A stretch of 64,000 nt of DNA from Epiperipatus broadwayi (lineage: Eukaryota; Animalia; Onychophora), in NCBI GenBank assembly GCA_028023455.1, contig JAQFVV010000009.1:15934001-15998000 (forward strand), read 5' to 3'. Position 1 is the stretch's first letter, and every line of letters begins with the position of its first letter. The position numbers were made by a program, and so were the translations under genes. Below, one piece after another: positions 1 to 64,000 of this stretch. A model generated the notes under the pieces. That model did not search any database. It saw nothing but the letters and a program-made list of their open reading frames with translations, and was not told where the DNA came from.

Positions 1-1
1 C

Positions 2-166
2 AATTATAACGAAAAACATTCATTAATCCCAACATCATTATTAGATGAAATAATGGAAGATGATGTTATGCCCACAGGAAGTGATCCAATGATGAGTTCT
101 CTAACAAACCAGTCACCATTTTCAGATGAGAATTTATCTCATGACAGTATTGATTTGTTACCATGA
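2..166 (+). CDS. 3'-terminal coding segment (partial, runs off the window start) of a probable MiT/TFE-family bHLH-Zip transcription factor (MITF/TFEB-like C-terminus)
   Basis: Open frame NYNEKHSLIPTSLLDEIMEDDVMPTGSDPMMSSLTNQSPFSDENLSHDSIDLLP* ending at TGA 164-166. LDEIMEDD..PTGSDPMMSS resembles the recalled MITF/TFE C-terminal motif (LEDILMDD...DPLLSS). The similarity is short and no bHLH domain is in the window. Confidence 0.55.
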   Translation, partial: NYNEKHSLIPTSLLDEIMEDDVMPTGSDPMMSSLTNQSPFSDENLSHDSIDLLP

Positions 167-1868
167 TAAGTTCACCATGAAAATATTTATGAAAGCTATT
201 GCATGCTAAGTGGTTTATCTAACTGCTTCACATTAACTTTTGCTTGACTTTGCAAGCTCAATATGTAACTACTGACTATTATTTGTACAGTGAAATGCAT
301 CTTGGTTAGATGCTAGAATATGTTTTTCTTGAACTGTGGCTGGCCCACAAGATATACTTTTAATATTATATTGTTTTTAAATTTAGACTTAATTTGAGGA
401 TTATTATATAATCCCATTTAAAGTAAAAGGTGGGCCATATATGAGTTATAATCATACCCATGAATTATGCACTTATTGTAAATGATTGTCAGTTGTTATT
501 ACTCAAACTGAAAGATTATATTATTTTAATGGAACAAATCTGTTTATTATACAACTTTACAAATAAATGTGCCTTATTTAAAAACGGACCTTTTTTATAA
601 ATTGAAGCTTTCAGACGGCATTTAATATAAGAAGAATAATGGAATTAGGAGATAATAAATAATACAAGACTAATACCTAGACATTAAAACTTCAAATGAA
701 AGCTTTTATTCTTATGTTATAATTCTTGTTATTGATAGAAATGCTTTGAGGATTTCAAAGTCTTCAGTTTATTAAAAAAAAAAAACCCACCAAAAACTTT
801 TTGGTTTGGAGTTTTGTTATCTAGTATTATTTTTTTATTATAATAACTGAATTTTGAAATTAATAACATCTTAGAATACAATCGCCCCACCCCCAAATTA
901 ATTATTGTCATTCACTAATAAAAAAATACAAAGAATGAACTCTACATATTTAATACTGCACTGTAGTCTATTATGTGATAAAATTAAAATTTAAATTACT
1001 ACTAAAAAAAAAACCCAACAGTCTAGAAAATTGGAAAATCTAAGATTAAATAGGTAAACTTTTATTAGAAGTGTGTTTAGCTGATTCTACTTCTCAGTTT
1101 GCAGTTTGTTGAAGTAAGAATTAAAAAATAGTTATGTAAATGTTTGCTTTTGAAAAACTTGAATAAATAAGGAGAATGATTGGATTTTGAAATTTTTTTT
1201 TGGAGAATAATAAAGATAAGATCAGAACAAATAAAAAAAAATGGATATAATGGAATTATATGATTGTTTTGAAGAGATTACAAAAACTAAAAAGAAATGA
1301 AGGGAAATAATAGAAAAATTTTTGTAGTTTAAAGAAAATGGTTTGGAATCATGTATGGGATTTTGTTACCTACAGCAATACTTATTATTGTATGTAAGTT
1401 ACACTCTCTTTGAAGACAGATTAACTTAACTAGGCAAAAGCATTCTATGATCAAGCTATAATATTTGATCACCATCAATGATAATTCGGCAATTATGCTA
1501 ATCTCTTAGCATGACTTTATGCTAATCATACTACAAAATTTAATGAGTCTAAATAATAAAATAAATGAAACAGAAGATTAGTAATGAATAATAAAGTGAG
1601 TCATGGCATAAAACTATAATATATTATTATATTATAAATGACAAGAAACATAGTACTCTTTTATGGAGAAGATTAATTAACCCATGTATCATATATTTTC
1701 ATTGTAATATTTGTTCAAATTGTCAAGAAATAAACATGAGATAAAAACATGTTTACTTCTTACAAATTTTGTAGAATGACATGAAAATATTTAAAATGTA
1801 TGACAGAGATATAATTTACTTATGGATATTCTCTGATTAAATAGAATGAGGATTTGAAGTAAACATTA

Positions 1869-2753
1869 CTAGGGGCGACCCAAAAATAACTGGAATTTTC
1901 TAATAAAAATTGTATAATTATTTTTGGTATTGCAAATTGAATCACTTTCAAAGTATAGTCTATTTAATGCAACACACCACTTTAAAAGTATTTTTTACTT
2001 TTCGAAGTAATCAGAAACACTTGCAAAGTGACGCATTTTAATGCTGCAGTGTTTTTTTTTTTTCACCACTTCTAAGTCTGCAAAAAAAAAAAAAAAAAGA
2101 CAATTTTTTATTCGAGATATTAAAAAGTTGCACAGAATGAAATCGAACAAATGTGGCTGATGGATAAGCTGAGTCATGCTGAATTTAATTAGCACCCAAG
2201 CTATGTGCGATAACTGCCCTGTCATGATGAAACATACACTTGTCACAAAATGGGATGTTTATGTTTTACTGCAATATGTAAAAGTTTCAGAACTTGTAGG
2301 TTTTAAATGCCTGATCACTATGAAGGAAATCTGAGTGAACAATCAATCGCCAGTTTCATCTAAAAAAAAAAAAAGCATCATTTTGACATTTGACTTCACT
2401 TGTCATGCTTTTTTGGGACATGGTAAATTTAACACTTCTATTAAACCACATGTGAACTTGTGTTTTTCCAGAGCAACTTGCTTGTCAAGCTCTTTCAAGC
2501 ATTACAACTGTTTTACCTGCTGTTTCCCTAAAAAAAAAAAAAACCAGAATTTTATGTTGTTCCAACTTTTCGGCCTTTACAAAAATCAACAAATACATGA
2601 ATGTGCTATGTGTGACCATGATTTCACATGTTGACATCATTTGCCAAATTGATGCAGAAGAGTCCCCGCAAGAGATATCTAGAAGCAGAAGCATTTACTA
2701 CAATAAATGTGGCTATCAGAGAATGATTTTGGTTATTTTTGGGTCCCCTTTCA
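1869..2753 (-). mobile_element. Decayed, internally deleted mariner (Tc1/mariner) transposon
   Basis: Terminal inverted repeats ctaggggcgacccaaaaataac (1869-1890) and ggttatttttgggtcccctttca (2731-2753), each flanked by TA. Minus-strand remnants EQHKILV..GKTVVML..A..SGKTQVHMWFNR (HTH) and IHQPHLFDFILCNF..R (YSPDLAPCDF-like), with stops and frameshifts. Confidence 0.8.
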
Positions 2754-4360
2754 TATTAATATCTTTAACAAATTTTAGGAGGAAATTTTATTATGATTCC
2801 AAAATATATTTTGTTGCTTATAAATATTACTTTACAAAATTTTCAAATATTTAAAAACTTACTAATAGTTTTTCTTTTTCTGCTTGACTTATGTTTCATT
2901 AATAACAACTATTTTATAAATTAAAAAGATTTTTAAAAAAGATGAAAAATTATTTTATGGTTTGTTGAAATTATATTTTTTTAAAAAAGGGATTATTCAA
3001 TGTTTTGTTTATTTTATAGAGATGTAGACAGGAAAAGAGAAGAGAAAAGAAAGATGGATTTGGAGGAATCATAAAAATAAATTGAAAGGATAAGATTAAT
3101 GGAAAAATTAGATTAGATTTTGAAACAATGGAATTATGAAAAATATTTTGAAAGAGATTGAAGGTCAAAACAAAAAAAAATATTAAGGAAGAAATTAATA
3201 AAATTTAAGGAGCTAAAGTAGTTAAGAATATTTAAAAATTAGCAATGGATAGAAATTGATCTGATTTAGTGAGATCTGGTTTTTAGAAATTACTAATTGC
3301 AGTCATGATTATTTTCAAGAGATCCCTCTGCTATTATCTATTATAATAGAGCTCTTCAATAGTGGGAGTATAAGTTGCTTTTTCAAAAGTAAAAAAATAA
3401 ATATATTTTTAAGATTGTTCCCACTATAAAAACAAAGTGAGACTGTGTGAATAATCTCAGATCTGTACAATAAGTAAAATAGATAAAATTAGATCATTTG
3501 AATATATGAATAAATAATGATAGAAATCATAAAAAAAAAAAATCAAGAATATAAATGGGATGTATTTGGGGAAGATGGGATCATATCTGAAGACAAATAT
3601 AATCAATGAAAGAAAATAAAGATATTTAGATGCTCTGTTTGATTTAGTGAAGTAAAAATATCTGACTCCAGGATCTATGATTTTCAGATCAATTCCAGTG
3701 TTGGCAGTTCCGACCCTCGAATTTCATATGAACTCCTGAGTAATAAAATCACTAGATTACTTATTTATTTTGAGATATTTAAATATTCTTGCAATTGAGT
3801 ATAGAAAGATGAAAATATTAGAATTTTTAAAAACTGAATGAAAAAAAGATTATTTGAATCGAAAAAGAATTGTAGTGGATTATGTTCTTAAAGAGATCAA
3901 GGTTTATTAAAAAAAAAAAAGGTGTCAAAGAGTGCAAGTATAGATGAAATGTATAATAATAATGGGCATTAAATGATAAATGATGAGGTTTTATTTTAAC
4001 AACTGTTTTTAAACAAAAGGTATCACTAAACCACTTTTGCTTCTTTAATATATATCTTAACATTATCTTATTTAGTTATGACTATTTAAATAAGATTAAA
4101 ATATATTTACTATACAAATATTGTATTTTCAAGTAAGTTAATTGTAGTTCTACAATTAATAAATCAAAAGCCTTTATTTTCATATATTTATTTTCTATTC
4201 ATGAAATATTAATTTATTAATGCTTACCATTTTCCATATTAATGTTAATTTTTTTGATGTATTTTGTGTCTCAATTTAATGACTTCAATATTAATTTCAA
4301 ATATAAAAATACTTTAATCAAATATTTAAAAATTTTTTTGTAGAAAGTAAATATGAATTC

Positions 4361-4740
4361 TTAATCTTGTATCAAATATTGTAGTTTATTTTCAAACTGT
4401 TTATCAGCCATTTTGCTGGCTGACACTTCATTCTGCAATCCGTCCAACTGTTCTTGAAAAGATCCGTTTAAGATATGAAATGGTGAAGAGGGTAGAGAAA
4501 CTGGACTATGACTATCACTAGATGGTTCCAGCCATTTTTGCAGTTTCTGCAGAAACATTTCTGACTGTTGTTTCTCAAAACAAATAAAAGTTTTTAATTG
4601 ATGGCATGCTTGTTTAGTTGTGTAATTGACCGGGGATGTGTCATCTACTTTAAAATACAATTTACTCGGATTATGTTCTTCAAAATAAATGTCAGGAGTT
4701 GATGATTTTCTTTTCTTTGCTCGGGCATCATTAGGTGAAT
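4361..4740 (-). CDS. MCM3AP: MCM3AP/GANP terminal coding exon
   Basis: Acceptor ttttatttatAG, phase 1. Encodes (D)SPNDARAKKRKSS...LKTFICFEKQQSEMFLQKLQKWLE...LDGLQNEVSASKMADKQFENKLQYLIQD* (TAA 4363-4361). Matches recalled GANP C-terminal motifs (LLLEKEENKRFEDQLQQWL; LKHLERLIRSSREEE). Confidence 0.88.
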
Positions 4741-7700
4741 CTATAAATAAAAACATAAATTGCATAGATAAATATATTATTTTCAGTTTAAAATAAAAAA
4801 TAATCTATCGAATATAAAAGTGATTTAATAAACAATATTATAAATTTTAGTGCATTTGATTGAATTATTTTAATATTATTATATAATATTAGTAATATTC
4901 TGGGAATCAACTGCCAAAGCAATCAATTCAAAAACATAATGGATTTCTAGTAGACTTCAATTCTATAAAACACATGATAAGAAACCAAGATTTGAAGTTT
5001 GATCTATCATATCTTTAAGTTGATTGATTTGGCTGTGAATTCTCTTACCTATACTTACATTGTTTTGTCAACAACCTTTATCATATAAAGCAATGGTATC
5101 AATAAAATCAATTATATAAATATTTTTTGCATATCTGCAATAATACATTCATCTTTGGAATTTAATTATTAAGAGCACATTTAGTTAAAAAATTTATGAC
5201 AAGATATTCTCTTATAAAGTTGACAGATTTTTAAAATCATAAAGTGAAATATTCGAAACAAAAGAAAAGATCAATATTAAACAATGAAATATATATTTTA
5301 AAGCTATAATATTAATGCAGTTTCCTATATTTGGAGATAAACAATAATATTAATTACAAAAAAATAAGATATTTTTTATTACTTAATTCATTATATAAAA
5401 AAAAAACTTTTGATGAATAAGACTGTACTGTATTCTTCTTGTAGATGACCACACAACATTAAGATTAAACCATTATTATTTAACAGAATATAATAAATTT
5501 AACTTCATTTGATAGATATTTTTATTTACAAATGAAGTAAAGTCTAAATAATCATATTTGATTTTTGAACATGTTAAAAAAAATTACATTGTAATCAAAA
5601 CAATAAATGTTTCATTATTGCTGGGAAGAAAATTCTCAGAAAACAAATAAATCTTAGGCATTCCACAAATCAAATTATATTTTAAAAGTAAATTTTTTTT
5701 ATAGGATAGAGTTTTTAAATATTTTCTCTTACTGCACTTATGAATTAAGAGCTTGTTTGAGCTACTGGTATGCTCTCTATATTATATATTTGTAAATATA
5801 AGCTTATAAAAGCAATGTCACATTATGTATGACTTGCTTTATTGATTACTATAACAATTTATATTCTTGATTTTTTAATAATAATTACACAATTATTGTA
5901 CAAAAACTAATTGTGAATTTTAATAAACTGGCAAATCAAGTTTTTTGTTATCCAAACTATTTTCTCCAAGTAATGTAAAAATTGGTAATATCAGAAAGAC
6001 AATAGATACTTATCAAAGCAGAAGCTTAATGTTTTTTATGTTGTTGAATTTTCATTTATCTTTCCATCTTTGGATTTTTTTTGGAATTAAAACTTTAGAA
6101 TAATATATTGTAACAGTATGGAAAATAGGAGTTAATAAGAGAATCTGAGGTTAAAATGTTCCACAATTGGATAGCCATTTGTAACAATACACTACATTAG
6201 GACAGAACTATGAGAAGGAAAACCATCATCATCCCCAAATAAAATATAAATTTAATATAAAAGGAATGAGCATGAGAGCTCAGCACAGAACTAACTATAA
6301 ATTCACCAGCATTACACAAAAGTAATAATCATTTATCATCATGAATGATTAACAATAAATCAGTCAATTTTGTGACTGGATTTGAAGTGGGTTTACTACA
6401 GACCAGGGTAATTATTTAACCACTGCTAAATCTAGGGCAGGAATACACACTATCTGCATGCACATATTTAAGTTCTATTTCATCAAAAAACAAACATAAG
6501 TCAATACTGAGATATCATCAATGCTCTGACCACTTAGCACCATTAATGTACTGGCCAACTATAAAGTAAATTTCTAAAGAAATAAATAAAATGAAATGTA
6601 GTGCATGAACTTTAAAGAATATCTTGCACCAACCAGAATCATCATCATCTGGATGCCCACATCTAGATCAGTAAGCAAGATCTCTATGAACTATTATTGT
6701 CGCAGCAAGAGATAAATAAATAAAGCAGATTATAATCACTTTAAATAATTCCTAGGTTTACCCTACTATAAGTAAATAGTTTTATTGGAATCATTAAAAA
6801 AAATCCTAGAACACTAAGCTGTCATGAAATAAGGTCATATACACTGTAATTTATGAAACAGGAATTGGATAGAATAAAGAAATTAAGACTAAAAAATATA
6901 TTTTTAAAACAATTATTTAATAACTAATTGATAAACAATAAACCAACAAAAAAAATAACATGATAGTATGAAATTTTAAGCATTCATTTCATCCAAAAAA
7001 TTATTTTCATAAAAATTATAATCAGTGGATTTCTATTCATAAATTAACTTTTAATTAATTAAGTGTTGGGAAAACAACATTTTCAAAATCAAAGATAATC
7101 TTTGATTTAGCTTAATTAATCTTTTTTTTTATTTTCAGGAGGGAAAATCAAGAAAAAAAGAGGAAAAACATGTTTCCAAAAAACTAATTTAAATTTATAA
7201 AAAATTAGTTTTTTTTTTTCACAATTTAAAACTATTAATGAAAATATTTAAAATTATCAAAAATTCTTACAAAAACACAAAAAAAATCTTTTTTTTATAT
7301 TATACATGAAAATTTAGTATGCATACATTAAATACCTTTAACCATGATTTGATTCTTCTGTAAGGTTCTTGCCAATTATAATTTCCAGTTATTTTCTTCT
7401 TGAAGACTTCTACACATGTACATGGTCAATTTGTTCTTTTCTTGGTTTGCAGTAATTCCAAATTAAAAAATAGCAAATTTCATTCATTTCTTTCCACTAA
7501 AACTTCCAGGTGAGACTAGTGCAGACAAAGACTTATATGCTCTTGGTTGAAGATAAGATTGCAGATTACTGTAGGTGGTAACTTCCTCTTTACATTTTTA
7601 CTCCAGTGAAGGCAGGGTACATGGAGGAAGATGATGTCTAGATTTTAACTGAATTTAGCACATGATTTTCATTGTACAAACCATTTTTATGATTAAACCC

Positions 7701-9549
7701 ATAGTATGCTAAAAGCTTGATTAAAATTTCTGCTATTCTATGCAATAGCTTAATAAAGACTTCTGCTTCTTTCTTTATGAGTCATTTGAGTCTTCTAATC
7801 TATTCACACCCCCATTATTTTTTTCTAAAACAATCACGACTACAAGCGAATCATAATCCGTCTCTTACATGATAATTTTTTATAATAAATATTAGATACA
7901 TGTTTATAAATACAATTGTTCGACCATTTCTCTCCTTAATTATAGATATTCAAAATACGTCAAGAACTTAAAATAACATCATAAAATTGTTGGCATTCCT
8001 TTCTAATTAAAAGCAAGATAATCAGTTACTTGTACTGATTTGATTTTTTTTTGCATTGAAGAGATAAAGAAAAAAAATAACTGACTAATTAAAAATAAAA
8101 TTTACCAAACTATTAAAATATTATTTTATTTTTTTAAAAAAATACTCTATAAAACTTTATCTCTCTTTTAAGATTAAAATTAATATCTATTAAATAATTT
8201 ACAAAAAAGAGAAAATTATTTTCTCTTAATACATTTTTTTTAAAAAAAAGAAAAAAGCAACTGATAAATAAAATTATTGAAGAGAGAAAACAAAAGAAAT
8301 TATTTATGTTTTATACTTTTCTCTCCTACCAACATCTACACTTTACAATATTTATTAAAATATGCAGGTTATAATTATTTTAAAAAAAAGATTTGACAAT
8401 TATTAAAAAAAATTGTGTAGAATGTTGCTACTATTATGTGGAAAGAAAAATTAAATATTTTCCCCATTAGATCATGCTGCCAACTATCTAATTATTTTTA
8501 ATGTGATCACATAGTCAATAACTGGTTACAATATATATGATATAAAACATTTTAAAAATAGTTTGTGAAAAATCTAGATGGCAAAGAATTTCAGAAACGA
8601 ATTACTTTGTACGATACTAACAAAAAGCTATAAATTGATATAGTCTTTATTATTGAATAATAATAAGTATAAATACATAATTCAATTAGCGAATGGCATG
8701 GTTTAGCAAATAACTGATCTTCCATTTAAATAATTACTAAAAATTATATAACAACAAGAAGAAAAACAACTCTTGATATATTCTAAGGATATAAAGAATG
8801 AAAAAACCTGATCAATTGTACTCCTTCAATAGATTATATTTACACCATCTTATTCTAATTTTTTTGCCAAACAATTTATGATAATACATGGGCAGTATTA
8901 AATATATAAGTAAAATAAATTCTAAATCAAATTTACAATAAGATTCTAAAACTGGAGGCAATCCTGTTCAAATCAGGACATTTGACAATCCTGTTTTAAT
9001 AACACTCCTAGAAATTATATTTGCAGGTGAAACTAAATTTTGTTTTTACTTTCTAATAATAAATAAACAGTAAGGTGATTTTTTATTTTTAATATGCATA
9101 TTTATTTGTTTTTTCTTTTATCTAAATGCTACATTTCTAAAAAGAACATTTTAAAGTTGCTAAATCTAAAAGAAATGTTGGAATTTAACAACATTTTTAT
9201 AAAAGTATTGTTATCAATTAGCCTATCTGTTTACCTTCAATCTTTGAATTTTGTGAAAAAATGAAGGACTTCTTTTTTAAGATTAATATGCATGGGTAAA
9301 CCTTTTAAAAAAAATAACCTGAGTTAATTGCAGATAGATAAATACTGAAAAAGTAAATCTTGGAAAAAAATTAGATATCACTGCTAAGGACCTCCCCACC
9401 AAATTAAAAATATATATAGCTTATTTTGAATAAACTATTCTAATAGTAGAGCATGATAATGACTTTAACATAGTGAAATATTCCCCAAAAAAAAAATGCT
9501 ACTAAAAAATTATTTATATTAGTACTAGGAATCATATACTATTAATTTG

Positions 9550-11430
9550 AACCATTATTGATCTACTGCAGAATGAAGGACTCTCCAAGTTTAATCCATA
9601 TCCGATCTTTAGTCTTTCTTCTCCCCACCACTCCAGCACACTTCCTTATTTCATCCATCCAGCTCACATATAGTCTTTTTCTAGGTCTTTTACAATCTCT
9701 TGGAATCTAGTTTAAGATTTCAACTGTCCATTTATTATCATCCCTTCTAGCAATATGCCCAACTCCAATTCAGTTTCTTAATTCTTTCAATGATGTCAAT
9801 AACAACTGTTTGTTCTCTCACTCATGTTTTTCATTTTTGATCTCTTCTTGTTATTTCTATCATGCATCTCTCCATACTTCCTTGAGTGGTTTGAAGTCTG
9901 TATTGCTCTTCTGTTAAGTGTCCAAGTCTCAGATTCATAAATAAGAACTGGTAAAACACATTTATTAAAAATCTTTTTCAAACACGTAGGCACATTTCCT
10001 TTTAATATTGTTATTTCTACTAAAAGCACTCCAACCAAGTTTAATTCTATGATTAATTTCATCCATTATGTTTGTAGTAATAATTTGATTAAGGTATTTG
10101 TAGTTGGGCATATTTTCTTTTAATATTAACTTATTTCTACCAAAAGCACTCCAAACAAGTTTAATTCTATGATTAATTTCATCCATTATGTTTTCGTCTG
10201 TAGTAATAATTTGACCAAGATATTTGTAGTTGTTAACTTCTTCTAACTCATCATTATCAATCTTTATTTCTATCTTTTAAAAAAATCCACTGAATATTAC
10301 TTTAGTCTTTTTCATATTTATTTTTAATCCTACTTTCTTACTTTCATTGGATAACTCCTGCAACATTTCCTGCCGCTCTAAAGCATTATTTGCAAAAACA
10401 ACTACACCATCAGCAAAATCTAGATGACTTAAATAATATTTATTTACTTTACTCCCTTGGCTTCCATTTTAATCCAAAAAATATTTTTTGCAAAACTGCT
10501 GTAAAAAGTTTTGGAGATATGGAATCACCATATCATACACACATTTCAATGTTAATTTTTTTTAGTTTCATTATATAATCTAATTGTTGCTGTTGCATTT
10601 TTATAAATACTCTTCAGAATATGACATATTCTGGGTCTATAACCTGATGACCTAATACTTTAATTACTGAAAAAATGCTTATAGAATCAAATGCCTTTTC
10701 ATAATCTATAAATCCAAAGCATAATGGCAACTCATATTCATTGGTCCTTTCTATAACTTCTCTCAATACATGGATGTGATCCACTATACTAAAACCACTC
10801 TTAAATCCAGCTTGTTCTTTTGGTTGGTTAAAATCCAAAGTTTGCTGTAGATGACTTGTAATTATTTTAGTAAAAATTTTGTATAGAACTGATAAATCTT
10901 TATCATTTAGACATTTGGTATATAACTTTGCCAACATTTTTTCTATTTCTTCACCTGCTTCTTTTAAGATATTGATTATAAATTCCATCATTACCTGGAG
11001 TTTTTCCCATCTTCATAAATTTAATTGCATGTCTCACTTCTTCATTTAAAATTCTGGGCAATTCGCAAGATGTAATAGATGTAGAAAGTACTTGTTCTTT
11101 ATTACTATATAATTCTTGATAGAAGTCTTCTACCCATTTCATGATGTCATCTCTCTTTTTTAATAATAGTTCCATCTTTTTTTCTTATTACAGAAATAAG
11201 TTTCCTACCAATACCAAGATGTTGTTTTACAATCTTACAACTTTTATCCTCTCCTATAACTTTCCTTGCTAATTTACAGTTATACTTTCTTATATCATTA
11301 TCAACTCTTTTTCACACCACTTTACAAAATTTGAGATATTCAATCCTTCTTCATCATTTTCATACTCCTTCTTTTCCTGTCTCGGAAGAAATTTTACTGG
11401 CCAATTGCTGCTTTTTTTGTATCAGCTACG
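9550..11430 (-). mobile_element. 5'-truncated, decayed RTE-clade LINE (RT domain and 3' end)
   Basis: Minus-strand remnants QPKEQAGFKSGFSIVDHI, FIDYEKAFDS, SHLDFADG, CVLPVLIYESETW and WMDEIRKCAG..KLGESFILQ. Many stops and frameshifts. Contains an internal duplication of about 120 bp at about 10000-10230. Confidence 0.9.
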
Positions 11431-11515
11431 TTTGTTGTAGTTTTTACTTTTATAAATACAAATGAAAACTAATTTAGACACAAAAACGTTTATAATTACT
11501 TAACGAAGTGTTTAC

Positions 11516-11600
11516 CTGTACTTCCAGCTTCAATCCATGATAATGGAAATCTGAACTGCTTCATGTTTTCTTCTCGGTAGAAGATACAAAGCTCTTGCTC
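11516..11600 (-). CDS. MCM3AP: MCM3AP/GANP internal exon (85 nt, phase 0/1)
   Basis: ttttacAG|...|GTaaac. Encodes EQELCIFYREENMKQFRFPLSWIEAGST, similar to GANP [24 protein letters not shown]. Phases match both neighbouring exons. Confidence 0.9.
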
Positions 11601-12960
11601 CTGTAAAATTTTAAATATAAACAATCATCAAGCCTGTTGATTTGAAAAAATGATGGATATATATATAAGGGAAATCAGAGAAGACAAAAAAATTCTTAAA
11701 ATTTCTAAATCATTACTATATTTTGATTGAAGGTAGATTTTTCTGCCTTTCTTTTCTAAAACAGTATTGGTGTTAAATGTTTGATGTGTATCTTTTTAAA
11801 ATCATTGATTATTTCTTTTTTTACCTATCCATTTTATTATATTAATTTTATGTTAATGCAGTTATTTTGTATTTTTTTTTTAAAACAATAATATTTCCAA
11901 CTTATTTGATTTTTTTTTATTCACACATTTCAAAAATAGTGCATATCTCTTTCATAAATGGCATAGTTCAAACTTAGTCTTTTTCAGCGATTCATACTTT
12001 TTTATTATTAAAAAAAGGTTAAGATGCTGCTATCTTATTCCTTTCCAATTTTTTTCATTTAAAAAACTTTCTAAGTATTTAAAACTATACATTTATTTTA
12101 TTAAATTATTACCTAATTTTTACTTGAAGCTTATTACAATCTTATATTTTTACCGTTCTTTTTTTTTCTTTTCAAATTGCTCTTTTTCTTTATGTATATT
12201 CAATCGAATACTCATTTATCTTTTCTGTGAAGAGATATTAAAAAGATGATAAACAGTATTCCAACTTGCTATTCAAGTCCATATCATCAGACAAATCTTC
12301 TAACCTAAAAGATAACTTTGAATCGTATCTTTCTGACTGTTAACTTGACCAAACATCACTAAATTTATAAAATACATCATTGGTAAATATTGATTTAAAA
12401 TAAAAAGAAAGATAATATCGGCTTAGAGCTTTTTCTCTACATTTTAATTTTTGCTATCAGTTGCAAATTCAAATATCCACACTCATTCATTCATTATTAC
12501 ACACACATATAAAATGTGCATACAAACTTATAACTATAAAAGACTTTTACAAATATGAGCGAAGAATAACTGATGTATTTCACTTTAATAAAATTAAAAA
12601 TTCAATCCTACAATATACTTGTGTGTGCCTGTTTTTTTTTTCTTTCTAAATGAAACAATATATAAAAAAAATGACAAACTTTTTTGAACTCCATTAATTC
12701 TACTGCAAAAGCTTATATATTTATTTATTAATATCGCTTCATTAATCTTTGTTTTATTTCTGAATTATTTTTTTCAGTGACATTATTTGGTTGTTGTCTT
12801 TTTTGAAATTATATTTCTCATAGTATGTGATATAAAGCTCTTGAGGTATAATCTATCATTCACATGACCTAAGATTAAAATCTAGATAGAACTTGAAGAT
12901 TTTCTTAGGTATATTTTATGGTAATATCTCCACACTAAACTCTAATATATTTATTTCTAT

Positions 12961-13002
12961 ACTTAGCACTTTCGAAGGAACGATGCCTTCATTTTCAAAG
13001 CT
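12961..13002 (-). ncRNA. Minimal type-I hammerhead ribozyme-like motif, U3-A8 variant (inverted copy)
   Basis: Minus strand reads AGCU UUGAAAA U GAAGG caucguu CCUUC GAAA GUGCU A AGU. It is on the sense strand of the MCM3AP pre-mRNA. Confidence 0.55.
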
Positions 13003-13127
13003 GTAGATATATTCATAATTATGAGAGCATGAAAATTGGTGCATTTAGTTTAAATTGTAATAGTAATGATGTTGATTAATGTTGAGGAAGAATAATGAAG
13101 TTTTGTGAAATATTGGAATTCTGATCT

Positions 13128-13349
13128 ATTCAAGGCTGGAAGAATTATAAAAACCTGAATACTGGCCAGCTTTCTGCCATCAACCTAGGTCTTCTATTTT
13201 TTGGTTCTCTTGCTCGAATTTTTACTTCCATCCAAGAAACGGGCGATAACTTGTTAATTTTCAGCTATATTATTACTTCAGTGGTCAATGGTATGATATT
13301 TAGACAGATAATTTATTACTGGAACTCGGGTCAGATGAAAAGAGATTAA
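13128..13349 (+). pseudogene. MPDU1: Orphan 3' coding fragment of MPDU1 (mannose-P-dolichol utilization defect 1 / Lec35, PQ-loop family)
   Basis: Uninterrupted 73 codons IQGWKNYKNLNTGQLSAINLGLLFFGSLARIFTSIQETGDNLLIFSYIITSVVNGMIFRQIIYYWNSGQMKRD* carry the MPDU1 signature TGQLSA..GSLARIFTSIQETGD..YW. In-frame TGA at 13122-13124. No start codon, no good acceptor, and no other MPDU1 exons were found in the window. Confidence 0.85.
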
Positions 13350-14000
13350 AAAAACTTGAACACTGTAAAATCAAAGTTAGGAAAAAGTAGCAGAAATTTT
13401 ATTTTATTTTATTTGTATTATTTCTTTTTTTGTCACATATGGCAACAATATTGACGATATCTAATACTATATGACAAACTTTGACAGTATTTATTTTTAA
13501 TTATGATTGATTGGTTTGACTAGCCATAACGGTTGCTCCCTGCTCCCCTTTATTTTTACTTTTTACATATACTTTCTTTATTGTACAAGTGATTGTGTTG
13601 TGTTTTATTTTTTTAAAAGTACGAATGAAGAAAAAAAAAATCAGATTTGTTATGTTTTATTTATTTTAAATTATCAGGTCTAAAATATTTTTTGTATTCA
13701 TACATATATGTGCCACACATTCTGCAATATATATATATTTCTTGCTATCTTATCGTTAATAATATTTATATGAAGCAAGTAAAATTGATTTACATATGTA
13801 TATATTATAAAAAATAGCCTTATGTAAATAATAGCCATCTGAAATTCTAGCAACCTCTAGATAATTTTTGTGGGTAGATGAGATTTTTTTAAGTAATCTT
13901 ATATATATATTTTAAAAAAAAATAGCTATCTTAATTAATTATCTGACTATTAGTCAGTAAATAGAATCTAGCTATTGTTGTATTTTTAGGAGCTATCTAC

Positions 14001-14042
14001 AGCTTTGAAAATGAAGGCATCGTTCCTTCGAAAGCGCTAAGT
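14001..14042 (+). ncRNA. Minimal type-I hammerhead ribozyme-like motif, U3-A8 variant
   Basis: AGCU UUGAAAA U GAAGG caucguu CCUUC GAAA GCGCU A^AGU: 5-bp stem II, palindromic stem III AGCGCU, CUA triplet and a 3-bp stem I (GCU/AGU). Confidence 0.6.
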
Positions 14043-15718
14043 ATAGAAATAAATATATTAAGAGTTTAGTGTGGAGATATTACCATAAAATATCTGATTA
14101 TTACATATATAAACCACACATTTAATTATTTAATAGTTAGGTATATTCCATGTTTTTTTCCTCTCTTTCCCTTCATCCATTAATTGCACTGCAGTCAGTG
14201 TTTCCTTTTAGATGTTTGTTATCCAAAATATAGCTCTTACACCCCAAAGCAGATTACAACCATTATTACTAATAATTATCTCTCTTTAAAATCATCAATC
14301 AACTTATTATATCCTAATTTTCTCACAATCTCTTCCAACGTACGCTTCATAATCACCTCAGTTTAAAATACAAATGCAATCATTTTTCTCCAACTCCTTC
14401 TCTTTCATAATATTTTTTTTATTTATATTTACTCGTAATTTACAATATTTATACACTGCAAATCTTATCTTTCCATTATTCTCAAAATTTATATTTCTAA
14501 ACCTTTCAGTCTTTTTTTCTTTATCTAATTATGTCTACTCCATCTAATGCTACAATCCAAAATAACTCAACATATTTCTTTAAATCTAATTTTAATAGAT
14601 TACAAAATAATAATCCATCCATTTTAAAATCATATTCAGGCATTGCTATTTCCACTTCAGTTTCTTTATTATTATCTATTTTATCAAACATTTAAAAGTA
14701 TTATTTTATAACTTTCTATGGCCAAGGATTATACTTGATATTGTCATCTCTCTATTTACTTGCATTTATTTTCATTCCAAATTATCTGACAATTCTATCA
14801 CTCCTACAAAAGATTTATTATGTTTATTTTTATCTACAAATCACAGCCATATTCTGTGCTAATTCCATTCAGTATCAAAATTTGTTTCATAATTCATCTT
14901 TATATAGCTTATTATTATGCAAAAAGGTATCAAATCTTACAAATATCTTAATTCATATATCCAACTTGCAATTTACACCCCCCAATGCCAAACAAACTAT
15001 TTAATTCACAATGTCAAATATTTATTCAAAATCAGTAAAATATTAGCCTTCCCTTCTCTATTTCTCAATAATAGTTATCATTCCAATTGCATTACTTGCC
15101 CATCTACTATTTATAAATTGACGCTCCTTTTCATTAAAAATATATCTAATCTATAAAAATCTCATCCATTCAAAACTCATAATACCTTATTAGCTCTACA
15201 CAGATTATTAGATTTTTACATAGAATAAATTAAAGCATGCATATACACTAAAATTATGATAATCTATATAAAAGATATTAAACATTAAAAATTGTAAGAA
15301 GGAGTGGCGAATTGAAATTATATAATAAATTATCGCTTACACTATAAATATTTAAACTTAAATAAAAAACAAAAGAAGCCTATTTCCACTTTCTAAATTC
15401 ATTAAATTCCATTATCACTAAACATTCCCCACCTTGCTCCCTTTCAAAAGTTTTTATGTGGATATATTTCAATTTTATCACCATATATTTGCCGGTAGAA
15501 ATAATTTATTTAAATAATTGTAAATGTCTAGATTCTGTTTTTAATTTGGCCACTATTTGCCTGTTCTGTATATTACTTTACACTTCAGTGCTTTTTATTT
15601 CTAATTGCTAAGTCTTCCTTGGAATATAAATAACAATACTGTAATGTCTTTATAGTATAAGAAAAATTATTTATGATACATAACGTCAATAAAAAAAATA
15701 CTGAAAACAACACGATAT

Positions 15719-17705
15719 TGTAACGTTTCCCCACTTGGGTAATCATTTTTAAATCTTTTCTTCTCTTATTTTTATTCCTGTCTGACATCAAACACTTAGA
15801 ATACTCTTCCCGAGGGTGAATTTATGAGGTGATGTGTACTTAATTGGCAGCCCTTCCCATATGAAATTTTCCCATAATTATGAGTCATTCACCCCTTTGA
15901 CGAAGTTTTCCCAAATTCTGGGTCATTCAAAAGGGGTTAGAGAAGGAACTGACCGTAAAATACACATATAAGGGGATTGCAAAAATTCAAAATCCTCCCA
16001 GTTTTAACTTTATTTCTAAGTAGATCTCATGTTTATGGACAACATCCCTCTTTTTTTGGTCTGTTGCCAAGTCTGACTCGGCTATTTAACCTGATGTCCG
16101 TCTTAATACTCAGGGTGTGGTAGTGCATTGCGCCGAAGAGTGAACTAACTTTTAAACTGAATATTTTCTATAAATTTCCCATTAAAATCTAAAATAAACC
16201 TTTTAAAATCTAATCTGTTTGGTTTTAATCTATTATTGGAGGCATACCAGCATGCGCATGTACATAAGAAATTACACAAAGTGTATTGAGACAAATTAAC
16301 AGTTTAATTTAAGATTAATTAATATTTTATTCTAAGATAACAATGAAATGGCATAATCATGTATATGTTAAATATTTTAATAAATTACAATTAAAAAGAG
16401 AAAAAAAACAACAAAACAAATTAAATAATACATGCATATCTAGATTATCGCATAGTTTGATTTGATTATATTTAAGAATTTGGAAGGATATAAGATGTAT
16501 CTATTTATCGGTATTAAAAAAGTCTGTAGAACCTGCGTATATATTTCTGAGTGCACTCATGAATTAATCCCGGGATTAGCTCAGGCAAAACATGGTGTCT
16601 GTCTCTTTCTGTGTAGTGTTCCAACCATTTAGTCCATCTGAAAGTAGTGTATTTATTTTGCTGTGCTTTTTCTTTCCTTTGAATACATTCAGGAATGGTG
16701 GACGATCTGCACTAGATCCGAATAGTTGTAGTTCTGAAGGGCAAATGGGGATGTTGAAGGTGATATATATGTTCCAATGGTTTACGTGGCATACATGATA
16801 TAGAGAGCTGGAGTACAAACATAGACCGTGGCACGATGGCGACTTTACCCCATGCGATCCATGAGGTTTCCTTTGTTTTATTTTCAGTTCGCACACAATC
16901 TGTCCAGAACGAAGGCAGTAATCACAGTTTATTCCCGATCTTTTCTGCTTTGTGGCAATTTATTAAAATTTTCTCTTTATGTCTTCGATGTATTCTATAA
17001 TGCCTTGCCTTCTTCCCTGTCAGCTCAACAACAACTCTACACTATATCTTTCTATAATTAATTAACCAAGTTTCCTTTCTCCTTATTTCTGGTATTTTTG
17101 TTTTTTAAAAAAAAATACCTTTACAAAAATGCCAACAAAAGAAAAACCACTTAGCAAACTCGACTTTTTTTTTTTTATCTTTTTTTACTCTTGGAACTTT
17201 TTTTTTTAATTGCACACTTTTCATTTACTTTAACTAGACAAAAGAAGTCAAAAAGAATTCAATCCTTAATGGACATTCCACATTCATTAATTTTAAAAAC
17301 TATTTCCACAAAATCCGAATATTTACAATACATCAATCCATTTAATTAAAAAAAAAAGAGAGATAGCCATCAAGTGGTTAGATCTGTTTCTTGAACAATA
17401 AGAATTATGTTTTACTAATTAATTTGGGAAATAATAACTAAAAAAAATTTTTTCTTTTACACACTTTAAAATCTTTTATTTTTACCTCTTTTTCTTTCTC
17501 TTCCAAAAAACAACATTCACCTATATACATGTATGCCAATTAAAATATTAACCCATACCCATCATTCTTTATCATTCCAGCAAATACATGTGCACTTATC
17601 CGTGCGACTTTTACAATAATTATAATATAAATAATAATAAAAAAAATTATTTCTAAAATTTACACTTTCTCCTTTTTAAACAGGGTTTGAACTCTGTTTA
17701 TTACA
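15719..17705 (-). repeat. 3' LTR of the Gypsy element (about 1.99 kb)
   Basis: Aligns by eye along its length with 22049-24184, with TG...CA termini. Adjacent 17706-17720 reads GAACGGGTAGGTAT on the minus strand (PPT-like). Confidence 0.9.
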
Positions 17706-17967
17706 ATACCTACCCGTTCAAAAGACTTCAAAATGAGATTTTGAGGGCTACCCGGAAAAAAAAATTCTTTATCATTCCAGCAAATACATGTGCACTTATC
17801 CGTGCGACTTTTACAATAATTATAATATAAATAATAATAAAAAAAATTATTTCTAAAATTTACACTTTCTCCTTTTTAAACAGGGTTTGAACTCTGTTTA
17901 TTACAATACCTACCCGTTCAAAAGACTTCAAAATGAGATTTTGAGGGCTACCCGGAAAAAAAAATTC
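17564..17967. repeat. Perfect 200-bp tandem duplication spanning the inner LTR terminus and PPT
   Basis: 17564-17763 is repeated identically at 17764-17963, with ATTCT microhomology at the junction. Confidence 0.95.
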
Positions 17968-18090
17968 TGACCCTAACCCTTCCTTATATATATACATTTT
18001 TCCTCTTCCCTTTATCTTCTATTTCCTATAATTAATGTGCCAGCTTTAATGACTTGGCGTTATATGTACCCTTGATTCCCTGTCTGGTAT

Positions 18091-21000
18091 CTACCCAAAA
18101 TGCATTTCTGCCTTGACTCCGCACAATGGTGAAAGGCCTTCATATAGATTGTAGAATTTCTTGCATATGAATTTTCCTGGTTCACTCATGTGGGGAGTTT
18201 TTACTAATACTCGGTCCCCTACTTTGAAGTAACGATGTGTCACCTGGGTTTTCTTATTCCGCCGTTTGCTTGCTCTAATTTTTTGGTAAGCTAACATGCA
18301 ATTAGCCTCTGGTCTATTGGTCTGTCTTCAGTCCCTGGCAAAACCGTTTTCATCAACCAAGGAACATGTTGTCCTAAGTGCAACTACCCTGGCGCAAAAC
18401 CCATGGACTTGTTAATGGATCAATTAACGTAATTTAAAACTTGTGGCAGACACTTGACCCAACCACGATGATTGTCAGGTGTGTATATCCTGAATAGCCA
18501 TCCCAGTTCCCGCATTATTTGTTCGCATGGGTTTGACAGGATTTCGAATGGATGTCAATATATGTCTTATGTCATGTTTATGGATCAACTTTTCCCATTC
18601 TTTTGAAGTGAATGGGTACCATGGTCAGACAGGAGGATTTTAGGTTTCCCTGCTGCAGGGAAATGATTATTTTCAAGGATCCTGATTGTCCTTTGACATT
18701 AGCCTGGGCCACAGGGTACACCGCTACAAATTTAGAGAAAAGATCATATACCTCCACCAAGTATTGTTTCCGGTTAAATGGAGGGGGGGGAGGGGGTCAT
18801 AATAGTCCATGGCCATCACTTCCTAAGGTTTGTCCGGTATCACAGAGATCATGGGTGTAGCATAATTTCAGTTCGCGGGTTTAGCCCTCTGGCATATCGC
18901 ATATTTATTCAGGATATTAATGATACTACTATGCATACCTGGCCAATAAACCACTTTCCAATTAGATGTTCTATTTTCAGGGTACCATACTGTTCATACA
19001 GTTTATGAATGTGGTTTACCACTGCTTCCCTCAAATGGCTTGGAAGGAAAGACCTCCATTCTTTGGGGTCATCTCGAACCTTGAAGTATTTTTTTCTTCT
19101 TAACCGATAATTGTCCCTTTTATTTCCCACCCAATCTATATCGATGGGCTCCTTTGATTTTAACAGGGCTACTAACAGTGCCAGTTTCTTATCCCTTCTT
19201 TGATGGTGGGCCAACTGGCCTAGATCTTTCATCTGTATAAGTTGTCACATTTTAAATGCTGAGGATGGTATCTGGCAGGATTATAACTCAAAAAATATTT
19301 GCTACTATATTCTCCGATCCTTTGCAGTGGCACACAGTATAATCATACTCCTGGGGAAATAAACTCCAATGCATAGCTAATGAACTCTAGGCTCTTGTGA
19401 TCAGTGATTACGATTACTTTTGACCCCAGTAAGAATGGTGTAAATTTCTGGAATGCTTATATGATGGCTAAAGCCTCCTTTTCGATGGTAGTGTCATTCA
19501 TTTCCAGGCTTTGAGTAATCGGCTTATAAAATACAGCACTCCTATCTGGCCATCATCCTTGCTTTGTGACAAAGTTGCCCTGATCCCATAACCACTACTA
19601 TCGTCTGGACCAAAAAAGGTTTGTTGAAATTGGGGAATGGAGAGTATCACTTGTTTCAAAAATTCCTCTAATCTCTTCAAATGCTTGGGTCTGCTCTCCT
19701 GACTATTTCCATGGCACATGATTCCTTAATAATTTTCAATAATGATTCTGCTTTCTCCACCAATCGCTCCTGGAATCAGTTATAAAAATTGCAGAGGCCT
19801 AAAAAGGCGCGTATGTTTCCTTGACTGAGATGTGGTCAAATCCCCTGGGCCCCTATCACATGCCTCAAAAAATACTACATCTCTATATAGAGTACTTTTT
19901 CTCAAAAATTCCTCTTTTTTGGCATTCTCCCAGGAAAATGTCTACCTCTCTGAGATGGTCTTTCATAGTGGATGATGCTATTAGAACCATCATCCATATG
20001 CATGGTTACCAATCTTTGACTTCCTGTGATAGTACTTGCTCAAGGCACCTTAACAACTCTGCTCCAGTTTATAAGGCCAAATCACATTTTATTAAATTGG
20101 TATGAATAGCCCTTGAACCTAAAGGTGGTGTACTGACGATCTTCAGGGTGTAATGCTATACACCAGTAGCAGGCCATTAATTCAAATATGATTTTCTTTC
20201 CATTGAATTTAACCAATAGTTCCTGCGAGGGTGGAGCTACATTGCAATCTGGTACCGTTATTTTATTTAGTTGTCTGGCATCCAGGTATAACCGAAGAGC
20301 TCCAATCCTTCTTTACCACCACAAGAGGGTTGCAATATGGTGTCAAGCATTTTGAAACTATTCCCCATTCCATCATCTGGTCAATTTGGTTTTTTACTTC
20401 CCCTTTGTACTGATGCGGTATGGAGTACGATCTTGATTGAAAGGGTTGAGTCTGGCTTAACCTAATCCTTTGCTCAAACCTTTGAATCGTGCTGGGGACA
20501 TCAGAGAAAACCTGATTATGTTTCATTAACATTCCTTCCAGCCTTGATTCCCCCAGATCCTCCACCATTTCTCTAATAATGCTTTCAATTGGCTCCTCCT
20601 TGATTTTCAGCCTCCGATAGACCCGTACAATAAGTTTGTTATAAATTCTAACTCCTTGTTTTCATATATCAACTGTCCTTTCTTGTAACCGGGGCTGCAT
20701 TTATGCCTGTGTAAGAAATCAGATCCCAGTAGTGCATCATGTATCAGATCTTTCTGGTTAAAAGTATATGTGAAATGGCCTTTCTCATTGATCTTTATTT
20801 CAACCCACACTTGTCGGGGCTCTATCTTTGCGTTATGATTATTTGCCATAGTGACATGGGTTGCTTTTAGTGGAAGAGTTTGTATCCTTGGCTGTTCCCT
20901 TAATATTTGTTGGTATAACTTCTCTGATATTACAGAAACCTGGCTTCCTGAATCTATAAGTGTTGCTATCCTAAGGTCCCCGAATCCAACAATGATCTTC

Positions 21001-21719
21001 AGGCAAGTTTGTGGGGCATATTCTGGGACTCTCTTCCCATGAGCGTATGAGTTTCCCCACTTGTCCCCCTTTCTCTGCAGAGATTGAGTTGCACTGTTTT
21101 CTTTATCCGTTTTCCTTTTCTCGTTCTCTTCCTTATGTTCATACATTTGCATTTCATCTATTTTTCTAAATTCCCTACATTCTAAGCTACGCCAATAATT
21201 GTTCAATTCGAACATACCCAACACTTTGTCTATCCCAGTAGCTGATTTATTCACTCTTCCCAACATGCATTTCATCACCTCACCAAAATTCCTACACACT
21301 ATCCCTACTATTTGTTTCTCTGACATTTTGCATGCTTCCAAGCTCCTCAATATAGCCACCTGTCATCTGAAAAATTATGCAGTTTTCTGGGCCATGCTCT
21401 CAATACCTTTGCCCCATTATCTGCCATTTAATCCTTGTTGACCTTCTAACCAAAAAGTCTTCTCTGTTGTTTTGTATCACCAAAACTTTGGGTGACTAGA
21501 TAGTGAGTTCCACCATGTAAGGGCATGCCCCTCTAAGTGGTTGTAGGCTACCATGACTTTACTCTTTTCGGACATTTTATTTACCCTAAAATATCTTCTT
21601 AAACTTTCCATATGTCCTACTGGTATTTCCCCCACTTCGCCCTTGAATATTTTTTTTATTTTTATTAGTTCTTGGGTCATGGTTTCTTGTTCCATATTAC
21701 CCTGTGATTTGGTTTTCAT
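18091..21719 (-). pseudogene. Disrupted Gypsy gag-pol
   Basis: Gag (AYNHLEGHALTWWNS), protease (TLIDSGSQVSVIS), RT start (EWGIVSKCLTPYCNPLVVVKK), RNase H (DDSSGYGIRATLSQ..YFISRLL), integrase (VYDLFSKFVAVYPV; FKVGDRVLVK). Multiple frameshifts and stops. Confidence 0.92.
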
Positions 21720-22048
21720 TCAATTTTTTTTTCTTTTTATATTTCTATTGAGATTAACAATATGTGCCAGGTTGAGTGACCCAGCTCCCTGACCATTTTT
21801 CCACGTAATATATATATATATATTTTTTTGCCCTATTTGCTTATCTACCATCAAATTCTATTTATTATTTTTCTCTCTTTTCCGGAAAAAAAAAAATTTG
21901 TTAACTGAACAGCAACAAATTTTATGCCAAAAAAAAAAAAAAAAATACCCTATATTTCCTCTCTTTAAAAAAGAAAATTATCTTTTTGACTAATGCTCCC
22001 TCTATATCCTTCAGTTGCATTCACTCTCTGTTCATCATTGGGGTCCAT

Positions 22049-24184
22049 TGTAACGTTTCCCCACTTGGGTAATTGTTTTTAAATCTTTTCTCCTCTTTTT
22101 TTTTTTTTATTCCTGTCATCAAACATTTGTCTTTATCCTAACTAAAATTTATGATTATACTCTCTTCCCAAGGGTGAATTTATGAGGTGACGTGTACCTA
22201 ATTGGGAGCCCTTCCCATATGAAATTTTCCCATAAATTTTGAGTCATTTCACCCCTCTGATGAAGTTTTCCCCAATTCTGGGTCATTCAAAAGGAGTTAA
22301 AGAAGGAGCTGACCATAAAACACATGTATAAGGGGGCTGCAAAAATTCAAAACCCTCCCAGCTTTAACTTTATTTCTAAGTAGATCTCCATGTTTATGGA
22401 CAATGTCCCTCTTTTTTTTTGACCGTTGCCAAGTGCCATGGCATCGTGCTAGTTCACAAGAATTGTAGGATCTATTAGATATTTGTCTGACTCAGCTATT
22501 TAACCCGATGCCTGTCTTAATACTCAGGGTGTGTGGTTGTACATTGCACCGAAGAAGAAATGAAGAATGAACTAACTTTTAAACCAAATATTTTCTATAA
22601 ATCCCTATTTAATTCCCACTAAAATCTAAAATAAACCTTTTAAAATCCCCACGCCCTTTTCTCCCTAATCTGTTTGGTTTTAATCTATTATTGGAAGCAC
22701 ACTAGCACGTACATGTACATAAAAGAATTACCCAACATGTATTGAGACAAATTAACAGTTTAATTTAAGATTCATTAATATTTTATTCTAAGATAACAAT
22801 GAAATGGCATAATCATGTATACGATAAATATTTTAATAAATTACAATTAAAAGAGAAAAAAAACAACAAAACAAATTAAATAATACATGCATATCATTAG
22901 ATTATCGCACAGTTTGATTTGATTATATTTAAGAAATTTGGAGGGATATAAGACGTATATTTACTGGTATTAAAGAATCTGTAGAACACGCGTATATATT
23001 TCTGAGTGCACTCATGAATTCATTCCGGAATTAGCACAGGCAAAACATGGCGCTGTCTCTTCTGTGTAGTGTTCCAACCATTTAGTCCATCTGAAAGTAG
23101 CGTATTTAGTTTGCTGTGCTTTTTCCTTTCCTTTGAATACATTCAGGAATGGGAACGATCTGCACTAGATCCAAATAATCATGGTTCTGAAGGGCAAATG
23201 GAGATGTTGAAGGTGATATATATATTCCAATGGTTTACGTGGCATAGATGATATAAAGAGCTGGAGTCCAAAAATAGACCCCGGCATGATGGCGACTTTA
23301 CCCCATGCGATCCATGAGGTTTCCTTTATGTTTTATTTTCAGTTCACACATAATCTGTCCAGCAACGAAGGCAGTAATCACAGTTTATTCCCGATCTTTT
23401 CTGCGTTGCGGCCAATTTATTAAAATCTTCTCTTTATATCTTCTTCGATGTATTCTACAACGCCTTGCCTTCTTCCCCATCAGCTCAACAACAATTCTAC
23501 TATATCTTTCTATAATTCATTACCCAAGTTTCCTTTCTCCTTATCGCTGATATTTTTTTGTTTTCAAAAAATATATACTTTTACAAAAATGCCAACAAAG
23601 AAAACCCACTTAGCAACCTCGACTTTATTTTTATCTTATCTTTTTTTACTCTTGGATTTTTTTTTTTTAATTGCACTCTTTTCGTTTACTTTAACTAGAT
23701 AAAAGAAGTCAAAAAGAATTCAATCCTTAATGGACATTCCACATTCATTAATTTTAAAAACTATTTCCACAAAATCTGAATATTTACAATATGCCAATCC
23801 ATTTAATTAAAAAAAAAAAAAGAGATAGCCATCACATGGTTAGATCTGTTTCTTGAACAATAAAAAGTATGTTTTACTAATTAATTTGGGAAATAATAAC
23901 TGTAAAAGAAATTTTTTCTTTTACACGCTTTAAAATCTTTTATTTTTACCTCTTTTTCTTTCTCTTCCAAAAGAAAAACAACATTCACCTATATACATGT
24001 ATGCCAGTTAAAATATTAACCCATACCCATCATTCTTTATCATCCCAGCAAATACATTCGTGCGATTGTCTGTGCGACTTTTCCAATAATAATTATAAAA
24101 TAAATAATAATAATAATAAAAAATTATCTAAAATTTATCCTTTCTCTCCTTTTGTAACAGGGTTTGCACTCAGTTCCTGTTACA
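22049..24184 (-). repeat. 5' LTR of the Gypsy element (about 2.14 kb)
   Basis: Paralogous to 15719-17705 with many substitutions and indels, including an extra segment at about 22432-22485. It is followed on the minus strand by ATGGACCCC, a possible degenerate PBS whose tRNA could not be assigned. Confidence 0.9.
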
Positions 24185-24217
24185 ATATGAAACTGTTCAT
24201 CTCAATATATGACACTT

Positions 24218-24302
24218 AACGCAAATGGATAAAAAAAATACAAGTAATTGTACAGTCTCTCAACGCAAATGGATAAAAAAAATACAAGTAATTGTACAGT
24301 CT
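24218..24302. repeat. Tandem duplication, period 44 bp
   Basis: aacgcaaatggataaaaaaaatacaagtaattgtacagtct starts at both 24218 and 24262. Confidence 0.9.
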
Positions 24303-24560
24303 ATTCATTTTCTAATATTTATTTTTGATAACAGATTTAAATATTTCAATCTATTATCCCTTAGTTTTCTCATCCATTCTGGATTTGCAGAGATGCTGTA
24401 TTTCTAATCTTCAATTTTCTAATTTCTGAACATATTCTTACAATAGCACTCCATGCTTCCTTTTAATGATATAAGCAATTTCATTATTTGTGATAAAGTT
24501 TCAAATACCAATATTTATTAAAGTTTATGAAATCATTTTAAATATGGAATCTAGATGAAA

Positions 24561-24716
24561 TTGTAGTAAGAGTTTTATTATAATGTTCAATGATTTTGTC
24601 AATATTCTTTTGCCCTGATTGCTCATCTAATCGTCAGTTGTAGTAAGAGTTTTATTATAATGTTCAATGATTTTGTCAATATTCTTTTGCCCTGATTGCT
24701 CATCTAATCGTCAGTT
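24561..24716. repeat. Perfect tandem duplication, period 77 bp
   Basis: ttgtagtaagagttttattataatg...catctaatcgtcag starts at both 24561 and 24638. Confidence 0.92.
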
Positions 24717-26968
24717 ATAGAATTTAACATATTTTTATTTTACTATCTCATGCAAATTTTTTTTTCTTTCTAAAATTATGAGGCGAAGTCAGTAAATAAT
24801 TTATAAATAGAAAGCTGTAAAAGGAACAAAATAACATTTTCTATCCATAAAGAGTGATAGCATCGTAATCTAATTTAATCAGTTTATGGATATTAAAATA
24901 CAATAAAGTAAAAAAAAAAACAAATACATAATACGGTATCAAGAAAAAAAAAGGACAATAATAAAGCTGAAAATATTTGTGATGAAAGTAGAGGAAAATG
25001 AATATTATTTAGGGTGAGAGCAGGAAGTCTAGAGACAAAAAAATTACTAAGAGGATGAGTCAAAAAATATTGATCATTAATTATGCAAATGAAACAGTTT
25101 TATAAAGAAAGAAAAGAAATGATAAAATTGTGGAATGTATATGAATGGAAAGATTATGGTAAAACATTTGATAAACTTGTTTCTTCTTTTTTTTAGAGTG
25201 GAGAAGAAATAACGAAAATTAGAAATAAAATAGAAAAAATGAAAACTATTCTTGAAAAATGGGATAAAAGAAATAGAAGGAAATTATACAGATTTTATTA
25301 ATACACTATATGTAGATTAATAGTAGTTACATGAATTTTTAGCCAAGAAATAATTATAAAACATATAACATTTAAATAACAAATGTACAGGTTCAAAGTT
25401 GATTTCAGTAGTTAAAATTTTGATTATAATGTGTAGGTAAAATGATTTTTTGCAGAAATGTTTCCTGTTTATAGTGAGAAATGTTTGTCATGTTAAGATA
25501 CTTATAACCACATCTGATGAAAAAGCTGAAATAAAATTGGACAAGTCACTAAGACAAAAAATAGCACAATTACATTACTTTTTACAAACTTGTAGTAAGC
25601 TTTTGTTGTAATTTTGGAAAATGCTTTTAAGAAAAACAATCTTCAAAATAAACATTTCATTATATGAAGAGTTTCTGTTTAAATATGACAATTTTTTTTC
25701 GCTATAATTTTAGCAAAATTTTACTTTTCATGACATTACATTATATCAATTGCCATATGTATTTTGTTAATGACAAAACATGGTCAAAATTGACATGGTC
25801 TTTTACAAGATTTTTTAAATGCTTTCAGAATTCATAAATATACATCTAAAAAATGACAAATTAGTGCACTTTTTTATACGGTAATCTCTTTTTTTTTTAA
25901 AAAAACTTTTCTAAATCAGTTCTTAGAAAAGACAAACTACAATATTTCATGACAAATAGATATCTCCATATTTTTGATGACAGAAAAAAAAAAGTAATTA
26001 AAACAGTATACACAAAAATAGAACTACTTTTAAAGTAATTAGTTATAGAATAATGATATATTTCTTCAGCATTATAAAAATATAGTCAATGACAATGTTA
26101 TACAACTATGACAAGTTTCTGATAATATGGCTTCAGAAAAAAGTAAAAAAAATTATATCCATCCAATTACTTTTTATTTTTATACTATCCAAAGCACTAT
26201 GGTTGGAGTCTAAATCACTTTGTTGTCCATCTATGTAGATAATATAACAGTTTTGGTTAAAAGCCAACCATAGAATAACAATACACATCAATATATGTAT
26301 TACATGATTTCTGTCTTATCCTATCATTTAAGCATCATACAATAATGACATTTATCTTCAACTACAATCTTATAATAATATTGAAATAATTGTGGTAACT
26401 TAGTTTGATAAATAACCAAAACAACAATTACTAAGAAAAAAGATATACTAAGACTGGATTGATAATCATAATAATTTAATATAGTGCTCAGCATTGAAAA
26501 TGCTCAACTAAAAACTGGAAGTGCTGTTTATTTTAAATATTATATACTTAATAAATTATACATACATACATATGAACAAATTCCTTAAATATGATGCATA
26601 ATGTAAATACACATTAATTTACTGGCCACCATATCACATTAATTTTATGAATTTTAATGACAATTTATTTTTTTTGTGAAAATAATTAACTGATAGTCTT
26701 TCAGTAATGGAGCATCACATTCGGGTCACATATTTAGCATTCATTGTGTTGATGTATTTCAAATATAATAAAAAATATGATATCACAATGTGAATCTAAC
26801 AGATGTTTTTCTATGTAATCGCTAAAGTAGTTTTGGTTGATCAAACGTTTTATTTTTAACATATTAATTATGAAGATTTAAAAAATTCGGTACTTATAGA
26901 TTAAGTTAGTAACTTTTTATGTAAACAATAAATTTATATAAAATATTCAATATAAGTAATCACATTAC

Positions 26969-27119
26969 CTTTGCTAGAGGATCCTGATAGTTCTGGCAAC
27001 TAAGAAGGTAGCTGATACAAGCATCTATCACATCTAACCACGGAATTAATTCAAAAATATTTTCATCAAAATTGGAGGAAACATTCCTCTGCTGGACACG
27101 AGACAACAGCCAATTAATA
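26969..27119 (-). CDS. MCM3AP: MCM3AP/GANP internal exon (151 nt, phase 2/0)
   Basis: gtttttcAG|...|GTaatg. Encodes (R)INWLLSRVQQRNVSSNFDENIFELIPWLDVIDACISYLLSCQNYQDPLAK. IPWLDVIDACISY matches GANP IPWDDLIALCINH. Confidence 0.9.
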
Positions 27120-27439
27120 CTGAAAAACAGCAGAAATATATGAATTAATGATTAAAGTTTATTATTACTAATATAAATGAAAACAGATCATTAATTAACC
27201 ATAAGTTCTTATACAATAATAATGAGAATTAAAAATAAAAACTTACATTTTAAGAAAAGAGGTACTACTTAATTTGTTACTCAAAATGAAGATTAAAAGA
27301 AATGTATTAAGATTTCTGCTCTTTAAATTATTTATACAATTAAAGCAATGCCTTTTAACTTTTTTTTTATTGCTTAGACTATATTTAATAATGATATGAA
27401 TAATTCTAAGAATCAGTACTCCTAAGGAGCAATTTTCTA

Positions 27440-27900
27440 TTGCTTCAGAGAAAGAAATACATTGGCAGTCTATATCAGATTTGCTGATGATGTGACAGTA
27501 GTTACATTTAATGAAATGAAAATAAATATAAAAATTAAAGCAAAGAATATTGCTAATAAGATAAAGGTATTAAGAGTAAATATTGGATAGAAACCTATAG
27601 AGAAGTTTAATGCTTTTAAATATATGAAATGTTTGTTTCAATTGTAACTATATATGAAACATCTAAATGAACAATCTTAGAAAGAGATAAATTAAAAGGA
27701 TAAAATTTACTGAGTAAAAAACATGGAAAAATATTATTTAATAAGAAAATTACAGAAAAAATAAGACCTGGTTTAAATGTGATCTATGAGAAAAGTTAAT
27801 GATGATATAGATTGGGATTATAAAGACTAAATTAAGAAAGTAAAGAAGTTTACATATCTTAAAAAAGTTATGAGTAAGGAGGGAACAAAAGGTAAAAAGG
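27440..27900 (+). mobile_element. Highly decayed non-LTR retrotransposon RT fragment
   Basis: IRFADDVTVV motif at about 27474-27503, followed by degenerate downstream RT-like sequence. Confidence 0.45.
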
Positions 27901-28038
27901 TTTGGAAGATGGACTTGTTTGAAATGTACAGAAAATAGTCTTGTTTGAAATGTATAGAAGATAGTCTTGTTTGAAATGAAAGCAAATTTTTTTAGCAAAA
28001 TATTAATGATTTTTAGCAATCTCTAGTATTTAAATATA

Positions 28039-28309
28039 AATAATCATAGCTTAATGTAAAGTGGAAACCCCAATAAGCTATATATAAATTAATACAAACC
28101 CATCAATAAACAGAAAACAAAAAAATAGACCACCTATTTTTTAGCTCTACATTGTAACACATCAATAAACAGAATGCTGAAATATCATCAGATCTAAAGA
28201 ATGTGGTCCATTTTGTTCTTTTTCATTTATTGATAGGTTTATATTAATTTATACATAGCTTGTTGGGAGTTTACAGTAACTTATGCTTTAATTTTGTGTT
28301 ATGATTATT
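28039..28309. repeat. Imperfect inverted repeat (arms 28039-28133 and 28203-28309), with a further partial copy at about 28480-28535
   Basis: aagctatatataaattaatacaaacccatcaataaa...gaccac pairs with gtggtc...tttattgataggtttatattaatttatacatagctt. Confidence 0.7.
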
Positions 28310-31300
28310 TATATTTATTAGCTGATGTTTCATTTAATATTTAGGGGTTGTTAAAAATGAGGTATTGTAAAACTTATTCTTTGATTGTTTATATATAGAT
28401 TTCACATTCTACATTATAAAACAAATGCGTAAATATCACCTGAGCTAAAGAATAGATATTCCATTCTGGCTTTTTTTTTTTTTTGTTTACTGATGAGTTT
28501 GTATTAGTTTATACATAGCTCTCAGAAATTTCTGCTTTAATTTCAATCTCTAGTATTGTGAAATCTCAGTAAGTTGTATTTTTAAATTAAATATATTATC
28601 ATTCTATATATTTATCACCAGATGCTATTATTACAACAAAAACTGAATTGTTTTGATTTCCTACTGTTTTTAAAAAGCACTGATCTAGAGAACCCTTGGG
28701 AGTCCTTCATATTTAAAATAACTAGATTAGTTATTATTGCCAAACTGATACTGATTTTTAGAAACTATATATTAACAACTATCTTCTGTTTCTCAATACT
28801 ACATTTATTTCCATGGGGAATGAGTTATAGATGTGAGCATTTCTTCTTAAGCATGTCAAAAATAAACTAACTTCAATATATTTATGCTTCAACTCAGGAT
28901 TTACAACATCTCATTTGTTCAAGAATCCATTGCACACACAGCATAATCATAAATTATTAAAAACTTTGCCACCTGTATTGCAACTCAAAAATTTAAAAAT
29001 GATTATGCATACTCTCTGAAAAATGAATAATAGAACAAATCATGTTAAGTCATGGATATAATAAAAATTTAATTAGATAGGCATCATTTTTTTCTAATTC
29101 TTATGAATTATCATTAATAAATATAATGCAAATGTTGGAAATATAATAAACATCAAAATTTCTAAAAAGTTATGGAATTAATCATGTAAATTCTGAAAAT
29201 ACAATTTGACACTTGAAAAAATAAAGTAGACAATAAATAATTATCAGACTTTCTGATTCTTTTATTATTAAAATGTTTCCTTCATTATTATTATGTATAA
29301 ACAGAGAGCATGGAAAAATGAAAATATAATATTTTTCTAGGTTATTTTTATTTATAAAATATAAAAATAGACTTTGTATTGTATAGCCCAATGCAAGAAA
29401 ACAACACTTTCAACAGCCTCCTATTGAAGAATAGTGAAGAAGGTATTACCAGATTTATTGATCATCAGGTGAAGAGAATTTGAAATGCTTTTCTACCCTT
29501 TTTATCTTCTAGATAAAAATAACTAAATATAAATTTATTATATTCTTTTTAAAAGTAAAATGTTGCAAGCTATTATTTTTACAAATGATGTTCTAATATT
29601 ATATATTGTAGAGAATATTATCATCTATAAGATCAGAGAAGTTACTGTCAGTATTTTTTTTAATAACTCCATTAATATTCTGTAAACATTTCTAAAGATA
29701 TAAATTAATTTTATTCAATACTTTGAAAGCTAATAAGATAATTATGAAGATAAATTTAGCAGTTTTTAATATAACTGACAAGTTCATCATATATTAAGAA
29801 TCCATATGAAAAAACTTATGAATACAAAGGAATTGTTATAGTTTTAGATTTCATAATCATATATTGTAAAAAAAAAAAATCAAGTATGACCTCAAATATA
29901 CCAGATTGTTTTAACAATGATATATTTGCACTCTTAATAATTAAAAAATCATGACAAATCTGCTGAAACATAACTAACAATTTGTTATTAATTCTGTAAT
30001 ATGATAATCTGCACTGGAAAAAAAAAAAATCAAAAACATGGATTAGAAATATGAGAATGGGAAGTAAGAAGAACTTTTCCTTCTTAAAAAAAATGACATC
30101 TGTCAATGAGACCAGTCATCTGTATACCCAATTAATATATTATATATAGATTTTATGGTGTTTAAACATCAAAATGAAAAACATTATTGATATTTTTTTT
30201 CTTTCTTTAAAGTCCTTAGTCAGGGATCCAGGAATTTTAGTTGTGTAATCAGCAATTTTTATTACTGGACTAACTTTTCAGAACATTAAATAACAGTATG
30301 CTCTAAGAACTATAGTATACTTAAATACCCTTTCAAAAGGTATGCAATAATATTATATTCATTATTTCATTTAGTCTTTTCAACTAGCTGATAATATCAT
30401 GTTTTGTAAAAGATGGATCATTAGGAATGGATAGCAGTAGCAAGAAATCCGGCTAAAGTGAATAAGTCATATATAATTTGACAATCAATGTCTATGATGG
30501 CAGAAAAACAGCAATATGTAGCAATAAATGCTTAGTTTAATATTAAACCAAGCAACACACACTCCTTTAGCATATACATAATGTGGATTTGAAAGCAGTA
30601 ATTAATATTATCTCATTTCATTTTGCTAACCATCCATGAAAATATGAATAGTCAATGAATATCAAATGATAATGCCAAACATATTCTCAGATTAATTTAT
30701 TGCTATTAGCTATCACCATTAGACAGTGCTCTGTAAATTTTAGCCACCCAGATACCATTTTTTACTCCATTTATACTATTCAAACTAGTTGTTTTAAAAA
30801 AGCTACAAATCTCTGTGTCATCTTGATTTATGTTCATGTTTTTGCCAAAAGATCAATGACAAAAGAAATTATATCATAAATGTCATTAAAATATGTATTT
30901 ACTGACCTAATGCCAGGCTTATCTAACTGAAGAATAAAATGTACTTTGATTCAAAACCTTAAGCTGAAAATTTTTTCCAAGCAATAACTATAGCATATAC
31001 AGGATTCTCTCTTGAGGATGGTCCTTAACTAGAAATGAAACTAATTTGGAGATCTGGTTAGTTTTATTATTTACTGATTATTCCCACTTTACATGATTAG
31101 GAATGTAAAACATGGAATATGATATAAATTAATTACAGCTACCAAATGTTTAAATTATTTTAAGAACTAGATAATATGCATTAAACAAAATGCTTTAATA
31201 AGTTGGTACAATATAACCAAATGTATTTGCTGAATAAATTATAATGATTATCATGTTACTATTTAAATGAATAACTATCAAATCTATGTATCGATGCAAG

Positions 31301-33115
31301 AATTGGCTTGTATTCATAATCTTAGTGATTGAAACCTTCAAATACAGAAATAAAGATGGTTGCTGGATGTTCTGTGCTCCTGACTGATGAAATCCAACAA
31401 TCAAAAGCTAGCCTGGAGAACTGTTTGAAACTATCATCTGGTATACATTGGTTACTCATATTTTCAAAAAAATGGTTTCAGACTGGAAGGATATAGAATG
31501 GGTTATGATTGTTTATATTCAGAAAATATTTAATTTAAGCTGAAGAAGTTTGTAATGATGCTTTGTATTGGTATTTTAGCATTTACTGTATACTAATTAC
31601 CACATTGTAATTCTTTTGAAAGATAATTCTCTATTATTATTAATAAAGAATTGAATCACATTCCACATCTCAATAAAGTTATTAATACACTTCACTTTAT
31701 GCAGGACTAAATCTAGCATCTCAAAATAAGGTAGAATTGCTAAAAACATAATATAATGAGAATGAACTTCCTAATAGAATAAAAAAAAAAAAAAGGCAAA
31801 AAAACCAAAAAACAGCCCAATATCTTTATGATTAAGATTTCAATAACAGTGATTAATTTTAGATTTACAATTGTTCCCTTAATAGAAGACTAATTAAATA
31901 TTATCTATTGTAAAAATGGCAGCCCTTATCAGAAAAGTAAATATGTCATAAGTTCAACATGGAGAAAATGGACACAAGCTTTTCAGCATAGTAAAAAAAT
32001 CATACATTTTCACATGATAAATTTTATACCACACAATTCATATTCATCATCAGAATGCTCAAATAATTTGCAAAATAAAATAATATAAAAAAGTTTGAAG
32101 TTTGATTTTTATATAAATTATTAAAAACACTATACATAGAATGGCTAGATTTATGGTTTAAAATTAATGAGAAAGGAATATTTTAATTAATAATGTAAAA
32201 CAATTCAGCAAAATCTAATAATAAATTTTGGTAATTCAATGGTACTTAAATGTTAAAACTCATTTATAGTGATCCTCATTATCCGAGTTTTCATTATTGC
32301 ATATTACTATGGAATTATATACAAAATTCACGAAAGCTTAAATGAAAATCTGAATAAATTCCAAAATAAGAATTTATTGACTGAAATGATGTGAAAAAAA
32401 AAATTTTAACATTTTTTTTATTTATTATATTTTGGTATTAGTTTTTTATAACTAGTTGAATATAATGATTATATTTAATAAAAAAAAAAAAATTCAAAAT
32501 ATAGGTTATTTAAATAAAAAGTTATCCAAAAATAACAATTCTTTCAACTTTTTTTTTTTTTTCCAACAACTTTTATTACTAAATTTTCAAATTCTAGATT
32601 TATAAAAGTATGAAATGCTTATTTAGCATAAAATCCCTAAGCATTTTTTTATTACATAGCTTAGTGTTATTTATCTCTTTATTTCCAGTTTTTTTTTTAA
32701 ACCTTATTTTTTTAAAAAAATAATTCCAAATTTATTAAAAGGTTTGCAAATTTAATAATTCAATTAATATTTTTTCTTTTTGACAATGAACAGAAATATT
32801 ATAATTCAAATAAACAATAGTATGTCATATTTTATTGACACCTTTTTAAAAATCCTGTTAATATTTTATTTGATTATATCTTTTAAGTAACACGTATATC
32901 AACAATTCAAATAGATATTTATCATAATATATTTATTATTTCATAGATTCTGATAAAAATAGCAGGATCAATCAAATAAAAAGGAAACAATCTTTAATAA
33001 AATTATTACATTCATTCTAATGCATTTTCTCAATGCTTTAATTACACAGTTTTGAATTCCAACAACTTTCTTCAGATCTAAAAAACAATTTTATTATATT
33101 ATTTTTTTACATAAA

Positions 33116-33322
33116 TACAATAATCAAATATGTTTAAAAATACATATATACAAGCAACAAAGATTACAAATTATAAAATTATTATATAAAAGCCTTTTTC
33201 GGCAAATTATGTTTTTTTGCCCTTTTCAATATGTCTCCACGATTTAAAGCACATAATAATTTTATAATTTGTAATCTTTGTTGCTTGTATATATGTATTT
33301 TTAAACATATTTGACTATTGTA
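33116..33322 (-). mobile_element. Short PLE-terminus-like insertion with inverted arms (33116-33186 and 33253-33322)
   Basis: Near-perfect 70-bp inverted repeat. A hammerhead-like motif lies immediately 5' of the left arm on the minus strand. Confidence 0.6.
33184..33232 (-). ncRNA. Minimal type-I hammerhead ribozyme-like motif, U3-A8 variant (second family)
   Basis: Minus strand reads AUA UUGAAAA G GGCAAA aaaacauaa UUUGCC GAAA AAGGCUUUU A^UAU: 6-bp stem II, near-palindromic stem III, UUA triplet and a 3-bp stem I. Confidence 0.6.
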
Positions 33323-33411
33323 TACTTGAAGTGCAACATAAAAAAAGAATTGGTTTTAATTCTGATTCTGTTTCTGTATAGTTTTACATAAATATAAAAT
33401 AACTTGATTTT

Positions 33412-33578
33412 ATATATATATACAAAAAAAATATATAATAAAACACAGAAAAAAAAATATTTGTGTATAAAATTATTTTAATATTTCAACCAAACCAGTC
33501 CTCTGGTTGAAATATTAAAGTAATTTTATAAACAAGTAATTTTTTTTCTGTATTTTATTATTTTTTGTATATATATAT
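33412..33578. repeat. Hairpin (arms 33412-33492 and 33504-33578) whose turn contains a half-hammerhead
   Basis: aaaattattttaatatttcaacca pairs with tggttgaaatattaaagtaatttt. The loop region reads ACCAG tcct CTGGT T GAAA TATT. Confidence 0.7.
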
Positions 33579-34053
33579 TTAAAAACTAAAATGACAAATT
33601 ATATGAGCAAACATATAAATCAAATAAACCTTTTAATGGAACAAACAAGATGAAAACATTATTATTTAGTTACAAGTTAATAGAAAATCAATATGTAGAA
33701 AAATATTACATACATTTCTATATCCATATATGCTATAATTTATAATATCATTATAAACATATACTATTTCAATTAACAATGCATTCATTCTATATAAAAT
33801 CATTTTAAATATAAAATAATTACAAAAATCTTATATTCTGAATACTTCAAAATAAACTCTTCAAACTGATGATTTTTGAAAAGAAAAAAAAAATATTTAA
33901 AACTTTCTTTAAACCTCCCTTTTATAAGTCATTTTAAGTTTATTTAAGTAAAAACTCAATAATAATTTATTGTTGTAAATGTTTAATAATTATTATTATC
34001 AAAAATATAAACTTAATATAAATCTAGATTTTATTATTTTAATTTACTTATTT

Positions 34054-34735
34054 ATCATCATCATCACCAATTTCAATTATTATCAATTCAATATGAAATG
34101 AAGTCTCTCCAAGTTTAATTAAGTTTTTCTAATCTATAATTTCTTATTACAATAACAAACTTTCTTATTTCATTCATTTATCTCACAAATGATCTTTTCT
34201 AAATCTTTTATAATTTCTTGGATGTTTATCTGCTACCATCTCTTCTAGTAATATATCCAGCCCAGCTCCATTTCACACTATTATTCTTTCAATGATATCA
34301 ATAATACTTGTTTGTTATATCCCAACCTTTGTATTTCATTTCCCACTGTACATCTCTCTCTATTCCATTGAATGATATAAAATCTCTGCATTTCTCATTT
34401 ATTAAATGTCCAAGTCCCAGATCCATAAGTAAGAACTGGTAAAAAAAAAAATCTATTAAAAACTTTCTTTTCAAACACATACTTATTTTCTTTTTAATAT
34501 TTATTTCTATTAAAAGCATTTCATCCATTACATATCCATATATAGTAATAAACTGCCCAAAGTATTTGTAGCTGTTAACTTCTTTTAATTTGTGATTATC
34601 AATCTTTACTTTTTTCTTTGAAAAAATCCATTGAACAAATTTTTAAATCTTTATCTTTAGTCCTATTATCTTACTTTCATCTGATAACTCTTGTAACATT
34701 TCCTTAAGCTCTGAAATACTATTTGCAAAAGCTAA
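34054..34735 (-). mobile_element. RTE LINE 3' fragment
   Basis: Same family as 9550-11430 (aagtctctccaagtttaat 3' end; gataactc..caacatttcc), with a (TGA)n tail at 34054-34067. Confidence 0.8.
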
Positions 34736-35198
34736 AAGAGCAAAAGAAAATGGATGTTATTTAAAGCATCAAGATTTTTCAGACTATATGAAAATATTAT
34801 TCTAAATAAAATATTAAATTAAAAGTTCAATCTTATAAATAACATAAGAGAAGAAAATCTAATACAAATATTGTATACTGCTGTAAATTTAAAGAAAGTT
34901 ATATTGGTCTGATTTATTTCAGTTTAAATTACCAATAATTAAACTGAATGACAATCACAATTCATAAATTTCAGTCACCAGCTATAGGGTACTAGATTCT
35001 AAACTCGTCTCAAAATAAATAAAAGATACCAAAAATTTTTCTCCTTATATGAAGACAATCATGCAAAGTTATAAAATTGAAATACATTAGCATAATAGTC
35101 TCAATGCAAAGTTATTACTAATACATCTAAGGAGACTTAAGGTAACATGTGTGTGTATATATATATAATGTTAATTCTAATATTTTCACAGATAAATG

Positions 35199-35427
35199 AT
35201 GAATTCATAGAATTATTTCTGGGAGCTTTCCATGTAATAAAAATATAATAGCTAAATAGTTGACATTTCAGTACAATAAAAAAATAATGATTTTAAATCT
35301 CACCACACATATTCTTATGATTTGAGAAAGAAGCTCTGAGGAAAGTCTTTGTTGTACTGAAATGTCAACTATTTAGTTATTATATTTTTATTACACAGAA
35401 GCTCTGGAAATAATACTATGAATTCAT
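35199..35427 (+). mobile_element. Short PLE-terminus-like insertion with inverted arms (35199-35278 and 35352-35427)
   Basis: Inverted arms of about 78 bp. The right arm begins inside a hammerhead motif. Confidence 0.6.
35332..35370 (+). ncRNA. Minimal hammerhead motif, canonical core, partly decayed
   Basis: AGCU CUGAGGA A AGU cuuuguugu ACU GAAA UGUC^AACU. Core and GUC triplet are intact. Stem I has one mismatch, and stem III AUGU is probably a CpG-decayed ACGU. Confidence 0.5.
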
Positions 35428-36739
35428 GTATATATATAATGTAATCTGACTGATTGGTGGAGCAGTCTATTATTTATAAGAAATTGTGAAAGGTTAGTTT
35501 TTTTCTCTTAAATTGTAAATAAATACTGCAGTGCTTTGATCTCTATATATCACCACAAGATTGCATTTAGAAGAGCTACCCTTTTGAATGCAGCAAGCGT
35601 TTAGAAGTTATATTTTCATTAATTACTGTCAATATCTGATGGTAATTTTTCTAATATGAAAATGCAACAGATATTTCCACATACTGAAATATTTAGACTT
35701 AATATGTATATATATTGTAGCACGGACTCCTCATCACCACCATTATCAGGCCACACTTGGTCACAATTGCACCTGGCTTATTAGTCCAATCATAAATTAT
35801 GATGAGCATACTAAGGGACATTATCAGTTTAAAGCCTATAATGTTAACTCCAGTCAGTAATATTTCCTACTCATCATATGGCTAGAACCTATAATACCTA
35901 AGGCAGCTAAAAAATTTATTAGTCCAGGCCAGTTATATTATTAAAGACCCAAAACATCTTAGCAATCTAAGTTTAAGCTTAAATCCTTTGAAGAGATCCT
36001 ATTAATTATGGATCATAGCTTTGGGATTTATGAAATTCATGAATAATATTGCACTACTTAGTTACCTTGATGAAACACATAAATGTAGTCATTAAGGAAA
36101 AACAGATATAACAATGTCAGTTTTATTGAAGTAGTAACATGCAAATTGTCTTTACATTTTCTCAAATAATTAATATTACAGCATTTGTTAAGACACCTGC
36201 ATCACTAGGTAACAGTAATACTACATTGGTTTCTTGTTTTTTAAATCAAATAAATAAACATACTAAAAAAATAATAAATACATTATTACCCAGATGCCAC
36301 ACTGAGGTTGAAATTATATATGTGAATAATAACAATTATATTAGAACTAAATAATGCACATTTATAAAAAAATATAAATACATATCTTACTCTAAAGTAA
36401 ATACAAATATAATATTTAGAGTAGGTGAATTAATATCAAGAAAAAAATGATATTGATTAATAATCAACTGAAAGCAAATATATATATATATATATAATGA
36501 CAAAATAATTAATTACTAGTTCTTATCTTTTATTCTTTTGATTATCTTTTGCCAGAAAAACGTAGTTATATAAAAATATGACACTTTGGTCCAGTGATGA
36601 TAATCTTTGGAATGATTTTTTTTTACTTCCCAATAGTTCACGGAGTTTTAAAATGTATTTCTCATCTATTCATGTACTTTGAAATGAGTTCTTAATCCAT
36701 TACTAACTCCAATGCAATTTATGCTCAAACAATTTTATT

Positions 36740-37050
36740 CATATGGTTTTTAGACAAATTGTGATTTTGTCAATTAACAAAATGGGTTGTAATATTTCTT
36801 CAATGAATAATCCATAGTTTTCTGGTCATTCTCAAAATCTACTTTCTTCTCTCTTGGCAAGACGCTTAAGTATTCAGGCATGATAAGAGCTGGAATGGAG
36901 CAATTAAGTTTTTTTTTCTTCATGTCAGATCATTGCAGGCTGAATAACTTCATTTTCTTCTTAAACGTGGAGTACCATGTAGCCCTGGATAGACTACAAG
37001 AGTTTTCTCAGCAAGCCATATGTTTAAAATTTACTTTATATATATATACA
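36740..37050 (-). mobile_element. Possible very old mariner-like transposase remnant
   Basis: Minus-strand SLSRATWYSTFKK resembles the mariner HTH motif. Nothing else is diagnostic and no TIRs were found. Confidence 0.25.
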
Positions 37051-38194
37051 AAATCACTATGTATTTGATTTATAGTGCACTCTTTCTGATTTTCCAATTT
37101 TCAGAATGTATATATGCAGTCCATTGATTTTCATAATAAAAAAAATATGTTAATCAATGCTATCTGCATTGCATTCTTTCCAAAATGTAGACTGAATGAC
37201 TGATCTCAATTTTTTATTGACAGAATTTTTATAGGTTATCAAATCCAATTGCTTTCATTCAGCTCTATAAAATGCTTATCAATAAGCAGCTTAATTAAAA
37301 AAAAAAAAACCTTTTACAGCTATTACCAATGCCTGCTTTTTGATAAACACAGAAAAGAAAAAAAAGTATGATGACTCATGAGAATTGGAAATAAAAAAAA
37401 GGAAAACAGAGAAAATAAAAAAAAAATATTTTTTTCAGTTATACAAATTCGTTCTGCAATTCTGTATTTTTTTTTTTTAATAAATGATTTAACTTCTATC
37501 ACAGAATTGATAATTTTAAGAAACTGTTTTCGCTTTTTCATTTTCCCAAATTAATTTTATAAACTAGTCCCCCCCAATTTGTTTTTGCTTAGAAACATTT
37601 GTTTAAGATGAAATGTAAAGAAACCTACATGCACAGCACTCGAACAAAACACTAGAATAAAAATGAAAATACTATTAATTCTTAGTGTTATATTTGATGT
37701 TAATCCTTTATTTACTGAGAGTTTCAGAATTAAAATACAGTTGATTATTAGTTTTCATATTTGACATTTACATCTAATGCATGATGTAGCTATACATAGC
37801 TACAATATATATAGTCAAAGATAGAAGACATTCAAATTCAAATAAAAAGACAGTGTGCTATTCATTTGATAACATTACTTATTAAAAGAGGAATAAATAA
37901 CTGATAATAAAGATTAAATGCTTTATCATATAATATAAATCAATATTTAAGTATCATCTATAAAGTCATCAATGAAATAAAGTAAATGTCAAAATAAACA
38001 TCAATTCAATTTAACATTTAAATTAATAGAACACTAATGGTATAAAGAAAAATTTTCAAATGTGATAAATGGCTTTGATCCTATTAATGCATTTAATCTA
38101 TGAAGAAATAAGACAACACATAGATTATATTCAATACTTTGCAATGTTTAATTTATTTATTGTTATATACAATGAGGCCAAAATAGATATTTAT

Positions 38195-39360
38195 TGTAAT
38201 ACATCGTCTATTCATCCACACCGCCCGATGGTGCTGTTGCTAGTGAAAAACAAATAGATATAACATTACTGAGCTGTTTTTATTTTGTTGAATTATGTTT
38301 TTAATTTTTGGGTTTGTTGATTTTTTTTTTTTTTGTTTGTTTGTTTTATGTATATTTCTTAAAAATAAATAATTTTTTTTTTTTTTTTTTTGGCTTTTTA
38401 AAACATTCTGTCTTTTTTTTAAAACAAGCATTTCTTTTTTCCGGTCTTTTTTTTTTTTTTTAAGAGTTTTTTTTTTTTCAGTCTTTTTTCTTGTTTTTGA
38501 AGAACCTTTTTTTTTTTTGTTGTCATTTACCATGTTTTTATTCATAAACAAATACATAGAAATTGCTTTTTTATTTTTAAACAAGGCTTTCTCGACAGAG
38601 CTCTCTAAGAGTTGTTGTCATAGACACATTTCCAACTCAGCTCCAATACGCTTCACTGTAAACTCATCCTGGTTCCAATAATAAATATTCGGCAGCCCTC
38701 AAACCACATTCCATGACTGCCAAATGGAATACCTTCAGCGACATTGAAGCGATTGACATTCCATTTCAGATGTTTGATAACGCCTTAATTTCATTAAATC
38801 ACCACAAAGACAGTTTTTCTGGGTGGGTAAAATATTTTTTTTTGGTTGAAGGAAGGCCACTGCATCTGCTTCTGTAGCAGATAAATCTAAAAACTTCAAC
38901 GCCAAATGATCGTCTGCCATTTAACTGTTTTGATCTTGAAAAAGTATCGGAAAGTGCGCGACTTGATCGTGAACTTTGCCGAATCTCCTGAGAACAAAAG
39001 TAGGGGCATTTGAGAATTCGTTACAATTTTTACTAACTCACATAAATTACAATACATTTAACCAAAAAAAAAAAAAAAAAACTGTTCTAATATACTTTTC
39101 ATCATTACAACTACAGAAACCTTCATATCATATGCTGTACAATAGTCAAGAGTAATGTCTATAGAAAGTGTCGCAACTCGTCGCTAATAATGTTCATATA
39201 CTAACGATGTTGAGTGAAGGGTGCAATTCAACATCTTAGTGTTTGGAACAGTTTACTAGGTCGTAAGATCTATGAACGGCCTTGTAAACAGCATATTTCT
39301 GCACTTTATGCATAGAAACAGCGCCATCGAGCGGTGTGGATGAACAGACGATATATTACC
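38195..39360 (-). mobile_element. Internally deleted Merlin / IS1595(ISXO2)-like DNA transposon
   Basis: TIRs of about 45 bp (tgtaatacatcgtctattcatccacaccgcccgatggtgctg and cagcgccatcgagcggtgtggatgaacagacgatatattacc). Perfect 8-bp TSD ATATTTAT (38187-38194 and 39361-39368). The minus-strand N-terminal remnant AVAFLQPKKNILPTQKNCLCGDLMKL...IYYW is typical of eukaryotic ISXO2-like transposases. The DDE region is absent. Confidence 0.8.
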
Positions 39361-40847
39361 ATATTTATTGATAATCAATTATTTATATTAAGTTGTTCAT
39401 AAATTATGTTAGAAATAAAATGTAGAACAGAAAATTACTCATTTCTATTATATAATTTTAAAATTTGATACATCTTCATTTAAAATGATATACAAATATA
39501 TATCAAATATATTTTGTTTTAACTGATATAGGCTTGTTATAATATGGAGCAAACAGAGGTATTTTATCACACACACTTATTAAATAAATATTAATGCATA
39601 AGAATTAAAATTTACTTTATTTTACATTAAATCTATTTAAATAATCATCTTTTAATTTTTTAAAATAAAATATATCAATTATAATAGAATTTGTATCATA
39701 TGTATAAATGAGATTTGTGAAGAATACATTTGCTTTATAAATATAACATTTGATACTATTAAATATCTCAAAAGTCTATAACTACAATTCTACTGTATTC
39801 AATTTTGTGTAATAAACTTATTACATATTAAATACATTTTATTCATATAATAGTTCTATTATTTATTTTTAACAATAATGCCTTGCAAAGATAATAGAAA
39901 GTGATAGGGTATCAAATGCTATAGAGATGTTAGTTTAGATACTTCTCTAAGAATAGTCATATAGAAGTTACATAACAGTGGCAAATTTTTAATAATAGCT
40001 TGTGTAAGCATAGGAAATGATCATGTGATGTTTTGTTATAAGTTACATACATCTATTTTTATATATCATTATAAAATGCCTGATTCTTTGTGAAAAGTGC
40101 ATTATTTCACAGAGCAACAAGAAGAAAGTGCGAGAGAGTTAAAATATATATCTTTATATATGTTTAGAAGTCATTTATATAATGTAGTGTAGAAACATAG
40201 AAAACAATCCCATCACCTCATGATGATAATATTTTTTTTAATGTTATTACTATATAATATATATTTTAGTAAAATTTATCAATGAACTTTTTCTTATTCA
40301 GTTCATGATTTTGATTTATATTCTGAAAATGATAGTCCTGTATATTTTCATAGCATAAATTTTCTAGTTATCAAAAAATTAATTATGTATATTGTAGAAT
40401 TTACTAGATAATTTTGCCTAGCTATATTCAAAGTCTTTATATTATACATTCGATACATATATTACATTTATCTACAAGCTTATTTAAATAAAATATTAAT
40501 AAGTTAGAATATTATTGATATTTACAAAATAAAAATGAACGGACCAAATGAGATATATAATTATGTATTTTATACTATAGTGCCTTGACAGAATATTTGA
40601 AAAATAAAAATAATAAACCACTATTAATATTTTTTTATTATTATATAATAGATTCATTCAATTTGTGTAAATAAACATTTTCGAGTACAGATTTTGATAT
40701 ATTCATTTTATTCATAAATAATATTTAATAAAATTAAATTATCCAGAGGAGATCATGCTTAATTGAATAAAATCAATTGTTTTATAAAAGTTTATTATTA
40801 ATTTATTATTATCAATAAATTATTTTATAATAATTCATAAAATGTGA

Positions 40848-41652
40848 TATATAAATCCAATTTATCCAAACCATTTTGAATACTTTTTAGCAAAAACCTT
40901 TTATTGTACATATATACACATATAGCTACATTTAGACTGTCCTGCAGTCTTCTTCAGAGCTATGATATAATGAAAAAAAAAAAAAAAATACATAACTATA
41001 TAAATAATACCATAAAAAATGTAAACAATTAAAAACTAAAAATCTAATAAAGCAAATAAATATAATTAAACCTAAATAAAATAATCCAGTTAATATAAAA
41101 TAAAATATAAATAGAAAATAAATATAAATTATACATGTGTATTCCTAACTATATACATATATATTCAAGAAGAACTATTAATCTAAATATATTATTCATT
41201 TTTATTATTCTTAATAATCTCCTAATTACTTCTATTCCTTATAAACTTAAACTTTATTTTTATTAGGAGATTATTAAAAATAATAATGAATAATATATTT
41301 AGATTAATAGTTGTTCTTGAAGATGTATGTATATAGTTAGGAATACACATGTATAATTTATATTGTATATTTTATTTTATATTAACTGGATTATTTTATT
41401 TAGGTTTAATTCTATTCTATTTCAGTTTTACTAGGTTTCGTTATATATTTTATGTTGTTTTTAGTTTTTGATTGTTTACATTTTTTATGGTATTATTTAT
41501 ATCATTACGTATTTTATTTTATTTTGTTCATTATATCATAGCTCTGAAGACTGCAGGATAGTCAAAATGTAGGTGTATGGGTATATATGTACAATAAAAG
41601 GTTTTTTTGCTAAAAAGTGTTCAAAATGGTTTGGATAAATTGGATTTATATA
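40848..41652. repeat. Long inverted repeat (arms of about 380 bp: 40848-41227 and 41261-41652) with decayed hammerhead-like motifs
   Basis: The arms align along their length. Each has CTGAAGA followed by a GACTG..CAGTC-type stem II, but G12 of GAAA is mutated (TAAA and AAAA). Confidence 0.8.
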
Positions 41653-42087
41653 AGATATTACAGCAAAAATAAAGAAAAGGGTGATTTTGATAATATTTCT
41701 GAAAAATGTGTATATCTTCCTTTATAATAAAAGTTATATTAAATCATATAACTTGAATAGATTTCTATGCTTATAATATTCTATCCATTCATAATTTGAG
41801 GAAATTGTTTTCCTTAAAGTATAATATATATGTTTTAACCAATGGATATTCATAAATCTGGATTAAGTTGTGAATCTATGAACAGACTGAAATGGCAATG
41901 ATCATGAGACCAAAGACACCCATAATAAATATTATTTAATGTAAATCTTAGTTTATAATTATCTCACAAACATAATTTGATCTCATCTCTATTATCACAT
42001 ATATACTATTACAAAAAATATATATACATTCTCACATTTATATGAAAAAGCTCAAATGTTTTACTTAATTAGTCAAGAGAGTCTTAC

Positions 42088-42277
42088 CGAGAGATGAGAC
42101 TAACACATTCTTGTTCACCTTTTGCTACTATTAACTCAAGGTAAAGCCATATGGATTCACAAATATCATCCCAAGACAATGAAAAATCAACAGTGAATTC
42201 AGGTAATAATAAATTATTCAGAAGCTTGCCAATATGCTGATACGTTTCTTGAGAATTCCAATGAGGTAATGGTAAAT
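42088..42277 (-). CDS. MCM3AP: MCM3AP/GANP internal exon (190 nt, phase 1/2)
   Basis: ttttgtAG|...tctcg|GTaaga. Encodes (D)LPLPHWNSQETYQHIGKLLNNLLLPEF..SWDDICESIWLYLELIVAKGEQECVSLIS(R), matching GANP LPHLHWNAPEHL..LPQMDL..W..VCSMVVQY. Confidence 0.92.
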
Positions 42278-42380
42278 CTACAAAATAATAATAATTAGAT
42301 GTAAATAAATAAATATGAATTAATATAAACAAAAGATATAAATTAGACATTTAAAAAATGTAAGAATATTGCAAATTTAC

Positions 42381-42504
42381 CTCCAATGGAATTATTTGAA
42401 AATTCTGCTACCGGCCATGACAAAGAGTTCAATTCATCATTGGTAATCACACTATAGATATGTATAATAATGGAATTATACAAGTCTATTAATATTGATG
42501 GATT
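42381..42504 (-). CDS. MCM3AP: MCM3AP/GANP internal exon (124 nt, phase 0/1)
   Basis: gactttAG|...|GTaaat. Encodes NPSILIDLYNSIIIHIYSVITNDELNSLSWPVAEFSNNSIG, matching GANP [35 protein letters not shown]. Confidence 0.92.
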
Positions 42505-45500
42505 CTAAAGTCAAAAATTATATAATATTTGAATGAATTTCTTTTCAAATATAAATTAAATCATTGTTATAAAATGGAAATAATTATATGATCCATTACA
42601 TTATCTTTTTTTTCATCTAAATAAATAAATAACACTTAAATAAGTTATTCAACAATAAATATTATATAGCTACTCCTTGATTCATTGGACATGCATATAT
42701 TGCTTTATAGTATCCATCATCTTCTTTCTCTGGTCAAAATTCAATCAAAAATATATATATTAAAAAAAACAAGGATCCATCATTTTTCAAATTGTGTTTT
42801 TTTTGCTTCTACCATTGATAAAATTACTGGTCCCATATAATATTTATTTGCAAAAATATTTTTTTAAGAAACTGAATCAACATTTCTATTTTATTAAAAT
42901 AACAATAATCCAATCTTTTTTTCCTCCTTTAAATTTATATAATTCTAAAGCTCAATTAACTGTTTCTTTTATATCTTTTTTTGACTTTAGAAAATATTTA
43001 TCACCTCAACCTTTTCTCTTTTTCTATAATTTTAAAAAGCTATATATATATATTTAGTACCACAGCTTTCTATTAAAAGTCATTTATTTTGCTTGCAACA
43101 TTCTAAATGAGGAAATAAACTTAGTAAATAAATTTCAATTTACTTTTTTTTTTTTACTTTTTATAAATTAATGATTATATACAATTAGTATTAATTTCAT
43201 TTTTTTAAACATAAGTAATAATTATTTTTAAAGTTATATATATATATAGTCTGCTTATATTATAAAGAATATCTCAAAAACACTTTAAGGAGGTTCAAGG
43301 TTGATTGTTTCCTCTGGAAAGATATGGGAGAGAATGGAATATATTGGACAGTTAGTTAAAGGATTTCAGAAAAAAATGTTTTCTGCTGAAAAGATTAAAA
43401 GACAATATTGCAAAATAACAATTAAACAGAAAAATGGACTACCATATTCTTATGTGAACATATTTGCGTTTTACAGATGGGTTTTGTATAATCATTGCAA
43501 AAACTTATCTCTAGAGCATTTTTTTTTTTTTTCTATTTCTTTTTCTTTGAGTTAGAATGGCAATAATCATTTATATATGCTGTTCTTTATATATTTACAT
43601 ACACACATTTTTTTTTCAAATAATATGCAGAATGTTTGGATTATAATTTCTGAATTATATTTAAGTTAATGGTTAAGTTATACTGTATTGTATTTCACTG
43701 AATAATAATTAAAGGGCCCCTTACATGTCTTTATTTTCTCTGATGTCGTAAAAAATAATGGTTCAAGATTTTATTGTAGTATTTCCATTATATAATGCTT
43801 TGCTATTCTCTTCAATGTGAATATATGAATGTATATACCATTATATACAATAGACATTACATATAATAATATTTATACTTTGCTTTTTGAATTATATATA
43901 TTTTTAAACACAATACTGATTATACAGTAAACAAAAACATAAATAATATTATTTAAGCATTGACGTAAATACATTTGAATGTTGAAAGCAATACATTTTT
44001 TAAAAAAAATATTATTTTGACTATATAATATTATTATGGATTTATTTGGATATAAATATACATATATATAAATAATGGAAATTATACCCACGTAATCACT
44101 CTTCCTTTGATATTGCTAGGAAACTATCAATTACTAATTGACTGTCATAAGGCTAAACAAATGTTTTCTAATACTCTATTATGTCCTAAGATTAAATATT
44201 AAGAAATAATGAATATGTGTAAGAAAATAAATACCCATGCATACACAAAATATTATTGAGATCTTATACACATGTGCACATAATATATGATTTTCCCTTC
44301 AAGTTTAAATGACAAATCATTAGTTAATTGTATAAATATAATTATATTTAATGTATAATAAAAGTCTATAAGACCAATGTAATTATTCTGATATACTTTT
44401 CTTCTGTTAAAATCAAGAGTTAATCATTTTTTTGATTATCTCTTTTATCATTTATATTAAATATTAAACATTTGATACTAATTTATAATTTTTTTCTGTG
44501 ATTTGCTTTATTATGTTTTTTTTTTTTTTTTTACTTCTTTCTTCTAAATTTGGTATCTGTAATGATTCATATCATACATTTCACAATTAATTTTGTAGAC
44601 GATACCACTTTTATTTTTTATTTCACTTTTTATTTTAGAATTAGATAGAAGTGTTATTTTTGGTGAAAATTACTCTTTAATAACAAAAATAAAACTATAA
44701 TAAATATTAATATAAATGACATTTAACTTAAAAATATCAGGTATAACAGTATTAAACATGATAATAGCATTTTTTCTTCAAATAAGAATAAAAAATAAAA
44801 ATTATATGATAAAATTATACTAAATAGTCAAATAAGTAAGAAACTAAAAATATTAATATCTAATTCTAAAATAAAAGGTGGAAAAAAACTATCTATAAAA
44901 TTAATTGTGGAATATATGATAATGGTATATTATGGATGTTGAATAATTAACAGAAAAGATGGTAAACCAGAACCATACCATTTAACATATGTTTATAGAA
45001 TAATAAAAAAATATTAAATTTTTATACTATATTGATAAATCTAATAAAAAAAAAAGTTTATGAAAAAAAAAGTATGAATATATATGACCCAACTATGCAA
45101 TTAATTGCATGTTTGGTCAATTAATTTCCATAGTATTCTGCATATGTATAGATAAGCACTTTTATATGTAAATAAATCCACTTTAATAAATAACTAATAA
45201 AAGTAAAATATAATGAAAAAAAAATCATTACTTTTAATTTTACTATGTAAATACATTTACAATTGCTTTTGTTTATTATATATTATTTTAAAAAAATTAT
45301 AATTTTTAAAAAAATTAAATGTCATTATATGTAAATAGGTTCTTGTATATTCACACTGATGATGATAATAAAAAATTATTAAGAAGTATTTTTGTATTGA
45401 AAAACTGACAGTGAACAAACTGCTGCACCCACAGCATCATTGTCCACTGATTTACTTAACTACAATTTTTTTTAAAAAAAACCTTAATAAAAAAAATAGA

Positions 45501-46986
45501 AATTAGTAAAAAAAAAAATGAAGAAATTGTTAATATACTATTATATTTTGCATTTTATCATAAATTTAGGAAACATCTGTGCAAAAAGTATATATTTATA
45601 ATTTTAATATCTACCACATTAAATTACATTTAAAATACATTTAAATTGCATTTAAAATACAATATTTTTATTTCATGTTTGTTTTTAATTTCCAATTTTT
45701 AAATCTCTTTCTGTTAAAATAATTTAATTAAAGCATTCATTTATCTTACAAGTTTTTGTGAAATAAAAACTTATATCTTTTCTATTGAATAATAAATAAA
45801 AAAACACTTCTTTATAAATGATCAGAAAAAAAAAATGGATTGGAAAAGAATGTATTTAAAATATTAAATTTTTGTTAATTATTTTTTAATGTCTTCTATT
45901 GAAAAAAAAATAAAAATAATGTACTTCTACAATTTTTTTTTGCTTTAAATTAAAAAAAAAAATTATACTCATATTTACAACACAATATTCTATACTTGTG
46001 TTTATTTAAAACATGTTCATTATATTGTGTATACATATATAAATAGAACTTTTTATTGTATATATATATATATAACATTAAATTTATAGTGCTTGCTATG
46101 CTCCATGGATCTACATCATTCACAGAAAAATACCAAAGTTAAATACATATTTAAATGTAAAACGATGCTATATTATTTTCCTATCAAATTAAAATTCATA
46201 AATACTGAACAACTTTTAAGATCATTATTAGGAGAAAATTACTATTGCAAATATTTATTCTGACACAGTTGTGAAACAATTAAGACAGACTTCATTCTCC
46301 GATTTTCTACTTGAAATAATCATAATAATCAATTTTTTTAAGATTTTCATTTTTCAGTCTTCTTCCACCAAAGCTCATTATAATATAACAACTCCTTTTT
46401 TCATCGTCTTTTACTTCAGTAATATTTGCCTTTTACTTCAAAAATATTATTTCCACTCTTGATCTACATCATAAAAAAATCTAGCATTTCCACTCTTTGA
46501 TGAACATCTTTTAATATTCTATCTTATATATATATATATTGTAATGGTATAAATTAGACAAGTCTTCTTATAGATGTCCCCAGTCTTTGGATACACTAAA
46601 TCTGAAATGATATAAATGAACTAACTGCAATTAATAAGGCTATACAAATTGAACAAGCCAAATCTATAACGAATAAATTTAAGCAATAATTTTATTTAAG
46701 CCCTACTAATAAAGTAATTCAAAAATCTATACTAGAATAAAATTAAAATCTATTTATAATATTTATTAACTAAACAAATAATAACCCAACTGGATACCAA
46801 AATTATAATATATAAAATAAATAATTCATTTGAAAATTTATAATGGATATATTAAGTAATAGTTTATATTGGGATTCATTCACAAAACAACCCTTTTAAT
46901 ATTATGTATTAAAATTTATAACAATATTAACGGATGAAAAAAATGATTTAAGCTTGATGATTATATATAAAGTTTGAATATTTATG

Positions 46987-48754
46987 TAATTTGCCTGCCG
47001 GAAGTTTGCCATCCATTTTTTTTTTAAATAATCCATTTCCAGAGACTCAAAACAAATGGTTTAAACAATATGGCTAACTCTAAGTTATCATATTCAATAA
47101 TTGTTTTATTTATTAAAATGATAAAGAAATACAAAAGTCCAAAGGGTTGTAGTTTAAATTTTTTAAAATGCAAATAGAGTAAATAATAATAATAAAAAAA
47201 ATCATTTAGTAGACTATAACAAACGTGCAGACTAATATTACTTTTTGGGCAGGCACTATCCCATAATTTTGAAAATATTCCACTAAAACACATAAAAATT
47301 AAAAGGGTTGTAAGTAACATGTAAATGCAGTAAAGAAAATAAAAATAAAACATGATTAAGCTAAGTATAACAAACATGTAGGCAGCTGTCACTTTTTATG
47401 CAAGCACTATCCTGTAATTTTGAAAATATTCCATTGCATCTTGCTCTGCTGATGAAATATTCCAAATTTTAATCATATTTCCAGTTCCATCAAAATATTC
47501 TAGATTTAAATCCTATTTCCAAAAATGAACCTGTAAAGAAGGAATGTTAAGAAAATCATGTTTAAACTAATGTTAAAAAAAATTACAATAATTTGTCATT
47601 GGTTATCTCTTAGCCTCAGGTTAATAATTTTGAAAATATTCCAGTGCATTTTATTCTGTCAATGAAATATTCCAAATTTTATAATTTTACACACAGGTTA
47701 CCGAATACTTAAAGAATAACAATTTTAGCAACACTTGTTAAGTGTTGAGCACGTGCTAACATTTGAATGTTATGTTCTAAATGGAATTTATTGAAAAATG
47801 TTTTCCAATTTTTTTCAAATTAACAATCAATTTAGAATTATGAATAAAATTTATTAAAAAAATTGGGATTAGCCCTATCATAAATTCCATTCACAAGACG
47901 TCAAAATGTTAATGCTCAGTGAACACTTAACACAAGGCTAACAGAAAACATGTGACAAATTATCATAATTTTTTTTAATATTAGTTTACATGTGGTTTTT
48001 TAAACACTCCTTCTTTACTGTATCATTTTTGGAAATATGATTAAAATCAGGAATATTTAATTGACAGAATTGGAAATATGATTAAAATTTGGAATATTTC
48101 ATTGATAGAAAAAGAATCGCTGGAATATTTTCAAAATTATTATCGCACGAATAACAGATAACAAGCAACAAATTATTGTAATTTTTTTAAACATTAGTTT
48201 ACATATGGTTTTTTTAACATTCCTTCTTTACCGTATCATTTTTGGAAATATGATTAAAATTTGGAATATTTAATTGACAGAACTGGAAAATTGATTAAAA
48301 TTTAGAATATTTCATCGGCAGAACAAGATGCAGTGGAATATTTTTAAAATTACGTGATAGTGCTCACCCAAAAAGTGACATCTGCCTACATGTTTGTTAT
48401 ACTTTGCTTAATCATGATTTATTTTTATTTTCTTTACTGCATTTACATGTTATTTACAGTGCTTTGGATTTTTGTGTGTTTCATTATAGCGCTGTCTGTC
48501 TGCACCTTTGTTATAGTCTATTAAAAGATGTTTTTTTTCTTTAATTTTATTTACTGTATTTACATTAAAAATATTTTGAATTAGAACCCTTTGCACTTTT
48601 GTGCTTCTTTATCATTTTAATAAATAAAAAAAAACATAATTATTGAATACGATAACTTAAGAGTCAACCATATTGTTTATACCGCATGTTCTGAGCTCCT
48701 GAAAATGGATTATTTATAAAAAAAATGGATGGCAAGTTTCCAGCAGGAAAATTA
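46987..48754. mobile_element. Foldback-type non-autonomous element (about 1.77-kb imperfect palindrome with internal subrepeats)
   Basis: Termini taatttgcctgccggaagtttgccatccatttt and aaaatggatggcaagtttccagcaggaaaatta. The arms remain complementary to the centre at about 47820, with repeated ttttgaaaatattcca / ggaaatatgattaaaatttggaatattt units. A TA TSD is possible. No coding capacity. Confidence 0.8.
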
Positions 48755-50900
48755 TTTAAGTGCCAAAATTTGTATCCCTAATTTATCGTCTAGCTCTTAC
48801 GTTTGAAGAATATCAATTGATTTCTTTAAAAAGATTAGATTCATCTTTGATAATTACTGAATTCTAATCAACTAATAAAATATATTATTTTGTTAATTAA
48901 ATTTCAAATGTTTGTGATTGCACAGATAATTTGAATTATTATTGTTATATCATGTATTTAGTAAATTAAATAAAACTACTCACTCAAGATTAATAAATAC
49001 CACAATAATTTTATTAACAAAATAAATAAGATATTAATATGTTTAATAGCTTGCAAGTTTACTATAAATGTTCCACTTGTTTTCAACTGGAATATGTTGC
49101 TAAGACATTGCACATTTTGACCACAAAAAAAAATATTGATTTGTTATTTTCAATATACAATATGTATATTAAATATACAAAAAAAATATGCTAATCTGAT
49201 TTAGTTTGCTTACTGATTATTTATACCACAAATAAGATAATCAATTTATTATAATTGTTATTTTATGAACAAATTAGTACTTATGATCTTCTATAAATGA
49301 ATGAAAACAAATCATTAAGTAAAGTTTACTATAATTGTTTAAATTTCAATTTAGTGTTACTAAAATTTTCTTTCTGGTTATTAATTTATACATATATCCA
49401 CCTACACAATATATATATATATATATTAAATAACCATAAAACAATAATAATACAAATAAAGATGAAATAAATAAGATATAAGACCTGTCACTTGAATAAT
49501 AAATATTAAACGAAGTCCATATAAATAAAGTTCCTTTACCGTAGAGTTCCTTTATTAAATTCACATGAAGAAAACCCATGAAATAATGATATTTTTCAAA
49601 GATACAATAATCCCAAGAGTTTGTTTCCTTTTGCTTTTAAATATTCAAAGTTTATTTAAATAAATTATCCTTAGCAAGTTATAATGAAGTTTAACATTTT
49701 AGACTACATAAAATAATAAGTGTTGTTTTATCCTTCTTTAAAATAATTAAATTATTTATTAAATCCAAATCATTATCCATTTGGTAATAATCCATGTCAA
49801 ATTATTTATTTCTTGGACACAAATAGATGCATATATATGTATATTAATTCACATAGTAAAACTTTATAAGCATTTTTTTTTGCAGAATGCACTTAAAAGA
49901 AATGGAATTTGTTTCAGTTATTAAAATAGGTTAACCTCACAAAACACAAACTGTATTTTGGAGCAAATATTATTATTCAATCTTGAATTATATGATTTAA
50001 ATTAAGCAACCAAAAAAAAAAAAAACATTACATTTTTAAATTTATTTACTGCAAGATGCAGTACAACAACTGAAGTAATAGAGATATATAAAGACAGAAT
50101 ATCTGAAGTTAATTCACAGAATTTTTTTATATTTTGCCTACTGATGTAACATTTAGGTTACTGACCTAGAAACAGTAGCTAAAGATCATTTCAAATTTAC
50201 TCCTTTTAATCCACTGAGTGATTGTTTCACTTTAATTAGTTTTATAAACAAATACTCAGTGTTCCTGAACAAAATGTTTTCTTTCAAATTTTAAAAGAAA
50301 ATATTTTAAAATGAAAATAATGACAATGGTTTTACAATTTCTTAAAAAAAATTCATTTGTTTGTTTAACAAAAATATTACATTTTTATATATTTTTAATA
50401 ACAATATTATATTAAGCATGTGATTTTAAGTTTACAATAATTTAAATATGCACTCACATAGATCCATATACATATATAAAAATATAACTTGTCATTTATT
50501 TATCCAAACTTATTGTTATTAACCAAACATTAATGTAAAACCTATCACAATATATGATCAAATTTATATAGTATTTTTTTAGTTGGATATAAAATTTAAC
50601 ACAAGACTATTGATCGTATTTCTTAAATAATAATAAAAAAATGAATCGAGAATATTACTTTGTATTCTGATGTACCTACAATAACACCAAAATTAAAATA
50701 AGCATCACTTAATGATTCAAACAGTCAAAAACATATAAAATCATGACAATAATTTTTTTTTTTACTATGGCAATGCCTATTTTAAATCTGATCAAGGATG
50801 GTACAATATATTAGGAAAAAATATCAAATCCTATGATGTTTTTATTATTATTATTAAATATGGTGTTTGGTTATTGCCATTCTATCTTTTAATAATTTTC

Positions 50901-51124
50901 TTAATAAACAAGGCAAAACTCTCCATACAGTAGTGCTACCCTGTGCCAACCAGAGTAATCAATGGATGCCAAAAGGCTTGTGCATAAAATCCCTATCTAG
51001 TGCATACTCATCCAATATCCCCAGACAAGTTTCTGGCTTGTGGCCTTCATCAGTGAGAAGCCTTGGATTACTCTGGTTGGCACAGGGTGTTACTACTGTT
51101 GGAGAGTTTTGCCTTGTTTATTAA
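50901..51124 (-). mobile_element. Short hammerhead-containing element with inverted ends (50901-50960 and 51066-51124); same family as 56952-57276
   Basis: Near-perfect 60-bp inverted repeat. The interior is similar to 57120-57276 in reverse orientation. Confidence 0.75.
51020..51057 (-). ncRNA. Minimal type-I hammerhead ribozyme-like motif
   Basis: Minus strand reads CUCA CUGAUGA A GGC cacaa GCC A GAAA CUUGUC^UGGG. Intact core, GUC triplet and stem I CUCA/UGGG. Confidence 0.6.
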
Positions 51125-51989
51125 CAATTACGTGCTAGTATAAGAGATAGTGATCATGTGAATAATTTTCTTGTTATAGATTCTACTATTATCTATCAAA
51201 CTTCTCAAATCCTTAAATACTGTCTACAGTATTTCTTTTTTTAATTATTATATTTACTTTAATTTTCATGTTCTATTATTAATCTAAACAACATTTTTTT
51301 TTAAACATTTATTTTCTATATTTATAATAACACATGATCACCATCTCATGCTAGCACATTAACATCATTCATGTGTAACCATTTCATAGTGACTTTTGTT
51401 AATCCAAGTAAAAAAACTCCTTTATACAGTTAGATTGTTAAAACCAAATTAATAAAATATTATATATTGGAACTGTTTATAGGCAGTTTCACGTAGGCAT
51501 CAAGATGCATTATAGATTTGATGGTGTTTTTAATTTGAAGCACTTAAAAATAAAAACAAAAATATATTTCCTTGATTTCTAGATGTATAGTACATTATCA
51601 GTGCCAATTCAAAAGATAATCTAACAGAATATTCTTAATATTTTGACTACAATCTATAAAAACTTTGATTTAATATTTAATGTTAAAAAAACTGAAGATG
51701 CTTTATAAGCCAGTAATGATGTAAAAATCTTCAGCAAGTTTAACTTTGGATAGTTATTAACCTTAAAATATGAATCAATTTAAATTCCTTAGTAACTTAT
51801 TTTAAATAGAAAGGTGAATCTAAATGTTGAATTGCAACATGGATTTCAATGTTCTATTGTTGCATTTAAAAGATGTCATATTTTATCAGTGATATAATTA
51901 CTGCAAATAAATTATTTATATAAAACTTGGTATTTTTCCTAATTTATTGCATCACATGAGATCTCTAATGAAGTAAGATAAAGCCATTT

Positions 51990-52480
51990 AAAAATTTACA
52001 TTTATAAATATTTTTAAAAATAGAGTAGCAAGATCTTAAGCCCAAGTACTGTTTTTAAACTTTCTGGATATATTATAGATTCAACTAACGTAAGATCACA
52101 TTTGATGGATTGGGCTTATAAAATGAATGGAGAACAGATTTTCTAAAAAAAGTATTTATGGGGAACATAGTTTCCATGGAATAACTTTTATGTTAAGGAG
52201 ATTATCTTAAAGATAATCTAAAGAAATTCAATAATGATTACTTTTGAGAAAATAAGATTGAAAAAAGAATACATTGGGCAGAATCACAATTATTATATTT
52301 ACCAATTCTCATGTTTTATTACTTATATACACAAATTTCTATATTTCAAAAAGTAGAGTTTACTGCAGAAGTTAAAAGAGAATATTTCAAGATGCAGTTG
52401 CTCTTTCCTGAAAATACTGGACCAATTCAGAATTGGAGGTCTTATTGATCGTACTTTAATTGAAAGCCCTGACTGATATA
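51990..52480 (+). mobile_element. Highly decayed RTE-like LINE 3' fragment (different family)
   Basis: Degenerate LRWIG..RM..R..KKVF.G and DNLKKFN motifs. Heavily mutated. Confidence 0.35.
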
Positions 52481-53617
52481 TGAGATATGAATCAGAATGT
52501 GTTGTTTTTTCTTGGGTAATCAGTGTATAATACATGCAAATGTATTTGTGTTTCACAGACAAATTTGTATTAAGATATTGCGGAACTCATCTCTAATGTA
52601 TTATTTTGTATTTTTTGTTTTGCAATTGAAATAGCAATTCTCATTTGCAGTTGGCTACTGCTGATATATATAAAGGAAAAATGATTGATAATATATGAAA
52701 CAAAACACTAAAATGTCTACAGAGTTCATTGGGAAATAAGTCATTAGACAAGCTCAGTAGAAAATATTTTGTCGCTTTGATTTATATATTAAAAATTATA
52801 TACAGTTCTTTAGTATAATAAATTATATAACTGCTTATGATATATATTTTTATGAAACTAGAGATAAAAATAAATGTGAGTAAAACTATTTATAAAACAG
52901 CAAAAACAAAAAAAATCAAATGAAAAGATACAAAAAAGGTTAAAGCTTTTAAATATTTAAGAAAATCAGTTAAATGCAGCCAGGAGCAGTAATTAACAAA
53001 AAAAGTTTGTAAAATGTTTTATGTCAAATTTAGCATTAAATGCATATAGAATATTAAGAAAAAAAATGAATAAAAAGTTTTATATAGTACTAAAGAGCTA
53101 TCCAAAAGAGAGGAAACAACATTCTAGAAAAAACTAAGGAATGGACAAACTTTATTAATAATATAAAACAAGATATATATTAAAGAAAAAAAAAATACCC
53201 ATTAACTTATCTTAAAGAGATAGTATTATTGAAAATACAAACAGTAAGTAATGACAATGATAGTAAAAAATATTAGCATTAAAATTGCAATGAAAAAACA
53301 GATTTTTGAAAAAAATAAAAATTATTTTATAACTATTAATTTTTTCTTTCACAATACCCAGAAAATTAATGATACTACATGATATGCTGATTTACCAGAT
53401 ACAAATTTTTTAGTTTACATTTACATTATAGATTTAATATTGTAAATCACAAATCTATATCATAACCCCAATGTTCTTGCCTTTGAGTGAGCTAAATACT
53501 AAACTTTTGTTTTATTGAAAGAGAAAATATAGGATTGTATCTGCTCCCAGGGAAAAAATTACGAATGGCTTATTGGAGGGAAAAAAGTTCATTGTGTAAA
53601 AGCTGAGTTGTTTAAAT

Positions 53618-54671
53618 CAGTAGTCAGCAACCTTTTAGATATTGTGGACTATTAACATGATTTTTAAAAGTATTAATTAATATGAGCATTGAGTATGATA
53701 TACATAAATATTTATTTATATATAAAAATATTTATCATTTACACAAACACTCATTCTGCCTTATCAGGCAACTGAGAAGAAAGACCATGGTGTTTCTTGA
53801 TCTTAAACTCAGAGGTAAAAAGCCAATAAACTCACCACGCTGGCTAATGCGTGTTGGTGAGCAGCCCATCCATGTTCGTATACTATATAAATAATCACAT
53901 AGTAATAACATATTCCTAGAAGAGATGATAATAGATGGACAATTGAAATCTTAAACTGGATTCCAAGAGATTGTAAAAAACCCAGAAAGAGGCCACATGT
54001 GAGATGGATGGATGGAATAAGAAAGTGTGCAGGGGTGATGTGGAGAAGAGAAGCTAAAGATCGGAGAAGATGGATTAAACTTGGAGAGACCTTCATCCTG
54101 CAGTGGATTGATAATGGTTGTTGATGATGATAATATTAATATTTATATGTTTTATTTTTGTTAATATAATATTTATTTTATTTCATAAAAATAAACGAAT
54201 GTATAAATACATATTCATTTATATGTGTAATTTTCTAATTTGTATCTACAAAAATTATTTAAGATTAATAACGAATAGTATTATATTCTTTAATAATTTT
54301 TATATATGTGTTTTCCTTCAAAATTCTTCTTAAAATTTTACTTCACCCAATTACCAAGGATGCACTGTAGTCAAATATGAGACTAGTCAATTGTACAGAA
54401 TTTAATATTCTTATTTTGTTACTTTTTCTATGCCGCTGAACGAGTAGGGGTTAATTAAAGACCTATGAGGTAGATGCTTTACAAATCACAGTATTTTGTA
54501 ACAAATCAATTGGCAATGTAATGTTCTATTTTATATATAATAATACAGCTTAAACAAAATTTATTTTTTATTTAAAAATTTCATTAAATGAGCTTAGGGA
54601 ATTTAAATAATATTTGAATTTCTTTGTGGACAATTAAAATTATGTCACGGACCACAGGTTGCCAACCACTG
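53618..54671. mobile_element. hAT (Charlie/Buster-like) non-autonomous element with a nested RTE fragment
   Basis: Termini CAGTAGTCAGCAACCT and AGGTTGCCAACCACTG. Perfect 8-bp TSD GTTTAAAT with central TA (53610-53617 and 54672-54679). Confidence 0.85.
53900..54133 (+). mobile_element. RTE LINE 3' end nested in the hAT element
   Basis: RWTIEILNWIPRDCKKPRKRPHVRWMDGIRKCAGVMWRREAKDRRRWIKLGETFILQWIDNG followed by a (TGA)n tail. Same family as 9550-11430. Confidence 0.88.
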
Positions 54672-54939
54672 GTTTAAATGTCTCGAAGATTTTTTTTGAC
54701 ACTACTGACTACAGTAAAATTACAAGACTTAGAACATTTAAAGGAAACAACATTTCTTTCCGAACAATGATGCCACAAGTTTATGTTTAAAAATTGTTTT
54801 GTAACACATTTTTTGAAATATACACATTCTGCAAAGATGACAAAATATAAATTAAAATTATACTGTTGCTTATATAAATTGGTAAATCTTCTTTCTTCAT
54901 GCTATTTCATTAAAAAACATATTTTATAAAAATAGATTA

Positions 54940-55139
54940 TAGGGGAATTGAGCACAAACTTTCAAGCTCTTTTCAGCCACTCTACCTCATACAACTGATA
55001 CACATATCCACCCACATGTGAAAGATAAATGATCTCCAATATATGTATTTCGTTCTAAACTAGCACTCATATGTATTGGTTGTATGAGATAAAGTGGATG
55101 GCTGAAAGGAGTTTGAAAGTCTGTGTTCAAATCCCCTAC
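54940..55139. repeat. Inverted repeat (54940-54995 and 55079-55139) with a degenerate tRNA B-box-like end
   Basis: aggggaattgagcacaaactttcaagctc..catacaac pairs with gttgtatgag..gtttgaaagtctgtgttcaaatcccct. Confidence 0.65.
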
Positions 55140-56951
55140 ATCACATCTAGATTCCAGATATATAAAATATGCTTGCATTTAAAATAATAATAGATTATAA
55201 AACTACATATACCCATTCATCAATTTCTGGAAAAAAATAAATTATACTAGCAAAATTGAGGCATGTAATCTCTTTTTAAGATATTATTAACTGTATAATG
55301 TCTCTCTTAAAATTTAATAAAGGAAAATTTAGGCTGCATTAAGCTTAATTTGATATTTATACTGATCTCTTAATGTTTAACTGAATTGCAATTCTCATTC
55401 TTTATGTTCACTAGATCTATAGAATGAAAAGGAAAATGCTTAGTGAATTTATACAAATTGATAATAACAATATTTGTTTTTTAAGTAAGTTTAATAATTT
55501 TTTATGTTTGAATATTAATCACACAATAAAATTTAAGAAATGTTTTTTTGTAATGAATTAACAAATGTACAACACAGTTTTGTTAGCAATCCTTTTATCT
55601 CACTTCTATATGTAATAAATATCTCTATTTATTACAGTATTTTCTTTGCATCTTTTAATACTATGTAAAATTGCGAAATATACTTACATTAATAGCAATT
55701 GAAAAAATTTGAAAATATGATATTTGATTAACAATTAGGTATTGAATATTTTATACAATAAATTATACAAAATAATGAATTAATTTTATATCATAAAACA
55801 GCAAGAGAAATTATATATAAACAATAAAAGCTAACACAATTACAAACATATTCAAGATTTTTGAGCCATTATTTGCATCTGTATTGAAACATTTAAATCT
55901 CATGCTATAGTGATAATGAATAATACATATATATAAATTTTTTTTTTTAATATTTTATTTAATTAATTAAATACCATATTTTAAATGATATTCAAATAAT
56001 AAATCTATTACATGTTTAAAACAAAGTTTCAATTTACTTTCTTTCATGTAAATAAATTTCAATTTGTGTTTTCTATTTTATATTAGAATTATATATATAT
56101 AACACCTTGTTTTTCTGCTTTGAGTAAAGTTAAATAAAATATTAAAGTATTTATGATAATTAGGAATAAATCTCCACAATTAACATAAAAATATATTAAT
56201 GTAAAAATATTTTTTGTGAAAAAATCAATTAAAAGAGTTGGTTAGTTAGTATCTGAGACACATTTTAAAAATGGAGATGCAGAAGTTAGCATTGCAGAAT
56301 GGCAGATCAAAATAAGTCCGTTGGCCAAAAATATTAAAAAATGAGCATATATATATAAATTTTGAATCAATTGCTTATCTGCCTCTAAAATTCTCAAGCT
56401 ATACAGTGCAGTTGATATAATTATACAGCAAATCACCTTTACCAACTGAAGCAATGTAAAGGGATTTAAGAAAACCTACCAAACTATACATAAATAACTA
56501 ATTATTGAAGCTGATTACGAAAATCTTAATCCTATATCTAAAATTATCTTGCAAATCTTCATTTGTATAAAGAAATCAAGACTGTCAAACATAAAAACTT
56601 TTATAGCATCCTGCAAGAATTACAGTTTACTAAAGTATGACCTATCTAAAGTTAGGTAACTCAAATATTGAAAACATTCAGAAATAATCGTTTCTAATTT
56701 TTAAACCATTTTGATCTAATCACATTAAGGTATTCATTTACAATTCACCACATGTATTTAGATAACTCTAAATGCCAATTTTCTCCTGAAAAGTAATTAA
56801 AACGTTCCCGATACTTTTAATTAAATACTTATAATAATTAAAAAAATAGTCATGTATTTATAGCAGTCAATATTCTAAGGATTTACTAATTAATTTTTTA
56901 ATGTAATTTCATATTTATCATGCAAATAGAAAACATATATTTATATTAAAT

Positions 56952-57276
56952 TTAATAAGAGTACCAAACTCTCCATACAGCAGTATCCATCAAATGCAAG
57001 CCTTCGTAATCAATGAATGCAGAAAGATTTCGCATAAAATCCCTAACTAATGAGAAGCTTTGGAACAAATCTGGAGGGTTAAATTTAAGATCTAGGTGCA
57101 GTGCTCATAAATCCAAGGCTCCTCACTGATGAAAGATACAAGCTAGAAACTAGTCTGGGGTTGTTGGATGAGTAGACACTAGATAGGGATTTTATGCACA
57201 AACCTTCCTGCATCCATTGATTATGAAGGCTTGCACTGGTGGCACTACTGTATGGCGAATTTGATACTCTTATTAA
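56952..57276 (+). mobile_element. Short hammerhead-containing element with inverted ends (56952-57049 and 57180-57276)
   Basis: Inverted arms of about 97 bp. Same family as 50901-51124, but the inverted segment has a different length. Confidence 0.75.
57122..57159 (+). ncRNA. Minimal type-I hammerhead ribozyme-like motif
   Basis: CUCA CUGAUGA A AGA uacaa GCU A GAAA CUAGUC^UGGG. Intact core, perfect palindromic stem III ACUAGU, GUC triplet and stem I CUCA/UGGG. Stem II is weak in this copy. Confidence 0.65.
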
Positions 57277-59994
57277 TAGCACATGTAAGCATATGAAATG
57301 GTGATCATGTAATGTTTTGATGGCTTTATATTAAATTTATTTGTTAAACTTTAGACTTATTTTATGTCTTGCTCCATATTTTTAAGTCATTTATTTTGAC
57401 TATATGATAGTTTCCTAGAGTATGATTATGATAAATGGAAGTGCTTTAACAGACAAAAAGAAATCTACAAGAATGTGTATTCTATTAAATATGGCAGTCC
57501 AAATTAGTATATAAATTAATAAATAACAACCCAATCAATTTAAATAATGTCAGTTATAAATATTTGACACATTCTGCTTTATTAGCAATATAATGGGTGG
57601 CGCACAATGATGATCAAAGTATATAACAATGAGTTATGATTGATTATAATTGACAGTAATATTTGGGATTGGAACAGCTACAAAAAAAAAAAATTGGAAA
57701 AGACTAAAAGTAAATTCAACTAATAAATATAGATTGAAAATTTAACTAATGTTAGAAGTGAGAAATAATTTTGAAAACAGCAGGAAGCAGGTGATTCATA
57801 AAATTAATATAAAAATAATAATCTAGTACTAATGTAATTCATGATGTATTTAGACAAAGTCAAAAATAATTAAACAAATAATAATAATAAATATCAAAAA
57901 ATTAGAGCATTCTAAAACTGATATAGATATGATAAATTCAAGTAGTGTTAACAAAAATGGTGCAATAATTGTGAGAAAAACACTAAATTGAAGGAATAAC
58001 CAAAGAAAGATTTTCTAAAAAAAAAAAAAGGCATAAGGCAAAAAAACTGTCAAAATGAAGTAACAAATTAAGAAGAAATGTGGGACATAGGAGATATACT
58101 TTAAAGAAATAAAGAAAACTAGATGAAAAATAAAAAATAATTAAGTGAAGAATTAGAAGAAATTATAAAAGAAATTAAAAATTAAAGTGGATATTAAGAA
58201 TTAATTAAAAGTTGATGTACATATAAAACTAATGCAGAAATTATGGAAGAGTTTAAAATAAGCACAAAAACTGTTAATGAATTGAAAGTTCATAATGAAG
58301 AAATTAAAAATGAAGAGAATACTATAAAAGAATACAGTAAACTTGATGATATTATAAAAAAAAATATAGACTTCAGTGAATTAAACATAGAAAGCTAAAA
58401 GTAATGTAAAAATTTTTAAAGGGATTCAAAATAGATATTAACATTATAAAAAATTCTAAATCTGATGAGAACATTACTGAAGAGTTGAAAATTGTAATCA
58501 ACAAATCTAAATACTACCGAAATTAAAAAAACCAAAGCAAGAAGATATTACAAACATTCAATCTCTTGCAAGCTTTATAGGGACCATACGGAGAATTTAA
58601 ATAAATGGATAAATAGTTTCAGGAAAATTTGGAATGATACTCAGATATACAAGAGACCAACATTTTGAGGTTTGATTACTATGTACAGGCAGAAATGAAG
58701 TTTAAATTAAAAGAAAAGTAACTTATAATGTAAAGGCATTAATGCTGATAATGAACTATTCAACAACTGACTATGAACTTGGATAAAATAATTGAGCATC
58801 AATGTCTAAAATGAATTAAAATGCATGTAATCTGATGAATAAATGTCTGATGAGGATCCTATAGCATATGTATAGAACTGTACTAAACAAGAAAAGAAAT
58901 AAAAGATATTGGGTGAAAGCAGAAAATATTGTTACTGATAATGCCATATGTGATAGGTGCTGGTTTGATCAGATATGTGTTCTTAAAAATAACTTTTTAG
59001 ATTGTGGAATAGATTGTTTGTTGGCAGTGTTCTAAATGAAGTTCATTTCAATTTTTTTAAAATTTATTGATGAATATAGCTGATATTTATGATTATTTAA
59101 GTCAATAGAACAGATACCAAATAATAATTTTTGTTGACAGAAAGATTTGTTGTTACATTTTTTATATTTTCTTGGAATTATACATTAGATACCAAACATT
59201 TAATTTTTAATCATTATAGAAAGATTCTAATGTTAGATATAACTTTTACCAGATATTCCATTCCTAGTTACACAATTTTTTTTTAAACACAACTCATGAA
59301 GGATTAAATAAATTTTGAAACAAGGAAAATATCCCATTCTTATTCGGATCATAAATACCCAAGTTTTTGAGAGATGATACGGCTTTATTGAATTGTTGCC
59401 ATTTCAACATGTAAATTTATTGATGAGAACACAGAAGCTATTCCATATTACACTTAATTATGCAATGAGAAAATTCAAGGAGTTATAAGACTTAATTAAT
59501 TATATAATAAAAACATTAAGCTTATAAGAATTTGTCAAAGAAAGTAAAATAAAAATATGTCTGTTTGAAGAGAAGGAATATGAGATATTTAATTCTCATT
59601 ACGTAGTGATAATGAATATTGTATGTGTGTATCATTACAGTTTTCTTAAAATATTCTCTTTAATTGATTAAATCCCATATTTCTTAATTCTAATTAAAAT
59701 TCAGTTAATAAATCTATTATATTATCTGTATTTTATTAAAAATCAAAAATATGGGATTTAATTAATTAAACTTTTACGATATAAATGGATAAATTTTTTC
59801 TAAATGAACACTAAAAAATAAAAGTATCAGTATAGAGATATCTTAAAACTAGAGCTAAGCGCTTAGTTACGATATCATATTCATAGCAATGAGTAATGGA
59901 AAGGAGGGTGGTGGATATACATAAAATGTAAATTTATGTAAATGTAACCAAATGAATTAGGTAATCCACTTTTTAGAAGGGAGATAATAGGATT

Positions 59995-60300
59995 CCCTTT
60001 TTATTCATGGAGTTCAAGTTATTAGTGATGTACCATGCCTCCTTTATTTTCTGCTTAGAGTCGCTTCATTCAATACACATGGCACTGGTTTATATAGGCT
60101 CAAATGTGTGGTCAATTATGTTTTGAAGTTCCCGAAATATGGATTTTTGTTCTGGATTTCTTTTGACCCTTTTTTTTTTTGTATGGATATTGATGTTGGA
60201 ACAATCTTGTTGCAAAGATGGTGTGTGATTTTTTATAATAGACTGTATTACAACCAGTTTGAGAGCAGATAAAGATGTTTTACAATGGCTAAAAAGCCAA
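59995..60300 (-). mobile_element. Possible decayed Penelope GIY-YIG endonuclease C-terminal remnant
   Basis: Minus strand IIDHTFEPI*TSAMCIE*SDSKQKIKEAWYITNNLNSMN resembles the PLE GIY-YIG C-terminus (H.F....IL..E....R.IKEA.YI.....N). Confidence 0.4.
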
Positions 60301-60910
60301 GTGTGAATCATATATATATGATCTCATTTCTATTTTTTAATACAATAACAATCCATAGAAATATTTAATTCATCACATGCTAATCCCTTAGCCTATTTAT
60401 TTATATATTGCAATGCTTTCTTTTAACTTTTTCTGCAAAGAACTTTATTTTTTGAAAGATTTCAACACCACGTATAATTATAGTTCTAATATAAATAGAC
60501 TCACACTCTCATAAAAACTCATGCTCAAATTGCACATAACATATATACATTTTTTTTTTTTTATAAAGTTTGTTAGCATTCATTTGTTTTACGTGCCCAG
60601 ACTAATGAAGATATGTTTATATAATAGTAGATTCAATAGCATTATATTCATCAAGTTGAAAAATCTGTGATAAGCCTTTTTCTTTTTAGAATATTGCAGA
60701 ACATCCTTAAAAAAAATTATTGTAGTGTCAACATGTTATAGTGGTAAAAGGTTGGATAAAATAACAGCTTTATATATATATATAAATCATTTAGTTAAAA
60801 GTAATCTATCTTTTAATTTTGTTAAATGCAGTATTAGCATGGTCATATTGATGGTCAAGTTTAAAATATACATAAAGATGTGTTTTACATGTGTGTGAAT
60901 CTTTACTTAC

Positions 60911-61072
60911 CTGATGATGCATTCCAGAATTTAAGCGATCTGCTAAATTTTGATATGCAGGTGTAAAAAAGAAAGTTGTCAGCATGTTCTCCAACTCAAC
61001 TTTAAGAAAATTTCTTGCTAAAATTGGTATATGCGGTTGATGTTCTGCTAGCCATTGAATTCGTTCCGACAA
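60911..61072 (-). CDS. MCM3AP: MCM3AP/GANP internal exon (162 nt, phase 0/0)
   Basis: ttatatAG|...cag|GTaagt. Encodes LSERIQWLAEHQPHIPILARNFLKVELENMLTTFFFTPAYQNLADRLNSGMHHQ, matching GANP VLQAVQWLVSHCPH..F..RFFHDRRERRLGGLASQ. Confidence 0.92.
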
Positions 61073-61196
61073 CTATATAAAAATAAATATTTTTCTTATG
61101 AGAAGGTGGATATTTTTTCCAATCATAACTACAGGGATATACAAAAATTTTCATGTTGATCACTGTTTGAAAAATTAGGAAATTACATAAATTTAC

Positions 61197-61418
61197 CTGG
61201 TGTGAGCTATTGCTGTCCAGTATGCAAGACATAAAATCAATTTGTACATTATCTATAAGTTCAGAATGGAGTAATTCAGTGAGTTGCAAATGTGTGATAA
61301 TTTCTTCTTCACTAAAAACTCTTTCCCCAAAAATGACAATCATCAAAGGTAAAGGAGGGCGAAGAGGCTTTGCAGTGACTAGTTGGAATAATCGAAGACG
61401 ATTTTCTAACCACCAGTT
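61197..61418 (-). CDS. MCM3AP: MCM3AP/GANP internal exon (222 nt, phase 0/0); upstream exons lie beyond the window
   Basis: tttatttcAG|...cag|GTaaat. Encodes NWWLENRLRLFQLVTAKPLRPPLPLMIVIFGERVFSEEEIITHLQLTELLHSELID..., matching GANP [36 protein letters not shown]. Confidence 0.92.
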
Positions 61419-62074
61419 CTGAAATAAATGAAAAAAATATCTACTTTAAAACATGTAATCACAGCTATTTTACAAAAAAAAAAGTCTAAAATTTTCAATG
61501 ATAATAATTATGTACATTTCATACAAGCAAAATTTGTAGTGAACATTTAATTAAATTTCCAAATTTTCTGCATTTCAAGCATTATTTTTACATTTTCAGC
61601 ACAAACCAAGAACATTCAAGCTTAATTATTTTTTGATAAAAATATTTCATTTTTTATTGTCCCCCAAAAAATTTAATATAGTAAAAATCAAAAAAATACA
61701 AAGCTGCAAATAAAATTAAAATATTTGTAAAATAAAATTACAATAAACACAAAATTTTTGTATTTATTTTTTTACATTGATATTTTCAACATTAATGTAA
61801 AAATAAAATTTCAATGGGCTATGATGGCTATGTTGAGCTCTTCTGGAATATGTCTAAAAACATTAAAAAGTTAAAGTTTATAAACATCTTTTTTTTTTTT
61901 CACTCAAGTGCATAGATAAAACTAACATTAATGCAAATTCTGTTTTATGCATATATAAATATATTTAAAAAAATTATAAACTAAATATAAATAGGTGAAG
62001 ATGTGAATTGTTCTCTGCATATATAGATTCCTAGATTGATTCACAATTATTAGGGGGCGACGACTTCTTAATCA

Positions 62075-63050
62075 AATCATCATTTTCAACCAATATTAAT
62101 ATACTTTATGATGAAGGCCTTTAAGTTAAATCCAGTTACTTCAATCCTAGCTTCCTTTATTCACAACACATCAATATACTTTCTTATTTCACCTATGCAT
62201 CTCACATGTGGTCTCTTTCTAGATCTTTTAAAATCTTTTTAAGATCCAATTTTGTCCATCTATTATAATCTTTTCTAGCAATTTATGTAGTCCAGCTCAT
62301 TTCAATCTTTTGTTTCAATGATGACAATGATACTTGTTTGCTCTCTTATTAATGTATTTCATTTTCAATTTTACTTCTAACATATATCTCTCCACACTTA
62401 AAAATCTCTGTATTGTTCTTCTGTTAAGTGTCACTGGTACAATAAATCTACTAAAATCTTTCTTTTCAAACACATAGGCATATTTCCTTTTAATATTAAA
62501 TTATTTTACCAAAAGCACTCCATCCAAGTTTAATTTTATAATTAATTTCATCTACTAAGTTTTCATCTGTATTAATAATGTGATAACTTCTCTCAATTCA
62601 TGATTATCACTCTTTAGTTTCATTTTGTAAGAAAATTCATAGAATATTATTTTAGTCTTTTTAATATTTATCTTTAATCCTACTTTCCTACTTTCATCTG
62701 ATAACTCCTGCAACATTTCCTGTAACTCTAAAGCATTATTTGAAACAACTACATCATCTGCAAAATCTAAATGACTTATATTTATTTGTATCCCCTTAGT
62801 TTCCCATTTTAACCTACAAAATTCTTCTTGTAAAACTGCTACAAAAAGTTTTGGAAATATAAAGACACCCTGTCTCATACATTCTTCTTATTGTTTTTTT
62901 AGTATCACCATGTAAACTAATCATTATTGTAATATTTTGATAAATATCTTCAAAATATGACAATATCCTGAGTTTATATCTTGATGATCCAATGCTTTAA
63001 TCATGATAGAGATGATTATAGAATCGAATACCTTTTCACAATCTACAAAT
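62075..63050 (-). mobile_element. RTE LINE 3' fragment (decayed)
   Basis: MRQGVFIFPKLF, SHLDFADDVVV, LQELSDESRKVGLKINIKKTK. Same family as 9550-11430. Confidence 0.88.
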
Positions 63051-63349
63051 TCAAAGGATTGAATTCAATTTGAGTCTTGCATGCTGTCTATATGAATATT
63101 AATATTAAAACTTTCTGCAAACAGAAATGCTGTAAGCATAATGTAATGAGATAATGTGCACAGTATATCACTTTTTCTTTTTCATTCAGTTAAATGTCAG
63201 CAGATATGCACCAACTACCTTTGAATGTATACAATGCATTTTAATTACTGTCCATATTCAAGAAAGAACCTTTAACATTTAACAGCAGATATATAAATCA
63301 ACCGAATCATTCATTAAAAATCTCCAAACCATCAAATCTAGTTGTATTT

Positions 63350-63614
63350 ATATGTTGTACTATTTCCATCTTCTAATATTAAGTATTGAATTTCTTGCAT
63401 CACCTTAAAATTCCAATATTCAAGAATCTAAGGGTTCAGGTTCGATTCCATTGCTAGAACTGTCATTGGTCAGACAGAATAAAACTTCTCAAAACATTGT
63501 GTATATACTAACCTGTGTGCTATTACTAACAGTTAAATGTAATTGAAATATTTAAATAAATTTTCTAAAGACATTCAATACTTAATATTAGATGATGGAA
63601 ATAATCCAACATAT
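63350..63614. repeat. Inverted repeat (63350-63391 and 63573-63614) enclosing a pol III B-box
   Basis: atatgttgtactatttccatcttctaatattaagtattgaat pairs with attcaatacttaatattagatgatggaaataatccaacatat. GGTTCGATTCC lies at 63439-63449. No A box or tRNA cloverleaf was seen. Confidence 0.6.
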
Positions 63615-64000
63615 ATCATCATCACAAACCTTCAGGAAAACATCAAATCTAAATGTATTTTGTTATAAAGTTACTTTATTTGGACAGATATATCTTCAAT
63701 AGCACTAACCCATATAAGTAATCATATTTACACATACTCACACATACATTATATATATATACTTAAAACAAAATAAAATGTCCGCTAATATTAATAATAC
63801 AATAACGAAACTTAAATATATTCCAAACAACGGTAAACAATTTATAATATAGTATAAATCAAAACTCATAAAGAAATATTTTCGATTATATTCATAATCA
63901 TTATCAACTCAACTTTCAAAATGGAATCAACTATTACCAACCGGAAACACATGTCGATTTAAATATCCCACAATTCATTAATCCTAATATTTGCTGATTG

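What the first reader, a model, noticed from the sequence alone, without database searches (positions are those of the whole stretch)
12911..14093. Host-gene (MPDU1) fragment packaged between inverted, ribozyme-bearing Penelope-like termini
Seen: an intact 73-codon MPDU1 C-terminal ORF plus downstream sequence sits antisense in an MCM3AP intron. It is flanked by two nearly identical inverted arms of about 100 bp, each containing a hammerhead motif. It has no start codon, no good splice acceptor and no partner exons in the window. Known: PLEs carry minimal hammerheads in their pseudo-LTRs and often insert with an inverted copy of the 3' end; host-sequence capture is described for some PLEs but is rarely documented for short non-autonomous units. 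Inference: a chimeric MPDU1-PLE RNA (read-through or template switch) was recently retrotransposed, making this a ribozyme-ended, Pack-like gene-fragment shuttle.
Basis: partly seen in the sequence, partly recalled or inferred. Interest (0 to 1): 0.85.

Follow-up and report, generated by a model that had tools for sequence, protein, structure and literature searches.

The report
Penelope retroelement captured spliced MPDU1 fragment
While inserting into a host intron, a Penelope-like retrotransposon also copied part of a spliced MPDU1 messenger RNA, leaving a dead gene fragment between two inverted element ends; this kind of accident is known but rarely documented for this element class.

Summary
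Arms 12911-13009 and 13994-14093 are 99% complementary and enclose a 74-codon MPDU1 C-terminal ORF.

The arms are not transposon TIRs. They are the last ~100 nt of a high-copy, 2.5-kb Penelope-like element (PLE) with an RT and a GIY-YIG-like C-terminus. The family shows 5' truncation, tandem pseudo-LTRs, head-to-head inverted copies and a 32-47-nt 'tail'.

The real unit is 12905-14147. It is bounded by an 11-bp target-site duplication (TTAGGTATATT), and its right end carries the 33-nt tail.

The cargo comes from RNA. Segment B (13125-13980) begins exactly at the first base of the last coding exon of the parental MPDU1 gene on another contig. It is joined to a 115-nt non-coding piece that lies 63 kb upstream in the same parental intron.

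Best reading: one PLE insertion in which the RT switched from PLE RNA to a spliced MPDU1 transcript, and the second DNA strand primed the inverted arm.

The cargo is single-copy and evolves neutrally (5 of 6 exon changes alter the protein). It is a dead-on-arrival chimeric retrocopy, not a 'shuttle'.

The 'hammerhead' is Rfam-negative but fits the published PLE minimal hammerhead with a U3-A8 core. Earlier scan notes on this genome already flag that core. None describes another cargo-bearing insertion.

The parts
12905..12915 (.). Left target-site duplication TTAGGTATATT. Its last 5 nt (ATATT, 12911-12915) are also the first 5 nt of the inverted arm, so they are a priming microhomology.
   Evidence: Direct reading. 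The sequence is identical to 14137-14147. Family TSDs of 11-14 bp were found in six other copies.
12911..13009 (-). Inverted, 5'-truncated copy of the PLE 3' end (unit positions 2490 to 2392 of the reference copy L046:5283-7782). It lacks the last 10 nt of the unit and the tail.
12964..12998 (-). Hammerhead-like motif of the left arm (U3-A8 core). Loop 3 is mutated to GUGC and is no longer palindromic.
   Evidence: and reading.
13010..13123 (+). Cargo segment A: non-coding. It is 92% identical to G000:C12393:22143041-22143155 (minus strand), which lies 63 kb upstream of the parental last exon inside the same intron. Putative cryptic or alternative exon. In the parent it is followed by G|GCAAG.
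13124..13124 (+). Junction base A. The parent has G on either side of the removed intron.
13125..13349 (+). Cargo segment B, part 1: the complete last coding exon of MPDU1 (74 codons plus TAA). It starts at the first base after the parental acceptor ...TTTTACAG|. It shows 6 substitutions against the parent, 5 of them amino-acid changes.
13350..13980 (+). Cargo segment B, part 2: MPDU1 3' UTR. Homology to the parent ends 19-29 nt after an AGTAAA hexamer (13956-13961). There is no poly(A).
   Evidence: A contig of the parental version is present in the possible-RNA run X8.
13981..14103 (+). Direct-orientation PLE 3' end (unit 2388-2500 from 13990). Bases 13981-13989 are of uncertain origin, with TTAG microhomology.
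14005..14039 (+). Minimal hammerhead-like motif: UUGAAAA-U-GAAGG(7-nt loop)CCUUC-GAAA-GCGC-U-A.
   Evidence: 0 hits in 100 shuffles. The variant is described in PMC4209133. Rfam is negative.
14104..14136 (+). PLE 'tail': the first 33 nt of the next tandem unit (5' UTR). It is present at this end only.
   Evidence: The concept is from PMC8557442 and PMC11167929.
14137..14147 (.). Right target-site duplication TTAGGTATATT.

Best explanation
This is one target-primed insertion by an endonuclease-containing Penelope-like element.

Shown:
- The arms are the 3' end of a 2.5-kb PLE family.
- The composite is bounded by an 11-bp TSD.
- The right end carries the PLE tail.
- The cargo is an intron-less join of two pieces of a distant MPDU1 gene.

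Inferred sequence of events:
1. On the bottom strand, the RT started inside PLE RNA, in the tail region of a tandem transcript.
2. It copied about 33 + 113 nt of PLE RNA, then switched template to an MPDU1 transcript near its 3' end.
3. It copied the 3' UTR and the last coding exon, then crossed a splice junction into a 115-nt upstream non-coding exon.
4. The top-strand nick, 11 bp away, annealed through ATATT to PLE RNA 10 nt from the unit's end. It was extended for 99 nt, which made the inverted arm.
5. The two cDNAs were joined at an ATA microhomology.

The product is a single-copy, promoterless, neutrally evolving gene fragment.
For: PLE identity:
- Fixed outer end and variable inner ends in 29 copies.
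- Full unit L046:5283-7782, with an RVT_1 hit.
- An end-to-end alignment to an RT-plus-GIY-YIG protein, including VYKIxC..C.xYxGxTK...TRL.xH.
- An upstream partial tandem copy.
- Ten cargo-less head-to-head pairs with tails of 26-47 nt.

Single event: TSD 12905-15 = 14137-47. Family TSDs are 11-14 bp.

RNA origin:
- Segment B starts at exon base 1.
- The acceptor is validated by the upstream exon ...VVAK|gtatgt and by the homolog junction K|MIQ.
- Segment A lies 63 kb upstream, on the same strand and in the same intron.

No PLE piece lies within 1.5 kb of either parental segment.

Junctions are seen in independent contigs: X1 covers 13916-14019 and X5 covers 12985-13135, both with 0 differences.

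Mechanistic precedent: a purified PLE protein cleaves and extends both strands and initiates internally (PMC11167929).
Against: - There is no poly(A) between the 3' UTR and the PLE, so a switch onto a mature mRNA end is not shown.
- Segment A has no RNA evidence as an exon.
- Its donor would be GC rather than GT, and junction base 13124 (A) differs from the parental G.
- The arms differ by 1% but cargo and parent by 4.6% (Poisson P about 0.05). This needs arm-arm gene conversion or a divergent source allele.
- Pfam does not hit GIY-YIG directly in this family.
- No empty-site allele was found.
Confidence: 0.8

Rival explanations
1. A read-through chimeric transcript. A 5'-truncated PLE copy once sat just after the parental MPDU1 3' UTR. 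The MPDU1-PLE read-through RNA ended in a PLE 3' end and was retrotransposed in cis-like fashion, with no template switch.
For: The cargo is in sense orientation directly upstream of a sense PLE 3' end. There is no poly(A) at the junction. In A. vaga, sequences framed by PLE repeats are mobilised in trans (PMC3846280).
Against: No PLE fragment lies within 1.5 kb of the parental 3' UTR or of segment A in this assembly. The junction lies 19-29 nt after an AGTAAA hexamer, where a cleaved mRNA would end.
Confidence: 0.12
2. A DNA-level origin. Either a DNA transposon with 100-bp TIRs captured a gene fragment (Pack-MULE-like), or two independent PLE insertions flank a segmental duplication.
For: Near-perfect inverted arms and a TSD are also what a TIR element would show.
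Against: The arms are the 3' UTR of an RT-encoding element with 5'-truncated copies. The ends are asymmetric, with the tail and last 10 nt present only on the right. The cargo lacks a 63-kb intron exactly at the splice acceptor. One TSD brackets the whole composite.
Confidence: 0.02
3. A real nested gene or exon: the ORF is a functional MPDU1-like exon used by a transcript in this locus.
For: The 74-codon frame is still open, and exon identity to the parent is 97.3%.
Against: No upstream MPDU1 exons lie on this contig. There is an in-frame stop upstream and no acceptor. Five of 6 substitutions are non-synonymous, including T to N in the conserved SAIT. The possible-RNA run X8 holds only the parental version.
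Confidence: 0.03
4. An assembly artefact: a chimeric join at repeated PLE arms.
For: PLE inverted or tandem structures are known to confuse assemblies (PMC8557442).
Against: Contigs from other runs cross the left arm/segment A/segment B junctions and the segment B/right arm junction without differences. The matching TSD argues for a real insertion.
Confidence: 0.02

Closest known systems
Penelope-mediated mobilisation of host sequences in the rotifer Adineta vaga (Pen3a-NRPS; Arkhipova, Yushenova & Rodriguez 2013, PMC3846280)
   Same: Host sequence lies between PLE terminal repeats, including an inverted one, and is bounded by a short TSD (8 bp there, 11 bp here). It is interpreted as the action of PLE enzymes on non-PLE RNA.
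   Different: There, whole genes are framed by complete pseudo-LTRs and keep all their introns. Here the ends are only about 100-146 nt of the 3' end, the cargo is a partial transcript, and a 63-kb intron has been removed.
LINE-generated chimeric retrocopies by RT template switching (U6-L1 and similar; tripartite chimeras in Magnaporthe, PMC2104539; U6 pseudogenes, PMC4476161)
   Same: A TE 3' end is fused in sense to a copy of a cellular RNA, with one TSD around the chimera and intron loss. The titles and abstracts are; the mechanism is from my own knowledge.
   Different: The RT class is different (PLE with GIY-YIG, not an APE or REL LINE). There is no poly(A). There is an added inverted arm and a PLE-specific tail.
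L1 'twin priming' inversions (Ostertag & Kazazian 2001; from my own knowledge, not checked here)
   Same: The second nicked strand primes on the element RNA by short microhomology, which gives an inverted 3'-end segment at the 5' side of the insertion.
   Different: In PLEs, head-to-head structures are the norm for the family: 10 of 29 sampled copies. A purified PLE protein extends both strands (PMC11167929).
Minimal hammerheads of metazoan PLEs, U3-A8 covariant core (Cercyon of Schistosoma mansoni; Cervera & de la Pena 2014, PMC4209133)
   Same: [quoted passage not shown] It lies in the PLE terminal repeat region.
   Different: Activity has not been tested. Rfam models do not score it. The single-sequence fold is not better than shuffles.
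Pack-MULE or Pack-type gene-fragment carriers
   Same: A gene fragment lies between inverted ends and a TSD.
   Different: Those are DNA transposons that amplify as units. Here the ends are retroelement cDNA, the cargo is spliced, and the unit is single-copy.

Membership tests
Penelope-like element (EN+), for the arms' family | Reverse transcriptase ORF | tested here: met
   RVT_1 E=7.6e-7, 29.5 bits against a cut-off of 29.6. A group II maturase RT is the best PDB sequence hit. Homologs carry PF00078. PLE-clade phylogeny was not done.
Penelope-like element (EN+), for the arms' family | C-terminal GIY-YIG endonuclease after the RT | tested here: inconclusive
   There is no direct Pfam or NCBIfam hit. 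The ORF does align over 96% of its length to P0151, whose C-terminus scores GIY-YIG at E=2e-4, and it shares VYKIxC..C.xYxGxTK..TRL.xH...GH...DN...E. The AlphaFold model was too poor to use, with pLDDT 46.
Penelope-like element (EN+), for the arms' family | Partial tandem copies forming pseudo-LTRs; strong 5' truncation | tested here: met
   L046 has a partial upstream copy abutting a full 2.5-kb unit. Inner ends vary across 29 copies.
Penelope-like element (EN+), for the arms' family | Adjacent inverted 5'-truncated copy; 30-40-bp 'tail' at one end | tested here: met
   Ten head-to-head pairs have tails of 26-47 nt. The window copy has a 33-nt tail on the right only. The criteria are from PMC8557442.
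Penelope-like element (EN+), for the arms' family | Hammerhead motif in the terminal repeat | tested here: inconclusive
   Only the U3-A8 variant minimal motif is present. Rfam is negative.
Hammerhead ribozyme (type I, minimal PLE form) | Catalytic core CUGANGA...GAAA...UH with helix II | tested here: not met
   No canonical CUGANGA descriptor hit occurs anywhere in the window. The arm reads UUGAAAA.
Hammerhead ribozyme (type I, minimal PLE form) | Published covariant core U3-A8, with the extra nucleotide 9/10.1, G10.1-C11.1 and a palindromic loop 3 | tested here: met
   The right arm at 14005-14039 fits, with 0 hits in 100 dinucleotide shuffles. The left arm fails on loop 3. The descriptor features are from PMC4209133.
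Hammerhead ribozyme (type I, minimal PLE form) | Self-cleavage | not testable with these tools
   This needs an in vitro assay. Published minimal PLE hammerheads cleave poorly, and only as dimers or with protein.
Chimeric or processed retrocopy made by template switching | Intron loss at an exact splice junction | tested here: met
Chimeric or processed retrocopy made by template switching | Single TSD around the chimera | tested here: met
   An 11-bp TSD.
Chimeric or processed retrocopy made by template switching | Poly(A) tail of the captured mRNA | tested here: not met
   No A-run lies at 13981-13993.
Pack-type mobile gene-fragment carrier ('shuttle') | Ends belong to a DNA transposon; the unit is found in several copies | tested here: not met
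   The ends are PLE cDNA. The cargo occurs only in the parent and here.
pLTR-framed trans-mobilised host gene (A. vaga type) | Complete pseudo-LTRs on both sides; introns retained | tested here: not met
   The arms are 99 and about 146 nt of the 3' end only, and an intron is removed.

The most novel reading that the evidence does not exclude
PLE reverse transcriptases may switch onto spliced cellular RNAs often enough to be a regular source of processed or chimeric retrocopies in PLE-rich invertebrate genomes. That would run against the view that PLEs disperse intron-containing copies. In such inserts, the variant U3-A8 hammerheads left at both ends (one per strand) could cut transcripts of the insert or of the host intron.
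Probability: 0.12. Interest if true: 0.6.

Novelty: new member of a known kind. Interest (0 to 1): 0.35.

Why it matters
This is a clean, junction-resolved example of a PLE integration that carried host RNA. Four features are readable in one locus:
- the TSD;
- the one-sided tail;
- microhomology at the top-strand priming site;
- an exact splice junction in the cargo.

It fits the in vitro finding that a PLE protein extends both DNA strands and starts inside its RNA. It adds that the enzyme can copy a spliced cellular transcript. This bears on how retrocopies should be counted in PLE-rich genomes. For the host, the outcome is a pseudogene fragment and a 99-bp inverted repeat inside a likely GANP intron.

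Tried and rejected
- Rfam, E-value mode, on the window region, on 8 family loci and on the full unit: no hammerhead.
- Single-strand fold of the right arm: z = -0.53, no better than shuffles.
- Pfam and NCBIfam on the endonuclease region: no GIY-YIG hit.
- AlphaFold model of the endonuclease region: pLDDT 46, too poor, so no fold search was run.
- Empty-site search: both flanks are single-copy in the assembly, and no joint 12915 to 14148 appears in reads.
- Expression: the possible-RNA run X8 holds only the parental 3' UTR. The type of run X5 is unknown, so nothing can be said about expression of the copy.
- PLE pieces near the parental segments: none.
- DNA-transposon, nested-gene and 'shuttle' readings: rejected, as set out under the rival explanations.
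- Literature searches for PLE template switching or retrocopies: they found only the A. vaga cases.
A natural copy (L046) served as the reference.
Full report
**What is at the coordinates.** The two arms, 12911-13009 and 13994-14093, are 99-100% complementary, with one transition and one 1-nt indel in 99 nt. Between them, 13125-13346 is an open 74-codon frame ending in TAA at 13347-13349. It hits Pfam PQ-loop. It aligns with the C-termini of about 250-aa proteins that their sources name mannose-P-dolichol utilization defect 1. Rfam reports no hammerhead in 12500-14500, even at E<=10.

**What the arms are.** The 99-nt arm is a high-copy repeat, with at least 849 first-look candidates. In 29 fetched copies the outer end is fixed and the inner end varies from 99 to more than 1000 nt. 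That is the 5'-truncation pattern of a retroelement. In sense orientation the arm is therefore the reverse complement of an element's 3' end.

Walking inward leads to a coding region. A natural full unit lies at L046:5283-7782 (2.5 kb). Its ORFs at 5320-6261 and 6183-7565 overlap in different frames.
- The second ORF hits RVT_1 (E=7.6e-7).
- It aligns over 96% of its length with P0151, a protein that has RVT_1 followed by a borderline GIY-YIG hit. The alignment includes VYKIxC..C.xYxGxTK..TRL.xH.
- Pfam does not score GIY-YIG directly in this family, so that feature rests on alignment and motifs.

In L046 a partial upstream copy abuts the full unit. This shows that ATATATAAACCACACATTTAATTATTTAATAG is the unit's 5' end. 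The same 26-47 nt follow the 3' end of many dispersed copies as a 'tail'. Ten of the 29 sampled copies are head-to-head pairs of 5'-truncated 3' ends with nothing between them.

All of this matches the published description of EN+ Penelope-like elements: pseudo-LTRs, an adjacent inverted 5'-truncated copy and a one-sided 30-40-bp tail (PMC8557442).

**True boundaries.** The right arm continues outward through the last 10 nt of the unit and a 33-nt tail, to 14136. The next 11 nt, TTAGGTATATT (14137-14147), repeat 12905-12915 exactly. Six other family copies have TSDs of 11-14 bp. The last 5 nt of the left TSD (ATATT) are also the first 5 nt of the inverted arm, which begins at unit position 2490 rather than 2500. 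So arm, cargo, arm and tail went in as one event.

**What the cargo is.** The genome holds only one other copy of the cargo, on contig C12393.

Segment B (13125-13980) matches C12393:22079302-22080223 on the minus strand. It has 38 substitutions in 851 aligned nt (K2P 0.046) and seven indel events. The homology starts at the first base after the parental ...TTTTTTACAG|.

That this is the true acceptor follows from the previous coding exon, at C12393:22814918-22815142. It ends ...NIPIVVVAK|gtatgt. The homolog P0002 reads ...NIPVVFCGK|MIQALSNY across the same point.

In the window the exon is preceded not by intron or by the penultimate exon but by segment A (13010-13123). Segment A is 92% identical to C12393:22143041-22143155, on the same strand and 63 kb upstream within that intron. 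In the parent, segment A is followed by G|GCAAG, a GC-type donor context. The junction base 13124 is A where the parent has G.

A join that removes 63 kb and lands exactly on an acceptor is best explained by splicing. The template was therefore an RNA, probably a minor isoform with a cryptic or alternative exon. This last point is inferred, because no RNA evidence for segment A was obtained.

Parental homology ends 19-29 nt after an AGTAAA hexamer, which is compatible with an mRNA 3' end. There is no poly(A), however. Neither parental segment has PLE sequence within 1.5 kb.

**Mechanism.**

Shown:
- PLE ends;
- a one-sided tail;
- a TSD;
- microhomologies at 12911-12915 (ATATT) and at 13007-13011 (ATA);
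- an intron-less cargo in sense with the right-hand PLE end.

Inferred:
- bottom-strand TPRT began internally in a tandem PLE transcript and copied about 146 nt;
- the RT then switched to the MPDU1 RNA and ran to the 5' end of segment A;
- the top-strand nick primed on PLE RNA and produced the 99-nt inverted arm;
- the two cDNAs were then joined.

This fits the only biochemical study of a PLE, in which the purified protein cleaves and extends both strands, prefers AT-rich ...ATT sites and initiates inside the RNA, so producing the tail (PMC11167929). The rival is a read-through MPDU1-PLE RNA from a lost or polymorphic PLE copy. I give it about 0.12.

**Fate.** The cargo is single-copy.
- Five of the 6 exon substitutions change the protein, including T to N in the otherwise conserved SAIT.
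- An in-frame stop lies upstream.
- No partner exons exist on this contig.
- The possible-RNA run X8 holds only the parental 3' UTR.

It is a dead-on-arrival fragment, not a shuttle. By analogy with the anole PLE, which needs the first 172 nt of its ORF in the RNA, this unit would also lack the sequence needed for re-mobilisation. That last point is inference.

**Junction support.** An X1 contig covers 13916-14019 without differences. An X5 contig, labelled as another organism, covers 12985-13135 without differences, and so crosses the arm/segment A and segment A/segment B joints. No empty-site allele was seen.

**Hammerhead.** An earlier scan note (s1-086546) pointed to a U3-A8 core.
- The right arm reads UUGAAAA-U-GAAGG-CAUCGUU-CCUUC-GAAA-GCGC-U-A (14005-14039).
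- A descriptor built on those features found this site and one more, at 63874-63907 on the minus strand, against none in 100 shuffles. The canonical core gave no hit.
- The left arm's copy has GUGC in loop 3.
- The fold energy is unremarkable, and activity is untested.

'Ribozyme-bearing' is therefore plausible but unproven.

**Host context.** MCM3AP_GANP-domain exons lie collinearly on the minus strand at window 61191-61415 and 42391-42510, and further upstream. SAC3_GANP exons lie at C9:16.07-16.09 Mb. Profile positions 381-715 were not located. The insertion is probably in a downstream intron and antisense to the gene, but this was not shown.

**Unexplained.** The arms differ by 1% while cargo and parent differ by 4.6%. 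Gene conversion between the arms, or a divergent source allele, could account for this.

**Novelty.** Capture of host sequence between PLE repeats with a TSD is published for Adineta vaga, where introns are retained (PMC3846280). Template-switch chimeras are well known for LINEs. This case is a further example, and its distinguishing point is a spliced cargo in a PLE context.

Noticed in passing
window 63874-63907 (-) and 33116-33322: A second site fits the same U3-A8 minimal-hammerhead descriptor (63874-63907, minus strand). At 33116-33322, an unrelated short inverted-repeat element has UUGAAAA-G-GGC...GCC-GAAA on its minus strand; an earlier scan note also flags it.
   Followed up: partly
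PLE unit positions ~2386-2394 (L008, L018, L019, L023 and both window arms: 13009 and 13990): Seven of the roughly 40 truncation points sampled in this family fall within 9 nt, just 5' of the hammerhead-like hairpin. This may be a preferred stop or switch point of the RT. It does not coincide with the predicted ribozyme cut site (unit ~2437).
   Followed up: partly
G000:C12393:22080002-22815142 (L041, L043): The last two coding exons of the parental MPDU1 gene appear to lie about 735 kb apart on the same strand. This is either a very large last intron or an assembly or paralog issue.
   Followed up: no
L033:1189-2063 and L034:1408-2286: The parental segment A lies in a patch of old, 70-80% similar inverted repeats that is also present on another contig. 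The putative cryptic exon may be repeat-derived.
   Followed up: partly
window 10614-10991 (-), 62555-62878 (-), 20607-21359 (-): Other retroelement remnants lie in the window: two RVT_1 fragments and an ORF with a weak, sub-threshold retroviral-type aspartyl-protease hit.
   Followed up: no
G000:C21:11129334-11130200 (+): An intron-less, open 343-aa frame covers the whole SAC3_GANP domain (270 bits). It is either a separate SAC3-family gene or a retrocopy.
   Followed up: no
window 12985-13135, run X5: A 151-nt contig identical to the left arm/segment A/segment B junctions occurs in a small run labelled as a different organism (B). The insertion is either shared with a close relative or the label differs from the source.
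   Followed up: no
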